Positions 1 to 64,000 of a stretch of 64,000 nucleotides of DNA are shown here, in pieces; positions within the stretch are counted from its first letter, which is position 1, and each line of letters starts with the position of its first letter. Below the pieces are notes generated by a model. The model had not been told where the DNA came from. It saw only the letters and a list, made by a program, of their open reading frames with translations, and did no database searches. A program made the position numbers and the translations under genes. Source of the stretch: a virus (Duplodnaviria; Caudoviricetes). The stretch spans positions 28,998 through 92,997 of the IMG/VR virus record IMGVR_UViG_3300035520_000781. One strand, 5' to 3'.

Positions 1-1
1 A

Positions 2-679
2 GTTACAAATGGTGGTTATTTCAAAGGAGCAACAATAAGAGATAAATCTGATATTGACATTAAATGCAGAGTTAGACCATGGCAATCTCATGATATTGAA
101 TATTGGGAATCTTATGGAATATCCTTAAAGTGGCTTAAATATGCTGATGTCTATCCTATATCACATAAAATAGTGGTTAAAAATGGCATTAATTATATTT
201 ATGGTGCTGATAAATATGCATATGTATATGTAGAATTTAAAGAAGGTAAAACTACTTTAAAGGTCTATCAACCATTTAATACTAAAGGATTCAAGTGGGC
301 AAACAGACATGATAAGTCTGTTATAAGTCTATGGACTAAAGTTCCTAAAAGTGGAGACAGAGTGTGCATATGTTCTTCACTTAAAGATGCTTTATGTTTA
401 TGGGCTAATACTGGTATTCCTTCACTTGCTATTCAAGGTGAAGGATATGGAATGAGTAATACAGCAATTAATGAACTGAAAAGGCGCTTCAATAGAGTCT
501 ATATTTTATTAGATAATGACCCTCCTGGTCTTGAAGATGCTAAAAATCTTGCTTCAAAAACTGGGTTTATTAATGTTGTATTACCTCCATTTAATGAAGG
601 AAAAGATATTTCAGACCTATATCATTCCCTTCATGATAAAAACAAATTTAAAGAATTAATATTAGGTCTGTTTAACTAA
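2..679 (+). CDS. DNA primase, C-terminal TOPRIM part (5'-truncated by window edge)
   Basis: Frame is open from position 2 (VTNGGYF...), upstream of the called ORF start at 173. TOPRIM-like motifs ICSSLKDAL, ILLDNDPPG and KDISD match crAss-like primases. Confidence 0.85.
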   Translation, partial: VTNGGYFKGATIRDKSDIDIKCRVRPWQSHDIEYWESYGISLKWLKYADVYPISHKIVVKNGINYIYGADKYAYVYVEFKEGKTTLKVYQPFNTKGFKWANRHDKSVISLWTKVPKSGDRVCICSSLKDALCLWANTGIPSLAIQGEGYGMSNTAINELKRRFNRVYILLDNDPPGLEDAKNLASKTGFINVVLPPFNEGKDISDLYHSLHDKNKFKELILGLFN

Positions 680-693
680 CAAAATTTATACAA

Positions 694-1356
694 ATGGAAT
701 CTCGTAAAATCACAATTGTGTCAACAAAGACTCAAAAGAAAAGTGTAATTAACTCAAGTGCAGAAACTCTTGCTGAATTGAAGGCTGACCTTACAGCAGC
801 AGGTATTGACTATACTGATATGACCTTCTATGAAGGAACTTCAAAGACTGAACTGAAGACAGATGAGTCAATTCTTCCTAAAGATGTTCCTTATACCAAT
901 AGGACTACTGGTGAAACTATTATCACTAATGAACTTGTGTTTATGTTGACTAATACTAACAAAAAGATTAAATCCGGTATGAATACTGAGCGTCAAAGAG
1001 CTTATGAGTTTATTAAAGAGCATGACCTGCAAAAGGCTTGCTTGATTAAGTATGGTAAGAACTATACTCAATGCTCTACTGATTTTCTTAATGTACTTAT
1101 CTCTGAGTATATCGAAGCTAATAAGGCACCAGAAGGTTCTTCTCTTGCATCTAATTGTTTCCAGGGTGTAGATGCAAAAGCTCGAGAGGCTATTGCTATT
1201 CTTGTAGATGAACTTTATGATAATGGTGATATTATTGGCAGCACCCTGCATAAAGTAAAGAATCTTTTGAATTACCATACTGAAGGTTCTGACCGCGATA
1301 TTGATTCATCCTATAGTGATGATGAAATTAGCAAAATGTTTGAAAATATACTTTAA
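694..1356 (+). CDS. Putative ubiquitin-like (beta-grasp) protein with C-terminal extension
   Basis: Residues 1-95 show a beta-beta-alpha-beta pattern (KITIVST..SVINS..TLAELKADL..GIDY..MTFYEG..LP..LVFML) ending in KKIKSG95, followed by a helical and acidic tail. Directly upstream of the E2-like, JAB and E1 genes. Confidence 0.6.
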   Translation: MESRKITIVSTKTQKKSVINSSAETLAELKADLTAAGIDYTDMTFYEGTSKTELKTDESILPKDVPYTNRTTGETIITNELVFMLTNTNKKIKSGMNTERQRAYEFIKEHDLQKACLIKYGKNYTQCSTDFLNVLISEYIEANKAPEGSSLASNCFQGVDAKAREAIAILVDELYDNGDIIGSTLHKVKNLLNYHTEGSDRDIDSSYSDDEISKMFENIL

Positions 1357-1365
1357 TTAATTATC

Positions 1366-1404
1366 AGGGAAGAGGGAAATTAACACCCTCTTCCCTATTT
1401 TTTT
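1366..1404 (+). terminator. Rho-independent terminator after the Ubl gene
   Basis: Perfect 11-bp stem AGGGAAGAGGG / CCCTCTTCCCT followed by ATTTTTTT. Confidence 0.85.
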
Positions 1405-1414
1405 AATTGTTATT

Positions 1415-2437
1415 ATGGAACCAGAAAAAACTCCAGTAGATAAAGTTTATGATATATTTAGGAATTTCTATGGAGAAGAGTTTGTAGATAGAAAACCTAT
1501 AGTATGTGGGGAATATATAATAGTCTATTTCCCAAATATTACAGTAACTAATGAAAATAATAAATCCATAGATATTACAAAAGCGTTTGTTAGGGTAAAA
1601 GTTATTAATACAGGAGAAATTGGCGGTTCTATAGAAATGATTAGAACTGAATATACTTCTTCTCAATTTAACTCGGGATATTGTTTTTCCCACAGGCCAT
1701 CTGTATGTGCATCTAATTATACACAATGGAGAGAATGTTGCCTTGGCACAGGCCCAATAAGAGATACTATAATCTCCCTAAGTCATGCTCCTTCTGAAGA
1801 AATTTGGGAATTATTTTGTTATGAATTATCTAAATATGTAACAGTAGAATCTATTGACGGAACTCCTTATATGTATTTAGAAAGAGTAGGTAATGCAAAT
1901 GCATCTAATCAAGTTTCTTTCCCAATAACTAGAAAAGAAGATATGAGTATTAATTTCTTTAATGAGGATAATAGAAATATACTAAGAAAATTCCTACCTT
2001 ATATAATAAAATTAAGACCATTTAAATTTAATTTCAATAGAGGAAGTTATAGCATAGCTATGTCTTCTTTTGAAATAACTATCACATTAAGTAACTTATT
2101 TATTCAATGGTATAATTCTCTTCCTCAGGAAGACAGAATTCCAATAGAAAAGTTATTATCTAATTTAACAATAAGAAAGGCCTTCTTAAATCAATATGGC
2201 AATCTATTTTATGTTTCTGATAGAGACTCTGTTATTAGTTATGAAGATTTAAATAGACCAATTCTAACTTTTAAAGGTACAGAGTATAAGTTACATATAA
2301 TAGAAGATTCTCAAAGTAACTTCATCAATGTTCTTGATGAATATATAGTATTTTATATTGTTAATACAATTTTAACCGCAGTAAATTATGGACCAAACAC
2401 TTCCAATCCAACTTGTGAAGACATCTACTTCATTTGA
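1415..2437 (+). CDS. Putative E2/UBC-like conjugating enzyme (prokaryotic E2 type) with C-terminal extension
   Basis: Beta-rich N-terminus, then FSH93...CC109LGTG followed by a helix (WELF..EL..Y), resembling the E2 H...CLG active-site layout. Sits between the Ubl and JAB genes. Confidence 0.55.
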   Translation: MEPEKTPVDKVYDIFRNFYGEEFVDRKPIVCGEYIIVYFPNITVTNENNKSIDITKAFVRVKVINTGEIGGSIEMIRTEYTSSQFNSGYCFSHRPSVCASNYTQWRECCLGTGPIRDTIISLSHAPSEEIWELFCYELSKYVTVESIDGTPYMYLERVGNANASNQVSFPITRKEDMSINFFNEDNRNILRKFLPYIIKLRPFKFNFNRGSYSIAMSSFEITITLSNLFIQWYNSLPQEDRIPIEKLLSNLTIRKAFLNQYGNLFYVSDRDSVISYEDLNRPILTFKGTEYKLHIIEDSQSNFINVLDEYIVFYIVNTILTAVNYGPNTSNPTCEDIYFI

Positions 2438-3527
2438 TTTAATTATCCCGAGCTCAGTAGAAAGTAAAATAAGGCATCTCTGTAATAAAATATCTCAAGT
2501 AGAGTGGTCTGGTACTTTATTTTATAATTACTCAGGCTCTTATGAAAAAGGAGATTTGAAAATTACTTGTGTAGATATATTTCCTATGGATATTGGTTCT
2601 CAGGCTTATACAGAGTTTGATATGTCGCCTGATGTAATATCCTATATGACAGATAATAATCTAATTGATTGCCAATTGGGATTAATTCATTCCCATAATA
2701 GTATGGCAACTTTCTTTTCTCAGACGGACTTAAACACTCTTAGAGATGAAGGAAAGGATAGAAATCACTTTGTATCTCTCATTGTAAATAATGAAGGTAC
2801 TTATACTGCTGCTATTACAAGAAAGATTAAAGGAAAGAAAAAGGAAATACTTGATTTTACTTATAACACTTTTAATGATGAATTAAAACACAGTAAAAGT
2901 AATAATGAAGTAGACTGTGAGGTTATTCAGTATTCAATGCTTAATATTATCAAACAAGGAGCATCTCAATTTGATGATATTGATGCAAGACTTGCTGAAA
3001 TTAAGAAGGCTAAAGCTGAAAAGGCACAGAAGATAGAAGCAGTTAGAAACATTAATCCCAATTATCTTGGTATAGAGCCTATTAAGAATAAAGACATGGG
3101 ATTATTTAATCCTAATTTATTTCCAAAATCTCCATTTAATGAAAAGAATACATTCTATAAAGAAAAGGATTTCTTTAAAGATAGTGACATTACTGTGGAT
3201 GCTAAGGATGTAAAAGCTCTTGCAATGCAACTTATTACTGGCTCAATTGTAATTACTGAAAGTAATAATATTGATATGAATAATTGGGCAGCTCAGAGAA
3301 TGGTTCCTCTATTTGATAAGAGATTTAATAAAGATATGCTGTTCTTTGAAAATTGGGTAGAGATGTTTGTAGAATTTCTTCTTACCTATTCTGTACCCCA
3401 AGACTATGAAGTTATTGAAGAAAACTATATGAAAGATATGGCAGATGCAGTATATCTTACTCTAAATAAACTGCCTAAGAATGATTATTTGGAAATTATT
3501 AAAGAGAAACTACTATTATGGAATTAG
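2388..3527 (+). CDS. JAB/MPN+ (JAMM) metalloisopeptidase
   Basis: Complete JAMM motif E39...H101-S-H103-x7-S111-x2-D114 (EWSG...IHSHNSMATFFSQTD). Confidence 0.9.
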   Translation: MDQTLPIQLVKTSTSFDLIIPSSVESKIRHLCNKISQVEWSGTLFYNYSGSYEKGDLKITCVDIFPMDIGSQAYTEFDMSPDVISYMTDNNLIDCQLGLIHSHNSMATFFSQTDLNTLRDEGKDRNHFVSLIVNNEGTYTAAITRKIKGKKKEILDFTYNTFNDELKHSKSNNEVDCEVIQYSMLNIIKQGASQFDDIDARLAEIKKAKAEKAQKIEAVRNINPNYLGIEPIKNKDMGLFNPNLFPKSPFNEKNTFYKEKDFFKDSDITVDAKDVKALAMQLITGSIVITESNNIDMNNWAAQRMVPLFDKRFNKDMLFFENWVEMFVEFLLTYSVPQDYEVIEENYMKDMADAVYLTLNKLPKNDYLEIIKEKLLLWN

Positions 3528-4339
3528 AAGAAACAGGACTCTCCCAAGAAGAAGCAGAACTTCTTGAGAGAACTTTGGAAGAAGCACACAGTGAAACTAT
3601 TGATATTCCTCTTAATTCTAAGTCAGTTCTTATAGATGACTCTGTATCAAGGTTTAGTTCTGCAGAATGGTTTTCTAAAATTCAACAGCAAAGAGTTATA
3701 CTTGCAGGTCTTGGAGGGATAGGTAGTTATGTTGCCTTTCTCCTGAGTAGAATGAAAATAGCCCACTTAATGATGTATGATGACGATATAGTTGATGCTA
3801 CTAATATGTCAGGCCAATTATATGGGGTAAGTAGTATAGGAAAGCAAAAATGTCATGAATTAGGAAGCTTCCTTGTAGAATATTCCAGATTTTATAATTA
3901 CTGTATTTACAATAGAAAATATACTGGTCATTGTAATACAGCTAATATTATGATATGTGGCTTTGATAATATGGATGCAAGAAAGACATTCTATTATAAT
4001 TGGAGGGGGCACATAGGTACACTTTCACAAGGAGAAAGAGAAAATTGTTTATTCATAGATGGCAGACTTGCAGCAGAAGAATTTCAAGTTTTCTGTATTA
4101 AAGGAACTGACACATATTACATGGATAAATATGAGAAAGAATGGCTATTTTCTGATGAAGAAAGTGAACAAACTGTTTGTTCTTATAAACAAACCTCATT
4201 TTGTGCCAATATGATTGCCTCAGTGATGGTAAATTTATTTACTAATTTTGTTGCTAATCAATGTAATCCCCTTGTAGAAAGAGAACTACCCTTCTTTACC
4301 TATTATAATGCAGAAAGAATGCTACTAAAAACTGAATAA
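3518..4339 (+). CDS. E1/ThiF-family adenylyltransferase (Ubl-activating enzyme)
   Basis: SRF arginine, GLGGIGS nucleotide loop, DDDIVDATNMSGQ, GKQK, CGFDN..AR and IDGR. Candidate catalytic C221 lies in EQTVCSYK. Confidence 0.92.
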   Translation: MELEETGLSQEEAELLERTLEEAHSETIDIPLNSKSVLIDDSVSRFSSAEWFSKIQQQRVILAGLGGIGSYVAFLLSRMKIAHLMMYDDDIVDATNMSGQLYGVSSIGKQKCHELGSFLVEYSRFYNYCIYNRKYTGHCNTANIMICGFDNMDARKTFYYNWRGHIGTLSQGERENCLFIDGRLAAEEFQVFCIKGTDTYYMDKYEKEWLFSDEESEQTVCSYKQTSFCANMIASVMVNLFTNFVANQCNPLVERELPFFTYYNAERMLLKTE

Positions 4340-4341
4340 TT

Positions 4342-5103
4342 ATGGCATTAGATGTATATCTTAAAAAGTATTTATATAATCCTTCTGGTTATTGCCCTAA
4401 TGTTCCACTACTTCCATGTTATGAACATCATAATGTCTTTAATAGGTTTTTAAGTATTATGGCCAGTAAAGAAGATGAAATATTTATCCCAGTAATAAAT
4501 AAGTATGCCTTCTTTAATAAGATATACCAAGGATTGATTGAAAAAAATAAAGAAACTATTACTATCGCTTGCCCACTTCCCATTACTGGTTCAGGGGAGA
4601 AATGTACAGGAACCAGTATTATTGAATATCTATTAAAAACAAGAGTTAATAAAGGCCTCACTGAAGTTACTACAAAAAGAGGAGACGTATTTTATGGAGG
4701 TGCTGGAATTTTACTTAATAGTCGTAAAGATATTTTAATAATATTTGGATATACAAGTAAAATAGTAAATAATAAAATTAAATTAACTGGAATAAAGGGA
4801 TATATATCTCCATTGGTATTTTTAAGTAATGATATAGTATGCAAAGCAATTATTAAAAATGTTATTCCTTGTGTATCTACTAATCTTATAGCCACTCATA
4901 AAAGTAATTTCCCTTATGGAAAATATGATGCAGATGAAATAGGCACTTATGAAACTCCCAAGCTATTAATTCAAGACTTATCTTATTTAACTTCAAGTCC
5001 TATTGTTCCTAATAACTATCCAGTTAATTTTACAGATAGAAATGCTAAAATATGGGATTTTATAGATAACTATAATATTCCTGAAAAATTCTTGGAGATT
5101 TAA
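4342..5103 (+). CDS. Hypothetical protein, last gene of the E2-JAB-E1 run
   Basis: 253-aa ORF starting 2 nt after the E1 stop. No recognised motif. Confidence 0.75.
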   Translation: MALDVYLKKYLYNPSGYCPNVPLLPCYEHHNVFNRFLSIMASKEDEIFIPVINKYAFFNKIYQGLIEKNKETITIACPLPITGSGEKCTGTSIIEYLLKTRVNKGLTEVTTKRGDVFYGGAGILLNSRKDILIIFGYTSKIVNNKIKLTGIKGYISPLVFLSNDIVCKAIIKNVIPCVSTNLIATHKSNFPYGKYDADEIGTYETPKLLIQDLSYLTSSPIVPNNYPVNFTDRNAKIWDFIDNYNIPEKFLEI

Positions 5104-5124
5104 ATTTTTATTATTATCTTTGCA
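5091..5124 (+). promoter_or_regulatory. Bacteroidota sigma70-type promoter
   Basis: CTTG-N20-TATCTTTG(CA), matching the -33 TTTG / -7 TAnnTTTG consensus. Confidence 0.7.
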
Positions 5125-5148
5125 CAGTAACTTTTAATTTTAATAATT

Positions 5149-5634
5149 ATGAATCATATTAAAGTAATTGATTTGACACCAGTTAAATTGGATGTTGAAA
5201 CCCTTATGGCTAAACTTGATGCAGTTATTGATTCTTATATGAAAGAATCTGCTACTAAAGAAAAGTTTAGGAAAAGAGAAAAAAATGTTGAAATTCCCTC
5301 TGACCTTACTTATTATTTCAAGAAAGTCGCAGATAAGAAAGGATGGTCAGTAGAAAGAGTAGATAGATGGCTTGGTAATATTGCAGATGTTCATCCTATG
5401 GCAGCTATCAATATTATACTTAAAGAAATTGCTGTAGAGCTGGATAAAAAATATACCGACCACATTAGTAATAGTAAAGACATTTTCTGCATTAGTTCTA
5501 TTAATGGTGAAATCTGCAAACTTGATAAGTCAAAGATTAAAAGTTATAAGCACTTTGCAGCATTTAGAACATTTGCAGATGCTAATATAGCATTTAATAT
5601 GCTTGCCACTCCTCTTAAATCTATGTTTAAATGA
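5149..5634 (+). CDS. Hypothetical protein
   Basis: 161-aa ORF downstream of a promoter, with ATGA overlap to the next gene. Confidence 0.8.
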   Translation: MNHIKVIDLTPVKLDVETLMAKLDAVIDSYMKESATKEKFRKREKNVEIPSDLTYYFKKVADKKGWSVERVDRWLGNIADVHPMAAINIILKEIAVELDKKYTDHISNSKDIFCISSINGEICKLDKSKIKSYKHFAAFRTFADANIAFNMLATPLKSMFK

Positions 5635-6077
5635 TAGAAAACAAGAAGATAAAAAATGCTACAGAGTGTGAATTAGACGGTATTAATTTTAGAAGTAAAC
5701 AAGAGAGGTCTATTTACAAGTATCTTTTATCTATTGGTATAACCCCTCAGTATGAATCTGAGAGATTTACAATATGGGACAGGGATAAATTCTCTGTCCC
5801 ATTTTATGATAGATATGGGAGAACTTTTAAAAGAATAGATAGAAAACCTACTTCAGTTCATTACACTCCTGATTTCATCTTTAATGTGGGTGATATAAAA
5901 GTTATTTTAGAAGTCAAGGGATTTAAGAATGATGCAGTTCCTTATAAAACAAGATTGTTCAGAGATTTACTTGAAAAGATTAAAGATAGCTCAGGAGAAA
6001 AGTTATGCTATGCAATAGTATATACTATCAAGGACTTAAAATTTTTATTAAATGATTTGCAAAATTCAAGAGAATAA
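5631..6077 (+). CDS. PD-(D/E)xK endonuclease (DUF1064 / T7 endonuclease I-like)
   Basis: FRSKQE...YTPDF...ILEVKG motifs. Confidence 0.85.
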   Translation: MIENKKIKNATECELDGINFRSKQERSIYKYLLSIGITPQYESERFTIWDRDKFSVPFYDRYGRTFKRIDRKPTSVHYTPDFIFNVGDIKVILEVKGFKNDAVPYKTRLFRDLLEKIKDSSGEKLCYAIVYTIKDLKFLLNDLQNSRE

Positions 6078-6087
6078 CTTATCTTTG
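6056..6087 (+). promoter_or_regulatory. Bacteroidota sigma70-type promoter
   Basis: Perfect TTTG-N20-TATCTTTG. Confidence 0.8.
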
Positions 6088-6109
6088 CCCACTTTTAATT
6101 TCAAAAATT

Positions 6110-6391
6110 ATGAAACAAAGTCCATTGCAAAGAATAGAAAGTCTCATCACTACTTTGCCAGGAAAAGATGCTGAATTAGCTAAGAAATACTTTAAAGAAA
6201 GAAACTTTGAGTATATTCTTGAATTAGTTAAGTCTGATTTATATAAAGCAAATAAAGCAAAGAGGGCACAAAAAGTGATAACAGAAGTAGAGGATTTAGA
6301 TGAAAGTATAGCTTCTTTACTATCATTAGAAGAAGAACTAATACTGTATATGTCTTATCTTGATATAGACCTCTCGAACTATGATGATTAA
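6110..6391 (+). CDS. Hypothetical helical protein
   Basis: 93-aa ORF following a promoter. Confidence 0.75.
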   Translation: MKQSPLQRIESLITTLPGKDAELAKKYFKERNFEYILELVKSDLYKANKAKRAQKVITEVEDLDESIASLLSLEEELILYMSYLDIDLSNYDD

Positions 6392-6393
6392 TT

Positions 6394-7428
6394 ATGAGAA
6401 AGAGTTTAAAAGAAATATCTTGGTTAGTAACAGAACTAGAGTATAGACAAGACCCCGCACTATCTTACTCTACATTAGCTAAATTTGAAAGAGAGGGGTT
6501 TGGAAGTCTTGATAAATTATTTGATAGAGTAGACACTCCTTCATTACAGTTTGGAAGTCTTGTAGATACTTTAATGACAGGTACTCAAGAAGAATTTGAT
6601 GAGCACTTTATGGTGGCTCAATTAGATAATAGTTTGTCTGATACTCTTATTACTATCACTAAAACTCTCTTTGAAAAGTGGAATACTGTTTATTCATCTG
6701 TTACAGATATTCCTGATGATTATCTTATTGAAACTATAAGTGAAATTCAGTGGAATAATCATTGGCAAGCTAAAACAAGAGCAAAGAAAATTAAAGAAGA
6801 TTGCTCGGGATATTATAAATTACTTTATTTGTCAAGAGGTAAAACTATTATAGATACATTCACCTATCAAGATGCTTTAAATTGTGTAGATAAACTTAAA
6901 TCTGCTCCATCAACAAGATTTTATTTTGAACAAGATAATGTCTTTGATGATAGTATTGAAAGACTATATCAATTGAAGTTTAAAGCTACTTTTGATAATG
7001 TAGATTATAGATGTATGGCAGACCTTTTGGTTGTACTACATGACAAGAAAGTTATAGTTCCAGTTGATTTAAAGACTAGTTATAAACAAGAATATGACTT
7101 CTATAAAAGCTTTGTAGAGTGGAGATATGATATACAAGCCAGACTTTATTGGAATATTATAAGAGCTAATTTAGACAAAGATGATTATTTTAAAGACTTT
7201 AAACTTGCAGATTATAGGTTTATAGTTATTAATAGAAAGTCTTTAAATCCACTTGTTTGGAACTTTGACAAGACACAAAGTTTAGAAGAAATTACTACAA
7301 AGAATAATACAATATTGAGGCATCCTTTTGAAATAGGAAAGCAGCTAAAAAGGTATCTTGAAGAAAAACCAGTAGTGCCTGATGGAATAGAACTAATTAA
7401 ACCCAATGAAATAAGTGATAAGATATGA
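6394..7428 (+). CDS. PD-(D/E)xK exonuclease (RecE/ExoVIII-like)
   Basis: LSYSTL, FGSLVD, RCMADLL..PVDLKTS and YDIQARLY motifs. Confidence 0.85.
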   Translation: MRKSLKEISWLVTELEYRQDPALSYSTLAKFEREGFGSLDKLFDRVDTPSLQFGSLVDTLMTGTQEEFDEHFMVAQLDNSLSDTLITITKTLFEKWNTVYSSVTDIPDDYLIETISEIQWNNHWQAKTRAKKIKEDCSGYYKLLYLSRGKTIIDTFTYQDALNCVDKLKSAPSTRFYFEQDNVFDDSIERLYQLKFKATFDNVDYRCMADLLVVLHDKKVIVPVDLKTSYKQEYDFYKSFVEWRYDIQARLYWNIIRANLDKDDYFKDFKLADYRFIVINRKSLNPLVWNFDKTQSLEEITTKNNTILRHPFEIGKQLKRYLEEKPVVPDGIELIKPNEISDKI

Positions 7429-9593
7429 AAGTATTAAAGAGAGATGGTTCAGTTGAAGATTTTAATCTTGAAAAAATTATTAATGCAGTTGTTTTAGCTT
7501 ATAAAGCCTGTGATAAGACTATTGATAGTGAAGTCTTAGGAGAGCTCAAGTATATTCACTCTGAGTTAAATAATACTGAAGTAAGTGTAGAAAATATTCA
7601 AACAGAAGTTATTAAAATTCTCATGGATTTGGCTCCTTATGATGTAGCACTTGCTTATATTCTTTATAGAGAAAAACATAAAGAAACAAGATTTATAAAA
7701 GAGAGACTGGACTATATGGAAAGATATGCCAATTCTACAGATAATGCAGCTTCTTCATCTGAAACTGATGCTAATTCTAATGTATCAATGAAGAATGTTG
7801 CAAATCTTGAAGGAGAGGTATATAAAACCACTAATAGAATTATTCAAAGGCAAAGAATGAAAGATGCTCTTAATAAGCTATTTCCTGAAGTTGCCAAACA
7901 ATATGAACAAGATTTAAATAACCATATTATATATACTCATGATGAGGCAAGCACTCCAGTATTGAAGCCTTATTGTATGGCTGCTACCCTTTATCCTCTT
8001 ATGCTTGAAGGTGTAGGAAATATTGATGGAGTGACCCCATCTGCACCGAATGATATTCAATCTTTTAGTGGTCAGGTAACTAATCTTGTATTTTTACTTT
8101 CATCTCAAGTTAAAGGAGCTGTAGCTCTTGGTGATTATTTCATTGCATTGAATTATTATGTAATTAAAGAGTTTGGACCAATATGGTATGAAAAGCTTAA
8201 TACAGTAGTTACTAATGAATATTTTACAGAAAGACATACTGTTGAGTATTTCATTAGAAAAGGTATGAAGCAATTCATTTATGGTGTAAATCAACCTGCT
8301 GGAAATAGAAGTTATAATTCTCCCTTCTCTAATATTTCTTACTATGACAAGGAATATTTTAAAGCATTGTTTGAAGAATTCTACTATCCTGATGGCACTA
8401 AACCTGAGTGGAAAGCAATAGATACTCTTCAAAGAATGTTTATGAAATTACACAGAGAACTTAGATTAATTAAGCCTCTTACCTTCCCTGTATCTACAAT
8501 TGCACTTGTACATAATAATAAAGAGTATCTTGATAAAGATTATAAAGAGTTATGTGCTGAAGAATGGGCTAAGGGGGGAAGTTTCTTTTGTTATACAAGT
8601 GATAATCCCACTTCATTAGCTTCGTGTTGCAGGGTCTTGAATGAAATTAAAGACAATACATTTAGTTCTACTACTGGAATGACAGGTGTTATGACAGGAA
8701 GCTGCAATGTAATTACTCTTAATATTAATAGAATTGTACAAAATTATTTTAGCTTCTTTCCTTCTGATTGTAATATAAATTGCTTCCTTTCAGATAAAAG
8801 TAATGGCTATCCTTTTTTAAAGAAATGGCTTACTGAAATTCTTGAAAGAGTTTATAAGTATCATATTGCCTATAAAACTATGCTGTATGACCTTGAAGAT
8901 AAAGGTATGTTGGCAGCATCTAATGCTGGATATATATATCTTAAGAAATTGTATAGCACAATAGGTATTATAGGTTATTGTGAAGCTGCTAAATTCTTAG
9001 GAATAGAAGTAAGTAATAATCAAGAGTATAAAGATTTCTTGAAGGTAATTCTTGGTACCATTAAAAAACAAAATAAGATACACTCTATTCAAGATAAGAA
9101 GAAGCCTATATTATTTAATAGTGAGGCCATTCCTGGAGAGAATTTAGCTGTTAAATTCTATGAATGGGATAAAGCTGAAGGATATGAAGTTCCTAAAGAC
9201 CAGAATTTATTTAACTGTTATTTCTATAATCCATGGGATGAAAATACTTCTATATTAGATAAACTTAAACTTCATGGAAAAGAAATATCAGAATTTACTG
9301 ATGGAGGCCAGGCAGCTCATGTAAACTTAGATACACATTTAAGTAAAGAGCAGTACCTTAAAATACTTGACATTGCAAAGGATTATAGTACTAACTACTT
9401 CACATTTAATATTCCAATGAGTGAATGTGCAGACTGTGGTAATGTAGTTAATGCACCTATTGAAGAGTGTCCTAAATGTAAATCTAAAAAGATTAAATAC
9501 TGGACAAGAATTATTGGGTATTTAACCTGTGTAAATAGTTGGTCTAATGCTAGACAGGTAGAACAAAAGAAGAGGGTTTATTCTCATGATTAA
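7425..9593 (+). CDS. nrdD: Anaerobic (class III) ribonucleoside-triphosphate reductase
   Basis: N-terminal ATP cone (KVLKRDG), SCCR and GSCNVITLN, C-terminal CxxC..CPxC zinc site and glycyl-radical loop RIIGY. Confidence 0.95.
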   Translation: MKVLKRDGSVEDFNLEKIINAVVLAYKACDKTIDSEVLGELKYIHSELNNTEVSVENIQTEVIKILMDLAPYDVALAYILYREKHKETRFIKERLDYMERYANSTDNAASSSETDANSNVSMKNVANLEGEVYKTTNRIIQRQRMKDALNKLFPEVAKQYEQDLNNHIIYTHDEASTPVLKPYCMAATLYPLMLEGVGNIDGVTPSAPNDIQSFSGQVTNLVFLLSSQVKGAVALGDYFIALNYYVIKEFGPIWYEKLNTVVTNEYFTERHTVEYFIRKGMKQFIYGVNQPAGNRSYNSPFSNISYYDKEYFKALFEEFYYPDGTKPEWKAIDTLQRMFMKLHRELRLIKPLTFPVSTIALVHNNKEYLDKDYKELCAEEWAKGGSFFCYTSDNPTSLASCCRVLNEIKDNTFSSTTGMTGVMTGSCNVITLNINRIVQNYFSFFPSDCNINCFLSDKSNGYPFLKKWLTEILERVYKYHIAYKTMLYDLEDKGMLAASNAGYIYLKKLYSTIGIIGYCEAAKFLGIEVSNNQEYKDFLKVILGTIKKQNKIHSIQDKKKPILFNSEAIPGENLAVKFYEWDKAEGYEVPKDQNLFNCYFYNPWDENTSILDKLKLHGKEISEFTDGGQAAHVNLDTHLSKEQYLKILDIAKDYSTNYFTFNIPMSECADCGNVVNAPIEECPKCKSKKIKYWTRIIGYLTCVNSWSNARQVEQKKRVYSHD

Positions 9594-10068
9594 ATACACT
9601 GATGTTAAAATTACATTTTCTGAAGTTCCCAATGAAATAACACTATGTATAAATATTTCTAATTGTCCTTGCCATTGTACTAACTGCCATAGCTCATATC
9701 TTGCAAGAGACATAGGTACAGAACTTAGCAGTAAAAAGCTAATTGGTTTAATAGAAGACAATAGGAGTGTATCCTGTATATCTTTTATGGGAGGGGATGC
9801 TTCTCCTTCTGAAATAAATTACTTAGCTAAAGTAGTTAAAATGGGCTATGATGAAAATATAAAAGTAGCTTGGTATAGTGGCAGACAAGAATTATCAAAA
9901 GAAATTGATATTAATAATTTTGATTTCATTAAATTAGGCCCTTATATTGAAGAGCTTGGCCCATTAAATGTAAGAACAACTAATCAAAAGTTTTATAAAG
10001 TGAAGCATCTTACATCAGGAAAATCTAAAATGTATGATGCAACACATCTATTTTGGAAAAATGATTAA
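9586..10068 (+). CDS. nrdG: Anaerobic RNR activating enzyme (radical SAM)
   Basis: CPCHCTNC (CxxxCxxC), FMGGD, and TTNQ. Overlaps the nrdD end. Confidence 0.92.
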   Translation: MIKYTDVKITFSEVPNEITLCINISNCPCHCTNCHSSYLARDIGTELSSKKLIGLIEDNRSVSCISFMGGDASPSEINYLAKVVKMGYDENIKVAWYSGRQELSKEIDINNFDFIKLGPYIEELGPLNVRTTNQKFYKVKHLTSGKSKMYDATHLFWKND

Positions 10069-10264
10069 AATTATAATCAATGAACATATGGAAGGTGACA
10101 TTGCTGTACGAAGTACAGTAGTCACCTTTTTTAATCTTGTAATATTTAGCCAAAAGCATTATACTACAAATACTAATATTGTATCTGCTTTGACTACTAG
10201 TAAAAAATGTAATAAAGTAAAAGGATTCTATGAAACTAACAATAAAAGTAAAACCAATAAATAA
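10061..10264 (+). CDS. Small hypothetical protein
   Basis: Fills the gap between nrdG and dUTPase. The ATG at 10061 overlaps the nrdG end and is preferred over 10034. Confidence 0.55.
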   Translation: MIKIIINEHMEGDIAVRSTVVTFFNLVIFSQKHYTTNTNIVSALTTSKKCNKVKGFYETNNKSKTNK

Positions 10265-10769
10265 TTTTGGTTACATTCCTGAAACATTAGCTAAAGGAGA
10301 TTGGATAGACCTTAGGTCTTCTATGGATATACACTTGGAAGCTCCTTATGCAGGTACTTTAAAGAGAAAAACAGTTAAAGGGAATGAGCAGAGACAAAGA
10401 AATGTATGTTTTGACACAGCTATGATTCCTCTTGGTATTGCTATGAAACTTCCAAAAGGCTTTGAAGCAGTAATAGTTCCAAGAAGTAGTATGTTTAAGA
10501 AATATCACATTATTCAATCAAACCATATTGGAGTTATTGATAATTCCTATTGTGGAGATGGTGATGAATGGAAACTGCCAGTTGTTGCATTTCAAGAAAC
10601 AGAGATTAAAAAGGGAGAAAGAATTTGCCAATTTAAAATACAATTATCACAAAAAGCTACTATATGGCAAAAAATGAAATGGCTCTTTTCAAATGGAGTT
10701 AAGATTAAAAAAGTTAAATCTCTGAGTGGAACTAATAGAGGAGGATTTGGCTCCACTGGTAATGTATAA
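10230..10769 (+). CDS. dut: Trimeric dUTPase
   Basis: WIDL, PRSS, GVIDNSYCG, RICQ and RGGFGSTG motifs I-V. Confidence 0.93.
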   Translation: MKLTIKVKPINNFGYIPETLAKGDWIDLRSSMDIHLEAPYAGTLKRKTVKGNEQRQRNVCFDTAMIPLGIAMKLPKGFEAVIVPRSSMFKKYHIIQSNHIGVIDNSYCGDGDEWKLPVVAFQETEIKKGERICQFKIQLSQKATIWQKMKWLFSNGVKIKKVKSLSGTNRGGFGSTGNV

Positions 10770-10774
10770 TTTTA

Positions 10775-11263
10775 ATGGAATATATTAGTATAATTATTAT
10801 TTTTATTATTTTATTTATTATAATTTATTCTGGGAAGAAAAAGAGTAATAAAGAAAAATATTGTATTTCCTTCATGGAAACCTTTAATCTTACAGATATA
10901 CCAATTATCACAATGTTTTCTGGAACAAATAAAATAAATTTTCTATTAGATACAGGTGCATCACAATCATTTATCTCTCAAAAAGCCTCTAAATATATTA
11001 ATGGTATAGAAACTACTTGTGATTTAAGTCTTATATCAGCAAATGGAAGTGAAGAGTCTCATTGTAAAGTTGTTGAAACAATATTATCTTTTAAACATAG
11101 AAATTTTAAAGTAAAACTAACTGTAAATAAAAATTTAGATACTGCATTTTTTGATTTAAAAGAGAAGAAAGGCATAACTTTACATGGAATTTTGGGCTCA
11201 GACTTTTTCAATAAATATTCTTACATTATTGATTTTAAAAAATATGTTGCATATCCACAATAA
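10775..11263 (+). CDS. Membrane-anchored retropepsin-like aspartyl protease
   Basis: N-terminal TM helix, FLLDTGAS and GILGSDF. Confidence 0.85.
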   Translation: MEYISIIIIFIILFIIIYSGKKKSNKEKYCISFMETFNLTDIPIITMFSGTNKINFLLDTGASQSFISQKASKYINGIETTCDLSLISANGSEESHCKVVETILSFKHRNFKVKLTVNKNLDTAFFDLKEKKGITLHGILGSDFFNKYSYIIDFKKYVAYPQ

Positions 11264-13323
11264 TGAGTCAAATATATTTAGTTACTGAGCAATCACAGTT
11301 ATTTGATAATAATAATTATAAAATTATTGGTGTGGAGGAGTCTTTAGAGCTCCTCTCACCTTTAACTGTGGTTGGCCTTGATACTGAAACTGAAGGTTTA
11401 GACCCATATACTAAGAACCTTTTATCAGTTCAACTTGGATGTAATGATTTTCAAATTGTAATAGACTGCTCTACTATAAATATTCAACAATATAAGGAAT
11501 ATCTTGAGTCAGATAGGCTATTTATAGGGTGGAATTTAAAGTTTGATTTAAAGTTTTTATTTCATAAAAGAATAGTACCAAAAAGAGTTTATGATGGATT
11601 TCTTGCTGAAAAATTAATGTGGCTTGGCTACCCTGCTGGATTTCATTCTATGTCTCTAAAAACAGCTGGAGAAACTTATTGTAATATTGAGCTTGATAAA
11701 TCTGTAAGAGGTCTAATTATATGGAAAGGATTAATTTCTGAAGTAATAGAGTATGCTGCATTAGATGTTAAATATCTTGAAGAAATAATGAATAAGCAGC
11801 TAATAGAACTTAATAAAAAGGGTTTAAATGTTGCTATTGATTATGAGAATAGATTTGTCCTTCCTCTTTCTTATATGGAATATTGTGGTGTAAAACTTGA
11901 TGTTGAAAAATGGAAAGTTAAAATGCTACATGATAAAGAACGAGAGGAATTAGCAAAAAATGCTTGTAATAAATGGTTTATTTCTAATATAACTCAGGAT
12001 AAATTTAAAGAGCTGTATAATAAGTATATTTTTGTAAATCTTCAAGGAGATTTATTTGAAGGTTTCAATACAGAGCCTCAAGTAAAATTAAATTGGAATA
12101 GTGCTAAACAGGTTGCTGAAATATTTAAAGCTTTTGGAGTTGATGTAGTTATAGAGGATAAAACAACAGGAAAAGGTAAAGACAGTATTGATGCAAAACA
12201 ATTGAAGCCTCAGAAAGATAAATGTAGTTTAATTCCACTATATCTTGAATATAAAGAAGCTGTAAAAGTGACATCTACTTATGGTGAAAACTTTTTAAAA
12301 CAGATAAATTGTAAAGGTAGAATATGTACTAATTACTCTCAATTAGGTGCAGATACTACAAGAATAACTTCAGGAGGAAAAGACAAGACTTCTCATACTG
12401 ATTATTTAAATTTACTTAATCTTCCTGGTAATCCAGAAACAAGAGAATGTTTTTGTGCTGAAAACGGAAATAAATGGATAAGCATAGATTATTCAGGACA
12501 AGAAACTTATTTAATGGCATCCATAGCAGATGATAAGGCTATTATTAATGAACTCACAGAAGGCTCTGGAGATATTCATAGTTTAACAGCATACATAGCT
12601 TATCCTGAAATTCCAAGAGATACAAAAATTAAGGACATTAAAAAGCTATATCACAACTACAGACAAGAGGCCAAAGGGATAGAGTTCGCAATTAATTATG
12701 GAGGAACAGCTGATACTATAAGTAGAAATAAAGGAATCCCTATAGAAGAAGCTACTACTATCTATAATAATTATATGAAAGGATTTACTGGACTAAAAAA
12801 ATATCAAGATTTTAGAAGAAAAGATTGGCTTAATAAAGGCTATATTCTCCTGAGTCATTTAACCGGACACAAAGCTTATATTTATGATTTTGACGAATTA
12901 AAAACTATTCAATCTAAATTCAACAATGAAGGTTTTTGGAGTTATTATAGAGAAATGAAAGCTTCTTGTCCTGATTGTGAAACAGTACAAAATGTAAGAA
13001 AGTTTTTTAAAAGAAAGTCTGCATCTGAGAAACAAAGTATTAACTACCCAATACAAGCAGCTGGCTCAATGTGTCTAAGAGTAAGCATGATAAACTTCTT
13101 TGAGTATTTAAGGAAAAATAACTTATTATTTAAAGTATTAATTTGTGTTGCCCCTTATGACGAAATAAATTGTGAAGCTCCAGCAGAAATAGCAGAAGAT
13201 ATAGCAAAAGTATTATATAATTGTATGGTAAAAGCAGGCTCTTATTTCTGTACAAAATGTAAATTAGATGCAGAAGTTTCCAGAGCAAAAGATGGTACTT
13301 TACCTACATTTTGGATTCATTAA
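11263..13323 (+). CDS. polA: Family A DNA polymerase with 3'-5' exonuclease domain
   Basis: Exonuclease motifs LDTET, NLKFD and YAALD. Polymerase motif A DYSGQE, motif B RQEAKGIEFAINYG, motif C YDE. Confidence 0.95.
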   Translation: MSQIYLVTEQSQLFDNNNYKIIGVEESLELLSPLTVVGLDTETEGLDPYTKNLLSVQLGCNDFQIVIDCSTINIQQYKEYLESDRLFIGWNLKFDLKFLFHKRIVPKRVYDGFLAEKLMWLGYPAGFHSMSLKTAGETYCNIELDKSVRGLIIWKGLISEVIEYAALDVKYLEEIMNKQLIELNKKGLNVAIDYENRFVLPLSYMEYCGVKLDVEKWKVKMLHDKEREELAKNACNKWFISNITQDKFKELYNKYIFVNLQGDLFEGFNTEPQVKLNWNSAKQVAEIFKAFGVDVVIEDKTTGKGKDSIDAKQLKPQKDKCSLIPLYLEYKEAVKVTSTYGENFLKQINCKGRICTNYSQLGADTTRITSGGKDKTSHTDYLNLLNLPGNPETRECFCAENGNKWISIDYSGQETYLMASIADDKAIINELTEGSGDIHSLTAYIAYPEIPRDTKIKDIKKLYHNYRQEAKGIEFAINYGGTADTISRNKGIPIEEATTIYNNYMKGFTGLKKYQDFRRKDWLNKGYILLSHLTGHKAYIYDFDELKTIQSKFNNEGFWSYYREMKASCPDCETVQNVRKFFKRKSASEKQSINYPIQAAGSMCLRVSMINFFEYLRKNNLLFKVLICVAPYDEINCEAPAEIAEDIAKVLYNCMVKAGSYFCTKCKLDAEVSRAKDGTLPTFWIH

Positions 13324-13784
13324 ATATGTGGATTATGTGGAAATCAAAAAGATATAAATGTATTAAAAGTTACTATATTGAAGATGTGTGTTTTGCAAAA
13401 GAAGGAGACATAGTAGATATTTATAAAGACATTACTAATAATCTGTTTGAATTGCATAATACTAAAACAGGACATTATATAAAATGTTACAATATTCCCA
13501 CTGAGGAAATATTATTGAAATATTTTATAGATGAGGAGCCTAATAATAAACTTGAAGATTCTGTATCTCACCCCAAACATTATACCTCACATCCTTCAGG
13601 TATAGAATGTATAGTTATTACAAGACATTATTGTTTTTCTATTGGTAATGCTATTAAATACTTATGGAGAGCAGGACTTAAAAAAGATTCAAGCCTCAGT
13701 GATAAAGAAAAAGAAATTGAAGACTTGAATAAAGCTATTTGGTATATTAATGACAGAATAAAAGAACTTAAAAATGGGAATTAA
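13311..13784 (+). CDS. DUF3310 (T7 gp1.7 nucleotide kinase-like) domain protein
   Basis: VSHPKHYT..IECI..FSIGNAIKYLWRAG..EDLNKAIWY. Confidence 0.85.
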   Translation: MDSLNMWIMWKSKRYKCIKSYYIEDVCFAKEGDIVDIYKDITNNLFELHNTKTGHYIKCYNIPTEEILLKYFIDEEPNNKLEDSVSHPKHYTSHPSGIECIVITRHYCFSIGNAIKYLWRAGLKKDSSLSDKEKEIEDLNKAIWYINDRIKELKNGN

Positions 13785-13950
13785 ATTCCGTAATAAAACT
13801 AAACTTAAAGCAACATTAGCTATGTTTAATAAACTTACAAGTTATTTATTTGAACAAGCTTATGATGAACTTGAATATTTTAGTAGAGAGCAAAAAGAAG
13901 CTGTTAAAAGAGCAGAACAAGCATTTCTTGAAGTTTTAAATAATAATTAA
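13774..13950 (+). CDS. Small hypothetical protein (58 aa), missing from the ORF track
   Basis: MGIKFRNKTKLKATLAMF...LNNN*. Overlaps the upstream gene and its stop abuts the thioredoxin ATG. Confidence 0.65.
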   Translation: MGIKFRNKTKLKATLAMFNKLTSYLFEQAYDELEYFSREQKEAVKRAEQAFLEVLNNN

Positions 13951-14202
13951 ATGAAAGATATTATTAAGTTTTATAGCACTACCTGTGGCCCCTGTAAAGC
14001 TATGGGTAATATTCTTAAACAGTTAGAAGGAGTTAATATTATTGAAGCTGATATTGAGGATGAAAATACTCAAGAACTAATGGCTAAATATAAGGTAAGA
14101 ACCATTCCTACTATTGTTATTAAAAATTCAGAAAGTGAAGAAGCTGAACATACATTAACTGGTGTTCACTCTCTTGAAGAAATTAAATCTTTATTGTCAT
14201 GA
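13951..14202 (+). CDS. Thioredoxin/glutaredoxin-like protein
   Basis: CGPC active site and cis-Pro IPT motif. Confidence 0.9.
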   Translation: MKDIIKFYSTTCGPCKAMGNILKQLEGVNIIEADIEDENTQELMAKYKVRTIPTIVIKNSESEEAEHTLTGVHSLEEIKSLLS

Positions 14203-14327
14203 CATATTATATTGAAAATGCAAATAATGGCTGTATAGAAGCCATAGCTGGTTGTTATGAAGAGGCTCTTTCTATTCAGAATGACCTCTATTATGGTAAT
14301 GTTGATACTTATATTAGACAGGTATGA
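14199..14327 (+). CDS. Small hypothetical protein (42 aa), missing from the ORF track
   Basis: MTYYIENANNGCIEA...IRQV*, with ATGA overlaps at both ends. Confidence 0.6.
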   Translation: MTYYIENANNGCIEAIAGCYEEALSIQNDLYYGNVDTYIRQV

Positions 14328-15253
14328 AATTAATTAATCCTTCTGTGGAAATTATTCCACAAAAACCAAGTTTACAGGGTGTATATGAACAGATAGAGAG
14401 AGCTGCTAGAGTTTGCTATAAATCTGAAGGCTTGATACAATATGATAAAAATGGTAATTCTACTACAGCTAAGGAGTTTGTAAATAAGATAGTAAATGTA
14501 AAAAAACACCGCAGTGTTGCAGAGCATGGTACTGTTTATTTAAAAGTTCCAATGAATATAGTTACTAGTGCTTTAGCAGAGTCTGTTTGGGAAATGCTTA
14601 ATAATAACAAGTGGACTAAACATGATTGTAATAGTAACTATTATTACTATAGTACAAACTATAGAGTATTATTAGAAAATGATGCTCTAGATGTATTAGA
14701 GTATCTTTGTGAACCTACAGAATTTCATGAAAAAAGAGTTACTGTAAGAGTTAAATGTCCTATTTCAGTATCAAGAGAGTGGAATAGGCATAGAGACCTT
14801 TGTAAAACATCTGAAGAGGATTCTCAATATTTTAGTCCTAGTGAACAGAGTACAAGATATTGTAATTATAGTAAAGATAAATTTAATAATGAAATTCAAT
14901 GTACTATACCTTCTAAGTGTAATCATATGATAGAAGGTAATAGTTATGATTGGGAATTAGTTAATAAATATGATATTAAGCAAACTGAAGGTTTTTCATC
15001 TGCTGAAGAATCTTTAATTAAAACTTGGTGCTATAGTGAATTTCAATATATGAAGATGATAGCAGAGGGCTGTAAACCTGAAGAAGCTAGAGAGGTTCTT
15101 ACTTTATGTACAGCTACTGAGGTAGTATATACAGGTTTTGTAAGTGATTGGAAACATTTCTTTGAACTAAGAACTGCTGAAAATGCTCATCCTGATATAA
15201 GAGAATTAGCTATAAAATTGCAGAAGCAGTTTAAAGAAAAGGACTTAATATGA
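14324..15253 (+). CDS. thyX: Flavin-dependent thymidylate synthase
   Basis: ARVCY, H.SVAEH, RHR...SEQSTRY, PEEAREVL, WKHFFELR and AHPDIR. Confidence 0.92.
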   Translation: MKLINPSVEIIPQKPSLQGVYEQIERAARVCYKSEGLIQYDKNGNSTTAKEFVNKIVNVKKHRSVAEHGTVYLKVPMNIVTSALAESVWEMLNNNKWTKHDCNSNYYYYSTNYRVLLENDALDVLEYLCEPTEFHEKRVTVRVKCPISVSREWNRHRDLCKTSEEDSQYFSPSEQSTRYCNYSKDKFNNEIQCTIPSKCNHMIEGNSYDWELVNKYDIKQTEGFSSAEESLIKTWCYSEFQYMKMIAEGCKPEEAREVLTLCTATEVVYTGFVSDWKHFFELRTAENAHPDIRELAIKLQKQFKEKDLI

Positions 15254-15558
15254 GAGCTTTTAATGTTATCATAGAAGATTTTAACAAAAAGGAATTCATT
15301 CCTTATAATGTTATGCCTTATTTTGAAAAGTGTTATAAAGAGGCCAAAGAAAAACCTGTAACACTTGAAGAATGTACTAAATTTATAGATAGTAAAGCTA
15401 AATATAGATTTTGGAGTAGGTGTGAATATGAAATAGTTCTTACAAGTTTTCCTTCAGGCAGGATTAAAGAAAAGATTGATGTATATTCACAAATAAAACT
15501 AAATCTTGGAGTTATAACTGAACTATTTATGGAAGATTTAAAAATTAAAAAGAAATGA
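15250..15558 (+). CDS. Hypothetical phage protein
   Basis: 102-aa ORF with ATGA coupling at both ends. Confidence 0.75.
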   Translation: MRAFNVIIEDFNKKEFIPYNVMPYFEKCYKEAKEKPVTLEECTKFIDSKAKYRFWSRCEYEIVLTSFPSGRIKEKIDVYSQIKLNLGVITELFMEDLKIKKK

Positions 15559-15908
15559 GCTTAGACATTTATTTATTAAAACATAAAGTTAAAAATGATG
15601 CTGAAGATTATAATTCAGATGATGAATTATATTGGGCCAATATCACTCATAATTTAGGTGAAATGGCTCATGTAGCAGGATTTTATAGAGCTTTATGGAG
15701 GCCTGAAGAAATGGGTATTACTACTGCTAAGGAGCTTACTCCTTATATAAAGAAAGGTATTATCCAATTAATTAAACATCCCGAAACTTTTAAAGTATAC
15801 GATAGTCCAAATGGCTGGGGAACATATGACAATTTCCTGCCGTGGCTTACAAAATTACTTGTTGAGTTGTATAAATATCCTGAAGCTTATGTTTATGCTT
15901 CAAGATAA
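15555..15908 (+). CDS. Hypothetical phage protein
   Basis: 117-aa ORF (MSLDIYL..NITHNL..NGWG), last gene before a terminator. Confidence 0.75.
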   Translation: MSLDIYLLKHKVKNDAEDYNSDDELYWANITHNLGEMAHVAGFYRALWRPEEMGITTAKELTPYIKKGIIQLIKHPETFKVYDSPNGWGTYDNFLPWLTKLLVELYKYPEAYVYASR

Positions 15909-15926
15909 ATAGTTTATAATCATCAC

Positions 15927-15963
15927 TTAGGGAGAGACTAATACCTCTCCCTAATTTTTTTTT
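15927..15963 (+). terminator. Terminator ending the replication/nucleotide module
   Basis: TTAGGGAGAG / CTCTCCCTAA stem followed by a run of 9 T. Confidence 0.9.
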
Positions 15964-15990
15964 AACTTACCTAAAATTATCAATAAACCA

Positions 15991-16024
15991 TTTGGCTGTA
16001 TTGATAAAATTACTTACCTTTGCA
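15991..16024 (+). promoter_or_regulatory. Bacteroidota sigma70-type promoter of the virion RNAP operon
   Basis: Perfect TTTG-N20-TACCTTTG(CA), 25 nt before the ATG. Confidence 0.85.
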
Positions 16025-16047
16025 TTAAAATTTAACTAATCACCATT

Positions 16048-19000
16048 ATGAGTAAAACTTGTTATATACCTTTAAAAGGTGTAGATGATGTAATAGCAAA
16101 TGAACTTGGCTGGTCATGCAGTAATGATAAAGGAGAAAGAGTTCCTGATGTATTTAGAGTAGCCAGCTTAAGAGCAATGTATGATGAAAGCCATAAAACT
16201 CCCCTTAATGTAGATAATTTAGGGGAAACTATGAGTACACTTAAAGTTTTTGCTAGTGACATTGCAAAAGTAAATGTTTCCAAAATTAATATTGCCAGTA
16301 GTCACTTATCCACATCATATGCTAAATTAAGAAGTTCTTTTGGTTATCAGGAAAGAAATGATAGAGTAGTAATGATAGCAAGTTACTTTTCTGCAGTTCT
16401 TGATGATTTACAAAAAAGATACCCTAATGTACCAAGAAGAGCTTTAATTGAAGGATTTAAGAATAAAGATGGCATTCAAATAGGAGGACAAGCTGCCATA
16501 TTTGAAGAAGTTTATAATAGACTACTCCATAATAGAGCTAATTATTATTTTGGAAGTCAACTCCAAAGCCTTGCAGCAGACACAAGAGAAACTTGTTCTA
16601 AAAGATTTGATGCTCTAAGTAAATTATTAACACCTGACATATTTTCATTAGTAGTATCAAGAGCAAGATTTGTTTTAAGAGACACTGAAGGAATAATCCT
16701 TGGTCAAACCTTAGATTATGTAGCAGATGCTAATATAGAAAATTATGAAGAAACCCTTCAAGAGGAATGGGATGCTTCAGAGTCAAAAAGAGAAGGTTGG
16801 CAAGAACATACTGATGAAACTTCTGCATTGGGTTCAGTTGGCCAGCAGGTTAGAAAGTTTCTGAGCACTATTCCATTAATGAAATATGATACAACTGGAA
16901 GTCTTGAAAATGGAGATGTTAAGCTGACTGCAGTAGAAGATACTGATGATTTAGGCTGTACAAGATATATTGACCCTGCATCAGCCCATTCCCAATTAAT
17001 AGAATTACTCAGAGGGGTACAGGATGAGGATGAGGTTGTATCAATGTTGATGAATGATAATGGAGAGCCTAAAGAATTATGGTTAGCTCCTGTAGTCAAA
17101 GCTTTACAAGAAAATCCTCAACTTAGAACTCAATTCTTTGTTGACTTTAAAAAGAACTTTCAGCCCTATTCTATATTTCAGGAGGACAAAACAAGAAGTA
17201 AAAAAGCAGGGTCTAAATTTTATATAACAAAAGTTATAAATAGAATTCAAGGATTTTTAAATAGCTCTTATACTTTTAGAATTACATCAGGAAAGAAGAT
17301 AAATAATTCTTCCATATTTAATGATGGTTCTGTCGGAAAACCAGGAACTGTTAACTGGCAAAATATGGCAGCACTTAGAGATAAAGTGCACACGTGGGTA
17401 TATGAATCTGATAGTACTAACTTATTTAAGCCTAATACTTCCAAGCTTCTTACAAAATCCAAAAATGCTGAAGATAAATCTGAAAAGGTAAGGTTTTTAA
17501 TGGAAGTTTTTGCTGCTATGGGTATTGAAGCAACTTTACCAGCAGTAGAAAAAATTGTATCTTCTAATGATATATATAAAGTTCATAAGATATTAAGTGA
17601 TTATTTTGATATTCAAGGTGCTACTGGTATAAGTCTTGTTTTATCTAATGATAATGCTACAGCATGGGCAAATAAAGAGTATGATAAAATGTCTGATATG
17701 CCTTTTAAAACACTGTATAATTCCAAACAAAAGACTGCAGATGGAAAGGCAAAACTTAGAGAACATACAGAAAAATTACTTGACATAGTTAGTAGGCAAC
17801 AAGAAGGACTAAGACTTGAAAATAGGTGCAGACATGGTGATAAAACACTATTTTCCGAGGTTGCTCCCTCATATCTTGGTGACAAACTTGAAAGAATTAA
17901 ATCTTATGTTAGAACTAATAACAAAAAAGGACTAAGAGATTATTTACTTGCAGAGTACTGTGATAATAGCTTCTTTGCTGAAAGAGATGCTAATGGAAAT
18001 GTAACTCATGTTTATAGTTTTTGGGTACAAGCATTATTAGATTGCTGTGATACTCCTGAGAAAATTCAGCTTCAAGACACTTTTGCAGGGCAATTCGACT
18101 TTGAAAGAGATTTAGGTAATGTAGACCAACCTTTTGAGGATTTCACAAGTCAAACTCATTGCATTGACATGCTTATTAGATACCATGCTGATGCAGTTCA
18201 AAATAAATCATTTAAAACTGCAAAAGAATGGACTGATTCAAGAGGCATAAAACATACTAATAATGTTAGAACAGCAAGTGCTTTATATCCAGTATTTGTA
18301 TTAGGAGACAGTGGTGTTAGTAAATATGTAAGAGCTCCAAGAATTCAGGAAGATAATGGTAAATGGGGTGAAAAATCTAAAGAAAAGATAGTTGACCTTC
18401 TTTATGAAGTTTTTAAACAAGAAGAAAGAAGGAAAATTCTTGTTCAAAGAATGAATGATAAACTTGCTTTAGATGGTCATAAGCCTGTCCAATCTTCTGA
18501 TAAATATAGTGTTTTGGTTTTTCTTAATGAAAAAGAATATCAATTACCTACTAATTATCAAGAAAGTGATGTAAAAGCAGTCATTAGAAGGTATATGGAT
18601 AATGCAACTAAAGAGTTTATCCAGAAAGCAAGTAATTTAGGTGTTTTAGATGAGCAATTAACTAAGGATGATAAACCTACTGGTAAGTTAAAACATTTAA
18701 ATCAACTTGGTACCCCCCAAACTATTAATTCTGCTATTGAAGATTTCTTTTGGAACACTAAACTTGCAACTATAAATCAGTTGCAAATGATGACAATTGA
18801 CCCCTCCTTCTACCAAAATACTAAAGATTTGCAAAAAAGATATAAGGAAATTCATGCTCCTGGAAGTAAACTAAGTCTTAAAGCCAGAAACATATATAAA
18901 GAAGGCAATCCTTATTTTAACTGTGATGAAAATGGTGTTCCCCAACCTGAAAGATGTGTTTATTTTGATGATATTGAAGTAAATGCTGAGAATGAAAATG

Positions 19001-22000
19001 CAGCTTTCATGAGGGCAATTGCCTATAATGAAGGTATAAAAATAGTAGGAGAAAATGCCAGTGTAGAAGATATAATTAATGCTGGCAAGAAAACATGGGT
19101 ATATAAAAAATATAAGAGTTGTAGTCTTACTGATGGCCAAGGTTATAGAACTTTAGAATCATACAGAAAGGTTCTTGGAATGGCAGGAAAGTGGACACAA
19201 GAAATGGAAAATGTCTATGACGAAATAATGACTCTCCGAGAAAAATATGGTAAAAGAGTGCCAAAAGAAGGAGATGCAGATTTCAAAGATTATATGTCAA
19301 GGCTTGCTTCTATTTCTAGTAAGGCAGTTGTATTTCAGCCAATAAAGCCTTATATGTTTACTCATGAAATATTCACTATAAATTCAGGGGATGCTAATAC
19401 AGCTCCTGATAAGATGCTAATTCCTGTACAGCATAAATATGCAGAAGCTGTCCTTATCCCTGAGTTACTCCCCGAGGATAGTAGACTTAGAGATATGGCA
19501 TATTGGATGGATGAACATGTTGAGACTGACCCTACAACAGGTAAATCAAAGAAATCTCCTATTGACTTGGTATGTGCTTCTACAGTAGTCAAAGTTGGTG
19601 GTTTTGGTGCTGCTAAAATACATGATGCTACAACATCAGAAGAATTTACTGCAGCATTAGAAGGTGGCTATGTTCATCAATTAGACTATGAAGATTATAG
19701 AATCCAAACTAATGTTCCTGAGCATATTAATGGCTCTCAGTTGTTTGGAACTCAGGTGAGAAAATTAATAATGTCTCGTCTTAATCTTACAGGAACTAAA
19801 ACTTATAATTATCTTAAAAATTTAAGAAAGTCCCCACAAACTGTTAATCTTGGTGGGAAATGGAAAAAGGTAAATGCTCAAGAACTTAATGGTAGAAATC
19901 TTCTTGCTCTTTACAATAGTTTAATTGTTTCTAATATAGTAGATAGCTATGAAGAGTTTGAAAGAGAAATTGGTAATATAGACAATCTTGCAGATAAATT
20001 ATTACAATCTGTTCTTTCTAATAGCAGAGAGTCAATGGATAATCTACTGTCATACTCTGTTACTGGAGATGCTAAATTCTTAATGCCAATATTTGAAGGA
20101 GCATTAGAGCATGATTCTGCTGCATTACTTCTTAGTATATTCAAAAAGAAGGTTAATAAACAAGCAATTAAAGGAGGTTCTGCTGTTCAGGTAAGTGCCT
20201 TTGGTATTACTGCCAAAAAGACTAGTGGAGACCTTGAATATGTTCTTGACCCTAATAATAAAAATAATATTTTATACTGTGAATGTGAGATACCATTTAA
20301 TTTAAATTATTATGACGTCGCATCTAAAAGAACTGTTTCATTAGACTATGATGACTATTGTGAGCAGAATGGAGAATTAAAAGTAGGTAAATTTCTTGAA
20401 GAAGATGACCCTGAATATAATAGGTATCTTAGTTATGTAAAAGATGGTAAAGTATATAAGCCTAAAATTGAAATAGATTATCCTGATATACTTAGTCTTA
20501 TTGCATATAGAATTCCTACTGAAAGAGCATACTCAATGATTAATCTCAAGGTTAAAAGATTTAGTAGACCTACTGCTGGTGGAACTATTAAAGTTCCCAG
20601 TGAAGGTACTACTATTGCAGGTTTTGACTTTGATATTGATAAGCTCTATTTCATGAGAAGGGAGTATAGAAAACATACTATTAATTCTCAATATGATGAG
20701 GCATATTTTAATAAAGAAGACAGAGCTTATATATTTGAAAGAATTTATACAGAACATCCTGAAATTCAAAAGGCACTTAATTTAGAAAGAAGTAAGCATC
20801 CTTTTAGTAATGCACCACTTCATTCCTATTGGAAAGATGCAAGAATTGAAGAAAGATTTGGATATTCTAAGAATGAACTCTTTGAATATATAGCTAAAGA
20901 GGATGATATTGAACCTGAAACTGTTGTATCTGATGATGCTCAAGAGTATTTTGAAGATTATGACTTTGATAAAACTCCCGAGCAGAATTCAAGAGCTGCT
21001 AGAAATAATCTACTTATAGATTTAATGCAAGCTAGGCTGAGTGACCCTGAGACATTTTCAGAAAGATATACTCCAGGTGGATTTGAGAATGCAAGAAAGG
21101 CTGCTAGAAAAATAAGAGAGCTTATTTTTGGAAAGCTTGATGGTCTAAAGGGTTCTGGTGTAATGGCAGAACTTGAAAGGAGATATAATGATAAGTCTGT
21201 TGAAGACCCTGAGCCTAATTATGACCCTACTGACCCTATGACCATTATTAACTATAATCAGCAAAATCAAGTAGCAGGGAAACTTATTGGTATATTTGCA
21301 AATCAAAATACCAATCATGCCTTTGCTTCTTCAATGAGCAAATTTGTAGTTAAACCTAATTCTCTTATAGAATTTGCAGGTCATACTTTTAAAGAAGAAG
21401 GAGTGGGAGGAGATTTTCTTAATGCTCCTCATAGAAAGGATGGTCAAAATGATGTAGACCTTTATATTGCAGAACTTCTTGCAGCCTCAGTAGATGCTGT
21501 AAAAGACCCTGTTCTTAACTTCTTGAATCTTAATATTTATACTGCAGATACTGGTGCTACTCTAATGAGACTTGGCTATACTGCAGAAGAAGTTGGGTTA
21601 CTCTTTAATCAACCTGTAATTAAACAATTATGTGATAGATGTGCTAATGAAAATTCAAATATTAATAAAGAAATAGATGCTTTAGTTAATCATCTTGAAG
21701 GTATTGTTGGCCCAAATAAAGTATCTGTAGATTTAAGTACTGAATTTTTAGCAAACACTATTATAGAAAATAGAGAAGCTTTAGCAAATGGAGATACTGG
21801 ATATGTAGACAAACATGCAGCTGAACAATTAGCTGTATTAAAGATGTTTGAAAAAGCATTGAAAGTAGCCAATGATGTTTCTTTATTTATCACTAATACT
21901 AAATTCACTGCTTCTAATGCTGTTGGCTCTACATTTGGAGAAATGTATGCCCAGCAATTAAGAGTAAATGATTATGTTGCTAAATTTGTACAAGATAAGA

Positions 22001-24003
22001 ATAATAGAGACAAGAAAAATGTAAAAGATGTTCTTTCAATAGACATGGAAGTTGTTCAAGGTAATCCTACACTTGACTCTATAGAAGACCCCATTAGTGA
22101 TAGGGAAGACCTTCTTAGTATGAGTAAAGAGGAGTATATGGATAAATTAAGAATGAATCCATTTGCCTATGAACAAGCCATGTATGATATGAATAGAAAA
22201 GCAATAAATTTATTAGCTCCTAAAGATAAGAAAAAGAAAGCCTATTATCCTTATGGAAGGCAAATGTATGTAAATGCAAGAGCTGCCCTTAGAGACCTTT
22301 CAGATTATAATCTTGACGGAGAAACTATTGATGCTACTCATAGAGACCTACTTGTATATTTAATGGCTAACCAAGAAAACTCAGTATTCTGTGGTGAACA
22401 AAAGTATATTAAAAATGGGGAAAAGACAAAAATGTCTAATAGACAATATTATGAAACTCAGTTTGTTCAAGACTTATATAGTTTTCTTGAAATTCATCCT
22501 GAGTTATTGGAGTTGCCCATTTTTAAATACCTTAGACCTGAAGAAATTACAGATGAAGAGGGTAAAACTATTGGTTATAATATTAAAGTACAAGATATAG
22601 GCGGAATTGACCCCACTACAAAAGAGCTTATTAAAGAAAGTTGGGCAGCTTTGGTTGCTACTGATGAAAATGGCAGATTTTTAAATCCTGAATTTGCACA
22701 AATAGCTAAGGATTTATTTATATGGAATTTTTATAAGTTAGGATTTGATTTTAGTCCACTTTCCTTTATGAATCTTGCTCCCACTGCTGTTAAAGAAGTT
22801 ATTGAGGTTAGAAGAAGCCATAGTATTCCAGTTAATAAATATACTAAATGTACACCAGGCACTAATGATGTATATGTATTTTATCCAGGAAATGCAGAAA
22901 ATGCTCAAACTGCATGGGAAGACTATGGTTTTGAGAATGGAGTAGATGAAGGATTTATTGGAGATGCTTATTCACTACCTCTTAGAGATTCTTCTGGCAA
23001 ACTTCAAGCAGATGCCTTTAAAGCCCTGTGTATAACTGCTAAAAGTAACTCTGATAGAATCTTTAAAATACAGGAGAATTTAACACAAGAAGACCTTGAT
23101 GAGATGACAGATGCTAAAGTGGATATTCCAAGTAATATTCAATTTAGTGAAGAAAATGTACAGCAGTTAGATTGGTCTCATGTAAATTATGGAGTTAATA
23201 GAAGCTATCAAGAGTTTTTAAATGAAATTCTTGATGGAACTAATGAATCTGCGGACATTAGAGACTTCTCAAAGCAATTTCTACTTAATCATCTCGATAA
23301 TTGGAGATTTGTTTTAAATACTTCTGTTGAGCACTTATCTAAGTTTATCCATGATAAAGTTAAGCCAACAAGTTATGGGCAGTATAAAGAAAGAATTGTA
23401 ATAGATTTAAATGGAGCTGCTAATAACTCATTTGGAGAAGATGATAAAGTAAGTAAAGCTTTTGTAAAAGTTGCATGGGGGCCTGAAGGTATTGTTGCTG
23501 CTAAGTGGAAACCACTATTAAAAATAGGTGATGCTTATTATATAGCAGATGGAGAATATGGTTTTAACATTAATAAATCTCTACGTATGGAATATAAATT
23601 AGTAAAACCACAAGGCTCAAAAGGCAAATCTCTTATGTATAAATCTGGTATAGAAGAAGCTCCAGTAGAAAACAGAGATACTACTCAGCCAACAACTAAT
23701 ACTCCTACTCCTGAGGCTCCTAAAACAGATGAATTAGATAGATTTGCAAACCTAACAATAGAGCAATTACATAAAATAATTGACTATAATATGTTAGAAA
23801 GTATGAAAGACCTCAGAGATGACAAGGGAGTTTACACTACTGAGCAGAAATTAGAAACTATTGAAAATTATAAACAAGCAGAAGGTTTCTATTCGATGAG
23901 TAAAAAAGAATTAATTAACTATATAAATGAAGTTAGAAATCAAGCCAGGGCAAAGGGAGTAATATTCCTTGATGAAAATGGTAATCCTGAACAAAGTTGT
24001 TAA
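16048..24003 (+). CDS. Virion (cargo) DNA-directed RNA polymerase, two-barrel crAss type
   Basis: 2651 aa with catalytic GFDFDIDKL, plus YRIPT, TDGQGY, PIKP and KR..E motifs typical of Crassvirales RNAPs. Confidence 0.93.
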   Translation: MSKTCYIPLKGVDDVIANELGWSCSNDKGERVPDVFRVASLRAMYDESHKTPLNVDNLGETMSTLKVFASDIAKVNVSKINIASSHLSTSYAKLRSSFGYQERNDRVVMIASYFSAVLDDLQKRYPNVPRRALIEGFKNKDGIQIGGQAAIFEEVYNRLLHNRANYYFGSQLQSLAADTRETCSKRFDALSKLLTPDIFSLVVSRARFVLRDTEGIILGQTLDYVADANIENYEETLQEEWDASESKREGWQEHTDETSALGSVGQQVRKFLSTIPLMKYDTTGSLENGDVKLTAVEDTDDLGCTRYIDPASAHSQLIELLRGVQDEDEVVSMLMNDNGEPKELWLAPVVKALQENPQLRTQFFVDFKKNFQPYSIFQEDKTRSKKAGSKFYITKVINRIQGFLNSSYTFRITSGKKINNSSIFNDGSVGKPGTVNWQNMAALRDKVHTWVYESDSTNLFKPNTSKLLTKSKNAEDKSEKVRFLMEVFAAMGIEATLPAVEKIVSSNDIYKVHKILSDYFDIQGATGISLVLSNDNATAWANKEYDKMSDMPFKTLYNSKQKTADGKAKLREHTEKLLDIVSRQQEGLRLENRCRHGDKTLFSEVAPSYLGDKLERIKSYVRTNNKKGLRDYLLAEYCDNSFFAERDANGNVTHVYSFWVQALLDCCDTPEKIQLQDTFAGQFDFERDLGNVDQPFEDFTSQTHCIDMLIRYHADAVQNKSFKTAKEWTDSRGIKHTNNVRTASALYPVFVLGDSGVSKYVRAPRIQEDNGKWGEKSKEKIVDLLYEVFKQEERRKILVQRMNDKLALDGHKPVQSSDKYSVLVFLNEKEYQLPTNYQESDVKAVIRRYMDNATKEFIQKASNLGVLDEQLTKDDKPTGKLKHLNQLGTPQTINSAIEDFFWNTKLATINQLQMMTIDPSFYQNTKDLQKRYKEIHAPGSKLSLKARNIYKEGNPYFNCDENGVPQPERCVYFDDIEVNAENENAAFMRAIAYNEGIKIVGENASVEDIINAGKKTWVYKKYKSCSLTDGQGYRTLESYRKVLGMAGKWTQEMENVYDEIMTLREKYGKRVPKEGDADFKDYMSRLASISSKAVVFQPIKPYMFTHEIFTINSGDANTAPDKMLIPVQHKYAEAVLIPELLPEDSRLRDMAYWMDEHVETDPTTGKSKKSPIDLVCASTVVKVGGFGAAKIHDATTSEEFTAALEGGYVHQLDYEDYRIQTNVPEHINGSQLFGTQVRKLIMSRLNLTGTKTYNYLKNLRKSPQTVNLGGKWKKVNAQELNGRNLLALYNSLIVSNIVDSYEEFEREIGNIDNLADKLLQSVLSNSRESMDNLLSYSVTGDAKFLMPIFEGALEHDSAALLLSIFKKKVNKQAIKGGSAVQVSAFGITAKKTSGDLEYVLDPNNKNNILYCECEIPFNLNYYDVASKRTVSLDYDDYCEQNGELKVGKFLEEDDPEYNRYLSYVKDGKVYKPKIEIDYPDILSLIAYRIPTERAYSMINLKVKRFSRPTAGGTIKVPSEGTTIAGFDFDIDKLYFMRREYRKHTINSQYDEAYFNKEDRAYIFERIYTEHPEIQKALNLERSKHPFSNAPLHSYWKDARIEERFGYSKNELFEYIAKEDDIEPETVVSDDAQEYFEDYDFDKTPEQNSRAARNNLLIDLMQARLSDPETFSERYTPGGFENARKAARKIRELIFGKLDGLKGSGVMAELERRYNDKSVEDPEPNYDPTDPMTIINYNQQNQVAGKLIGIFANQNTNHAFASSMSKFVVKPNSLIEFAGHTFKEEGVGGDFLNAPHRKDGQNDVDLYIAELLAASVDAVKDPVLNFLNLNIYTADTGATLMRLGYTAEEVGLLFNQPVIKQLCDRCANENSNINKEIDALVNHLEGIVGPNKVSVDLSTEFLANTIIENREALANGDTGYVDKHAAEQLAVLKMFEKALKVANDVSLFITNTKFTASNAVGSTFGEMYAQQLRVNDYVAKFVQDKNNRDKKNVKDVLSIDMEVVQGNPTLDSIEDPISDREDLLSMSKEEYMDKLRMNPFAYEQAMYDMNRKAINLLAPKDKKKKAYYPYGRQMYVNARAALRDLSDYNLDGETIDATHRDLLVYLMANQENSVFCGEQKYIKNGEKTKMSNRQYYETQFVQDLYSFLEIHPELLELPIFKYLRPEEITDEEGKTIGYNIKVQDIGGIDPTTKELIKESWAALVATDENGRFLNPEFAQIAKDLFIWNFYKLGFDFSPLSFMNLAPTAVKEVIEVRRSHSIPVNKYTKCTPGTNDVYVFYPGNAENAQTAWEDYGFENGVDEGFIGDAYSLPLRDSSGKLQADAFKALCITAKSNSDRIFKIQENLTQEDLDEMTDAKVDIPSNIQFSEENVQQLDWSHVNYGVNRSYQEFLNEILDGTNESADIRDFSKQFLLNHLDNWRFVLNTSVEHLSKFIHDKVKPTSYGQYKERIVIDLNGAANNSFGEDDKVSKAFVKVAWGPEGIVAAKWKPLLKIGDAYYIADGEYGFNINKSLRMEYKLVKPQGSKGKSLMYKSGIEEAPVENRDTTQPTTNTPTPEAPKTDELDRFANLTIEQLHKIIDYNMLESMKDLRDDKGVYTTEQKLETIENYKQAEGFYSMSKKELINYINEVRNQARAKGVIFLDENGNPEQSC

Positions 24004-24019
24004 AAATTAAATTTCAAAT

Positions 24020-27000
24020 ATGGGTAACAGTTGTTTAGTTAAAACTCATGTTAGAAATTCAAAAGGAAATATGGTAGAAAGTAGGTTATTTAATGACCTA
24101 CTTTCCTACCTTCCCAGTAGAGAATCTGCAAAAGAGTATTATGCAGTTGGAACTAATGATGAATTTCTAAATGAAGTAAAAAAAGAAGCTAAATTTGATG
24201 AAAATGGAGAGATAACCTTTAACTCTCTTAGGAAATTATCTGGGATGAATATCTCAGAGGAGGAAATGCTTGATAAACTCAATAAAGAAATAGGAGCTGG
24301 TACTATGGATTATCAAAAAGCTATTTCTAAAGTAACTGAGTTTAATAAAAGTAGTCAATTTAATGATTCTTATTTAGCCACTATTAGCTACGATAAAGGC
24401 CAATACAATCTCTCTGTAATACCTAAAACAGCAAGTAATATTGCAGAATTACAAAGAACTATTGAAAGGCAGGAATTAAAGGAAAAACTTCTTGCAAAAC
24501 TAAAATCTCATGGTGTAAGTGTTACATTTACTGAGGAAGCAAACCAAAGTAGATATAGTACTATAAATGTAGAACAAGCTGCAAATGGAATGTATAACCT
24601 CATTCAAATATCTCATGGGGAACATATGGCAAGTGACTTGGCAGAAGAAGCAGGTCACTTTGCAGTTGCTGCTCTTGGCCATAATCCTCTTGTAAGTAGG
24701 TTAACTAATTTACTTAGTGAGAGTGTAAGAAGAGAAATTCTTGGAGAAGAATATAATTCTAAAGACTTGGGTATAAATCCAAGAAGAGAAATTGCTGGTA
24801 TGCTTGTTGGACAGGCATTGGAAAGACAATTAAGTGCTACTACTCCATGGCAAAAGATGGCTAATAGAATAGCAGATTTAGCTAAATCTCTATTTGCAAA
24901 ATTTAGTGGAAATGATATTAGAATTGCAAGAGAACAGGCCAATAAGATAGCAAGAAATATTGCAAGTGGATTCCTTTCTGATAATTTTGAAGGCAATATA
25001 GCAAATGCTTTGGATTATAAAGAAACCTTAAAGCATGCAGAACTTCCTTACAATGTTAAAGTTTTCAAGCAAACTGTAGATGCTCTTGGAAGTATGGCTA
25101 AAGAATTATCTGCAATAGCAGAAGATGATTTCTCAAAACAAATAACTTCCTTTTTAGCAGCTGGTTTAAAAGATAGGGATAATGTAATAACTGACCCCAC
25201 TGTTGATTCAGAACTAGTAGCTTTCCAGGGATTATGCCAAATTCTTTCAGATATTTCAGATTTACTTGGGCCAGATAAAGAAATTGACAGGTTATTAAAT
25301 TCTGTTGATTTTAATAATCCAACTGATTTTTATGAAAGGATGCCTGAACACGGTGAAGCTTTAAGAAAGGTAAGAACATTTGTAGCTAATGCAGCAAATA
25401 TTGCAAGCATACTTCAAAATGCAATAGATTGTATTGACCATAAGTTAGTGCTTCCTTCGGGCCAAACATTAAATAATGCTTATTTTAAGAATGTATTGCA
25501 ACAAAATGAGCATATTGATTTTAGAACTACACTTAGAGATTTAAAAGTAGCAATAGCACAAACAGACAGTAAACTTCAATCTAGAGAAAATGCTTATTTC
25601 TGCAGATTTTGTGAAGATACATATGGAAGTAAGTATGTTAATACTGTTGCTCAAATAATTTGGAAAAAACATAGTTTAAGTGTAACTGTCAAACCTATGG
25701 AAAGAGCTGAGTTTTCAAGTTTAATAACAAATCTTGAAGATGATATTAATATTTTCCATAGATTTATAGGCTCAATGTCTAATAATCCTGATGTTACTGG
25801 ACAAGTTATTGATAAAGTAGTTAAAGCTGCTAATAAAATGGCAGATGATAGAACTATTAAATATCAAGAAAGGCTAATAGATATTGAGGAGAGAATGAGA
25901 AAGCAGTACCATTTTAAAAGGGGACATACTGAAATGCTCTATGAAAAGAGTGATGATGGTGGCTGGACAGGAAATTTAATTACTCCTCCAGATAAAAATA
26001 TAAGAGACCCAAATACACAAGAAATGTGTGCTGTAAATTATGGTAAATGGGAAAAAGCAAGAGAAGAGTTTAAGAAGCAATGTTGGGAAGAGTTTAAAAC
26101 TAAATACCCTAATTGGGAATCTTGGAGTGGATTTACACGAGGTTATAATTGGAATGAATTTTATAGAAACAAATATAAGCAGTGGAACAAAGAGAACTCT
26201 ACAAAAGTCCCAATTACTGATAATGCTGGAAATACTATTGGAACAGAATGGAGGCCTAATTATAAATATAAATCAACTCAATTTGATGAGTTAACAAAAA
26301 AATATCCAGGAATACAAACATATTTAGCTGAGTTAACTCAGATTAAAAAGGAGTTAGATGATTTACTTCCAATGGGGGCTAATCATAGTTGGAGAGCTCC
26401 CCAATTTAAAGGCACTTTTATGAATAAAGTGCAAAATAAAAATATGCTTATGTCCAAAGGCAAAGCATATAGAAAGTCAATTAGAGACACTCTTCTTGAA
26501 ACTTTTTGTGAGTCTAGTGAAGACACAGATTATGGAAGTTTGAATGAAATGACTAATCCTAAGGATGAACTCATGGGTACTCCATTGGATTTTGAAAAAG
26601 AAAAACCACATAGACTTCCTTTATTTGGTATAAATAAGCTTGAAGATATGACTCAACTGTCTACTGATATATTTCATAGCTTGTTATCTTATGCTTCTAT
26701 GGCAAGTAGCTATAATGCATTAGATAAAGTTGTAGATGCAATTGAAGTGGGCAAAGCTGCACTTGAAAATAGACACATACATATCAATGGTAAAGATGAG
26801 CAGGAAAGAGTAGCAATGAAAAAATCTAGAGCTTATACTAGATTTTTAAAATACTTAGATAGGCAAGTCTACGGAATAAGTGCTACACATTATGGTATTA
26901 CTTTATTTGGCCATAAAGTATTATTAAATAAATGTATAGGGTTAATAAATAGATTAGGCTCTTTCATTTATCTTGCAGGTAATGTTTTAGGTGGCTGGGT

Positions 27001-28570
27001 TAATACAGGAACTGGTTTTATTGAAATATTTAAAGAAGCAATGGCTGCTGAATATTTTTCACCAAGAGACTGGTGGAATGCAAATGTTGAATATTTTAAA
27101 TATATAATACCTAATTTGTGTCAGCCTGCATTCTTTAGAAAAAATGATAAAATGTCTCTCTTTAATCAATACTTCAATACCAGAGGAGATAATAGGGAGA
27201 AATTCAGAAGTAGATATGGGAGAAGGTCATGGCTAGCAAGGTCACTAAATACAACTATATATTTCCCATACTCTTCAGGTGACCATTATATGCAGTCTAT
27301 GTCTTATATAGCCATAGCAAAAGGGACTCACTTATATAGTGCTAATGGTAAAAGGAAGTCACAAAATCTTTGGGATTCCTATAAAAGAACCAAAGATAAA
27401 GTAAATGAAGGCAGCTCTCAAGATAGAGAATTAGAGGCATACACTCTTGGATTTGATGGTTTATTATTAACATCTGCAACAGGAGTTGATGGTGTTAGTT
27501 TTGATAAACTGGAAAAGAATGATGTATGGTTGAAAAAATCTAGTGATAGAGCTGAATATAATATGATGAAGGGGATTCTTGGTAAAGTAGAACAAGCAAT
27601 AGGCTCTCCTATTTTAGGCCTATCTTTAACTCAAGAGGAAAAAGATTACCTTGCATCTAAGAGTCTTGGAGTTGGTGATTTATATAAAATAAAAACCCAA
27701 ATGCAAAATGATATTTATAAAATGATTTGGACTAAAGCAGATGAAACTGCTTTTATGGATAAATCAAGAGAAATAAATAACAGAATGCATGGTATTTATA
27801 ATAATCAGGATAAGACTGCATGGCATAATAATTGGTACACTAATGCTTATTTATCAATGAAAGGTTATGCACTTGGATTGATGGAAAGAAGATTTTCAAA
27901 TGCTCATCATAGTACAGCTTTGGGAATTGATGTTGAAGGTAGTCTTGTTACTATGTCCAAGTTATGGCTTAGTGCTATCTCAAAAGAAGTAAATACCACT
28001 TTTAAAGATGCTGCAGCTGCCACTCTCTGTGGGCCATTCATGTCAGATAAGGTAAAGCAAAGATTAAAAGATGCTGGATTCTCAGACTTCCAGGTTGCTA
28101 ATACAAGGAGGAATTGGATGGATTATATGTTTATAATCCTACTTTATACTTTAAAATGTGCTCTCACTCCTCCAGACAAGGATGATGATGAGGAACCTGA
28201 AGATGTTGCATCTGGACTTGGTTATTACTTTGCAACAAGGTTACTTAGAGAGCAATCTGCATATAATATTCCTCAAGGAATTAAAACAGAATCTAATTCT
28301 ATTATGGATTTAGTCCCAGTTGGATTTAATGCCCTATTTGACTTAGGCTCTCTTTCCCATGAAATGTGGGGAGCTGCTACTGGAGATGAAGAAGATTCTG
28401 ATTTCTTTTATCAAAGAGACCATCCTAATGGAAAGTATTATCAATATGAACCTAAATATGAAAATCATGTAATAAGAATGATTCCATATTGGAAAAGTAT
28501 ATATAATTTAAATAATCCATATGAAGCAACTGAATCTTATGAATTTGGAAGTAAGTTGAAAAGAAGATAA
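24020..28570 (+). CDS. Large virion cargo/ejection protein
   Basis: 1516 aa, co-transcribed with the RNAP. Has a zincin-like EEAGH segment near the N-terminus and hydrophobic helices near the C-terminus. Confidence 0.65.
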   Translation: MGNSCLVKTHVRNSKGNMVESRLFNDLLSYLPSRESAKEYYAVGTNDEFLNEVKKEAKFDENGEITFNSLRKLSGMNISEEEMLDKLNKEIGAGTMDYQKAISKVTEFNKSSQFNDSYLATISYDKGQYNLSVIPKTASNIAELQRTIERQELKEKLLAKLKSHGVSVTFTEEANQSRYSTINVEQAANGMYNLIQISHGEHMASDLAEEAGHFAVAALGHNPLVSRLTNLLSESVRREILGEEYNSKDLGINPRREIAGMLVGQALERQLSATTPWQKMANRIADLAKSLFAKFSGNDIRIAREQANKIARNIASGFLSDNFEGNIANALDYKETLKHAELPYNVKVFKQTVDALGSMAKELSAIAEDDFSKQITSFLAAGLKDRDNVITDPTVDSELVAFQGLCQILSDISDLLGPDKEIDRLLNSVDFNNPTDFYERMPEHGEALRKVRTFVANAANIASILQNAIDCIDHKLVLPSGQTLNNAYFKNVLQQNEHIDFRTTLRDLKVAIAQTDSKLQSRENAYFCRFCEDTYGSKYVNTVAQIIWKKHSLSVTVKPMERAEFSSLITNLEDDINIFHRFIGSMSNNPDVTGQVIDKVVKAANKMADDRTIKYQERLIDIEERMRKQYHFKRGHTEMLYEKSDDGGWTGNLITPPDKNIRDPNTQEMCAVNYGKWEKAREEFKKQCWEEFKTKYPNWESWSGFTRGYNWNEFYRNKYKQWNKENSTKVPITDNAGNTIGTEWRPNYKYKSTQFDELTKKYPGIQTYLAELTQIKKELDDLLPMGANHSWRAPQFKGTFMNKVQNKNMLMSKGKAYRKSIRDTLLETFCESSEDTDYGSLNEMTNPKDELMGTPLDFEKEKPHRLPLFGINKLEDMTQLSTDIFHSLLSYASMASSYNALDKVVDAIEVGKAALENRHIHINGKDEQERVAMKKSRAYTRFLKYLDRQVYGISATHYGITLFGHKVLLNKCIGLINRLGSFIYLAGNVLGGWVNTGTGFIEIFKEAMAAEYFSPRDWWNANVEYFKYIIPNLCQPAFFRKNDKMSLFNQYFNTRGDNREKFRSRYGRRSWLARSLNTTIYFPYSSGDHYMQSMSYIAIAKGTHLYSANGKRKSQNLWDSYKRTKDKVNEGSSQDRELEAYTLGFDGLLLTSATGVDGVSFDKLEKNDVWLKKSSDRAEYNMMKGILGKVEQAIGSPILGLSLTQEEKDYLASKSLGVGDLYKIKTQMQNDIYKMIWTKADETAFMDKSREINNRMHGIYNNQDKTAWHNNWYTNAYLSMKGYALGLMERRFSNAHHSTALGIDVEGSLVTMSKLWLSAISKEVNTTFKDAAAATLCGPFMSDKVKQRLKDAGFSDFQVANTRRNWMDYMFIILLYTLKCALTPPDKDDDEEPEDVASGLGYYFATRLLREQSAYNIPQGIKTESNSIMDLVPVGFNALFDLGSLSHEMWGAATGDEEDSDFFYQRDHPNGKYYQYEPKYENHVIRMIPYWKSIYNLNNPYEATESYEFGSKLKRR

Positions 28571-28577
28571 TATAAAC

Positions 28578-28618
28578 AAAAAGCCAGAGAGGTATATCCT
28601 CCCTGGCTTTCTTTTTTT
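28578..28618. terminator. Bidirectional terminator between the convergent arms
   Basis: AAAAAGCCAGAGAGG-TATAT-CCTCCCTGGCTTT-CTTTTTTT, with an A-run on the left and a T-run on the right. Confidence 0.9.
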
Positions 28619-28623
28619 GTTAT

Positions 28624-31600
28624 TTAGATACAATCCATATATTCTTTTTGTTCCTTAGAAGTTAAATTATTCCAGTCTTTAATATTCCTAACTCCTCTTT
28701 CTCTTAAACTTCTTTTTTGCTTAGCAGTAAATTGAGTATAATCATAATTACTTGAAGTAGCTACTCTGGGAGGGGCACTTACTGGTTGACCATTTTCTAT
28801 GGGCTTTAACCTATCCAATTGTCCCAATAGAGGGTCTTCAAATGGCTTTCTTTCTATAACCTCAGTTTCAACACTTGTAGGTTTAGCTCCCCCAATTTCA
28901 TTTTCAATTACTGCCTTTTCTGCATCAGTTAATTTATTCCATCTAATGTTAAGTGGAGTATAAGGAAGAGGAACTTGCATATCAAGAGTAGTTTTATATA
29001 AAACAGGTGTAGCACCTTTAAATTCTACTCCATCTGCCATTAATTGATAATATCTTGGGTCATCCTGAGAAACTGTAGAATCTTCTTTTTTTGAATATTC
29101 TACTTTACCATATTTAGTACCTTTAGGGTCATCATATTTAACTGATATTGGAATAACTTTTAAATTTTCATCAGAAACATTTATTCCATATGATTGCATT
29201 AATAAATCTTTATATAAAGATACTTGCCTTGCCCATTTATCTCTCCTTTCTAATATTTTCTTAGTAGATAAGTTATGGACAGTTTTCATATCAAATATAT
29301 AAAAATTACCAGCAGCATCATATCCTAATAAGTCTATTGTTCCTGCAACTGGAATTTTATGTTTTTGTCCCTTATCGTCAGTTACTGTTACTTCTCCTTT
29401 AACAGTCATATTATTTGAGACAATATTTATTCCTGAAGCATCTAAAGAAGCTTTTAATTTTTCCAGCTGAGTTACAAAACTTTGAAGCTGTTCCTCCGTT
29501 GCATTTGGATACCTTTGAGCCAAGTTCTCTTTTGAGAAATTTCCTGCAAAAAAGTCTCTAACAAGCATATCAAACCCAGTTCCTATATTAGTTGATGGGG
29601 TTATCCATGAGGTATCTTCAAATGTTTCTCCATTCTCATCAGCTTGTATTATAGAAGTTACTCTTGCATACCTTTTTACAACTTTTGGCTCTTTTCCTGG
29701 CTCTGAATCATCTAATAATTCATAATACTTCTCGTCATCTGAAAGTCTTAATTTTTTAGAATCTTCTGCAATTTTCTTAGTAACTGCTTCAGCATTTTTA
29801 GCAGCAGGACTAGTTAGTGGAGCAGGGCTTCCTTCAAGAGTTGTTCCTGTTCCTGGGTCTACAAGAGCTCCATTTGATGTGGTTGCAGCTGGCCCTGATG
29901 TAGGTCTATCTCCTGAAGGACTTGAAGCATTGTCAGAGTTTGCAACAATAGGAGGAAAGTTTCTAGGCTCACCTTCATTGGTAAATGGGGACTCCATTCT
30001 AATAGCATAAGGCATATATTGTAAAGCATCTGCAGCTATATCAAATACTCCATCATCTACCCACATTTGCACTTCTGAAAGTGCCTTATCTTGTTTACCA
30101 GGAACTTTACCTTTTATTATATCTAGATTTACATAGTTAATTTGCCAAGTTAAAAAGTCTCTTACATTACCAGAACTATCTAATAAAAGATTTGATATAA
30201 ATTCTTTTCCAAAAGCTTTTGTATCTGTATTCTTTCCAATAGAACCTAATTGTATTTGTGGCTTACTTTCATTTACATTATCAAGAGTTATATTAAAAAC
30301 TATCTCTCCAGTAGATTGAGCTCTTTCTACATCAAATGTAACTTTAAAATCATATCCTGCATCTCCTTTAAGATAAACAAAGTCAGTTACTTTTCCTTTA
30401 AGAAATGCCTCTATTTTACTTGCTACATTATCAAATTCAGTACTATCAGCATTTAACTCAGGTATAAGTTGCTGAGCTTTTTCTAATACATCATAGTATA
30501 ATCTACTTGTTCTACTATTAAATTCAATAATGTCTTCAGGATTATTACTTTGGGCTGCTTGTTGAATAGATAAACCATTTACACCTGTAGTTTCGGCTAT
30601 AGACTTTCTAATAATAATACTTGGACTACCTCCACCATCTTTTAAATTATCGGGCTTATACCATAGTTCTAATTTACCATTCTTTTGATTTAATTGAGTA
30701 AATAATCCAGAAATAAAATTACCCCTTGCTCTTACATATGCAGGCTCTTTAATTCTCTGAAGATAGGGTAAAGCATTTAATCTTTGTTGCTCCTCTTTAG
30801 ATAGAGTCTCTATAATAAGTTGATGTACAGAACTATTGTTATTAACACCATTTTGCCTATTTTGGTCAGGATGATGTGCTCTAACAGCTCCCTTTTGGCC
30901 ATAAGCTCTTGTTGTAACAGGCTTTCCATCCTTATTTCTAACTAAATGAACTCCTTCATCATTAGAACTTAACTCTCTAACTGGAATCATCCTATTACTT
31001 CCCTGCATGGTGGCACCATTATTTGGCATTACCCCAATTGGTTGATACTTTTTACCTTCTATTTCTATTGGGCCATTCTCACTTTCAACTACTGCTATTA
31101 CAGGTTTCATGGAGTTTCTATATTTATCCCCCATTTCACTCATACAGAGCGTAGTTAACTCAGAGTCAGTGAAAAAGAATATTTCAGTATCATTACTAAA
31201 GCTATGACTTCTTATAAAATCTTCTATTCCATATTTATCATATAATTTAGTAACCCAGCTATCAGGATGGTTCTTTCTATAGTTTTCAATGTCTATTGTA
31301 GACATTGTTGCAGCATTGGCATTTGGGGGAGGGGTTTCCTTTTCAGCAGTATCTGTTGTAGGAGCAGTTCTTGAATTTGACCTAGTTAAATTAGTAACAA
31401 CCATTGATAATAATTTACTTACTGCTTCATTGTTATTATCATCAGCAGACAGTGACTTAATAGTATCACTAAGTTTAGAAATTTCATCTATAAAGTCATC
31501 TACTGTTTCAAAGTCATAAGTTTCAGAATTATCAAGAGTCATCAACTGCTTAATTGCTTCTTCTTTTATTTCTTGTGTAAAGCTACTGGCATTAATAATG

Positions 31601-34600
31601 TCAATAGCTACACCAGCCATTTCTGCAATCTTTTTATTTCCAGTTGTTTCAAATGGTTTAGGAGAATCAACTCTATTTCCAGCTCCATCAATTTGTCCCC
31701 CACTCGGGGAGTCATATCCTATATCCCAAATTGATTTAGGTTGAGGAGAAGGATTTCCTCCGTTATCTTGTGGTGATGGAGTTGGGGTAGGAGAGGGACT
31801 TGGAGCAGGACTGGGAGTAGGTGTTGGTGATGGGGATGGTGTGGGCCTATTATCCTCAGGAGAAGTAGTTGATACAGGTACATCTCTGTTTATTTGTGCA
31901 GTTTCTCCATCTTGTTTTAGCTTACTTTGAAGAGCTTTCTTATAATTAGTAATTACTTGTCCTGTAGATGTAAATACTGTCTTAGTTTGTTCAGGATGAG
32001 AATCATTCATCCTTTCTACATAATCTCTAAACTTATTATCTCCTCTTTCATTCTGTTCAATTAAAGCAGCCACTACTTGGTCTAAATCTTCCAAATCTAC
32101 TTCTTGATTTTGAAGATAGTTAAGAGTATGCATGAACAAGCTGACATCATTAGATGTCATGTCTTGACTTAATTCATCATTAGTAATAGTATCTACAAGT
32201 TTCTCTGCAACTTCTCTTTTTTGCTTATATTTTTCCCAATTTTCATTATCTGAGTCTCTTAGAGTTCTCATTATAAGGTCTCTTTCTTGAAAACTTGAGT
32301 TAGTAAGAACTCTATCCATTTCATCAGCAAACTCAGTGTAGCTTTGAATATTATTAATATGTTCAGCTCTGAGTTTTATTCTGCCTAACTGAGCATTTAA
32401 CTTTGCCGCTCTTACATAGTTTTGATAAGCATCTGGGTCAGAAAGAATAGCTCTTTTTTGAGCATAGAAAGTTTCAATAGAGGCCTGCATTCTTCCCATA
32501 TCTACAACCTTATCAAGGAAATTAGCATCTTGAGCCATTCCCTGCTGTATTAAATTATCAATAACAGCTTGTTGCTCATCTGAATAGAACTGTCTTGTTT
32601 CAGGTCTATTTTCTTTTAACTCATGTTTAAGCTGATTAATTTGACCATTTAATTTTTTAATCTCTTTCTCTTTTTTACTCTTTGCCTTCTTTCCTTTGAC
32701 ATTTTTAGCTTTTAGACTATCTCTTCTTCCCTCTAATTTATCAATTTGAGTGGTAAGACTGTCAATAGCTTCTCTATCTTCATGAAGAGATGAGTATAAT
32801 TTTTGTGCTCCAAGTCTTAACATTCTTCCTCTTGTAGCAGCATCTAAGCCCATTATCTCTTCTTCATTTAGCACTATTCTGTCTTGAGCATTTTCACTTA
32901 AAGCATCAAAGTCTTTTAATTGTTTACCTATTTGCTTTATTTGAGCCTTAGCTACTTTTGCTGCAACTTTCTCTCCTTCAGTTGCTCTATCTCCTAATTT
33001 TTCAGTATCAGCAATTTGCTTTTCAAGTGCCTCTCTTCTTTCATTGAGATTATGCATTCTCTCTATGGCAGCTTTTAAACTACCATACTTTGCAATTAAT
33101 CTCTTTTCACTCTTTGATGCCGTGCTTGGAGATAAACCTACTGAGGCTTCAATTTTAATTCTAGCTATTTCATCTGCAAGTTGAGGCATTCTCTTTTGCC
33201 AATCATCAAGCATCATTTGGCCAAATATTAAAGACTGTCTTGTGTCATCATCTACATTACCTATTAATCTATCAATCTTATCAGATTCTTCTTGTATTGT
33301 AGCTAATGTAGTTCTCATTTTAAGAGCATTCTTTTTAACTTGCTCAAGTATATCAGCATCTGTTTTTCCCTCAGTATCTACATTGACATCATTTTTCATA
33401 TGGTCAATAATTCTCTGAGCCTCTGGAGTACCCTCTTCTACATCTGCAATATCATCTAATTGCTTCATTAATGATTGTCCAAGATTAGAATCTTTTATCT
33501 TGGAAAGCATTATTGCGTCATTAATAGTTCTGCCCAATAAACTATTTCTATATCCAAATTCATCATTAGTTGTAGCAGATTTCTCCATATCCATGGCCCA
33601 TTTAAATGTACCAGTAAGTCCATCAAATTTAGCCATATTAGCAGGGTCTCTCATCCATGCTGTAAGAGCTGCAGCCTCTTCTTTATCTGCATCTCTGTCT
33701 CTCATAAGACCTCTAAAATTGGCATATAAACCACTTCTCCAAGGCATGAGTCTTTGTATATATTCCCAATTAGTCTCTCTTTGTCCCTGCTCATTTACAC
33801 CTCTAGCGAGATTAAAAGGATTCAATATACTTTTAGTTTCTATTTTACCAGTCTTTTCATTGAGAACTTTTCTTCTTCCAGGTAATACAGGTGTTCCCAT
33901 AGCACTTGACAAAGCACCCATTATAGCAGCTTGAGCTGCCTCCTTACTTGTGGAAGAGCCCTTAAATGCAGTCCAAGCAGCAGCAAAGTCAGACCCAAAC
34001 CAGTCCCCAACAGCCATAGTTCCATCTCCATCAAATTTATTTTCAATAAACTTATGAATGTTGTTTTCAGCTGCTCCTACATTAATATCATTAGAAATAG
34101 TCTGCAAATATTCTTCGGCTGCTTCACCCAAAGGTTCTTTTATCAATTCTTTGGCTATTCCCCATTTAGTTAAAGTAGCTGTTGCAGTTGCATTTGCAGG
34201 GCTAGTTCCTGTAATATTAAATCTTGGTTTACTAAATGCCCAGCTTGTTAATTTGCTATTTTTTAAAACATTTTGCACTCTATCTGCTTGTAACCCAGCT
34301 TTGAATGTGCTATTAATTGCTCCATTTATAAAGCTATTAATATAGAAGTTATTAATACCCGCTTTAGCAGCAGAAGACTCTACCTGAGCTTTTGATTGCA
34401 TATATTTATCAGAAAGTTCATTCCAAGCATCTGCATATAATTCTACTTCAGATTTAGTATTATTTGGGTCTTGTTTTTTCTCTTCAACTAAGTCATGAAC
34501 TTTTGAATTATAGTAGTCTTCTAAGTATTTCCCCTGTTCTTCTTCTACCTGCATTTTAGTTTGTAAACCTTCCATAGCTCCTTCCATGGAGCCTACCATT

Positions 34601-35667
34601 CCAGGGATAACAAACTTATCTACAAAATTTGAACCTTTTTTTAAAGCAGTTACTGTTGCATCTAATGCTTTTTCAGTTCTAACTGCCCTTCCCAAAGTAT
34701 TAGACATTAATCTACTAGTTTGGGAAACTTTGCTAGCCCAAGATGCTCCCTTCATAGCTGCTCCAAATAACCATGAAGCAACTTTAGCTTCTCCTGCTCC
34801 TACAAATATAGAAGCAACTGTAAAACCGCCACTCTGTAAAGCTTGCCATGGTGTAGCAGAACTCCAAAGACTTTGGTCTTGCTCTTGAGTAGTTACAATT
34901 TCAATGTCAGAAAGACCATGAGGAGAATAATCTGTTGCATAAGACTTTGCTCTTTCAATATCTCGATTAGATATAAACCCATACTCAACAATGTCATTCC
35001 CATATCTAGTAATTTCATTATCAAGCACTGAATCTAAGAAATTATCCCATCCATTTAATCCTTCAATATCCTGATGATTTCCGGCAAAATAATTATAGAT
35101 TCCATATACATTACCAACAAGCCCGGCAATTGCCCCTGCTCCAGAAGATAATATTCCTAAAAATCCATTACCAGCTTGTTCATACCAAGGTTGATTATTA
35201 GCTACTTCTTCTTTTATTGTTTTATTTAAGAAATAATTAGCAGAGTCTTCTCCATAAGCACCTTTTAAAGCTTCATATTCAGATTGTATTGCTGCCCAAT
35301 CATTTGTATCAAAAGTTAATTTATCTTTATTACGTTTATACTTTTTATAATATGGTGATACTTTTTCAGCAATTGTTCTAATGTCCCTGTCATCTTTTTG
35401 AACTAAATGGTCTGTTACTCCGTATTTTTTATTATACTCTTCCAGAAGTTCTTGATAAGTTTTTTGCCTATCTGCCAAATATTTTATATTAGTATCTATA
35501 TCTATGCCAATAGGGTCATCTATAGCACGTTCATATTGAGCAGAACTTTGCTGAATTGAATCAAATGTAACAGGTCTTCCCTGAATTGTATCTAACTGTC
35601 TTTTTTCCTGCGTCGACCTATCGTCTGCAGTAAGACCTCTCATTCCTTTTAAATCTAGTACTGGCAT
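28624..35667 (-). CDS. Giant cargo/ejection protein with C-terminal PD-(D/E)xK nuclease domain
   Basis: 2347 aa. Gly/Ala-rich hydrophobic helices in the N-terminal part, coiled coils, a Pro-rich linker, and C-terminal AGTIDLL..YIFDMKT..QVSLY. Confidence 0.75.
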   Translation of the reverse strand: MPVLDLKGMRGLTADDRSTQEKRQLDTIQGRPVTFDSIQQSSAQYERAIDDPIGIDIDTNIKYLADRQKTYQELLEEYNKKYGVTDHLVQKDDRDIRTIAEKVSPYYKKYKRNKDKLTFDTNDWAAIQSEYEALKGAYGEDSANYFLNKTIKEEVANNQPWYEQAGNGFLGILSSGAGAIAGLVGNVYGIYNYFAGNHQDIEGLNGWDNFLDSVLDNEITRYGNDIVEYGFISNRDIERAKSYATDYSPHGLSDIEIVTTQEQDQSLWSSATPWQALQSGGFTVASIFVGAGEAKVASWLFGAAMKGASWASKVSQTSRLMSNTLGRAVRTEKALDATVTALKKGSNFVDKFVIPGMVGSMEGAMEGLQTKMQVEEEQGKYLEDYYNSKVHDLVEEKKQDPNNTKSEVELYADAWNELSDKYMQSKAQVESSAAKAGINNFYINSFINGAINSTFKAGLQADRVQNVLKNSKLTSWAFSKPRFNITGTSPANATATATLTKWGIAKELIKEPLGEAAEEYLQTISNDINVGAAENNIHKFIENKFDGDGTMAVGDWFGSDFAAAWTAFKGSSTSKEAAQAAIMGALSSAMGTPVLPGRRKVLNEKTGKIETKSILNPFNLARGVNEQGQRETNWEYIQRLMPWRSGLYANFRGLMRDRDADKEEAAALTAWMRDPANMAKFDGLTGTFKWAMDMEKSATTNDEFGYRNSLLGRTINDAIMLSKIKDSNLGQSLMKQLDDIADVEEGTPEAQRIIDHMKNDVNVDTEGKTDADILEQVKKNALKMRTTLATIQEESDKIDRLIGNVDDDTRQSLIFGQMMLDDWQKRMPQLADEIARIKIEASVGLSPSTASKSEKRLIAKYGSLKAAIERMHNLNERREALEKQIADTEKLGDRATEGEKVAAKVAKAQIKQIGKQLKDFDALSENAQDRIVLNEEEIMGLDAATRGRMLRLGAQKLYSSLHEDREAIDSLTTQIDKLEGRRDSLKAKNVKGKKAKSKKEKEIKKLNGQINQLKHELKENRPETRQFYSDEQQAVIDNLIQQGMAQDANFLDKVVDMGRMQASIETFYAQKRAILSDPDAYQNYVRAAKLNAQLGRIKLRAEHINNIQSYTEFADEMDRVLTNSSFQERDLIMRTLRDSDNENWEKYKQKREVAEKLVDTITNDELSQDMTSNDVSLFMHTLNYLQNQEVDLEDLDQVVAALIEQNERGDNKFRDYVERMNDSHPEQTKTVFTSTGQVITNYKKALQSKLKQDGETAQINRDVPVSTTSPEDNRPTPSPSPTPTPSPAPSPSPTPTPSPQDNGGNPSPQPKSIWDIGYDSPSGGQIDGAGNRVDSPKPFETTGNKKIAEMAGVAIDIINASSFTQEIKEEAIKQLMTLDNSETYDFETVDDFIDEISKLSDTIKSLSADDNNNEAVSKLLSMVVTNLTRSNSRTAPTTDTAEKETPPPNANAATMSTIDIENYRKNHPDSWVTKLYDKYGIEDFIRSHSFSNDTEIFFFTDSELTTLCMSEMGDKYRNSMKPVIAVVESENGPIEIEGKKYQPIGVMPNNGATMQGSNRMIPVRELSSNDEGVHLVRNKDGKPVTTRAYGQKGAVRAHHPDQNRQNGVNNNSSVHQLIIETLSKEEQQRLNALPYLQRIKEPAYVRARGNFISGLFTQLNQKNGKLELWYKPDNLKDGGGSPSIIIRKSIAETTGVNGLSIQQAAQSNNPEDIIEFNSRTSRLYYDVLEKAQQLIPELNADSTEFDNVASKIEAFLKGKVTDFVYLKGDAGYDFKVTFDVERAQSTGEIVFNITLDNVNESKPQIQLGSIGKNTDTKAFGKEFISNLLLDSSGNVRDFLTWQINYVNLDIIKGKVPGKQDKALSEVQMWVDDGVFDIAADALQYMPYAIRMESPFTNEGEPRNFPPIVANSDNASSPSGDRPTSGPAATTSNGALVDPGTGTTLEGSPAPLTSPAAKNAEAVTKKIAEDSKKLRLSDDEKYYELLDDSEPGKEPKVVKRYARVTSIIQADENGETFEDTSWITPSTNIGTGFDMLVRDFFAGNFSKENLAQRYPNATEEQLQSFVTQLEKLKASLDASGINIVSNNMTVKGEVTVTDDKGQKHKIPVAGTIDLLGYDAAGNFYIFDMKTVHNLSTKKILERRDKWARQVSLYKDLLMQSYGINVSDENLKVIPISVKYDDPKGTKYGKVEYSKKEDSTVSQDDPRYYQLMADGVEFKGATPVLYKTTLDMQVPLPYTPLNIRWNKLTDAEKAVIENEIGGAKPTSVETEVIERKPFEDPLLGQLDRLKPIENGQPVSAPPRVATSSNYDYTQFTAKQKRSLRERGVRNIKDWNNLTSKEQKEYMDCI
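31765..31850 (-). repeat. Low-complexity (P-S/T)n linker within the giant cargo protein
   Basis: Encodes PTPSPSPTPTPSPAPSPSPTPTPSP. Confidence 0.85.
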
Positions 35668-35669
35668 AT

Positions 35670-37256
35670 TTATTTAGCATTAGGGTCGTTACTATAAATG
35701 ACATAGCTATCTTCATGATTTTTGCCTTGCCCTGCAACAGCAAACACATAATATCTTGCTCCATCAGGAACTCCCAAGTCTTTAGCAGCCTGGGCTATTG
35801 TCCATTGAGCATCCAAAGGTAAATATTTAACTTTTTCATCAGTAATATATCTCATTTTTGCCTTATTATCTGTTTTGTCAGTCATAAGATTTCCCCACGA
35901 ACTTACTACATTAGAGTATGTATTTGGCCCAAAAAGCGCATGCCCCCTCATAGTCTCAAATAATTCATTTGGGTCATTGGGGTCTTTAAGTATTGGTGTA
36001 TTTGCTTTATTTAATTTAAGCCTCCTGTTTCCCTTACCGGCATCATCTCCTGGTGCACCATATTGATAGCCACCAGCTTTAGTACGTTTGACTACAACAG
36101 CAGTCATTTTTAATCCTGCTCTTTGTATTTCTGAATTTTTTGTCATTGTTAAAAGGTCATCTTCAGAGTTTCCTCTTGGAGTGATAGGAATATTTGTCTT
36201 TGGTTTAGCAGTCGCTTGCTCTTCTGTTGGCTTATAATCCTTTGGTGTTAATTGCAGTCCTTCATGCTCTGATAAAATGTTTCCATCTTTATCCACTACC
36301 ATTCCAATATCAGGTCTATAATAACCAGTGATTTTTCCATCTTTATTTTTCATTGGAATAGGATTTTTCTGATAATATTCTCTAGTTTTCTTTGCTTCCT
36401 CTGCTTGGAATTTTTGTGAATCTTTTTGTCTTTCCATTGCATGAGCTGCACTTAAATTTTCTTGAGCTCTCCAATTTTGTACTAATTGAGCTTCATCCTG
36501 TCCAACTGCATTCCATAATCCTTGCCTTGCATAAGCATATGCTTGATTAAGAGCTTCCTCATTATTCCAATCTTTAATTCCTGAAGCATCAATTGTAGAT
36601 TCTACAATCTCCCTTAACTCAGGAGAAGCATTTGGATTATCTAATATAGCTGCAAGAACAGCTTCACTACTAAATCCTCTTTGTTTTATATACTCAAAAT
36701 AATCTCCGCCGACAAGACTTTCCATCTTTTTAGGATTATTTCTAAACTCTTTTGCTAGTGCAGAAGCACTTGCAGATACCTGAGCAGCTAATGTTGCACC
36801 AGAATAACTTTTACCATAATCAGCATCTGGATTAGTTATAAAGTCATCAATGCTCATATCACTTGCTTTTCTTTGCCACAGCATTGTTGGATTATTGAGT
36901 TCAGCTTTTCTTTGTTCTTCAGCTAAAGTTCTTCTCTTTTCACTTGCTGTTGCTATTGGAACAATATCTTGAGCATACCTTCTTTTCATTCCAAGCAATG
37001 CCCCTCTATTTCTTGTATTCATTCCTTTACTAAAATCATCTACAATTCTATTAAGGTCTCCTGAATACCTTTGAAACATTTCATATGCTATAGGGCTACT
37101 TTCCTTATCTACGTCTTTTCTCCATTGTTCTGTATTCTGAGATAAATCAGAATAGGCAGATTCTGCTTCATCATAAGCCTGCTTATAATACAGCAAAGGT
37201 TTCACCATTTCATCATATGTAAATGGATTAAATTTAGTATCTAGCTGTAAATACAT
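35670..37256 (-). CDS. Virion cargo protein
   Basis: 528 aa, N-terminal FNPFTYDEMVKPL. Located between the cargo 1-like gene and the giant cargo gene, as in crAss-like gene order. Confidence 0.6.
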   Translation of the reverse strand: MYLQLDTKFNPFTYDEMVKPLLYYKQAYDEAESAYSDLSQNTEQWRKDVDKESSPIAYEMFQRYSGDLNRIVDDFSKGMNTRNRGALLGMKRRYAQDIVPIATASEKRRTLAEEQRKAELNNPTMLWQRKASDMSIDDFITNPDADYGKSYSGATLAAQVSASASALAKEFRNNPKKMESLVGGDYFEYIKQRGFSSEAVLAAILDNPNASPELREIVESTIDASGIKDWNNEEALNQAYAYARQGLWNAVGQDEAQLVQNWRAQENLSAAHAMERQKDSQKFQAEEAKKTREYYQKNPIPMKNKDGKITGYYRPDIGMVVDKDGNILSEHEGLQLTPKDYKPTEEQATAKPKTNIPITPRGNSEDDLLTMTKNSEIQRAGLKMTAVVVKRTKAGGYQYGAPGDDAGKGNRRLKLNKANTPILKDPNDPNELFETMRGHALFGPNTYSNVVSSWGNLMTDKTDNKAKMRYITDEKVKYLPLDAQWTIAQAAKDLGVPDGARYYVFAVAGQGKNHEDSYVIYSNDPNAK

Positions 37257-37259
37257 ATC

Positions 37260-40052
37260 TTATATAGTTAATCCTTTTCTTCTTTTAAGTTTACCTCCTT
37301 TAGCCTTTTTGACTTTTTCTTTAGTTGTGTTTCCAAGTAAAGGTTGTTCATCTTCCCCTACATTTCCAAAACTACTAGTTGCAAGGCCAAAGTTTCTCCA
37401 ATTAAATTGCATATTTTCTCTTCCAATATCTCCCAATGAAGTAATAAAATTAGAAAGATTAGCAGACTTCATAGCATCAGCAGTAAGCTTTGCTTTATTT
37501 CTCATTTCATAGCCAGTCATTAATCCTTTAAGTGACAAATCTCTTGCTTGAGCTGCTGCACTTTGATTAGCTTTTGCTGCTTCTAAGAATCCTTGAGAAT
37601 TTGTTATATTAGTAGTTCTATTAAAGTCTTCTACTTTCTGTCTTTGTTCAAGATTATATTCCTCAGCCTGTCTTGCGAATGTACCTAACTGATTTAGATA
37701 ATTATTATTTGCAGCTAAAATTCCTGCCATAGCTGTTCCTCTATTACCCCCTGATGTATTAGAAAGTAATCTTCTTGTGGCACCTGCTTCAGCATTCATT
37801 TTATTAATATAATAATCTCTATCAAGAGGCTTATAAGTAAGATAATTTCCAATAGGTTTAAATCTTATGGGGTTAAAAGAACCTGCATTTTTAGAAGCTT
37901 CAATAAGAGCATCTGCACTTCCATAATCAGGTTTATTTGTAAGACCAAGTTGGTCAGTTATTGACCCTATACCTAATGCTACTGTAGGAATATATCTAGG
38001 CCAATCTGGTAATTTTTTAAACTTAGTCTTAGGTTCAGCTGGGTCATAGTAATAATCATTTCCACCAGAGTCATTTGCTAATTGGTTTACTTGGTCATAA
38101 TCACCTGAATTAGCAATTTCTAAATATGGATTATCTCCTTCTACTTGCTCATACTTACCCTCTGCATTTTGTCTATAATATCTATTTGATGCTTTTTTAG
38201 TTTCAATAGGGCTATAGAAGTACCTTCTAGTTCTTGTGTTAGTTTTTGGGTCAAAGTTTTCTACATATTTACCATTATTTTCTCTTATGTATCTATCTTT
38301 AAATCTTTGTTCCCATGTTTCTCCAGAATTAAAGTATGCATCAGAATTATTATCATAATAAATATCTGACTCAGGCATTGCAGATAAAGAGCCGTCTTTT
38401 CCTCTTAATAAATGCTCAGTCTTTAAAGTCTCTCCATTACTTCCAATACCATTACTTTCCAGATAGTTTCTATATTCAGCCTCAGGATGCATAAACCCAG
38501 GATTACTTAATGCCAACCTCTTAGCAGTGGGCATTAATCCTTCAAGATTCCAAGTATCAACACTTCCTCTATTATTATACCAATCAGGATTTGAATTAAT
38601 AAAGTTTTGAATAGCTTGGTACCTTTTAGTTCCTTTATCAGCTTCAGAGGCATTATCATAGTAATTAAATTGGTCTTTTATATGCTGTCTAAATGTATCT
38701 ACATTATAGTTATCACTATTAATGTAGGATTTATAGTCATCATCATAACTACCATTTTTAATCCATGTGGGAGTATCACTAAGGCCATAATAATCAGCAA
38801 CTCCTTTATAAGTATTTAATTTTGAAGGAGTCCAAGGATTAGTACCATCAAACTTATTAACTTTACCTCCAAAAGCAAATGAATTCTCTCTTCCTTTAGC
38901 TTTAATTTCCTCTTGAGCAATAGCCAAGTCAGACATTATAGCCTCTAATCCTCTTTGGCTTATAGGGTCATTAGGTCTTTCTTCAGCTTCTTTTGATAAC
39001 TTCTTAGTAGCCTCTGCAAAAGTAAGACTCTTTTCTCCTCTGAGTTTATACTTATTTCTTATTGCCTTAGGCACTTTAAGCCTTTTACTGAAGACATAAT
39101 CATTATAAATAGTCTCACCTTCTTCCACTAAATTAGGAGTACCTTCTTGGTCAAATCCCATCAATACTCCACCTAAAGGATTAGACTCATGTGAACCTCC
39201 TTTATCTATATAAAGTAAACCATCAGTAAAGTCACTACCATTAGTTCCCAATTCCCCACCAAAAGCAGCTACAAAAGCTTCATTTGCTTTACCTAATGAA
39301 TTATCCATTAGGTTATTAGCTTGATTCACAGCAGTTCTATCTGCCATATTAGCCTGGCTCAATACTTGATTGGCAAGAGTTTGGTTTTTAGCAGCAGCTT
39401 TACCTTTAACAGCAAATCCTCCTTCATAGGCATTATAATTAGTATTCATGCCCATTGAAGTATTTAATGCAGAGTCATCCAAAGAAGAAGCTCCTTGAGC
39501 AGCACTAGCCATAGTATTTAAAGCAGAAATATCTCCCTGTGCTCTATTTAATTCCTCTTGGTTAGTCTTCATTCCCCAACCAGCATTAACAAACCCAGCA
39601 GCAGCATTTCCTATTGCACCAACAGTCTGAAGTGCGGGTATTCCTGTAGAACTAAGTGCAGAACTAAGTCCTCCAATAGCATTTCCTACACCAGAAGATT
39701 TACCTCCTGATAATACACTATTAGCAACTTGTCCAATGCCCCCTATTCCTGCACCAATAATTGAAGATGAAGTAGATATATCACCATTTAATGCAGCTTT
39801 AGGGTCTTTAAAAAATCCATTAACATCAGAAGCAAAGTCCTGAAATATATTAGGTTTATTATCAGTAGTAGTAGGAGTAGTAGCTACAGTAGGAGTAGTT
39901 CCAGTATGTGCCCTATCATGATATGCAGCAGTAGTAAAATTAGGATTTAATATATCAGAATAAGCAGCTCTTGCTTGCTCCCCCATATTTCCTCCAGGTG
40001 CATATATATTTTTACCTGCTATTAATAATTTATTACTTATTTTTTTAGCCAT
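37260..40052 (-). CDS. Virion cargo protein 1-like (membrane-inserting ejection protein)
   Basis: Gly/Ala-rich hydrophobic helices, GGSHESNPLGGV..VEEGET motif, and position downstream of the muzzle gene. Confidence 0.65.
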   Translation of the reverse strand: MAKKISNKLLIAGKNIYAPGGNMGEQARAAYSDILNPNFTTAAYHDRAHTGTTPTVATTPTTTDNKPNIFQDFASDVNGFFKDPKAALNGDISTSSSIIGAGIGGIGQVANSVLSGGKSSGVGNAIGGLSSALSSTGIPALQTVGAIGNAAAGFVNAGWGMKTNQEELNRAQGDISALNTMASAAQGASSLDDSALNTSMGMNTNYNAYEGGFAVKGKAAAKNQTLANQVLSQANMADRTAVNQANNLMDNSLGKANEAFVAAFGGELGTNGSDFTDGLLYIDKGGSHESNPLGGVLMGFDQEGTPNLVEEGETIYNDYVFSKRLKVPKAIRNKYKLRGEKSLTFAEATKKLSKEAEERPNDPISQRGLEAIMSDLAIAQEEIKAKGRENSFAFGGKVNKFDGTNPWTPSKLNTYKGVADYYGLSDTPTWIKNGSYDDDYKSYINSDNYNVDTFRQHIKDQFNYYDNASEADKGTKRYQAIQNFINSNPDWYNNRGSVDTWNLEGLMPTAKRLALSNPGFMHPEAEYRNYLESNGIGSNGETLKTEHLLRGKDGSLSAMPESDIYYDNNSDAYFNSGETWEQRFKDRYIRENNGKYVENFDPKTNTRTRRYFYSPIETKKASNRYYRQNAEGKYEQVEGDNPYLEIANSGDYDQVNQLANDSGGNDYYYDPAEPKTKFKKLPDWPRYIPTVALGIGSITDQLGLTNKPDYGSADALIEASKNAGSFNPIRFKPIGNYLTYKPLDRDYYINKMNAEAGATRRLLSNTSGGNRGTAMAGILAANNNYLNQLGTFARQAEEYNLEQRQKVEDFNRTTNITNSQGFLEAAKANQSAAAQARDLSLKGLMTGYEMRNKAKLTADAMKSANLSNFITSLGDIGRENMQFNWRNFGLATSSFGNVGEDEQPLLGNTTKEKVKKAKGGKLKRRKGLTI

Positions 40053-40081
40053 TCTATTATTAAGGTATTATATATTTATTG

Positions 40082-40115
40082 TGCAAAGATACATACAATA
40101 TTTGACATAATCAAT
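40082..40115 (-). promoter_or_regulatory. Sigma70-type promoter for the cargo genes
   Basis: Minus strand ATTG-N20-TATCTTTGCA. Confidence 0.7.
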
Positions 40116-40127
40116 ATATTAATGTGT

Positions 40128-40164
40128 AAAATAATAAGGGCATAAGAATTATCCTATGCCCTTA
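40128..40164 (-). terminator. Terminator after the muzzle gene
   Basis: TAAGGGCATA / TATGCCCTTA stem with a U-rich tail on the minus strand. Confidence 0.8.
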
Positions 40165-40176
40165 ATTAACCATCAT

Positions 40177-43100
40177 TTAAATAAAGTATTGTACTTCTAC
40201 ATCATGTAATTGAATGAAACCATTATTACCATTATTATATCTTGGTGCAGCCCCTAATTTAACTTTGCACCATGTATTTCTAATTCTATCCCTTCTATTG
40301 TGAGCATCTCTTGGAATTTGTGCTCTCCATACTCTAAACTTCTTTTTAAGAATAGATGGCATATGACCATTATTCTTTAATAGAGTTTCACCAGTATCTT
40401 GATATTCATCCCACACTCTAATGTAATCAAATGGAGACTCAGATGAAAGAATGCTATCCAATTTATCTGACCATCTATCTCCTCTGAAGAATACATTAGC
40501 ATAGATTTTATCTATTCCTGATAAATCTTGCTGACTACTTCTTCCATTGGACACAAAGGATATATCATAACCTTGATATTCATTAAAGAAGTAGTTATAA
40601 TTACCATCAAACATTTTATAAGGTAGATTATCATTTATACAATAAAAAGTATCTACCACATTAAACATTATAGGTATCTTAGGATAAGAATAAAATGAAG
40701 TAAATTGCTGTAATTGTTCATTATAACATAATGACTCTTCCTTATTAGTTATATACAAATCATTCTTATTTTTATCATAGAATAACTTCGTACTATAATT
40801 ATTAGGAGTCCATAATGAGGAATCTTGTTTACCAAACCAAGTAATCATATTTCTTTGACTTGATAAATCACTTAATCCCTGAGAACCTATAGCCTGTAAA
40901 TGACCTCCTACTGAATCTATAAAATACAAAGCACTTGGAGAAGGACATATAGCATATTTATTAATACATCCCATTCCATCAGATATATATCTTTTACCAT
41001 CTACTTTATAATTATTAGATATTTCAATAGGAACTCCATCAGATGTAGGTATTTGAACTCTTGAATTAAATAGTATATTACTTACACCACTATCTTGGAA
41101 ACAGTATATATTGTCATTCCATACATTCAAAGCTCTTATTTTTCCTTTAGAGCCATCCATATCATAAGTAGCAGCTAAAGTTACAGTAGTCCAGGGGTCA
41201 ACATCTTGTCCTGCAGTTTTCTCAGTACTCCAAGTTATTTGGTTTGGAAAATCATTAAGTTCATAAAATGAATCATCTAATATTCTATAATTAAAGAAAT
41301 TATCTCTCTGTGAATATACAGGATTCATTTTATTAAAATTAACAGGAGACATATGGAGGTTACTTACTTGCCCCCTATTTCTGTCATATCTTCCATCAGG
41401 ATTAACTCTTGATTCTAACACAAAAGAACCTATTTCAATCACTTGATTTATATCTTCATTAGTAAAAGGATAGGTCTTTAAACAGTCATATCTATTAAAC
41501 CAAGTATCTCCCCATTCATATGTTAAATATAACTCAGGTTGACCATCTTGTATATCCACAGCTTTACCAGCAGGTAGCCACATATTGGCCTTAAGTGCAT
41601 CTTTAGACTTTCCACCAAATATAGTATTCTCATCAACTTCTTTATATAGCTCTAGTACTGGTAATTCCCAATTACCGAGTTTATTAGTAATGGCAGAATT
41701 TAATACAAAAGCAATGTGTGGAGAAGACTTATACTTCATTCTAACTGGCTCCTTTTTAATAGCAAGTTGCTTTATTATATTGCCAACATCACTAGACACA
41801 TGGTCATATTTATCAGTTAACCATTTGTATATATACTGTGTACTTGTGTTTTTACTATCATCCTTTACAGAGAAAGTTTTAAACCAATTATCACTTGTAA
41901 AGGATGTTGAAGCATTCTTGCTAAATAATTGTTTTTCATCTATTGAATCAGCATTAAATCCAGTATAATCAAAGGCAAAGTAACTACCATCAGAATCATC
42001 AGGGTTAAGTAAAATATCTATATTTCCCATATAGACATCTCCATTTTCAAACTTTATAATAGAAGCTTCATTACTTGAGAACAATTGAGGGTCTCTTAAG
42101 ACATCTAATTCAACATTAGAGGTGTCCCATGTAGGAGAAAGACTCAGCCTTAAATTAGATATTATCTTCTTACTGAGTTCTGCACTCTTTATATTGTCAG
42201 TAGAACTCCTATTTACATCATTATTTAATGAACCACTCTTATTCCAAAGATATACCAGCCATTTAAATGAACTATTTTGTTTTCCATAGGCTCCATATAT
42301 TACATTACTTATATTCCCATCAACATCAGCATTATCATCTACAATAAAATCATCATAGAATAATCCACTTATGATTCCTGCACCACTGTTAGTAATGAAA
42401 GACTTATGAATAAATCCCGAACCATCATCACTTATTGTAGAGGAGGAGGTTTGAATATCAATATCACTTGCAGTATAATTAAATGAGACTGTTCCTACTT
42501 TTCTTACTCCAAATGTAGTGAAATCTACATTATATAAGCTATCATCTAATTCTATTTCAGGAGAATGTAATGTTAAAGTTAGCCAATCTACATTAAATTG
42601 ATGCTCTATATCATAAAGTCCTTGAATCTCTACACCTCTGTAATTTAGAGGAGAACCATTCTTAGTAGTGTAAGGTATAGCCTGCCCATAAGAGTAGGGG
42701 CTATAAGTTCCTAAATCATCGCCTTTAAAATCTGCAGCACTATTTAAATTATAGTAGGGTCTGAAAAACCAAGAGGATTGAGCATAAACAGACTTATTAG
42801 TTTCCCTCTTTTCATCAGTAAATAATGCAGGATTTCCTATACCTTGGCATAGTACAGCTCTGTCTTGCAACTCAGGAAATACTACTAAAGGTCTTATCTT
42901 TTTATAGCCTGCATCAGATAAATAATCTCTTATAGTTTGGTCTATACTTACCTTAATACCAAGTTTAGTTAACAAGCCCTCACTATCTAATGATGGATAT
43001 TGAGCGTTCCCAGTTACTTGATAATCTTGTATCCATACAGGCTCTGACCATGAACCATTTTTATATTGAGCTTGGAATCCTAATCTATAATAGTCATTCT

Positions 43101-44259
43101 TTTTAAAACCCGCTGCAGTTGTTTGATGAGCAGTGCCTACCTCTGTAGCATCAAGGCTATTTGCATATACATAACCTTTTGTATTAATAGCTTTTGTCTG
43201 AACTTTTATTGGGGTAGTTTCAGCACTGTGTGTACTATTTCTTACATCATCCTCAAATTTACCACCATCTAATGAAGATATTGACTGCCTTTTAATATTA
43301 ATGTCTCCTAAAAATAAAGTACCATCCTTGGAGCATATAGTATTTGCAACTATTTCTTCACCTCCTTTATATAAAAGTGATGCTGGGTCAACCGTGTCCC
43401 CAATAGTTCCTGTATCAATAAAAGTAATTTTATTATTTGAACTACTTGTTAATTCAATATCCTGAACTCTTTTACAAGTAGGAACTGCATTAATAGAAGT
43501 TCTTATTATGCTATATATTCTAAGATAATCAAAATGGTCATCCCAATTTGATATTTCTATTTTAAAAGAATTAGAAATACTATTATCTGGGGAGCCAGCT
43601 CTGTCTAAATAAGAAGTAAAAAATAAAGGGGTAGTATGAAATATATTAGTTTCTTGGCCATATTTATTATAATATGTAAAAGCATATTGAATTGCCCCTG
43701 CAGGAAACTGTCCTCCAGAACTTGTTTCTTTGCTCACATAAATTATTTCATTTAATTTAAGTTCAGGAACAAAATCAAAAGCACCTTTCCAAGTATATTG
43801 TCCGTGAATTATATTAATAACTCTTGGTTGATTTAAACCATCAATCCAATATACTTTTTGTATGCCTTCATTTTCATAATCTCCTATTGCTTGGATTGGG
43901 CGATTTATATCAAATCCTAAAGAATCCCCCGTAAATAAAACAAAAAGTTCTGGGGACTCTTTAGACATATCTATTCTATAAATATTGTCACACCCAGAGT
44001 CTTCATATGTAAATAATATTAAGTAATTGTTAAGTACGCAGTGGCCTATAATAGTTCCAGCAATAGCAGTCCTTTCATTATTAGTGTTAACCAAAGATAA
44101 TAGCTTAGGCCCCCTTTCATTAGTTACAGTAAGGAGAGTTTCATCTCCCCTTGCTGTAATTCTAATATTATGAGCATCTATTAAATACTCAGGGGATTGT
44201 TTAGATACTGCTGTATCTTGTTGTAGTCCCACAAATGTATGATTAGTTGATTGTTGCAT
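40177..44259 (-). CDS. Tail muzzle/stabilisation protein (P22 gp10-like)
   Basis: 1360 aa, beta-rich. N-terminal GLQQD..IDAHNIRI and WIDGLNQPRVINI, C-terminal KKKFRVWR. Gene order fits. Confidence 0.8.
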   Translation of the reverse strand: MQQSTNHTFVGLQQDTAVSKQSPEYLIDAHNIRITARGDETLLTVTNERGPKLLSLVNTNNERTAIAGTIIGHCVLNNYLILFTYEDSGCDNIYRIDMSKESPELFVLFTGDSLGFDINRPIQAIGDYENEGIQKVYWIDGLNQPRVINIIHGQYTWKGAFDFVPELKLNEIIYVSKETSSGGQFPAGAIQYAFTYYNKYGQETNIFHTTPLFFTSYLDRAGSPDNSISNSFKIEISNWDDHFDYLRIYSIIRTSINAVPTCKRVQDIELTSSSNNKITFIDTGTIGDTVDPASLLYKGGEEIVANTICSKDGTLFLGDINIKRQSISSLDGGKFEDDVRNSTHSAETTPIKVQTKAINTKGYVYANSLDATEVGTAHQTTAAGFKKNDYYRLGFQAQYKNGSWSEPVWIQDYQVTGNAQYPSLDSEGLLTKLGIKVSIDQTIRDYLSDAGYKKIRPLVVFPELQDRAVLCQGIGNPALFTDEKRETNKSVYAQSSWFFRPYYNLNSAADFKGDDLGTYSPYSYGQAIPYTTKNGSPLNYRGVEIQGLYDIEHQFNVDWLTLTLHSPEIELDDSLYNVDFTTFGVRKVGTVSFNYTASDIDIQTSSSTISDDGSGFIHKSFITNSGAGIISGLFYDDFIVDDNADVDGNISNVIYGAYGKQNSSFKWLVYLWNKSGSLNNDVNRSSTDNIKSAELSKKIISNLRLSLSPTWDTSNVELDVLRDPQLFSSNEASIIKFENGDVYMGNIDILLNPDDSDGSYFAFDYTGFNADSIDEKQLFSKNASTSFTSDNWFKTFSVKDDSKNTSTQYIYKWLTDKYDHVSSDVGNIIKQLAIKKEPVRMKYKSSPHIAFVLNSAITNKLGNWELPVLELYKEVDENTIFGGKSKDALKANMWLPAGKAVDIQDGQPELYLTYEWGDTWFNRYDCLKTYPFTNEDINQVIEIGSFVLESRVNPDGRYDRNRGQVSNLHMSPVNFNKMNPVYSQRDNFFNYRILDDSFYELNDFPNQITWSTEKTAGQDVDPWTTVTLAATYDMDGSKGKIRALNVWNDNIYCFQDSGVSNILFNSRVQIPTSDGVPIEISNNYKVDGKRYISDGMGCINKYAICPSPSALYFIDSVGGHLQAIGSQGLSDLSSQRNMITWFGKQDSSLWTPNNYSTKLFYDKNKNDLYITNKEESLCYNEQLQQFTSFYSYPKIPIMFNVVDTFYCINDNLPYKMFDGNYNYFFNEYQGYDISFVSNGRSSQQDLSGIDKIYANVFFRGDRWSDKLDSILSSESPFDYIRVWDEYQDTGETLLKNNGHMPSILKKKFRVWRAQIPRDAHNRRDRIRNTWCKVKLGAAPRYNNGNNGFIQLHDVEVQYFI

Positions 44260-44268
44260 ATTAATCTA

Positions 44269-44394
44269 TTATGATATTACCAATGTATCTTTAATTTGAA
44301 GCCTTGGCCCTACAATCTCAGAATTGCTCTTAAGATAGGAAACCTCAATTGAAGTTGCTTTTATAGCTATATCATCATTTATTGCTCTTGCCAT
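44269..44394 (-). CDS. Small hypothetical protein (41 aa), missing from the ORF track
   Basis: MARAINDDIAIKATSIEVSYL...LVIS* fills the gap between the ring and muzzle genes. Confidence 0.55.
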   Translation of the reverse strand: MARAINDDIAIKATSIEVSYLKSNSEIVGPRLQIKDTLVIS

Positions 44395-44396
44395 AA

Positions 44397-45089
44397 TTAC
44401 TGTACTTTAATATATTCTTTTGAACCATTATTAACAAAGCCTCTACTATGTTCTCTAACTCTTGGAATTAAAGTATTCCACATATTAGTAATACTTTCCA
44501 TTTGGTCAACAGTAGGTCTTACCAAGTCACTCTGTGCCTGCCCTACATACCATGCATATTCTTGACATACATTAGTATATACCTGTTGATTTATTTGCCC
44601 CAAATCAAAGAGCACAGTAAATACTTGTTTCTTTATATAAAATTCCAGTGCTCTCACAAAAGAACTATTATCAGGAATCATAGGATAGCCTTCAGAATCA
44701 ACTACAACAGCATTATATACTATTTCTATTAATCCTTCTTTCATAGAAGTGTATATAGCATTACCTTGTAGTTTGTAAGTAACATCAAAAGAATCCTGTT
44801 TATTATAACTCAGGTGAAAAGAATCTGTGGTTTCTCTTAATACCTTATAATCTTTGCAGTTTTCTTTTACAGCCCTAACTTGAATCATTGACTCAAAGTC
44901 ACAAGGTAAAGCAGCTCTATAATCTTTTATTTCAAGTTTAGCTACTCTTTCTTCAAAGGCTCTTGGCATTCCTACTATCCTAATAAACTCTTGAGTATAA
45001 TTAACAGCTCTTTCAAATGTTACATCTTTAAGTAAAGGATGCTGAAGTAAATCATCAAGAATAACCTTTATAGATATGTATCTTTCCAT
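44397..45089 (-). CDS. Tail ring/tubular protein
   Basis: 230 aa with LPCDF and DSEGYPMIPD motifs, upstream of the muzzle gene. Confidence 0.7.
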   Translation of the reverse strand: MERYISIKVILDDLLQHPLLKDVTFERAVNYTQEFIRIVGMPRAFEERVAKLEIKDYRAALPCDFESMIQVRAVKENCKDYKVLRETTDSFHLSYNKQDSFDVTYKLQGNAIYTSMKEGLIEIVYNAVVVDSEGYPMIPDNSSFVRALEFYIKKQVFTVLFDLGQINQQVYTNVCQEYAWYVGQAQSDLVRPTVDQMESITNMWNTLIPRVREHSRGFVNNGSKEYIKVQ

Positions 45090-45613
45090 TATAATTTAAA
45101 AGCATCAATTGCTCTATTTTTAATCTGTTTAACCAACCTTTTCTTTATATCTCTATTAACATCAAAGGTATAAAAACTTTTATTTATATAAGTAGCATTT
45201 TTCTTATTATAGAATACCTTAAATATTTCTTTCTCTTCTATTTTAAGTAATGTTTTTTGTTTAAAAGCTTCTTTATCTTCTGCCCATAACTTAAGAGTTC
45301 TATCCCAATCTATAGGAAGATTAGTCTTTAATTTTCCATTTTCAAAAGTAAATGAAGCAGCCATTTTTCTAAGCTCAAAACTTCCCATTCTACAAGGTAA
45401 TTTTATCTCTTCTCCATTTACCAAAGCATCTGCAAAATAATTATTAACTTGTCTTATGATACTATAAAACTCATGTTCAGTTAATGGTCTTGGTATATTA
45501 AACCATTTGTTCTTTCTTATATACTTGTAAGCATCATAAACACCTAAAGACTCTCTTATTTTATGAACTCTTGGTTTATCAAGCTTCAATACCTTTCTTC
45601 TAAAGTCTTCCAT
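45089..45613 (-). CDS. IHF/HU-like protein of the crAss tail module
   Basis: ALVNGEEIKLPCRMGSFELRK resembles HU/IHF. Basic, at the conserved crAss position. Confidence 0.7.
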   Translation of the reverse strand: MEDFRRKVLKLDKPRVHKIRESLGVYDAYKYIRKNKWFNIPRPLTEHEFYSIIRQVNNYFADALVNGEEIKLPCRMGSFELRKMAASFTFENGKLKTNLPIDWDRTLKLWAEDKEAFKQKTLLKIEEKEIFKVFYNKKNATYINKSFYTFDVNRDIKKRLVKQIKNRAIDAFKL

Positions 45614-46338
45614 TAACTTTCAATCTGTTTCTGTAGATTTGACTTAACATTATTTCTTATATAAGTAACCAAATCTGACAAATCATCATTAGCATTATTT
45701 TCAGAGTCTTCAGGTTTATAAATAGAAGTAGAAAGTTCTTTCACTACTGCCTGAATTAACTGAGGAATTAATGCTTCTTCCAAACGAAAAGGCATATCAA
45801 GAATATCACAAGCATCAGAGTTCTCACACTCTAACTCTGAAGCTTCTTCAGGATTTTCAAATATACCTGTAAACTTTATGTTCTCTAAATATAGGTATTG
45901 AGGATTATAGGACTTAAGATATAGATAGTTATCAGGGCCTATAGAAGCATAGATAATATTAGGTAGCCATCTATTATAACCTACATATCTCATTCTTTCT
46001 CTTGAGACATATGTTATTTCTCCTTGATAATAATCCTCTGTGTATATTCTGGGGCTTGTAATAGACATAAGGAAAGGAATCTTTTCTTTACTTCTTAAAT
46101 AGGTTCCTCCCTCACACTCTTCTCCAGTAATAGCAGGTACTTGAATTAAATCCAAGCATAATGTTTGATAGTTAGATTCAGGTATTTCCTTTCTAACATC
46201 TTTATAAGTAGTCTTGAGTAAATATCCTCTATATTTACCAGCAAGGAATATAATATGTTCTTCAGAGTAATAACTATCATCATGTAATAGCTTCATCTCA
46301 TCAAGAATCATATGAACTATTTCTCTGTATGTTGCCAT
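45613..46338 (-). CDS. Tail ring protein
   Basis: 241 aa with GIFENP and a C-terminal D..NNAND motif. Gene order fits. Confidence 0.65.
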   Translation of the reverse strand: MATYREIVHMILDEMKLLHDDSYYSEEHIIFLAGKYRGYLLKTTYKDVRKEIPESNYQTLCLDLIQVPAITGEECEGGTYLRSKEKIPFLMSITSPRIYTEDYYQGEITYVSRERMRYVGYNRWLPNIIYASIGPDNYLYLKSYNPQYLYLENIKFTGIFENPEEASELECENSDACDILDMPFRLEEALIPQLIQAVVKELSTSIYKPEDSENNANDDLSDLVTYIRNNVKSNLQKQIES

Positions 46339-46360
46339 AATTATATATAATTAAACTGCT

Positions 46361-46394
46361 TACAAAGATAGAAATAAATTCTATTCTATGCAAG
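46361..46394 (-). promoter_or_regulatory. Sigma70-type promoter embedded in an inverted repeat
   Basis: Minus strand CTTG-N20-TATCTTTGTA. Confidence 0.7.
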
Positions 46395-46420
46395 CAGTTC
46401 AGTAAATTTATTATAATGTC

Positions 46421-46753
46421 TTAAGACAATATTCTTAATCCTTTCCTAAGTGACCTTAATGTGCCATCCTCAGTAACTCTATTATAATCAGGTGCTTTAT
46501 GTAATACCTCGCTAATTGCTTTTTTATAATCAGGATAAGCAATCATACAGCTACCATATAAACACTCCAGGCTATTTGCAATAGAGTTATAATCTTCCTC
46601 AGAGATAAATTGAGATAATGGGCCATTTAATAATTCCTCTATAAAAATCAACACAAGCAGCTCTTCTACTTGTTTATATGATTTATACCCTGTCTTCTTT
46701 AATAGTGAGAAATACTTAGTTAAGGATGTATATACATCATTAGTAAGTTCCAT
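46421..46753 (-). CDS. Probable tail hub/structural protein
   Basis: Likely start MELTND at 46753, overlapping the upstream gene. Located in the tail module. Confidence 0.55.
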   Translation of the reverse strand: MELTNDVYTSLTKYFSLLKKTGYKSYKQVEELLVLIFIEELLNGPLSQFISEEDYNSIANSLECLYGSCMIAYPDYKKAISEVLHKAPDYNRVTEDGTLRSLRKGLRILS

Positions 46754-47300
46754 GACATCCACAACCTTTATGAGAAGGAACAATAGATTTATTCTTTAAT
46801 TTATCCCATTGTTTAAAAGCAGTAGTAAAGTTACCAGTCTTTAAAGATAACTCAAAGGCTTTAAGCCTAAGTATCATATCTATAAATCCTTTAGGAGTTT
46901 CACAGGTCTTTTCAAGCTCTTTAATATAGCTCATTGCCATATTATAAATAGGTCTTAAATTAACGGCTATACACATTGTATAAGTATCATCCATACCACA
47001 AGGAGTACCACTTGCTGGAACTCCCCCTGCTCCTATATAGACAAAAAAGATATTGTCATTAAGACTATCCACTTTAAGCTCTTTAAGGGAAATTCTAACT
47101 CTAATGTTTTTTGGTGAATCTTTGAATTCTTCACTATAAACATTACTTTCACTGGGCCCACTTTCAGAATAGGTATCTTGAGTATCTACTATTATAGATT
47201 CTATGAAAACATCCTTAAAATAGTCTAGGTTCTCAACACTTGCCTCTACAATAAGATACTTACCCTCTGAATCTATTCTACATTCATTGAATACTATCAT
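46740..47300 (-). CDS. Probable tail hub/structural protein
   Basis: 186 aa, beta-rich N-terminus and C-terminal GCGCHG. Located in the tail module. Confidence 0.55.
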   Translation of the reverse strand: MIVFNECRIDSEGKYLIVEASVENLDYFKDVFIESIIVDTQDTYSESGPSESNVYSEEFKDSPKNIRVRISLKELKVDSLNDNIFFVYIGAGGVPASGTPCGMDDTYTMCIAVNLRPIYNMAMSYIKELEKTCETPKGFIDMILRLKAFELSLKTGNFTTAFKQWDKLKNKSIVPSHKGCGCHGTY

Positions 47301-47307
47301 AGTCTAT

Positions 47308-47340
47308 AAAAAATTAAAGGAGGAGTTAACCTCCTCCTTT
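47308..47340 (-). terminator. Terminator after the auxiliary capsid gene
   Basis: AAAGGAGGAG / CTCCTCCTTT stem with an upstream A-run. Confidence 0.85.
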
Positions 47341-47352
47341 GTTCTATTATCT

Positions 47353-48243
47353 TTATTTAAAATAACTTAAAATATCTGTTAAGATATTTTTATTTGTAGA
47401 CACAAATGTAATATCTTTTTCAGACTTATGAGTCTGTACTCCATTACCTGAAAAGAAATAATGAATATCAAGAACATGATATTCTTTTGTGGGGTCAACC
47501 ATCATCTTAACATCGATGTTATTGGGGTATCCCATATTTCTAAACATATCTCCTCTTTCAGCCATGCAGAAATACTCCAGGTCAGCAATTTGCTTTCCAT
47601 TACCTACAGTAACATCAGAGTCACTATATTCAACTGTTCCCCAGCATACTTCTTCACCTTCCCAAGTTACTGTAGTAGGAGTGAGCTCAAAATTAACAGC
47701 ATCCTGAGAAAGAATGCCTAATCTCCAAGGTTGGTCTCCTACTTCTGTAATAGTAATGCCATCAGCAGAGCCTTCAAAAGTTAAAAGGGGCTGAACTTCT
47801 CTACTAAAGTTTCTGGTGAGAGATTCTGCCATCTTCTTATAGAAGGCTTCCTTATCAGTAGTCATTGCCTTAGTAGCATGGACTGCAGCAGACTTAATTA
47901 AAACACAAGCATCACCAGGAGCAAGATAATTATTAATAGTAACTCTCAGAATATAATCCTGACCCTGAATAGGGTTGCCGTCATTTACTTCAGTATCAAG
48001 TGTTACTACAGCCTTTTTAAGTTTTCTGCTCAAATCTGCAGCATCTGTAATCTTTGTATAGGTTACATTAGCAGTAGGAATAGCGTCTGTTCTTGTCACT
48101 CCTCCTAAACCCTTATGTTTTATTATCACAGTGCCATCTTTGTATTTTATAGGCTGTATCATACCAATAGTAGAAGGCGCTTCTTCTTCCTCTACACTAG
48201 TTACCACGTAGAATTGTCTGTTTTGGTTTACAGAATAAATCAT
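47353..48243 (-). CDS. Auxiliary capsid protein (probable)
   Basis: 296 aa with YSVNQNRQFYV and ADLEYFCMAERGD..R..GYP. High-expression codon style, followed by a terminator. Confidence 0.7.
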   Translation of the reverse strand: MIYSVNQNRQFYVVTSVEEEEAPSTIGMIQPIKYKDGTVIIKHKGLGGVTRTDAIPTANVTYTKITDAADLSRKLKKAVVTLDTEVNDGNPIQGQDYILRVTINNYLAPGDACVLIKSAAVHATKAMTTDKEAFYKKMAESLTRNFSREVQPLLTFEGSADGITITEVGDQPWRLGILSQDAVNFELTPTTVTWEGEEVCWGTVEYSDSDVTVGNGKQIADLEYFCMAERGDMFRNMGYPNNIDVKMMVDPTKEYHVLDIHYFFSGNGVQTHKSEKDITFVSTNKNILTDILSYFK

Positions 48244-48292
48244 ATTATTAATTGGATTTAATTAAACAATAGCTTTATTAAAAAGCTGTGAA

Positions 48293-49009
48293 TTATGAAT
48301 TTTTACTTTGATTACTCTTACTACTAAGAGCTAATAGAACTGCCCTTTCAAGAATAGGTCTATGCAACACAGAATCTAATTTACAATTAGTTTCCTGTCC
48401 ATTTACTTCAGGAAATACTCCCATCTCAGATAGATTAGTTAAAACTATAGGAGTAGGTTTTGATATATATCTTACAGTATATCTACTAAGATTATATTTA
48501 GAAACAATCTCTACTATATCTAATCCATTATCTAATCTTAAAGCCTTTCTTTTATTAGCTTGTTTAAATGGATTACCCATAGCTCTATAAAACTCATCTT
48601 GAGTTACAGGAATTACTACTATAGTTTCTCCATCTTTACATCCTGCATCTTGGTCATTAATAGTTGCAGCTTCATATGTTATAAATAATATATCTGAAGG
48701 AAGTTTGAAGAATTTTGAATACTTTGATAAACCTTTATAGTCACCCTCAGTTATATCCAATGAAGCTGTCTTAATGAGATTTCTTAAATTAGCCCTAAGC
48801 TCTTCTGTCTTTTCAAAGGAAGATAATTTATCATTTCTTCCACTGTATAGTTCAATAATAATTTGGTCTTGAGCCTCGGTTAGAAATAAAGATTTTTCAT
48901 ATTCATCTAATGAAACATCTGCTCTTGAGTGAGTATCTCCAAACTCAAATTTATTATTATAACTATTGATAAGAGTATCAAAAGCATTGCTAAATTCTTC
49001 TGTTGTCAT
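48293..49009 (-). CDS. Head-tail ring protein
   Basis: Paralog of the 49012-49986 protein (MT..EFSN.FD..EYEKS.FLT.AQD and C.LD..LH..IL.RAV). Confidence 0.7.
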   Translation of the reverse strand: MTTEEFSNAFDTLINSYNNKFEFGDTHSRADVSLDEYEKSLFLTEAQDQIIIELYSGRNDKLSSFEKTEELRANLRNLIKTASLDITEGDYKGLSKYSKFFKLPSDILFITYEAATINDQDAGCKDGETIVVIPVTQDEFYRAMGNPFKQANKRKALRLDNGLDIVEIVSKYNLSRYTVRYISKPTPIVLTNLSEMGVFPEVNGQETNCKLDSVLHRPILERAVLLALSSKSNQSKNS

Positions 49010-49011
49010 AA

Positions 49012-49986
49012 TTATCTAGATGATTGTGCAGCAACAGCACCTACATTAGTTTGACTTGAAGAGCCCAATGCTATTTGACTATTTAAATCTCCAGTGTAAG
49101 AAGCCTTTGCAAGTTCTACTGCTCTTTGGAGAATTTCCTGGTGAAGAATGGGGTCAAGCTCACAGGTTTGTTCTGTACTTTCACCATCCAGAGTTACATC
49201 ATCAAAGTCAATAAGTCTTATAGCTCTGGGTCTCTTTATATACCTTATAACATAATCTGTAATTGTATCATTGGGGCCTACAACAAGCTCTGCTCTTTTA
49301 ACAGGATTATCTACAGAACTCAGTTCATTAGAACTATTATCTAAGATTCTCCATGCTTGATAATTAAGAGGTCTTTTATAAGGCTTACTCATTAATCTTG
49401 AGTACTCAGTATAAGTAATGGGAACTACTGTAAGAATTGTTTCTTTTGATTTTCCATTACTCTTTCTCCATACTACAACATACTCATTAATGAACATTAA
49501 AATCTCAGAGTCTAAAACTATTGAGTTTGAATTCTCTCTATAATCAAAAAAAGAATATACAAATGGGGAGGCAGTCAGATGCCCCTTAGTAGTATACTCA
49601 TCTTGATAAGTTCTAATATAATTTTGGTCAATAGCCTTATCTTGATTAAGAGTAAGAGTATATTTATTAGCCTTTAAAAGCTTTTCTAATTCTGCAAAAC
49701 TTTTAATAACAGGCCACACTTCTCCAGTTTCATCTGAAACTTTATAGTCCAAAGTGTAGTATTTAACACTTCTCATAATCATAGAGAAGTCAATCTGCCT
49801 CTTTTCATTCCCATCAAATCCTTCCTGAGTTTTATTAAGGCTTGGATTAAAGTAAGACCTAACTATTTCATCTTGAGCCTTAGTAAGAAATACTGACTTT
49901 TCATATTCATCCAATCCAGGAGCTTGGTTAGACATTATATTATTGTACAGTACATCAAACTGATTGCTAAATTCTAAATTTGTCAT
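49012..49986 (-). CDS. Head-tail ring protein
   Basis: Shares N- and C-terminal motifs with the 48293-49009 protein and carries an internal insertion. Confidence 0.7.
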   Translation of the reverse strand: MTNLEFSNQFDVLYNNIMSNQAPGLDEYEKSVFLTKAQDEIVRSYFNPSLNKTQEGFDGNEKRQIDFSMIMRSVKYYTLDYKVSDETGEVWPVIKSFAELEKLLKANKYTLTLNQDKAIDQNYIRTYQDEYTTKGHLTASPFVYSFFDYRENSNSIVLDSEILMFINEYVVVWRKSNGKSKETILTVVPITYTEYSRLMSKPYKRPLNYQAWRILDNSSNELSSVDNPVKRAELVVGPNDTITDYVIRYIKRPRAIRLIDFDDVTLDGESTEQTCELDPILHQEILQRAVELAKASYTGDLNSQIALGSSSQTNVGAVAAQSSR

Positions 49987-50021
49987 TTAATGAATATATT
50001 GTAGCACATAGTGCTAATTAA

Positions 50022-50927
50022 TTACTGATTTAACATAGCCTCAAGACCCAGTTTAATATCTTGATTTCTGGGGTTATTGAGGTACTTAACTGCAATACTC
50101 AGAATAGGCTCTTCATTATCCCCACACAAAGGAGTACCATCAGATTTAAGGTAGAGGTAATCTCCTCTCTTAATAATATTACCTGCATCAATACTTCTTC
50201 TAATAAGTACCTTAGTAGGTAGAGTTTCATCCTTTACTACCTTAAGGAATTGCTTGGGATTAGATTGAATGTAATTATTAATCTTAGTCTGTAAGAAGTC
50301 CTTCTTAGTATTAGGAGCAAGTTTCTTACCTTCCATAAGCTCTACAATAGTAGCAAGAACTTCTACATCATCTTCAATCTTACCAAACTCTTTATAGCAC
50401 TCAATGGTAATATCCATGCTTCTCTTTGCGGAATCTACCTGGTCATTACCTGCGATAATTACAAATTGATATGTAGCTTTAGGTCTATCTTCAAGAGCCT
50501 TTTGTGAAGGAGCAATAAAGTCTTTATTAGCAAGAAGAATCTTATATCTAATGTAATCTTCAGGAACACTTAAGTCAAGATAATTGTCTTGTTTTCTAAG
50601 TTTAACCTTATTAATTCCCTGAGGGTTAGCATCACTCCAAAAATTATTCTCCTTTTTATATACACTTAAAGAGCCTTTCTCCATTCCAAGAAAATTCTCA
50701 AGGAATGCCATCTCACTATTAGTAAGTACATTTACAAATGTACCAGTAGTCAACTTAGGTACTACAAAGGTCTTTACTGCATCTTCTGCCATACCTCCAT
50801 ACAAAATATGTCTGGGGTCAGTTACCATGTGACTTTGTCTAGGAACATACCTAATACAAACCTTTTCATTTCTGAGGCAGCTAATAAATTGCTGCTCTTC
50901 TACAACTTCTTCTACTTTTTTTGCCAT
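50022..50927 (-). CDS. Conserved crAss protein downstream of the major capsid gene
   Basis: 301 aa at the conserved position after the MCP. Function not assignable from sequence. Confidence 0.65.
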   Translation of the reverse strand: MAKKVEEVVEEQQFISCLRNEKVCIRYVPRQSHMVTDPRHILYGGMAEDAVKTFVVPKLTTGTFVNVLTNSEMAFLENFLGMEKGSLSVYKKENNFWSDANPQGINKVKLRKQDNYLDLSVPEDYIRYKILLANKDFIAPSQKALEDRPKATYQFVIIAGNDQVDSAKRSMDITIECYKEFGKIEDDVEVLATIVELMEGKKLAPNTKKDFLQTKINNYIQSNPKQFLKVVKDETLPTKVLIRRSIDAGNIIKRGDYLYLKSDGTPLCGDNEEPILSIAVKYLNNPRNQDIKLGLEAMLNQ

Positions 50928-50942
50928 GATTTTAAAATAATA

Positions 50943-50972
50943 AAGGGAAGGAGGGGCTAACCTCCCTCCCTT
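50943..50972 (-). terminator. Terminator after the major capsid gene
   Basis: AAGGGAAGGAGG / CCTCCCTCCCTT stem with an A-rich left flank. Confidence 0.85.
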
Positions 50973-50989
50973 ATTTGATTTATATTAAT

Positions 50990-52498
50990 TTATCCTTGAA
51001 GGATTGCAGGGATAATTGACATTGTTCTAGTGGGGTCAAGAACACAGATACCAAATGTAGTCATCTTGTGGATTGTAGAAGCATCTTCATCATTAGAAGC
51101 ATATTCTACATTAGTCTTGCCTGTCCAGGGGTCTCTAATACCAGGCTGGATACTTCTAATTTCATCCTGTCCCTTAAGCTTACACTTAAAGATATTAGGT
51201 TCATTAGAAGAACCAAGGTCAAGAATGTCATATCTATAAGAACTTGCAGGGCCACCAAGGCTGTGCTGTATCTTATTATTTACAGGGTCATCATAGAATC
51301 TATCAATTTCAACCTTAATGTTAAGGCCACTTGCAGTTCTATACTCTGTAAATTGATAACCAGCAGCTAAAGCATTGGGATGCCATCCTGTAGTCTTTCT
51401 AATCATGCCAAGATTGTCAGCATTGATAGTAAGGTTAGTCCATCCTGAGATAGTATCATTTACTGCCTTGCTAAACTGCTCAGCACCCTTCATACCAGTT
51501 CTAATTACAATAGTTCTGTTCTCTACATCAGGTCTATTATAACACAGGTCATAGAGAGCATCTTCAATCAACTTAAGACTGAAATCATTGTAATAAGAAG
51601 TATTGGCAACTTCAAGTTGAGCATAAAGACCATCACCCATTCTAATAGCTTCCCCTGACTTACCAAAGTTCAGATATTCACCATTAGCATTTTGGTTTGA
51701 AGTACCCCAAGCCATAGCAATGTTCTTATAGTCTTGCCATTGCTTCTCAAGTACATAGTCTTCAGTGTGCATCCACAGGGTAGTTGTAGTGTGTCTAGTG
51801 CCATCCTGAGATTCCATAGGAACACCAACTGCAGTCTTTGCATTAAGAAGAGCACCTGATACCTTATGCTTAATTCTCAAAGTAGTCCATTCATTACTCA
51901 TGGATACAGGAGAATTAAATCTCACACCACCTACACTTCTTGACAGCTCTCTTTCTACAGGAGCAAAGCCTACAGAGAATCTCTCACCAGATTGGAGTCT
52001 TTCACCAGGAACACCAGTAGTGTTACCTCCCATCAGCTCAACCTTATAAACATAGTGAGTTCCTTCTACCTTAGCATCTTCAAGAATCCTAAAAGGATAA
52101 ACCTGGTTAAGATTACCAAAGATTACTTCGCCATCAAAGAAGTAGTGCTCAGCAAATACCAAATAGAAGGGTTCTGTTCCAGCACCAGCAGTAACATTAG
52201 CTGTTATTACTATGCCATTTAAATCTCTAGCTTCTAAAAGAGGAATATTTCTTCTAACAGAACCAATTACATCCCAGTAATATCTGTCATCATTCTCAAA
52301 TTCCTTCACAGTCAGACCAGACAGCAATGAATCAAGAGAAGCACCTCTCTTAGCAGCAAAAAGTTCAACCATTAAATTTGATACCTTTTGAGGCTCCATT
52401 CTAAAAACAGGGTTAGAATAGATATGGTTCAACTTACTAACTTTAGGTGCCCAACCTTGGAAGCCAACTGTCTGAAATTTATTCAGTTGTCCTGCCAT
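50990..52498 (-). CDS. Major capsid protein (HK97 fold, crAss type)
   Basis: 502 aa, high-expression codons, G.GL..Q and TG.KG motifs, C-terminal GICVLDPTR. Located after a scaffold-like gene. Confidence 0.88.
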   Translation of the reverse strand: MAGQLNKFQTVGFQGWAPKVSKLNHIYSNPVFRMEPQKVSNLMVELFAAKRGASLDSLLSGLTVKEFENDDRYYWDVIGSVRRNIPLLEARDLNGIVITANVTAGAGTEPFYLVFAEHYFFDGEVIFGNLNQVYPFRILEDAKVEGTHYVYKVELMGGNTTGVPGERLQSGERFSVGFAPVERELSRSVGGVRFNSPVSMSNEWTTLRIKHKVSGALLNAKTAVGVPMESQDGTRHTTTTLWMHTEDYVLEKQWQDYKNIAMAWGTSNQNANGEYLNFGKSGEAIRMGDGLYAQLEVANTSYYNDFSLKLIEDALYDLCYNRPDVENRTIVIRTGMKGAEQFSKAVNDTISGWTNLTINADNLGMIRKTTGWHPNALAAGYQFTEYRTASGLNIKVEIDRFYDDPVNNKIQHSLGGPASSYRYDILDLGSSNEPNIFKCKLKGQDEIRSIQPGIRDPWTGKTNVEYASNDEDASTIHKMTTFGICVLDPTRTMSIIPAILQG

Positions 52499-52519
52499 AA
52501 ATTGTAATATTATAAAACA

Positions 52520-53674
52520 TTAAACACTTAGTTTCCATCCTTTGAAAAGAGACTCAGGGTCAGTGTCACCACTATTATTAGCTAATGACAGATTGCCACC
52601 TCTAAAATCTTGACTACTCTTTAAAGTATTTTCAAGATTTCTAAGACTTTTCTTTGTCTCTTTTTTTACTTTATCAGTAACAAGTCTGTCTATGTTCTTA
52701 AATCCATCAGTGAGAACAAACAACAGACCTACATTCTTTAAGAAATCAGTTCTATGTTCAAGCTCATACTTCTGTACTGCTGTAAGCTTATCACCAGAGT
52801 CGGGGTCAGTATATACAGGTTTCATAATACTGTCATATACTTTCTGTCTGGTATTCTTATCTACCTTGACCTCACCAAATGCAGTGTCTTCTTCAAGAAT
52901 AGATTTTCTAAGTGCTTCAGACTGTTGCTTGAACTTCTCCTGCTCTTCTTGTGCTTCTTTCTTAGCTTTATCAAGCACAGATTGATACTGCTCTTTATAG
53001 AAAGTTTTGTTATCCTCAAGGGCCTCTTTTGCATCTTCAAGGTCAGTACCAGCTTTAAAAGATTTATCAACCATCTTCATAGCTCTTTCCTTTGAATAGC
53101 CCTTGTTAATACAATCTTGATAAATTAAATTCTTTCTAAGATTCTCACCTTCTTCATCCTCAGAGTTAAGTTTATCCTCTGTAACTCCATCAAGTATTCC
53201 AATAAATCTTTCATACTTTTGAATTTCAGTAGGTTCTACTCCAAGGTTTAATGCTTCACTAACTCTCTTTTGTTGTTCATCAAGTTGACTTTTAATTTGA
53301 TTAGAGATAGCTTCTGCAAAATCTTCAGCAGTTTTAATCTTAGAGAGTTCTCCTTCATCAAGGTTTTGAAGGATACCATCTTCTACAAGAGCATTGGCAA
53401 TGGAAGAGTAGAAGTTGGAAGAGGAACCACTAGTAGAAGTGGTATCCTTCTTTTCCTTTGTTTCTTCTTCACTACCTACGCTCTCTGACAAATCTTCATC
53501 AAATAGTTCATTAAGATTTGCCTCAGTAGTTTCGACTATTTCTTTTTCAGAAGAGCCTTCTTTTTCTTCCTTTTCAGGTTCCTTCTTAGGCTCTTCTTCT
53601 TGTATTTTTTCATTAGAGAAAAGACCATTAATTTGGTCTTCACTCAGTATATTATCCAAAGATAACTCATCCAT
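52520..53674 (-). CDS. Probable capsid scaffolding protein
   Basis: Highly acidic N-terminus, coiled coil, and position immediately upstream of the MCP. Confidence 0.7.
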   Translation of the reverse strand: MDELSLDNILSEDQINGLFSNEKIQEEEPKKEPEKEEKEGSSEKEIVETTEANLNELFDEDLSESVGSEEETKEKKDTTSTSGSSSNFYSSIANALVEDGILQNLDEGELSKIKTAEDFAEAISNQIKSQLDEQQKRVSEALNLGVEPTEIQKYERFIGILDGVTEDKLNSEDEEGENLRKNLIYQDCINKGYSKERAMKMVDKSFKAGTDLEDAKEALEDNKTFYKEQYQSVLDKAKKEAQEEQEKFKQQSEALRKSILEEDTAFGEVKVDKNTRQKVYDSIMKPVYTDPDSGDKLTAVQKYELEHRTDFLKNVGLLFVLTDGFKNIDRLVTDKVKKETKKSLRNLENTLKSSQDFRGGNLSLANNSGDTDPESLFKGWKLSV

Positions 53675-53697
53675 AATTCCTCTTATTTAAACTTCTG

Positions 53698-53707
53698 TGC
53701 AAAGTTA
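53698..53707 (-). promoter_or_regulatory. -7 promoter box for the capsid operon
   Basis: Minus strand TAACTTTGCA just upstream of the scaffold ATG. Confidence 0.7.
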
Positions 53708-53776
53708 ATAATAATGGGAAATATATGAAAGAGTTTTAATAGTTTACTAATATAATATATAATACTATTATTATAC

Positions 53777-53812
53777 AAAAATAGGGAAGACAATTTAATA
53801 CCTTCCCTATTT
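53777..53812 (-). terminator. Terminator ending the accessory operon
   Basis: AAATAGGGAAG / CTTCCCTATTT stem. Confidence 0.8.
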
Positions 53813-53818
53813 AAAATA

Positions 53819-54217
53819 TTACAACTCTACAATAGAGTACAAAGCTTCTTCTAATACTGATTGAGATAAATCACCACTCATATGTGCAGCTTCTTCAGAA
53901 TATGGATTAATATCTAAAGCCTCACATATGTGCATTTGTAAATGGCTCTTTTCATGCTCAAAAGTATTGATGAATTCTCCTATACTTGATGCTTTATGGA
54001 TAACAAGTATTGACCAATTATATTCATAATTAGAGTAAGCAAATCCTGTATCCATTTTGGCTTTATTAAGATTATTGATTATAGACTGCAATGTTTCTTC
54101 ATTACAATGTACACTTTTTAAAGTATCTATAATCTCTGACTTACTATCATCATCTACTGTATAATAAATGGTAACAGTCCAGTCATATTTATCCATCTTG
54201 AAATGCTGAACACACAT
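53819..54217 (-). CDS. Small zincin-like metallopeptidase
   Basis: HEKSH (HExxH) followed by SEEAAH. Confidence 0.6.
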   Translation of the reverse strand: MCVQHFKMDKYDWTVTIYYTVDDDSKSEIIDTLKSVHCNEETLQSIINNLNKAKMDTGFAYSNYEYNWSILVIHKASSIGEFINTFEHEKSHLQMHICEALDINPYSEEAAHMSGDLSQSVLEEALYSIVEL

Positions 54218-54219
54218 AG

Positions 54220-54441
54220 TTACTTATATTTTTCTTTCAGTCTTTCAATCTTTTCTTCAAAGCCTTCTCTCATTTGCATCCTACTTTTACCACTCTTTTC
54301 ATTATAAGCTTCCATCTCTTTCATAGCCTTCTTATAGCCATGTTCACAGCCTTCATTAAAAGCCTGCTCAATAAGAGAGTCAGTGTCTTTCATCTCAGTA
54401 CTGTGCATAGAGCCTTCAGTTATTTTATATATTCTAGCCAT
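54220..54441 (-). CDS. Hypothetical protein
   Basis: 73-aa charged ORF within the operon. Confidence 0.7.
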   Translation of the reverse strand: MARIYKITEGSMHSTEMKDTDSLIEQAFNEGCEHGYKKAMKEMEAYNEKSGKSRMQMREGFEEKIERLKEKYK

Positions 54442-54445
54442 AGTA

Positions 54446-54826
54446 TTATGATTTAGAGGTTAATGCTTCTTTTAATCCTTCAATATCTTCAGAATTAAAT
54501 ACCAAGCTTTTATTTATCATAGGTATCTTTAACTTAATAATTCCATCACCTATTTCCATATCTCCAAGTAATCCTGTATTAAATGTAAATGTCTTTGATT
54601 GCATTGCAGATTCAGCCATTTCTGTAAGTATATTCTCAATATCAACCTTACCATCCTCATCAGCAATAAGGCTTATTAAACTCTTGATTTTACTAAAATT
54701 CTTGTCAATAGCTCTTGTAATTATAGGTTTTATAAATCCAACTATAGGTGAGTCTTTTGAAAGACTTTCAACCTGTCCAAGAATATACTCTTTTAATTTA
54801 ATATCCAATTGTTCAATAGTTACCAT
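54446..54826 (-). CDS. Hypothetical protein
   Basis: 126-aa ORF overlapping the upstream gene. Confidence 0.75.
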   Translation of the reverse strand: MVTIEQLDIKLKEYILGQVESLSKDSPIVGFIKPIITRAIDKNFSKIKSLISLIADEDGKVDIENILTEMAESAMQSKTFTFNTGLLGDMEIGDGIIKLKIPMINKSLVFNSEDIEGLKEALTSKS

Positions 54827-55289
54827 TATACATTAGTTTTAGGAATTCTTCATAAGTAGCATTAGGATGTTGCTTTGTATAGTCCTTAAACTTTACAAAT
54901 AACTCCATCTCTTTATTAGTATCATTTATTATTTTATTCTTGAGCCTCTTAACTATCTTCAGTTGGTTACTCAAAAGTTCTTTACCTCTTTCAGTATTTT
55001 CAATTCTTGGCTTTACAATATTAAGTATTTCAGCTTGAACCATATCTTGAATTTCATTATAATTATCTAAATAATCACTATCCTGAAAGAGCCTTTCCCT
55101 TTGTTCTTTAGTCATAGGTTTAACCTCTGCATCAACATCATCCCATATTAACTTTACAGACTGGGTTTGTTGCATAGCTTTAAGTTGATTTAACTTAGCT
55201 TGGTATAACTGCATCTGTGTATCTATATTATCAAATGTAGATGCCATAGGGTCTGCATTGCCTAGTATTACTTGATTAACTGGATACAT
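54813..55289 (-). CDS. Hypothetical helical protein
   Basis: 158-aa ORF within the operon. Confidence 0.75.
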   Translation of the reverse strand: MYPVNQVILGNADPMASTFDNIDTQMQLYQAKLNQLKAMQQTQSVKLIWDDVDAEVKPMTKEQRERLFQDSDYLDNYNEIQDMVQAEILNIVKPRIENTERGKELLSNQLKIVKRLKNKIINDTNKEMELFVKFKDYTKQHPNATYEEFLKLMYNGNY

Positions 55290-55309
55290 AAAAACTTGGT
55301 ATTTAATGT

Positions 55310-56113
55310 TTAGATATTAGGCTGTACTGTAGAACCACAACTGCAAGAGCAGCCACTCTGCAAAGGATTAAACAGATTTCTTAAAGTAGTAGTAGTGCCA
55401 GTAGTTACATTAGCAACAGCAATAGGATAGAATGTACTATTTGCATAGTTGACAATCTTACCATCATTGCAGCATCTTCTCTCAGCTTCAAGAGCAATAC
55501 CACTCTGTGCAGCATTATTTACACAGTTAATCTGCATATCAAGAACCTTAGCTCTCCAAGGTTCTACTGCATCAGCTACAGCTTGCTTAGTTTCTAATTG
55601 AGAGATTCTTCCAGATAGAGCATCAAAGTTATCTCTTTGAGCTTTATACAAAGCAAAGGTACTTTCATTGAGCTTCTTGTTTATACCATCAAATCCATTT
55701 CTTTGGTTCTGATATAAACCAAAATCTCCGTCTACTTGTGATTTCCAAACACTGAATAATTGATTATCTATTGTTTGTCTGTCACTAAATCTTTGCTCTT
55801 GCTCAGAAAGCATACCTTCATAGAAATTAGTAGTAGCCTTTAAGTAATTATCACAGCCTTGTTCCCATGCTTGAAAGGCAGTAGGAGCATTAGTTCCATT
55901 GGCAGTTCCTAAACCTGAGGCTAATATATTAATATTCTCAGGGGTAGAAGAACTTCCAAATAAACTTAAACCACTGTTTCTATTACTGAGAGCCAATAAA
56001 CCAAGAGCAGTCCCGGCTATTCCCAAGCCTAACCCCGTGCCTGCAACTCCTTTAGAAGCATACTCTTTCTTATCTTCTCTAACTACAGTATCTTCTTCTT
56101 CTAAAATTCTCAT
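55310..56113 (-). CDS. Gly-zipper/TM plus coiled-coil protein with Cys-rich tail
   Basis: GVAGTGLGLGIAGTALGLLAL, coiled coil, RRCC and GCSCSCG. Confidence 0.75.
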   Translation of the reverse strand: MRILEEEDTVVREDKKEYASKGVAGTGLGLGIAGTALGLLALSNRNSGLSLFGSSSTPENINILASGLGTANGTNAPTAFQAWEQGCDNYLKATTNFYEGMLSEQEQRFSDRQTIDNQLFSVWKSQVDGDFGLYQNQRNGFDGINKKLNESTFALYKAQRDNFDALSGRISQLETKQAVADAVEPWRAKVLDMQINCVNNAAQSGIALEAERRCCNDGKIVNYANSTFYPIAVANVTTGTTTTLRNLFNPLQSGCSCSCGSTVQPNI

Positions 56114-56162
56114 AGTAATGAAGTTATTGTTTATTAATTAATGTTATTTTGTAAGCTTACAG

Positions 56163-56172
56163 TGCAAAGGTA
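56163..56172 (-). promoter_or_regulatory. -7 promoter box for the accessory operon
   Basis: Minus strand TACCTTTGCA. Confidence 0.7.
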
Positions 56173-56207
56173 AGTAGAATAAATTAATAAACATAACAAT
56201 GCTAATA

Positions 56208-56248
56208 TAAAAAAGAAACACCCATAAAGCCTTAACTTTATGAGTGTT
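56208..56248 (-). terminator. Terminator after the lysis/HTH genes
   Basis: AACACCCATAAAG / CTTTATGAGTGTT stem with an A-run on the left. Confidence 0.75.
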
Positions 56249-56279
56249 ATATAATAAATATTTAGTATCTTAATGCTAA

Positions 56280-56573
56280 CTAATGTTTACTTTGTATAAA
56301 AGCATCTAAGTCTTTTTCTGTCCAAAATAATTCTTTGAAGCCTATCTCTTTCTTACCTCTCGGCAATAAACCTTCTCTAACATAATTATCAAAGGTTGCT
56401 CTACTAATATTGAGATATTGACAAGCTTTATATTTACTCATCTTCTGAGTTTTATCAGTGTAGGATTGAATCACTTTAGCTATTTCAACTGCTTCTTCTT
56501 CACTAATATTGCTATTCCCAGCATCTATATCATTAATAATTTGAAGCAGTTTCTCTCTTATTACTCTTAACAT
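56280..56573 (-). CDS. Helix-turn-helix DNA-binding protein (excisionase/AlpA-like)
   Basis: MSKYKACQYLNISRATFDNYVREGLLPRG..LFWTEKDL. Confidence 0.8.
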   Translation of the reverse strand: MLRVIREKLLQIINDIDAGNSNISEEEAVEIAKVIQSYTDKTQKMSKYKACQYLNISRATFDNYVREGLLPRGKKEIGFKELFWTEKDLDAFIQSKH

Positions 56574-56937
56574 ATGCTATTAATAATGTGAATAACAAAA
56601 GACCAATGATACTATTATGTAACATTATAAGTTGATTATCTGTCAAAGACAGGTGCCAATAATAATCAACTATATTAATAATATCATCAATTAAAATATA
56701 CCACAGAAACATTCTATGATATAAGCAAAATTTAAATACTATAGTAGCTATATAAACACAGCACCATGTGATTAATGACATTCCTGCTATATTACTTAAT
56801 GGTTCAAAATATATACCAAATGAAGCTAATATAGAACTAGTCATATAGCAAAAGGCAATTACTAAAGGAGTGTATTTAATAGCAAGTATTAGAAGTTTAT
56901 AGAGAGATTTACTTTTTAATTTTTCCTCCACAGCCAT
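56533..56937 (-). CDS. Multi-pass membrane protein
   Basis: Three to four hydrophobic segments in 134 aa. Confidence 0.75.
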   Translation of the reverse strand: MAVEEKLKSKSLYKLLILAIKYTPLVIAFCYMTSSILASFGIYFEPLSNIAGMSLITWCCVYIATIVFKFCLYHRMFLWYILIDDIINIVDYYWHLSLTDNQLIMLHNSIIGLLLFTLLIAYVKSNKRETASNY

Positions 56938-57019
56938 ACTTATGTCCTGGCTTAACTCCAGCCTTTGGCGACATAGGTTTTGGTCTTACAGGTTTCCTTT
57001 TAGTAGTTTTTGTTGCCAT
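56909..57019 (-). CDS. Small highly basic peptide (36 aa), missing from the ORF track
   Basis: MATKTTKRKPVRPKPMSPKAGVKPGHKYGCGGKIKK* fills the gap after the amidase. Confidence 0.65.
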   Translation of the reverse strand: MATKTTKRKPVRPKPMSPKAGVKPGHKYGCGGKIKK

Positions 57020-57039
57020 ACTATATAAAATTTAAATGA

Positions 57040-57450
57040 TTAAATATCCTTATATTCAGTAGTAGCATCAAAGGAAGGGCAAGCTTTTGCTGCAAAATCC
57101 CTATGACCATGTATTGTAGCCTTAGGGTATCTTTCCTTCATAGTTCTTAATAATGTTAATAGAGTTTTCTTCTGTGCCTCAGTTCTAGTATCCTTTGCAG
57201 TTTTACCATCTTTAGCACAACCTCCTATATAACATATTCCAATTGAATTAGAATTATGTCCAGTACAGTGAGCTCCTATTTCAGAGTCTTGTCTGCCTCT
57301 ATGATAAGTGCCATCTCTGTAGATAACATAGTGATAACCTATGCATTTAAATCCTCTTTGTTTATGCCACTTATCAATATCAGCAACTGTGTAGTCCTTT
57401 CCCTCAGGAGTAGCACTACAATGTACTATAATTTCAGTTATGTTTCTCAT
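57040..57450 (-). CDS. Endolysin, N-acetylmuramoyl-L-alanine amidase (T7 lysozyme-like)
   Basis: IIVHCSAT, IGYHY, GAHC.GHN..SIGICYIGG and HGHRD..KACP. Likely start MRNITE at 57450. Confidence 0.95.
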   Translation of the reverse strand: MRNITEIIVHCSATPEGKDYTVADIDKWHKQRGFKCIGYHYVIYRDGTYHRGRQDSEIGAHCTGHNSNSIGICYIGGCAKDGKTAKDTRTEAQKKTLLTLLRTMKERYPKATIHGHRDFAAKACPSFDATTEYKDI

Positions 57451-57640
57451 CCTTTTTATTAGATATAAATTCCTCAAGAGGAACAACTACTGAGGTTTTA
57501 ATAGAGCCATCAGCTTGTCTTTCTTGAAGTATTGTATATCCTTCAGATTTAGAAATTAATATTTCATTTAGATTCAGTAGATTTGAGTTTCCCTCTACCA
57601 GAATCTTTTGTTTCATCGAGCCTATCTTTTGCTTTCCCAT
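57434..57640 (-). CDS. Hypothetical protein in the lysis module
   Basis: 68-aa ORF overlapping both neighbours. Confidence 0.5.
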   Translation of the reverse strand: MGKQKIGSMKQKILVEGNSNLLNLNEILISKSEGYTILQERQADGSIKTSVVVPLEEFISNKKDEKHN

Positions 57641-57953
57641 TTTTAGTTTGATTTTCCCTTATTCTTCTTTCACAGGTAAGGTCAAGACAAATATTCATAG
57701 TTAGATTAAGTACTTGCTTTCTCAAGTCTTGAAGCTCTAATTCAAGTGCTTTGTTTCTCTCAGTAAGCTCATCTAATCTACTTCTATTATCAGATGACAA
57801 CTTCTCATAAAATTCAAGTGCATTTTCCATATTCTCTATTAAATTGTGGTTAACTTCACTGTCATATTTCTTCTTTGCGAATATCCAGCTAGTCCAACCA
57901 CTAATAACAGTAGTAATGGCACCTATGATTCCTGTTAAAAAAATTTCATTCAT
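57564..57953 (-). CDS. Holin-like protein (single TM plus coiled coil)
   Basis: MNEIFLTGIIGAITTVISGWTSWIF TM followed by KKK and a coiled coil. Located in the lysis cassette. Confidence 0.55.
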   Translation of the reverse strand: MNEIFLTGIIGAITTVISGWTSWIFAKKKYDSEVNHNLIENMENALEFYEKLSSDNRSRLDELTERNKALELELQDLRKQVLNLTMNICLDLTCERRIRENQTKNGKAKDRLDETKDSGRGKLKSTESK

Positions 57954-57976
57954 AATGTAAATAGTTATACACAACC

Positions 57977-58390
57977 TCAAAATATAGATTTAATCTTATC
58001 AATATTTTTCTTGAGAAATTTATAGATAATGTAAGCAATCAATAAAATAAACAATACCCCCGAATACATCAAGAATGATTGATAAGATTTTATTTTATTT
58101 TCATACTTTATAGTTTCTACATATATAGGTGTTTGAATAGAATCTATCTTAATTACTGTATCAACTTTAACTCTATCCACATACTTATATATTGTATGAT
58201 ATTTATTTAAAAATACAGTATCACCATTTATGTATCTATCAATACTATCCCTTATAAATACACTATCAATCTTTGATTCTACTTTATTTACATATTCAAT
58301 TTTAGTAGTCTCAACAGGCACTTCTATATATTTAGTAGTAGTACAAGCAGTGCATATAGAGAGTAATATTATTATCAGCAAATTCCTCAT
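57977..58390 (-). CDS. Unimolecular spanin (u-spanin) candidate
   Basis: True start likely MRNLLIIILLSICTAC (lipoprotein signal), then a beta-rich periplasmic part and C-terminal TM FLMYSGVLFILLIAYIIY. Confidence 0.75.
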   Translation of the reverse strand: MRNLLIIILLSICTACTTTKYIEVPVETTKIEYVNKVESKIDSVFIRDSIDRYINGDTVFLNKYHTIYKYVDRVKVDTVIKIDSIQTPIYVETIKYENKIKSYQSFLMYSGVLFILLIAYIIYKFLKKNIDKIKSIF

Positions 58391-58407
58391 AACTTTCCCT
58401 TTGAGAG

Positions 58408-58441
58408 TGCAAAAGTATGCAAAAATTTTCATTTATGCAAT
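58408..58441 (-). promoter_or_regulatory. Sigma70-type promoter of the lysis operon
   Basis: Minus strand ATTG-N20-TACTTTTGCA. It lies inside the over-extended ORF call, which supports the 58390 start. Confidence 0.75.
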
Positions 58442-58458
58442 AGAATAAATAATTTACT

Positions 58459-58494
58459 AAAAATAAAAATAGGGGCTTATTATTGCCCCTATTT
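58459..58494 (-). terminator. Terminator after the tail-fibre operon
   Basis: AAATAGGGGC / GCCCCTATTT stem with an A-run on the left. Confidence 0.8.
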
Positions 58495-58495
58495 A

Positions 58496-59026
58496 TTATT
58501 GAAATTTCAGTTTTTCAGGATAGCCCTTAGTTACATCATAGTTAAGAATGTCTTCTCTTTTAGTAAGTCCTTCAATCTCTGCTAAATGACTTTGTGTTAT
58601 ATTATAACAATCTATTGCATATAACTCAAGTTTCTTTAAAAATTCTAATGCAGTATCTATTTCCACATTATAAGAAGTGCCATCAAGCCATAAATCACTA
58701 TTGGTAAGACCCTGTTCCTTTTGAATATTGAGACTATTTATAAGACCAACTCTGGTTGCTTTGTCCAACCACACTACTTTATCCCCAATATAAAAGCCAT
58801 TAACTTCATTACTTGTGTCATAATCTTTTTGAACTGAAGTTAATAAACTGTTAAGTTCATAAGTAGTTGGCTCATGGTTAATTAAAAAGTTAACAAATTT
58901 AATGTTATAATTTCCCCTATCATCCCTATATTCTGTTGGAGAAATATTAACAATATAAGTTTCTTTATCTTCATTAACACACTTAATAGACTCAAACCCT
59001 TCTGTGTTTCCTTTTGTCCATTTCAT
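58496..59026 (-). CDS. DUF4376-type tail-fibre-associated protein
   Basis: VNGF..WLDKATRVGL..LELYA..CYNIT..H..YD...GYPEKL, directly after the fibre gene. Confidence 0.7.
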   Translation of the reverse strand: MKWTKGNTEGFESIKCVNEDKETYIVNISPTEYRDDRGNYNIKFVNFLINHEPTTYELNSLLTSVQKDYDTSNEVNGFYIGDKVVWLDKATRVGLINSLNIQKEQGLTNSDLWLDGTSYNVEIDTALEFLKKLELYAIDCYNITQSHLAEIEGLTKREDILNYDVTKGYPEKLKFQ

Positions 59027-59038
59027 AGTAAACTGATT

Positions 59039-61015
59039 TTAAAAATTAGCAGCTTCATCTGTATCTGTTATATCTGTAACTTTTCCAACATAAGTGAGTC
59101 TAGTGCCAATTACTATACTTAAGGTGCTCTTTTGATAAATATCAAGCCCACACAAAGATGGACAGTTATTGCCATAACTTCCTCTTGTTATAACATTACT
59201 TCCGGATTCTTCACCATTAAAAGCAAAGTAAGAGCCAGTAAGATATGTTCCACTATTTTTAGACGTTATCTTCGGAGTTAGGTCTGGGTAGTTACTATAA
59301 TCTTTTGTTGGATTTGTTCCAAGTTTTTTATAATTTGTGTCATTAAATACAAAGCTTTCTATCATATAAGAAGTGTTTTTAGTTCCTTCAGATAGTTTTA
59401 CCTCTAAAGCTCTTTCAGTAGAATTGCCATCATTATACAGTTGAATTAAAGGATATAGCATATCTGCTTTATATAAAAATTCTTCTAAAACCCCAGCCCA
59501 GTCCTCTAAGCCAAAAAAATTACATTTAAAATCATCAATTGGTTTAAACTCCTTATTACAAGAGTCTGTCATTCCTAAACTATCTGTACTTCCTGTCGCA
59601 GCAGGATTACCATATCCAATCACATTTGGAAAATCTAGATTTATACTGCCATAAAAAAATAAATATAGTAAGGAAATAGCAACATGAGTTTCATAGTCAA
59701 CAAACTGAAATCCTTCATTTTCATCGTAATCATTATTATTTCTACTTAATGCAGCCTTCCAGAACGATTCCCAGTTATACTTTGTAGTAGAAGGCTGTCC
59801 CAAGGATACACTATGTAAAAAGTCCCCACCAAGATATTCTTTCTGAGAATAGTCAGTTAGCCATGTATTATTATCGCTGCTTCTTAAAACTGTGCCTTTA
59901 TAAACTCCTATAAGCTTATTTGTGTTCCACTCATAAAAACTGCCTTCATCATCATTTGTTATTGATATAGTTATATCAACATAATTACTATCCTCTGTAT
60001 TTGTTGAGCATTTAAAATAGAAAGTGGGAAGTTTAAGCATTACATCTTTAATAATTCCATCAGACCCAGGAGTACCATTAATATCATTAGTGGCGTCAGT
60101 TCCATCAGCATATTTAGTTCTGTCAGTCCTACTTAATCTTTTAATTTTAAGACCAGTTTGAGCATCAATATATTTACAAACATATGCATTAGTATTTTGT
60201 AAAATATATATCAGTGGCTGAAGGCGGCTTCTATCAGAATAACTGGGATTATAATAAGTATCTCCAGTAACCATTGATGTAGTGCTATAATCATCTTTTT
60301 CTCCATCAAATCCCCCATTATAAATAGTTATAGTGGAGAAATAGCTTTTTGTAAAATATGCAATAGCAGTATTTGAAGCTACTTTATTTTTATCATCATC
60401 TAGTGCATATGCCTCTACATATACTTTACGATTGTTGCCTGGACTTAGCTCTCTAAAGTATCTACCAACTTTTGGAGAGGTAATAGATGTTTCTGTTTTA
60501 ACTGTGCCTTCGTAAAGTATGACTTCTTCTTTATTAATTGTCATGTATATTTTAACATTACATGAAGGCATAGTTACATTATTCCGTACATAAGATACTT
60601 TATAATTAAAGGTATAGTCATCCTTAATTTCATATATTGTATCTTTATAACCAGGCTCTACTGCAACATAAACTTTATAATTTAACTTTTCATTAATAGT
60701 TGCAATATCATCATCAATAGTACCTAACTTTTCACCAAAAGCATTTAATGTATTGTTAAAAGACTCTACTTTTTTATCAGTGGCTGTTGTAGTATTATTG
60801 AGGCTATCTATATTACCATTGATGGTATCTATAGAGCCGCCTATTGATTCTATATTTTTATCAATAGCCTCTATATTTTTATCAATGGTATCTATATTAT
60901 TATCTATAGTATTTATATTATCCTTAAGGAATTGCTCAACCTCATAATGACTATGGCCTTCCCAAGGCTCTGTTATAGAAGTAATCTCTCCTTTATCTGA
61001 ATTTACACTTGCCAT
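59039..61015 (-). CDS. Tail fibre / receptor-binding protein
   Basis: N-terminal heptad repeats (IDNNIDTIDKNIEAIDKNIES). C-terminal region resembles the C-type-lectin/FGE fold (DVMLKLPTFYFK..FFGLEDW.G..EF..RG..IGTRL). Confidence 0.7.
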   Translation of the reverse strand: MASVNSDKGEITSITEPWEGHSHYEVEQFLKDNINTIDNNIDTIDKNIEAIDKNIESIGGSIDTINGNIDSLNNTTTATDKKVESFNNTLNAFGEKLGTIDDDIATINEKLNYKVYVAVEPGYKDTIYEIKDDYTFNYKVSYVRNNVTMPSCNVKIYMTINKEEVILYEGTVKTETSITSPKVGRYFRELSPGNNRKVYVEAYALDDDKNKVASNTAIAYFTKSYFSTITIYNGGFDGEKDDYSTTSMVTGDTYYNPSYSDRSRLQPLIYILQNTNAYVCKYIDAQTGLKIKRLSRTDRTKYADGTDATNDINGTPGSDGIIKDVMLKLPTFYFKCSTNTEDSNYVDITISITNDDEGSFYEWNTNKLIGVYKGTVLRSSDNNTWLTDYSQKEYLGGDFLHSVSLGQPSTTKYNWESFWKAALSRNNNDYDENEGFQFVDYETHVAISLLYLFFYGSINLDFPNVIGYGNPAATGSTDSLGMTDSCNKEFKPIDDFKCNFFGLEDWAGVLEEFLYKADMLYPLIQLYNDGNSTERALEVKLSEGTKNTSYMIESFVFNDTNYKKLGTNPTKDYSNYPDLTPKITSKNSGTYLTGSYFAFNGEESGSNVITRGSYGNNCPSLCGLDIYQKSTLSIVIGTRLTYVGKVTDITDTDEAANF

Positions 61016-61021
61016 AATTAT

Positions 61022-61180
61022 TTAATATTTCCACATTTCACTTTGTTTCCAGGATTGTGCTCCCTTCCATAATTTCATAGCTGCTTCCCATACAATTTTA
61101 GTCCCCACATAAATAGCAGATAAAGCCTTCTTGCCTATATAAACAGCTACTATTTTTTTATTACCTACATATATAGCCAT
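61022..61180 (-). CDS. Small protein (52 aa) with triple IY(V/I)G repeat, missing from the ORF track
   Basis: MAIYVGNKKIVAVYIGKKALSAIYVGTKIVW...WKY*. Confidence 0.7.
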   Translation of the reverse strand: MAIYVGNKKIVAVYIGKKALSAIYVGTKIVWEAAMKLWKGAQSWKQSEMWKY

Positions 61181-61182
61181 AG

Positions 61183-61548
61183 TTATACATCTTCATCATA
61201 TATAAAATATATGCCTTTATCCTCAAGTGTATTGGCCATTTTATCATATTCTTCTTGAGTCAAAAGAGCTTCAATAGAGAACCCATTAAGCTTGTCCTCT
61301 ATTGATTCTACTTTTTCTTCAACTGGCTTTACATAGCTAATAATAGTTTCTGTAATATCCTTTTTTACATCATCATCTTCTATATTAAGTAATACATGCA
61401 AGGGAACTTTTACATTCTTACCATCCTTAACTAATACAACATATTCAGCGCCATCAATATCTTTGGCATTAGGTAAATCAATGTCCTTAATTGAATTATG
61501 TTGAAGCCATTCATGTATCTTTCTATAATCCTCTGTTGTGAAAAACAT
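61183..61548 (-). CDS. Hypothetical protein, probably tail-fibre associated
   Basis: 121 aa containing KDIDLPNA..IDGAEYVVLVKDGKNVKVPL. Translationally coupled to the portal. Confidence 0.65.
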   Translation of the reverse strand: MFFTTEDYRKIHEWLQHNSIKDIDLPNAKDIDGAEYVVLVKDGKNVKVPLHVLLNIEDDDVKKDITETIISYVKPVEEKVESIEDKLNGFSIEALLTQEEYDKMANTLEDKGIYFIYDEDV

Positions 61549-63950
61549 TACTTACTTGTTTTAGTGGATTTATTTATCTGTTTTCTTTTAAGCTCTGCAT
61601 CAGTTTGAGCCTTTTGTTTATCAAAATTTAATCTATCTCTATCTAACTGCAATCTCTTATCAAACTGTCTAATAGATTCAGCCAATTTAGCTTTAGACTC
61701 TTCTGTAAACTCAGGTTCTTGCTGTTCTTGATTATTACCATTAGCAGAAATAGTAGCAACTACAATCTTAGTTTCATTATCTCTTTGATTCATTTGGTCT
61801 TTAAGTTGCATTTCAGCTTCTTTAGTTTGAGCTTCCATTTCAGCTTGCTGCTGTGCTTGTTGCAATTGTTGCTGCTGAGCTTCTTGCTGTCTCTGCTGTA
61901 ATTCCATCTCATTCTTTTCAACCATTCTCTGTTTCTCAGCAAGAGAAGAACTATTATAAAGTTTCATAATAGTAGAGAAGTTAAGAGTTTGATTTTGCAA
62001 TGCAGCCTGAGCTAATGTTTCAATCTTTTGCTTTAACTCTTGAGCACCATTACTATTGTCTACTACAAGACCATAATCACATTCTGCAAATTCATCTCCA
62101 TCAATATTCATAATGCTCATAGAATTATCAGAGAGAATATATTGAAACTTTTTACTTTTTCCCTTTAATGCAATCTTAGCAGTTTCAAGGAAGCACTCTA
62201 ACACCCTCTTCTTCACATCATCGTGAGTTAAAAATAACCATTCTGTAATATGAGAGGATTGTAATGTAGCTCTTTCTACACCACCTACAGTTTCTCTATT
62301 GCTAATCTGACCTTCTCTTTGTTTTGAAATGCCTGCAACAGTTGCCATCTCTTCAGTAATGAACTCAAGAAGAGCAATACTTTGTTGTATTGAAGAACTT
62401 AGTTCTGCATCAATAACTCCTGAACTTGCATTATTCAATGCCCCTGCTAATTTACCAGTAGCAGCTCCAACATTTCCTTCTTTGAAACTATCTACTACTG
62501 CTATATTATTTGTTTTAGCATAGTACATCCATTTATCAATATCCCATTTAGCAGGAACTTTGGCTAAGTCAAGAGTGATAATTTTACCCCAATTCTTTGC
62601 CAACATTTTATTAAGTCTGTCATGAACAGCATCATATAAATAATTATATGGCTTCATCATGTCTACCAAGGAGAATGGCTTATCTTGATTAAGGTTGTAA
62701 ATAGAACCAATAATACCAAAGTGGCATCTTGAAGGATTGGACAATCTATTATATTGAATAGGTCTTGGCCTCATATTAACATAGATTTTCTCCCCAATCT
62801 TAGTTCCTTCCCAAGCCTCATTAATCCATAATACCTCTTCTTCCTCTCCCATTTCCTCATTAGGAACATAGTTCTCAGGGAAAAAGTTAAATGTTTCTTC
62901 GCCTGTTTGCGGGTCATAAGACTTAATCTTTTTAATCTTTCTTTTTGATTTCCAAAAGACTCTGAGCACTCTTATATTACCTGCAATATCATAAGGCATT
63001 AATGAACTATCAATAGTCTCAGGGAAAAGTCTATTAGGGTTCATTATTTCATCATCCCCTATAATACCACCAGAAGGCATAAACTCTAATCTTGGGTCAG
63101 GCTCTACATCACTAGGCTCACCATAAGGATTATTAGGAATATTCTCTATATACTTTATATCCTCATTTGTAAGACTATCATAGAATGTATCTATTATTCT
63201 ACCCGGGCTCCAATAATCTTCGTAGATAATTACGTCAGCATCTTCTATCTTATTAGAATACCCAGACCTAAACACTCTAAGTTTACATGGGTCAAGCCTT
63301 TCAATTGTAGGCTCCCCTCCTACTATATCACACATATAGGCTTCTTCTGCAACAGCCATAGCTCCCATGAATCCTTCATTAAATAAAAGCTGGAAGTTTA
63401 ACTCTTTTGCATAATGATTAAGTAAAGCATTAGCTCTTACTTCTCTCATATCTTGCCACTCATAAGTGATATATTCATTTAATTTATCTAACTCAGAATT
63501 AAACTCTTCTTCAGATTGAGATGTATCAGAAATTAACTGCTGTAATCTCTGTAATAGTTCATTCTTTTTATTATTTTCAATTTCTGATACAGCATTAGGA
63601 TTAGTAATAACAACTCTATATTCAAATACCCTTGCAGACTCTTCACCTCTTAGTACATTTAACTTAGAGTTCATAATAGGATAGTGCTGAATCTTTTCAG
63701 GAATATAGCTGGCTGAAATACTATTAGGATTTACAACCAGCATTAAGTCCTTCATGTACAACTTTCCATTTAGAAGGTCATAATTTATCTTCTTATGGAG
63801 TACACTCTTCCTTACTGGGGAATAATTAAAGAAGGCCCTTTTTGATGCCCAATCTAATACTTGTTTTCTCCACTTCTTTGTTTTCCTACTGAATGAAAGC
63901 TGCTGAGCAGGGAATTGTATAAAGCCATTTAAATTTGATTCTTCATTCAT
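61548..63950 (-). CDS. Portal protein
   Basis: 800 aa with FPAQQL..K..KW, HYPIMNSKLNVLRGEE, GISKQREG and a Gln-rich coiled-coil barrel. Confidence 0.9.
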   Translation of the reverse strand: MNEESNLNGFIQFPAQQLSFSRKTKKWRKQVLDWASKRAFFNYSPVRKSVLHKKINYDLLNGKLYMKDLMLVVNPNSISASYIPEKIQHYPIMNSKLNVLRGEESARVFEYRVVITNPNAVSEIENNKKNELLQRLQQLISDTSQSEEEFNSELDKLNEYITYEWQDMREVRANALLNHYAKELNFQLLFNEGFMGAMAVAEEAYMCDIVGGEPTIERLDPCKLRVFRSGYSNKIEDADVIIYEDYWSPGRIIDTFYDSLTNEDIKYIENIPNNPYGEPSDVEPDPRLEFMPSGGIIGDDEIMNPNRLFPETIDSSLMPYDIAGNIRVLRVFWKSKRKIKKIKSYDPQTGEETFNFFPENYVPNEEMGEEEEVLWINEAWEGTKIGEKIYVNMRPRPIQYNRLSNPSRCHFGIIGSIYNLNQDKPFSLVDMMKPYNYLYDAVHDRLNKMLAKNWGKIITLDLAKVPAKWDIDKWMYYAKTNNIAVVDSFKEGNVGAATGKLAGALNNASSGVIDAELSSSIQQSIALLEFITEEMATVAGISKQREGQISNRETVGGVERATLQSSHITEWLFLTHDDVKKRVLECFLETAKIALKGKSKKFQYILSDNSMSIMNIDGDEFAECDYGLVVDNSNGAQELKQKIETLAQAALQNQTLNFSTIMKLYNSSSLAEKQRMVEKNEMELQQRQQEAQQQQLQQAQQQAEMEAQTKEAEMQLKDQMNQRDNETKIVVATISANGNNQEQQEPEFTEESKAKLAESIRQFDKRLQLDRDRLNFDKQKAQTDAELKRKQINKSTKTSK

Positions 63951-63973
63951 AGCTAAACAGTTTTCTCTAATTG

Positions 63974-63983
63974 TACAAAAGTA
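63974..63983 (-). promoter_or_regulatory. -7 promoter box upstream of the portal gene
   Basis: Minus strand TACTTTTGTA. Confidence 0.6.
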
Positions 63984-64000
63984 GTAAAAATATTCTACTC

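Follow-up and report, generated by a model that had tools for sequence, protein, structure and literature searches.

A putative ubiquitin-like conjugation cascade encoded among the DNA-replication genes of a crAss001-like gut phage

The 64,000-nt stretch of viral DNA analyzed here (the window) belongs to a crAss001-like gut phage that harbors an apparently complete ubiquitin-type tagging kit amid its DNA-replication genes. With a probability of about 0.7, we interpret this cassette as a phage-encoded ubiquitin-like conjugation cascade, similar to the bacterial Bil systems in its working but assembled from distinct, apparently phage-restricted protein families. This interpretation draws directly on folds, motifs, residue invariance, strict co-conservation, gene order and a domain boundary at residue G95 of the first protein. 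The cassette comprises genes for a ubiquitin-like (Ubl) precursor (ORF1, 694-1356), an E2-like protein of 340 aa (ORF2, 1415..2437), a JAMM/MPN+ metallopeptidase (ORF3, 2388..3527) and an E1-like adenylating enzyme of the ThiF/MoeB/UBA superfamily (ORF4, 273 aa, 3518..4339). The original prediction had described four co-oriented genes with overlapping E2, JAB and E1 genes, located beside the primase, and had read them as Ubl, E2, JAB and E1; this reading was supported, and no test capable of refuting it went against it. All four ORFs were found on the plus strand at the positions claimed, and the overlaps between ORF2 and ORF3 (50 nt, 2388-2437) and between ORF3 and ORF4 (10 nt, 3518-3527) suggest coupled expression. 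The upstream neighbor on the same strand (2..679, its 5' end cut by the window start) is what remains of a gene for a DnaG-type Toprim primase and encodes its C-terminal portion (Pfam Toprim_2, 2.6e-5; PHROG 12622 DNA primase, 5.6e-34). It is in synteny with the gene for the primase Gp80 of crAss001 and identifies the replication module.

ORF1 returned no family match, and its fold was assigned through structure prediction. Residues 1-95 (694..978), modeled by AF2 with a pLDDT of 88.9, comprise a beta-grasp up to approximately residue 91, and the top 50 structural matches listed by VIA-align all belong to the ubiquitin superfold, with rmsd values of 2.1-3.0 Å over 70-76 residues and Z scores of 5.8-7.3. 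Foldseek likewise assigned a probability of ~1.0 to ubiquitin-like domains, but with E-values of 3e-3 or worse. The domain terminates in a flexible tail, K90-K91-I92-x-S94-G95, in which S94 and G95 are invariant across 61 of 61 diverse representatives, in line with the anticipated beta-grasp-like N-domain ending in glycine (G95, 976-978). Mean identity drops from 0.61 before G95 to 0.28 after it, and we propose that this residue is the mature Ubl C-terminus and that the extension is freed by cleavage immediately after it. The C-terminal extension (residues 96-220, 979..1356), with helices predicted at 98-143 and 161-215 in the AF2 model, is poorly conserved overall, and consists of a variable linker, a conserved helical module (R100...G121-K-N-x-T...), an acidic, low-complexity stretch and a conserved tail, S-x-Y-S-D-x-E-I-x-x-M-F. 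In some relatives the extension also contains a ribosomal L7/L12 C-terminal domain (Pfam PF00542, 1e-16).

The organization of ORF1 in related phages fits cleavage at this position, since the gene can be split two codons after the glycine. A homing-endonuclease gene interrupts the Ubl gene two codons past the invariant Gly in some relatives. The gene ends two codons after S-G in three loci (L021, L029 and L052) and in over 20 clusters whose forms are 91 aa long, with no intron detectable at the split and only a decayed endonuclease remnant in L052. Counted over all forms, the C-terminal domain is encoded separately, starting from an ATG of its own, in 3 of 79 loci and in 34 short-form clusters. 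Group I introns were also found in relatives at the codons of the JAMM HxH motif and at the S92-H93 codons of the E2-like gene, and the latter homing site would mark the most constrained part of that gene. The junction between the Ubl and E2 genes contains, on the plus strand, a hairpin followed by a U-run (1366..1404), with an 11-bp stem (core GGGAAGAGGG/CCCTCTTCCC), a 9-nt loop and a predicted dG of -20.2 kcal/mol (z = -4.3; 0 of 200 shuffles as stable), which resembles an intrinsic terminator or attenuator. This hairpin is absent from the consensus scan because the loop limit of that scan is 8 nt. Hairpins followed by a U-run occur at the same junction in crAss001, a bajarodcaudo virus and Flavobacterium phage FpV4 (z from -3.0 to -5.8), and the stem sequences of the four diverse phages are unrelated.

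For ORF2, no sequence match was identified in Pfam, NCBIfam, PADLOC or PDB, placing it in no known E2 family, and none of 57 scanned family members matched the Pfam Prok-E2 families. In the AF2 model (pLDDT 88.9), the N-terminal domain (~1-160) adopts a divergent UBC/E2-like topology. Its H93 and C109 lie on a loop between the beta-meander and helix 2, the location of the active site in E2 enzymes. The top 50 matches listed by VIA-align are almost all E2, UEV or RWD domains, among them BubB, Cap2, Atg10 and UFC1, with Z scores of 4.1-6.2. These values denote a moderate fold match, as the tool cautions that a Z below 8 may stem from no more than a common arrangement, and non-catalytic UEV/RWD domains place level with true E2s. 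The expectation of a UBC fold was thus borne out as a UBC/UEV/RWD-like arrangement by VIA-align, at moderate strength, but a Foldseek search with the model returned nothing significant. The E2-like H93...C109 site (C109 at 1739-1741) is in place, with both residues kept in 100% of homologs, and N46, E47, Y89, S92, G111, G113 and P114 are also invariant. The C-terminal domain (~184-325) may bind a target or a partner.

The two remaining enzymes are more readily recognized. In ORF3, the JAMM domain (~10-150) is joined by a coiled coil and by a helical, conserved C-terminal portion (~170-379), and the complete JAMM motif noted at the outset is intact (E39...H101-S-H103-x7-S111-x2-D114), its residues being kept in at least 99% of homologs and in FpV4. 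Family matches are weak (Pfam Prok-JAB 5e-4, below the cut-off; PADLOC JAB 7.5e-4), and the family profile aligns with P. furiosus JAMM1 (0.012) and CSN5 (0.018) through the active site. ORF4 scores above the cut-off for Pfam ThiF (1.3e-14), and its family profile matches MccB, UBA5, UBA6, UBA3, ThiF, Cap2 and MoeB. Its best family models, NCBIfam PRK08644 (1.7e-16) and thiF_fam2 (7.6e-15), are both far below their cut-offs, with ThiF equivalog cut-offs missed by ~100 bits. PADLOC matched it to BilD (3.8e-6) and to Cap2 E1-E2 models (~1e-10), the latter only within the shared nucleotide-binding region. Both nucleotide-binding motifs (G64-x-G66-G67-x-G69 and D88-x-D90-x-V92-x3-N96-x3-Q100) and the candidate thioester cysteine C221 (4178-4180) were found as described; sequence alignments with E1s of known structure extend to about residue 158, short of C221. 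This cysteine is present in 100% of homologs and is the sole Cys common to the homologs in FpV4 and in a Xanthomonas jumbo phage, the latter of which has no detectable Ubl, E2 or JAB partner.

The synteny survey upheld the anticipated co-conservation of the four genes. The order Ubl-E2-JAB-E1 was recovered in 79 of 79 related loci with sufficient flanking sequence, including FpV4, and the E2 and E1 genes co-occur in the same 74 of 50,697 phage records. Putative catalytic and motif residues are each kept in at least 99% of ~76-80 homologs and in the FpV4 proteins (27-37% identity), and hence are not chance features. Since most of these loci lie inside one replication module of related phages, co-conservation partly reflects shared ancestry. 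FpV4, where other neighbors of the cassette are no longer detectable, is the main independent data point. A fifth co-oriented gene (ORF5, 4342..5103, plus strand, 253 aa), tightly coupled to the E1 gene across a 2-nt gap, was found in 69-75 of 83 loci and was not detectable in FpV4. Its product, with invariant Y118-G119-x-x-G122 and nearly invariant G120, has no match in Pfam, PHROG, PADLOC or PDB, and may be an accessory component of the cassette. The ESM Atlas gave a lead to DUF169/GGGtGRT (0.93), but scanning 20 members of the family against Pfam did not bear it out.

Family sequence models did not place the cassette in Bil, CBASS or PRTRC. The closest parallel is with the Bil (bacterial ISG15-like) systems, BilABCD types I/II, which perform anti-phage Ubl conjugation (Hör et al., 10.1101/2023.09.04.556158; Chambers et al., 10.1101/2023.09.26.559546; PMC11601603) and share the order of four separate genes (BilA-B-C-D), a Ubl with a conserved C-terminal Gly and sometimes a short overhang, and conserved cysteines in E1 and E2. 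However, Bil resides in bacterial defense islands and the cassette in a phage replication module; PADLOC detected no BilA, BilB or BilC and only the weak BilD match; type I BilA contains two beta-grasps rather than one followed by a ~125-aa helical extension; BilB is not among the nearest structures of ORF2, whose family spans 340-450 aa and carries a further domain at the C-terminus; and ORF5 adds a fifth, coupled gene. Type II CBASS shares the E1, E2 and JAB activities predicted here, and ORF2 matches Cap2 structurally at Z 4.3. Yet Cap2 is an E2-E1 fusion acting alongside the JAB protein Cap3, whereas E1 and E2 are separate here, and the CBASS modifier is the C-terminus of a CD-NTase, an enzyme not found in the genome, while the cassette has a dedicated beta-grasp Ubl. 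Bub (bacterial ubiquitination-like, '6E'/DUF6527) and the '6d' Ubl-JAB-E1-E2 operons of Iyer, Burroughs & Aravind 2006, often found on mobile elements, also combine Ubl, E2-like, E1-like and JAB proteins (PMC1779556; PMC11601596), and BubB (9eav_D) matches ORF2 at Z 4.8, but the cassette lacks Ubl-E2 or JAB-E1 fusions and the DUF6527 protease. Lambda/T1 TAPI and its JAB-NlpC/P60 partner (TAPK) are likewise phage-encoded, and TAPI is a beta-grasp with a conserved C-terminal Gly and a fused C-domain predicted to be JAB-released (PMC1779556). These occur in a tail module without E1 or E2, and no sequence relationship to the cassette was detected.

The ThiS/MoaD-ThiF/MoeB pathways resemble the cassette in the fold and motifs of their E1 adenylase, in a Gly-ended beta-grasp substrate and, in some cases, in JAB trimming, and underlie an improbable alternative in which the JAB trims the Ubl, the ThiF-like E1 adenylates it and a C-terminal thiocarboxylate passes its sulfur on to tRNA, phage DNA or a small molecule (cf. 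ThiS/MoaD, CysO-Mec+, QbsE-QbsD), the conserved Cys of ORF2 serving as a persulfide relay or in another role. ThiF equivalogs do top the family models of ORF4, if below cut-offs, MoaD is among the structural matches of the Ubl (Z ~6), and a Ubl and a JAB accompany ThiF/MoeB-type E1s in conjugate-free sulfur pathways as well, such sets having been described for sulfur metabolism by Iyer et al. 2006 (PMC1779556). The absence of sulfur-transfer partners noted for the window, however, applies to the full 93-kb record: a search whose controls gave matches detected no rhodanese, PP-loop thiolase or cysteine desulfurase, although host enzymes could supply the sulfur. ORF4 also lacks a rhodanese domain, and known sulfur pathways need no E2-like protein, whereas here one is strictly co-conserved with invariant Cys and His. 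The Ubl, moreover, ends in S-G, not in the G-G typical of ThiS and MoaD.

It is just as doubtful that the cassette processes a precursor without conjugating it to a target, the JAB freeing the helical C-domain as the actual effector, perhaps one that binds the replisome or DNA, while the beta-grasp would aid solubility or timing in the manner of eukaryotic ubiquitin-ribosomal protein fusions. The E1 and the E2-like protein would then be regulatory or produce an MccB/PaaA-type adduct that is not a protein. The C-domain does keep residues of its own (R100, Y104, G121, T125 and the terminal SxYSDxEIxxMF), persists as a separate gene once split off and has gained the L7/L12 domain in some relatives, and MccB and PaaA are the top PDB matches of ORF4. 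Against this, MccB matches span only the shared nucleotide-binding region (residues 53-124), the invariance and strict co-inheritance of C221, H93 and C109 are left unexplained, and split genes keep the Ubl half intact with its S-G end, which argues that the Ubl itself is functional. Still less probable is that ORF2 is a non-catalytic UEV/RWD adaptor to an E2-independent, SAMP/Urm1-like core of Ubl, E1 and JAB. Such domains score alongside true E2s (BRISC UEV Z 6.2, Tsg101 5.5, GCN2 RWD 5.0), and E1 alone suffices for archaeal SAMP conjugation. This reading is at odds with the invariance of C109 and H93, which extends to FpV4, their placement where E2 active sites sit, and the homing of a group I intron exactly into the S92-H93 codons.

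Under the favored conjugation reading, we infer the chemical steps, the cleavage, the target and the benefit to the phage as follows. ORF1 would be synthesized as a pro-Ubl and, given the hairpin and U-run behind its gene, probably in larger amounts than the enzymes. The ORF3 peptidase would cut after G95, exposing the C-terminal Gly and freeing the helical domain, whereupon ORF4 would adenylate G95 with ATP and hold the Ubl on C221 as a thioester. The Ubl would then move to C109 of ORF2, with H93 helping, and be handed to a lysine on some phage or host target, for whose choice the extra C-terminal domain of ORF2 and/or ORF5 may serve; removal of the tag may be a further task of the JAMM peptidase.

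A literature search found no published description of the cassette. Its site in the replication module suggests that it may act in the early or middle phase of infection, and it might, speculatively, tag replisome or defense proteins or counter host Ubl-based immunity. Comparable kits have so far been characterized only as bacterial anti-phage defenses, whereas this one is carried by a phage.

Six open reading frames, all in the same orientation, occupy the first 5.1 kb of the window. A truncated Toprim primase gene (2-679, + strand) is followed on the same strand by ORF1, encoding the ubiquitin-like (Ubl) precursor (694-1356, +, 220 aa), ORF2, the E2-like protein (1415-2437, +, 340 aa), ORF3, the JAMM peptidase (2388-3527, +, 379 aa), ORF4, the E1 (3518-4339, +, 273 aa), and ORF5 (4342-5103, +, 253 aa), which starts 2 nt past the end of ORF4. 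ORF2 and ORF3 overlap by 50 nt, and ORF3 and ORF4 by 10 nt. All the motifs named in the original prediction were found at the codons assigned to them. The source virus record spans 92,997 bp, is 92% complete and encodes proteins sharing 45-70% identity with their counterparts in Bacteroides phage crAss001 and related phages (Steigviridae). A megablast search of phage records with the region returned no match, relatives being detectable at the protein level only. In public annotation, all 74 phage records with the cassette genes label the Ubl and E2 genes 'hypothetical'; the E1 gene is usually mislabeled 'thiamine biosynthesis protein', or in one case named 'E1 enzyme family protein'; JAB genes appear as 'hypothetical protein' or as 'metalloprotease domain containing protein'. 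A literature search, covering subscription journals in part, found no description of this cassette.

The conservation of the cassette was analyzed in 83 loci, comprising 80 from IMG/VR together with crAss001, bajarodcaudo virus 1 and the distant Flavobacterium phage FpV4. The expectation that the four genes are conserved together was borne out: the order Ubl-E2-JAB-E1 is kept on the same strand in 79 of the 79 loci with enough flanking sequence, and gaps in the four-gene set occur at contig ends only. FpV4 keeps all four genes, although ORF5, ORF6 and the resolvase escape detection in that phage. In crAss001, the four cassette proteins are Gp79-Gp76. Residues H93 and C109 of the E2-like protein, C221 and the nucleotide-binding and catalytic residues of the E1, the five JAMM residues and S94-G95 of the Ubl are each conserved in 99-100% of the approximately 76-80 viral-locus homologs, and all of them are also present in FpV4, whose proteins are 27-37% identical. 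Across 50,697 phage records, the E2-like and E1 genes co-occur in the same 74 (45 crAss001-like, 29 Fipvunavirus), and five further records carry an E1 gene without the E2-like gene. The E2-like family was detected six times in 185,579 species-representative genomes (GTDB), always on contigs of metagenome-assembled genomes (MAGs), and the five contigs with enough flank all show crAss-like gene order; the family therefore appears to be phage-restricted.

By sequence, ORF4 is an E1-superfamily adenylase. It matches the Pfam ThiF model of the E1 adenylation domain (E 1.3e-14, 54.3 bits, above the 28.1 cut-off), its residues G64, G66, G67, D88, D90, N96, Q100, K111, D150 and R155 are invariant, and its family profile matches MccB, UBA5, UBA6, UBA3, ThiF, Cap2 and MoeB. 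Among PADLOC models, it matches those of Cap2 E1-E2 (about 1e-10) and BilD (3.8e-6, 23.8 bits). The candidate thioester cysteine, the invariant C221, lies beyond the PDB alignments, which stop near residue 158, and is the only cysteine common to the E1 of the window, that of FpV4 and a homolog from a jumbo Xanthomonas phage. The latter (PhiXhv-15, L084:5947-6630) is a clear ORF4 homolog (family HMM E 5e-23) that keeps the C221 equivalent and is placed between ligase and topoisomerase genes; Ubl, E2 and JAB were not detected beside it, and its 892-aa neighbor, which has no HMM match, JAMM motif or Pfam domain, was rejected as a fused E2-JAB. For ORF5, no match was obtained in Pfam, NCBIfam, PADLOC or PDB phmmer searches, or with its family profile against PDB sequences. 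The ORF5 gene is tightly coupled to that of the E1 (window 4342-5103), and in its product Y118-G119-x-x-G122 is invariant and G120 nearly so. An assignment of ORF5 to DUF169/GGGtGRT (ESM Atlas 0.93, 194 shared features) found no confirmation in Pfam scans of all 20 family members with E up to 1.

ORF3 presents a complete E...HxH-x7-S-x2-D zinc-site motif (E39, H101-x-H103, S111, D114), of which every residue is kept in at least 99% of homologs and in FpV4. Its matches to family models are weak but consistent at the sequence level: Pfam Prok-JAB at 5e-4 (20.3 bits, below the 25-bit cut-off), the generic PADLOC JAB model at 7.5e-4 and, with the family profile, archaeal JAMM1 (5lda, 0.012) and CSN5 (0.018) as best PDB matches, aligned through the active site.

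Neither ORF1 nor ORF2 had a family match by sequence (Pfam, NCBIfam, PADLOC and PDB phmmer), and hence both were folded from deep alignments; fold calls were based on VIA-align. Foldseek searches of the PDB yielded only marginal matches for the Ubl model and no significant match for the ORF2 model. For ORF1, whose homologs amount to more than 5,400 clusters when grouped at 90% identity and to 791 representatives when grouped at 50%, the predicted model (mean pLDDT 88.9) shows a beta-beta-alpha-beta...beta unit at residues 4-86, followed by a lower-confidence tail to G95 and then by helices. The beta-grasp fold proposed for its N-terminal domain was recovered, the best 50 VIA-align matches all being ubiquitin-superfold domains (Z 5.8-7.3, rmsd 2.1-3.0 A over 70-76 residues), including DIX, TINCR, ubiquitin, FAT10, UBX, ISG15, Atg12 and MoaD. 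The predicted domain thus combines a beta-grasp fold with a C-terminal glycine that is exposed or can be exposed, as in a modifier. Across 61 diverse representatives, K90-K91-I92-x-S94-G95 hardly varies and S94-G95 is invariant; directly after G95 comes a gap-prone linker, and mean identity drops from 0.61 to 0.28. The extension beyond the Ubl domain (residues 96-220, window 979-1356) had no match in a Pfam scan. By eye, its conserved part, R100..Y104..L112..G121-K-N-x-T..C127..L132, resembles a helix-extended loop-helix (SAP/Rho_N-like) motif, and the acidic hydrophobic end of ORF1, SxYSDxEIxxMF, recalls SSB-type C-terminal interaction tails. Some ORF1 homologs (P0351, P0356 and P0363) carry a ribosomal L7/L12 C-terminal domain within the extension (Pfam PF00542, E 1e-16 to 2e-10), a fusion that parallels eukaryotic ubiquitin-ribosomal protein fusions.

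A search of a large protein database for short forms of the Ubl returned 34 clusters, more than 20 of which have a length of exactly 91 aa and terminate in KKI[R/K]SG plus two residues; several of the corresponding genes sit on contigs of 92-101 kb. That these are simple stand-alone genes was ruled out by the loci themselves. In two of them, the Ubl-extension fusion is interrupted, two codons past the invariant S-G, by a free-standing HNH homing-endonuclease gene (L029:3486-4006 and L021:3318-3860); a separate downstream ORF, starting from an ATG of its own, encodes the C-terminal domain, so that both halves are kept. In a third locus the split persists and the endonuclease gene has decayed to a remnant of about 260 nt (L052:3710-3967). 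A spliced intron is disfavored by this remnant, by the non-coding part of the L029 insert, which is only 46 nt, and by an Rfam search that found no intron at the split, though it detects group I introns elsewhere. On sequence evidence, the arrangement is best read as a split gene, with an atypical intron still conceivable. On this reading, the two halves are able to work as separate polypeptides, and a natural break at the invariant glycine is what cleavage after G95 predicts.

The UBC fold expected for ORF2 is likely. At least 170 clusters of homologs were found, and an alignment of 57 sequences reaching down to 28% identity identified N46, E47, Y89, S92, H93, C109, G111, G113, P114, E137, E145 and S146 as invariant. 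In the predicted model (mean pLDDT 88.9), residues 1 to about 160 adopt a UBC layout of helix, four-stranded meander, long loop and further helices, and a second domain lies at about 184-325. Nearly all of the best 50 VIA-align matches (Z 4.1-6.2) belong to E2, UEV or RWD domains, with BubB, Cap2, Atg10 and UFC1 among them. The claimed H93 and C109 site is invariant, but because Z is moderate and Foldseek by itself non-significant, the E2 fold of the modeled N-terminal domain is well supported but not certain. The ORF2 family profile had no match among PDB sequences, and an ESM Atlas lead to Prok-E2_D (0.77) found no confirmation in Pfam scans of all 57 family members with E up to 1. The family comprises two size classes, of about 320-360 aa (as in the window) and about 400-450 aa (crAss001 Gp78, L001:3067-4401), the long forms having some 70-100 additional aa in the UBC-like domain, inserted after the N-terminal helix and ahead of the first beta-strand.

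Group I introns interrupt two of the cassette genes at their active-site codons. In the JAB gene of one crAss-like locus (L086), an intron (RF00028, 66.3 bits, E 4e-15; core 7282-7500, insert ~7291-8445) breaks the codons of the JAMM HxH zinc site between ...GLIH and (S)H..MSTFFSGTD, and includes a homing-endonuclease ORF of 290 aa on the reverse strand (7458-8330). In the E2-like gene of locus L090, an intron (RF00028, 65.8 bits, E 6e-15; core 4995-5215, insert ~5001-6001) with a reverse-strand homing-endonuclease ORF of 234 aa (5173-5877) falls at the invariant S92-H93 codons, between ...SDYMH and SHIHG.... Homing elements such as group I introns typically target those stretches of important genes that are under the strongest constraint. 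A further group I intron (L021:9547-9790; RF00028, 84.8 bits, E 2.6e-20) is located downstream, within a crAss-like replication module. Between the Ubl and E2 genes of the window, a strong hairpin followed by a U-run was identified (1366-1404; dG -20.2 kcal/mol, z -4.3), which a consensus scan had missed because of its 9-nt loop. Hairpins with a U-run occur at the same junction in crAss001, bajarodcaudo virus and FpV4 (L001:3006-3066, L002:3372-3444, L003:3522-3592), with unrelated stem sequences, so that in these four diverse phages the position is conserved and the sequence is not. This suggests a terminator or attenuator that would leave the modifier in excess over its enzymes.

Compared with characterized systems, the cassette follows the same logic as Bil, sharing the four-gene order Ubl-E2-JAB-E1 of BilA-B-C-D (PMC11601603; 10.1101/2023.09.04.556158). 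Bil is, however, a bacterial anti-phage system of chromosomes or defence islands, whereas the cassette is located in a phage replication module; of the PADLOC Bil models only BilD matches (ORF4, 3.8e-6), with no match to BilA, BilB or BilC. The Ubl architecture also differs, and the E2 of the cassette is larger and unrelated in sequence. Type II CBASS has an E2-E1 fusion and a CD-NTase conjugated at its C-terminus. The E1 and E2 of the cassette are separate and no SMODS/CD-NTase was found in the phage genome, which excludes CBASS Cap2/Cap3. PRTRC_ThiF reaches 27 bits, far short of its 144.75 cut-off, and no other PRTRC NCBIfam model matches ORF1-ORF5. TAPI-TAPK of phages lambda and T1 (PMC1779556) resemble the cassette only in pairing a JAB with a phage Ubl that is fused to a C-terminal domain, and, unlike it, lack E1 and E2. 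The cassette is machinery of the Bil and Bub type, from which it is set apart by being encoded by a virus, by its novel E2 family and by the bifunctional nature of its Ubl precursor.

The best-supported reading of the cassette, to which we assign a probability of roughly 0.7, is a Ubl conjugation cascade. From the folds, motifs, invariance, synteny and domain boundary described here, we infer the following course. The JAMM peptidase would trim the Ubl precursor at G95; the E1 would adenylate G95 and then hold the Ubl as a thioester on C221; and the Ubl would be handed to C109 of the E2, which would pass it to a target, with specificity possibly set by the E2 C-terminal domain, by ORF5 or by both. 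The JAMM peptidase may also remove the Ubl tag again. A sulfur-carrier pathway, in which the Ubl would deliver sulfur, is unlikely: host enzymes could substitute for absent partners, yet the 93-kb genome lacks a rhodanese, a PP-loop thiolase and a cysteine desulfurase, the absence of sulfur-transfer partners in the original prediction extending to the full record (no rhodanese, Aminotran_5 or ATP_bind_3). The best ThiF/MoeB equivalog reaches 60.5 bits, well below its cut-off of 159, and such pathways need no E2, yet the E2-like gene is co-conserved here.

The cassette could also be a precursor-processing module whose true product is the C-terminal domain, the part that the split loci retain as an ORF of its own; we consider this improbable. 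That ORF2 is a non-catalytic, UEV/RWD-like protein and conjugation E2-independent appears very unlikely, given its invariant cysteine, even though non-catalytic UEV and RWD domains score as highly as its best match (Z 6.2). We lean slightly towards an offensive or regulatory role, in which the abundant crAss001-like gut phages and Flavobacterium Fipvunavirus phages would wield their own Ubl cascade during infection, covalently tagging host or phage proteins with a Ubl freed from a precursor of two functions, the remainder of which would act as an effector in its own right. Replication, transcription or defence factors would be examples of such targets.

To our knowledge, Ubl conjugation in bacteria has been demonstrated only recently, the sole cases being anti-phage defences (Bil, CBASS Cap2/3) and operons whose role is unknown (Bub). 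The cascade proposed here would be the first complete virus-encoded E1-E2-Ubl-DUB system in prokaryotes, and a mirror image of host Bil immunity with an E2 family unknown outside phages. With no sequence relative among known E2s, this family would widen the known diversity of UBC-fold enzymes. Phages crAss001, DAC15/DAC17 and the FpV phages are in culture with their hosts, B. intestinalis in the case of crAss001 and B. thetaiotaomicron in that of DAC15, and since the four proteins are also small enough for in vitro reconstitution, the cascade is directly testable. Conservation of the cassette extends from phages of the human gut to those of fish-pathogenic Flavobacterium. Should the replication module of a widespread lineage of human-gut phages indeed have a complete cascade fixed in it, then protein tagging is also used by bacterial viruses, much as ubiquitin is manipulated by many viruses of eukaryotes.

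What the first reader, a model, noticed from the sequence alone, without database searches (positions are those of the whole stretch)
694..1356. Ubl is encoded as a pro-protein: KKIKSG95 is buried ahead of a 125-aa passenger
The predicted beta-grasp domain ends at KKIKSG (Gly codon 976-978), immediately followed by Met96 and a separate helical region with an acidic tail (SYSDDEISKMF). E1 needs a free C-terminal Gly, so the JAB would have to cleave after G95. This parallels JAB priming of BilA and ubiquitin-ribosomal protein fusions. The released C-terminal half may be a second functional protein.
Basis: inference. Interest (0 to 1): 0.8.

Follow-up and report, generated by a model that had tools for sequence, protein, structure and literature searches.

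The report
Phage ubiquitin-like protein made as precursor
A crAss-like gut phage encodes its ubiquitin-like tag as the first 95 residues of a 220-residue protein. Comparative evidence, including relatives whose gene is split right after the invariant Ser-Gly, suggests the neighbouring JAB protease cuts there, but no cleavage has been measured.

Summary
ORF 694-1356 encodes 220 aa, Gly95 is codon 976-978, and Met96 follows. AlphaFold2 (pLDDT 89) gives residues 1-89 a beta-grasp fold, and all 50 top structural matches are ubiquitin-type folds. In 151 cluster representatives Gly95 is invariant. The tail K90-G95 is the most conserved segment of the protein, although it is modelled as a loose coil. 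The next four residues are the junction, which is hypervariable and indel-prone.

The passenger is a conserved, modular protein: a three-helix module, a variable linker, two helices and a conserved acidic tail.

New evidence: 23 protein clusters, some on about 100-kb phage contigs, end one or two residues after Ser-Gly. In three loci with DNA, an HNH homing-endonuclease gene sits at that point and the passenger is a separate ORF. Both halves stay under purifying selection.

An active-looking JAB, a ThiF-type E1 and a Cys/His E2 candidate accompany the gene in nearly all loci.

Cleavage by the JAB is inferred, not shown. The closest precedent is bacterial BubAB (Ubl-E2 pre-protein cut by a JAB). 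I rate this a new variant of a known kind. This scan has already noted the same feature on other crAss-like genomes.

The parts
694..1356 (+). Ubl-passenger precursor gene (220 aa, stop TAA 1354-1356)
   Evidence: ORF list. More than 5,400 homologues of 121-385 aa, nearly all fused forms. Homologue of crAss001 Gp79 in the same gene order.
694..960 (+). Beta-grasp (ubiquitin-like) domain, residues 1-89
   Evidence: AF2 model with pLDDT 92-98 over most of this range, about 88 for residues 81-90. VIA-align top 50 are all beta-grasp proteins (TINCR Ubl, FAT10, ubiquitin, ISG15, DIX, UBX, MoaD), Z 5.8-7.3, rmsd 2.2-3 A over about 70-76 residues. Foldseek hits of the same kind are weak, E about 1e-2.
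961..978 (+). Conserved tail K90-K-I-K-S-G95; Gly95 codon is 976-978
   Evidence: Most conserved segment of the protein (mean entropy 0.61 bits; G95 in 151 of 151 representatives), yet modelled as loose coil with pLDDT about 65.
979..990 (+). Hypervariable junction, residues 96-99; the predicted scissile bond is G95|M96 at 978/979
   Evidence: Entropy 2.97 bits and 22% gaps. The residue after Gly is A in 178 of 257 long forms, then S, M, V, G. This is the site of the HNH gene insertion in the split relatives.
985..1122 (+). Passenger module 1: three helices (98-109, 113-120, 129-143) with R100 in 149 of 151 representatives and L112, T125 and L132 at least 90% conserved
   Evidence: pLDDT 97-98 in the full model. 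Conservation. Only weak fold matches (Z at most 5.2; they include Rho N-terminal and SAP domains at Z 3.6-4.4), so no fold is assigned.
1123..1173 (+). Variable linker, residues 144-160
   Evidence: Entropy 3.47 bits and 28% gaps for the overlapping alignment segment 139-160. Low pLDDT. In some relatives this region holds a ribosomal bL12 C-terminal domain.
1174..1266 (+). Passenger module 2: two helices (161-176, 182-191)
   Evidence: AF2 pLDDT 86-95. Moderately conserved hydrophobic pattern.
1306..1341 (+). Conserved acidic C-terminal motif S-[PS]-Y-S-D-x-E-I-x-x-M-F, residues 205-216
   Evidence: Entropy 1.80 bits against about 3.5 in the flanks. Short helix 209-215. Present in the split-form passenger ORFs too.
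1366..1404 (+). Terminator-like hairpin (11 bp stem, 9 nt loop) plus U-run, between the precursor gene and the enzyme genes
   Evidence: RNA fold -20.2 kcal/mol, z -4.3, 0 of 200 shuffles as good. The consensus scan missed it because the loop exceeds 8 nt.
1415..2437 (+). 340-aa candidate E2-like protein (invariant H93 at 1691-1693; C109 at 1739-1741 within C-x-G-x-G-P-I)
   Evidence: Invariant residues in 28 non-redundant homologues. No Pfam, PDB or PADLOC hit. One weak Atlas lead to Prok-E2_D, score 0.77. The fold was not tested.
2388..3527 (+). JAB/JAMM peptidase (379 aa), the predicted processing enzyme
   Evidence: Pfam Prok-JAB E 5e-4, and 1e-5 for the L010 homologue. E39, H101, S102, H103, S111 and D114 invariant in 20 diverse homologues.
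3518..4339 (+). ThiF-type E1 adenylating enzyme (273 aa)
   Evidence: Pfam ThiF E 1.3e-14. Weak hits to CBASS E1-E2 and BilD models. G64xGGxG69, D88, D90, R155, D181-G-R183 and C221 conserved in at least 95% of 20 homologues.
4342..5103 (+). 253-aa conserved partner of unknown function, abutting the E1 gene
   Evidence: Same position as crAss001 Gp75 and as the ORFs in L010 and L063. No family hit.

Best explanation
The 220-aa product is a precursor. Residues 1-95 are a ubiquitin-like beta-grasp modifier whose reactive Gly95 is masked by a 125-residue passenger. The neighbouring JAB/JAMM metallopeptidase cuts the G95|M96 bond. That frees the Ubl with a C-terminal Ser-Gly, which the ThiF-type E1 then adenylates and probably passes to the Cys/His E2-like protein for conjugation. 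The cut also releases the passenger as an independent protein.

Shown here: the fold, the invariant tail, the variable junction, the modular conserved passenger, the constant linkage to JAB and E1, and natural split genes. Inferred: the cleavage itself, which enzyme makes it, conjugation, and what the passenger does. The passenger's acidic tail and three-helix module suggest a docking or nucleic-acid-associated role, but that is speculative.
For: 1. Residues 1-89 are a confident beta-grasp, and every one of the top 50 structural matches is a ubiquitin-type fold.

2. G95 is invariant in 151 of 151 cluster representatives. The coil tail 90-95 is the most conserved segment (0.61 bits) and directly abuts the most indel-prone junction. 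That pattern is expected for a recognition and cleavage site, not for a passive linker. Distant members keep the Gly (KKVASG, NQGG).

3. A natural split exists. 23 clusters end at SG+1 or SG+2 (IC, IY, IF, KF, KC, K), several on 92-101 kb contigs. In L010, L063 and L072 the Ubl ORF stops with TAA two codons after Gly. An HNH/NUMOD homing-endonuclease gene or its remnant follows, and the passenger then restarts with its own ATG. Rfam finds no group I intron there, and the Gly codons end in C or A. Both halves stay under purifying selection (dN/dS 0.08-0.09 and 0.35-0.44). JAB and E1 remain intact in those loci.

4. The JAMM catalytic residues are invariant, and E1 motifs including C221 are conserved. 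Of 99 loci with enough downstream DNA, 94 have the JAB motif, 87 the E1 motif and 97 the C-x-G-x-G-P motif.

5. There is experimental precedent. BilC cuts BilA at Gly97|Ala98 and also cuts a BilA-GFP fusion. BubCD's JAB domain cuts the BubAB pre-protein after Gly229 into a Ubl and a functional 133-aa protein. Here the residue after Gly is Ala in 69% of homologues.
Against: No cleavage, adenylation or conjugation has been measured for any member of this family. The tail ends Ser-Gly rather than Gly-Gly and is 9 residues long after the last strand, longer than in ubiquitin. The E2 assignment rests only on invariant His and Cys residues and a weak lead. The split genes also fit a two-domain protein whose halves work apart or reassemble without any processing. 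All three split loci examined share one insertion junction, so they probably represent a single event that then spread. The one short form from another lineage (P0202, ending SGK) could not be checked at DNA level. Fold-match scores for the beta-grasp are moderate (Z about 7).
Confidence: 0.65

Rival explanations
1. It is an uncleaved two-domain adaptor. The beta-grasp is a built-in UBL domain, as in Rad23/Dsk2-type or UBX/DIX proteins, that docks onto partners. Gly95 is conserved for structural or hinge reasons, and the E1 acts on another substrate.
For: Integral UBL domains are common among the structural matches (UBX, DIX, PB1, Dsk2 UBL). More than 99% of family members are fused. The passenger is conserved along with the Ubl. 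The split forms could work as non-covalent halves.
Against: A hinge would not need an invariant K-K-I-x-S-G coil, which is the most conserved stretch of the protein, next to a hypervariable junction. The split forms keep the Gly within two residues of the C-terminus, and none breaks elsewhere. No other candidate E1 substrate with a conserved C-terminal Gly is seen in the cassette; the precursor's own C-terminus is variable. ThiF-type E1s act on a free C-terminal carboxylate (established knowledge).
Confidence: 0.17
2. The precursor is processed as proposed, but the freed Ubl is a sulphur carrier of the ThiS/MoaD/CysO/QbsE kind. It is thiocarboxylated by the E1 for a nucleotide or cofactor modification, and is not a protein modifier.
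For: The E1's best curated hits are ThiF and MoeB models, all below their cut-offs. MoaD-type carriers are among the fold matches (5mpo, 6jc0, 1vjk). JAMM trimming of sulphur carriers is known (Mec+/CysO, QbsD/QbsE; from my own knowledge). The cassette sits in a DNA and nucleotide-metabolism block.
Against: No rhodanese, cysteine desulphurase, PP-loop or ThiG/MoaE-like partner was found in the five genes. The tail is SG, not GG. A conserved Cys/His protein that could be an E2 is always present. The E1 also hits the E1 part of CBASS Cap2 and BilD models.
Confidence: 0.1
3. The two halves are separated some other way than by the JAB. Either a second translation start at the Met just after the Gly (M96 here, the M of M-[ST]-R in relatives) produces the passenger, or a host protease makes the cut. 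The JAB then serves only to remove conjugates.
For: A Met lies at or within 1-4 residues of the junction in many members. The split forms start the passenger with an ATG just upstream of that Met. Discussion in the Bub paper shows that JAB roles differ between systems.
Against: Internal initiation would not free the Gly of the N-terminal half. The split forms still carry a 1-2 residue cap that needs trimming. JAB pre-processing is the demonstrated route in both Bil and Bub.
Confidence: 0.05

Closest known systems
Type I Bub operons: BubAB pre-protein cut by the JAB domain of BubCD (Ye et al. 2024, PMC11601596)
   Same: The Ubl is encoded in frame with a folded, functional passenger of more than 100 residues. 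A JAB/JAMM peptidase from the same gene set cuts immediately after a conserved Gly to expose it for a ThiF-type E1.
   Different: The Bub passenger is the E2 itself; here it is a helical, non-enzymatic-looking protein and the E2 candidate is a separate gene. The Bub JAB is fused to the E1; here they are separate genes. No DUF6527/BubE hit was found. Bub is bacterial and this system is phage-encoded. Cleavage is shown for Bub and only inferred here.
Bil systems: BilA Ubl pre-processed by BilC (Chambers et al., 10.1101/2023.09.26.559546)
   Same: Both have separate Ubl, JAB and E1 genes. The JAB cuts Gly|Ala at the Ubl tail and tolerates a large C-terminal fusion (BilA-GFP). The E1 here weakly matches the PADLOC BilD model.
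   Different: BilA carries at most nine residues after the Gly; here there are 125 conserved residues. No sequence match was found to BilA, BilB or BilC models. Bil is an anti-phage defence of bacteria, whereas this is a core gene set of a phage.
Eukaryotic ubiquitin-ribosomal protein fusions (UBA52, RPS27A) and Fubi-S30
   Same: A ubiquitin-fold modifier and a second functional protein are made as one polypeptide and separated after the terminal Gly (established knowledge). Some relatives of this phage protein even carry a ribosomal bL12 C-terminal domain in the passenger.
   Different: No homology of the passenger. Eukaryotic cleavage is mostly by cysteine DUBs. The window's own passenger has no ribosomal domain. 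This is an analogy only.
crAss001 Gp79-Gp75 (NC_049977) and other Steigviridae records
   Same: Direct homologues in the same order after the primase.
   Different: Public records call them hypothetical protein, metalloprotease domain protein and thiamine biosynthesis protein ThiF. No Ubl, precursor or conjugation reading was found in the papers searched.

Membership tests
Ubiquitin-like modifiers activated by an E1 | Beta-grasp fold | tested here: met
   AF2 pLDDT 92-98 over most of residues 1-89. Top 50 VIA-align matches are all beta-grasp, Z 5.8-7.3. Foldseek matches of the same kind are weak.
Ubiquitin-like modifiers activated by an E1 | Flexible tail after the last strand ending in a conserved Gly | tested here: met
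   G95 in 151 of 151 representatives; tail entropy 0.61 bits; pLDDT about 65.
Ubiquitin-like modifiers activated by an E1 | The Gly is C-terminal, or is exposed by removal of whatever follows it | not testable with these tools
   In the window 125 residues follow the Gly. Natural relatives end 1-2 residues after it. Proteolysis itself needs an experiment.
Ubiquitin-like modifiers activated by an E1 | Encoded with a ThiF-type E1 and a JAB/DUB | tested here: met
   Pfam ThiF 1.3e-14. JAMM residues invariant. Motifs present in 87 and 94 of 99 loci.
Ubiquitin-like modifiers activated by an E1 | An E2 with a catalytic Cys (UBC fold) | tested here: inconclusive
   The 340-aa neighbour has invariant H93 and C109 and one weak Prok-E2_D lead. 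It has no family hit, and its fold was not predicted.
Ubiquitin-like modifiers activated by an E1 | Covalent conjugation to targets | not testable with these tools
   Needs mass spectrometry for Ser-Gly remnants on lysines.
Type I Bub (BubAB/BubCD/BubE) | Ubl fused in frame to a folded passenger after a conserved Gly | tested here: met
Type I Bub (BubAB/BubCD/BubE) | The passenger is the E2-like BubB | tested here: not met
   The passenger is all-helical with a disordered linker.
Type I Bub (BubAB/BubCD/BubE) | JAB fused to the E1 (BubCD) | tested here: not met
   JAB (2388-3527) and E1 (3518-4339) are separate overlapping ORFs here and in all loci read.
Type I Bub (BubAB/BubCD/BubE) | DUF6527 protease BubE present | tested here: not met
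   No such Pfam hit at E up to 0.1 in the eight ORFs from 2 to 6077.
Bil (BilABCD) | Sequence membership of the Ubl, E2, JAB and E1 in Bil models | tested here: inconclusive
   PADLOC gave only a weak BilD hit (3.8e-6) for the E1 and a generic JAB hit (7.5e-4). Nothing was found for the Ubl or the 340-aa protein.
Bil (BilABCD) | Short C-terminal cap on the Ubl (at most nine residues) | tested here: not met
   125 residues follow the Gly in the window and 100-180 in relatives. Only the rare split forms have a 1-2 residue cap.
ThiS/MoaD-type sulphur carriers | Gly-Gly end and sulphur-transfer or acceptor enzymes alongside the E1 | tested here: inconclusive
   The tail is Ser-Gly. No sulphur-transfer or acceptor family was found in the neighbours, but two neighbours have no assigned family.

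The most novel reading that the evidence does not exclude
The passenger may not be a mere cap but a second effector, released one-for-one with the Ubl. The phage would then use ubiquitin-style precursor processing, as eukaryotes do for ubiquitin-ribosomal protein fusions, to time and dose a helper protein. That helper docks through its conserved acidic tail onto the replication or translation machinery. In some lineages it carries a captured ribosomal bL12 C-terminal domain, which could engage translation GTPases.
Probability: 0.15. Interest if true: 0.8.

Novelty: new variant of a known kind. Interest (0 to 1): 0.6.

Why it matters
crAss-like phages are among the most abundant viruses of the human gut. 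This gene set is a constant part of the replication block in a large group of them: more than 5,400 homologous protein clusters, including cultured crAss001, DAC15 and the PhiCrAssBcn phages. Ubiquitin-like conjugation in prokaryotes has so far been studied as a bacterial defence against phages. A phage-run version, whose tag is made as a precursor with a conserved passenger, gives a testable entry point: one protease, one bond, and cultured phage-host pairs. It would also extend the 'Ubl fused to a second functional protein' design, known from eukaryotes and Bub operons, to viruses. Public records currently mislabel these genes as thiamine biosynthesis or hypothetical.

Tried and rejected
- **Group I intron or intein as the cause of the short forms: rejected.** Rfam found nothing at E up to 1 in L010, L063 or L072. 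The Gly codons end in C or A. A TAA stop and a separate HNH ORF lie between the halves, and L063 has only about 245 nt of degraded endonuclease gene there.
- **Recoded stop codon: rejected.** The stop is TAA, and the downstream frame does not continue the protein.
- **Contig-end truncation: rejected for the 91-aa forms.** They lie inside 92-101 kb contigs. It does apply to several other short hits (P0270, P0288, P0294, P0297-P0302).
- **Complex prediction of JAB(1-175) with precursor(1-112): no verdict.** Score 0.61 against 0.45 for one control. I do not use it either way.
- **Fold of the passenger: no assignment.** Foldseek against PDB gave nothing at E below 2. VIA-align gave a best Z of 5.2, with SAP and Rho-N domains among many unrelated rows at Z about 4. 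BFVD returned only family members. The Atlas gave no usable hit.
- **Sequence searches of the precursor: no assignment.** PDB, Pfam, NCBIfam and PADLOC gave nothing significant. PHROGs gave only an unknown-function family at E 4e-4.
- **Fused forms longer than 385 aa:** none found, which is weak evidence.
- **DNA of the independent short form P0202 (ends SGK): not obtained.** IMG/VR and the metagenome scan held only fused relatives at 72% identity or less.
- **Literature:** no paper in the searched library describes this system in crAss-like phages. One 2026 preprint notes in passing a gut-phage protein family resembling UBA5.

Full report
**What is in the window.** The first 7 kb reads as the replication block of a crAss-like phage. 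It holds, in order:
- the 3' part of a primase gene (2-679; Toprim, PHROG DNA primase E 6e-34)
- the 220-aa ORF of the finding (694-1356)
- a strong hairpin with a U-run (1366-1404; -20.2 kcal/mol, z -4.3)
- four overlapping or abutting ORFs: a 340-aa protein with no known family (1415-2437), a JAB peptidase (2388-3527), a ThiF-type E1 (3518-4339; Pfam 1.3e-14) and a 253-aa unknown (4342-5103)

tblastn finds the 220-aa protein in 45 phage records, including cultured Bacteroides phages crAss001, DAC15, DAC17 and the PhiCrAssBcn series. In crAss001 the order is the same: primase Gp80, Gp79 (hypothetical), Gp78, Gp77 ('metalloprotease'), Gp76 ('thiamine biosynthesis protein ThiF') and Gp75.

**Checking the observation.** The coordinates are exact. 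Codon 95 is GGT at 976-978 and Met96 is 979-981. AlphaFold2 on a 150-sequence alignment gives mean pLDDT 89.3. It shows a strand-strand-helix-strand pattern through residue 86, a dip to about 65 over residues 91-100, and then six helices. An exhaustive structural comparison spans residues 1-92, and all 50 listed matches are beta-grasp proteins: a ubiquitin-like protein TINCR, FAT10, ubiquitin, ISG15, NEDD8-type complexes, DIX, UBX, PB1 and MoaD. Scores are Z 5.8-7.3 with rmsd 2.2-3 A over about 70-76 residues. Foldseek gives the same kind of hits at weak E-values. Z about 7 is moderate. The unanimity of the list, rather than any single score, supports the fold call.

**Conservation.** A word-indexed search found 5,429 proteins of 121-385 aa. 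An exhaustive HMMER search of 50%-identity representatives found 791, of which 661 are below 1e-10. In the 151 best representatives G95 is invariant, and K90, K91, I92 and S94 are at least 90% conserved.

| Segment | Mean entropy (bits) | Gaps |
|---|---|---|
| Beta-grasp 1-89 | 1.33 | |
| Tail 90-95 | 0.61 | |
| Junction 96-99 | 2.97 | 22% |
| Three-helix module 100-138 | 2.03 | |
| Linker 139-160 | 3.47 | 28% |
| Motif 205-216 | 1.80 | |

The least structured part of the Ubl half is therefore the best conserved part of the whole protein, and it touches the least conserved, length-variable part. That is what a recognition tail followed by a scissile junction should look like. It is hard to explain for a plain inter-domain hinge. 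Distant loci keep the Gly (KKVASG in L113, NQGG in L115). It does so only for four residues, because the passenger is itself a conserved protein.

**The natural split.** A search restricted to short proteins returned 23 clusters that end one or two residues after Ser-Gly. The endings are IC (8), KF (8), IY (4), IF, KC and K. Several lie inside 92-101 kb contigs.

Three such loci were recovered from IMG/VR. In L010 the Ubl ORF (6001-6276) ends ...SG-I-C-TAA. Fifteen bases later a 170-aa ORF begins that matches NUMOD4, HNH_3 and NUMOD1. Thirteen to sixteen bases after its stop, an ATG opens an ORF that reads M-N-T-N-N-M-T-R-A-E-A-Y and continues through the whole passenger to the acidic tail. 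L063 and L072 share the same junctions, and in L063 the endonuclease gene is degraded.

This is not an intron. Rfam finds no intron family at E up to 1, and the Gly codons end in C or A rather than the U expected at a group I 5' splice site. In L063 the whole insert of about 245 nt is endonuclease remnant.

Between split lineages both halves evolve under purifying selection: dN/dS is 0.08-0.09 for the Ubl and 0.35-0.44 for the passenger. The JAB and E1 genes remain intact. So phages exist in which the covalent link is gone and the Ubl carries only a Bil-like 2-residue cap. This shows that the two halves are separable units with the boundary at the Gly.

Two limits apply. The shared junction suggests one insertion event that later spread. 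A non-covalent two-piece protein also remains possible.

**The enzymes.**
- JAB: in 20 diverse JAB homologues E39, H101, S102, H103, S111 and D114 are invariant.
- E1: the nucleotide loop G64-x-G-G-x-G69, several acidic and basic active-site-type residues and C221 are conserved in at least 95% of 20 sequences.
- 340-aa protein: it has invariant H93 and C109 in a C-x-G-x-G-P-I motif and one weak language-model lead to Prok-E2_D. I treat it as an E2 candidate only.

Of 99 loci with at least 4.5 kb downstream of the Ubl gene, simple motif tests find the JAB in 94, the E1 in 87 and the Cys motif in 97.

**The passenger.** Folded alone it gives the same helices, with low confidence in two linkers. 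No structural or sequence search assigns it a fold. SAP and Rho-N-terminal domains appear at Z about 4 among many unrelated rows, which is not evidence.

It is modular. Three cluster representatives (P0231, P0236, P0243) carry a ribosomal L7/L12 C-terminal domain in the linker (Pfam E 7e-15, 2e-10, 1e-16). A public cr126_1 protein of this family is named accordingly in BFVD. The conserved acidic, aromatic-ended tail recalls docking tails of replication proteins; that comparison is from memory and was not tested.

**Mechanism and rivals.** The best reading (0.65) is precursor processing by the JAB at G95|M96, followed by E1 activation. The steps from cleavage onward are inferred from family knowledge and from two experimental precedents found in the literature. 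BilC cuts BilA at Gly97|Ala98 and also cuts BilA-GFP, and BilA caps reach at most nine residues. The JAB domain of BubCD cuts the BubAB pre-protein after Gly229, yielding a Ubl and a functional 133-residue E2-like protein.

The rivals are:
- an uncleaved UBL-domain adaptor (0.17)
- a processed sulphur carrier rather than a protein tag (0.10)
- separation by another route, with the JAB acting only on conjugates (0.05)

The complex prediction gave no verdict and is not used.

**Comparison and novelty.** This works like BubAB, but it is not a Bub member: the passenger is not the E2, the JAB is not fused to the E1, and no DUF6527 protein is present. It resembles Bil in gene content but not in sequence or in cap length. 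I found no paper describing it in crAss-like phages. One preprint mentions in passing a UBA5-like gut-phage protein family.

This scan has already reported the same precursor and cassette on other crAss-like genomes. Those notes agree with my reading, which I reached from my own searches.

I class it as a new variant of a known kind, with interest 0.6.

Noticed in passing
L010:5428-5982 and L010:6291-6803; remnant in L063:6309-6452: Two free-standing HNH/NUMOD homing-endonuclease genes flank the Ubl ORF in one phage lineage, one between primase and Ubl and one splitting the Ubl from its passenger. The copy in L063 is degraded. Synonymous divergence differs between the two halves (about 2.0 against 0.9), which might reflect co-conversion near the homing site.
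   Followed up: partly
P0231 res 174-237, P0236 res 185-241, P0243 res 173-234; BFVD A0A7M1RYT6 (phage cr126_1): In some relatives the passenger's variable linker holds a ribosomal protein L7/L12 C-terminal domain (Pfam PF00542, E down to 1e-16). A phage Ubl fused to a ribosomal-protein domain echoes the eukaryotic ubiquitin-ribosomal protein fusions.
   Followed up: partly
window 1366-1404: A strong terminator-like hairpin (11 bp stem, 9 nt loop, U-run; -20.2 kcal/mol, z -4.3) separates the precursor gene from the enzyme genes. The in-frame read-through of the same spot in many loci suggests it is conserved. It would allow the precursor to be made in excess over its enzymes.
   Followed up: partly
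window 4342-5103: A 253-aa ORF abuts the E1 gene and keeps its place in crAss001 (Gp75), L010 and L063. It matches no family in Pfam, PHROGs, NCBIfam or PADLOC, and is probably a fifth member of the cassette.
   Followed up: no
L001 (NC_049977, crAss001) Gp76-Gp79: Public annotation calls the E1 'thiamine biosynthesis protein', the JAB 'metalloprotease domain containing protein' and the Ubl precursor 'hypothetical protein'. These labels hide the cassette from keyword searches.
   Followed up: yes
L115:6001-6801: The most distant member seen (45% identity, 267 aa, on a 167-kb contig) ends its Ubl tail in N-Q-G-G, a di-glycine like ubiquitin, and has a longer, different-looking passenger.
   Followed up: no
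window 908-925 (residues 72-77): The window's protein and a few relatives carry a six-residue insertion (T-G-E-T-I-I) in a beta-hairpin of the Ubl. It is absent from 144 of 151 representatives.
   Followed up: no
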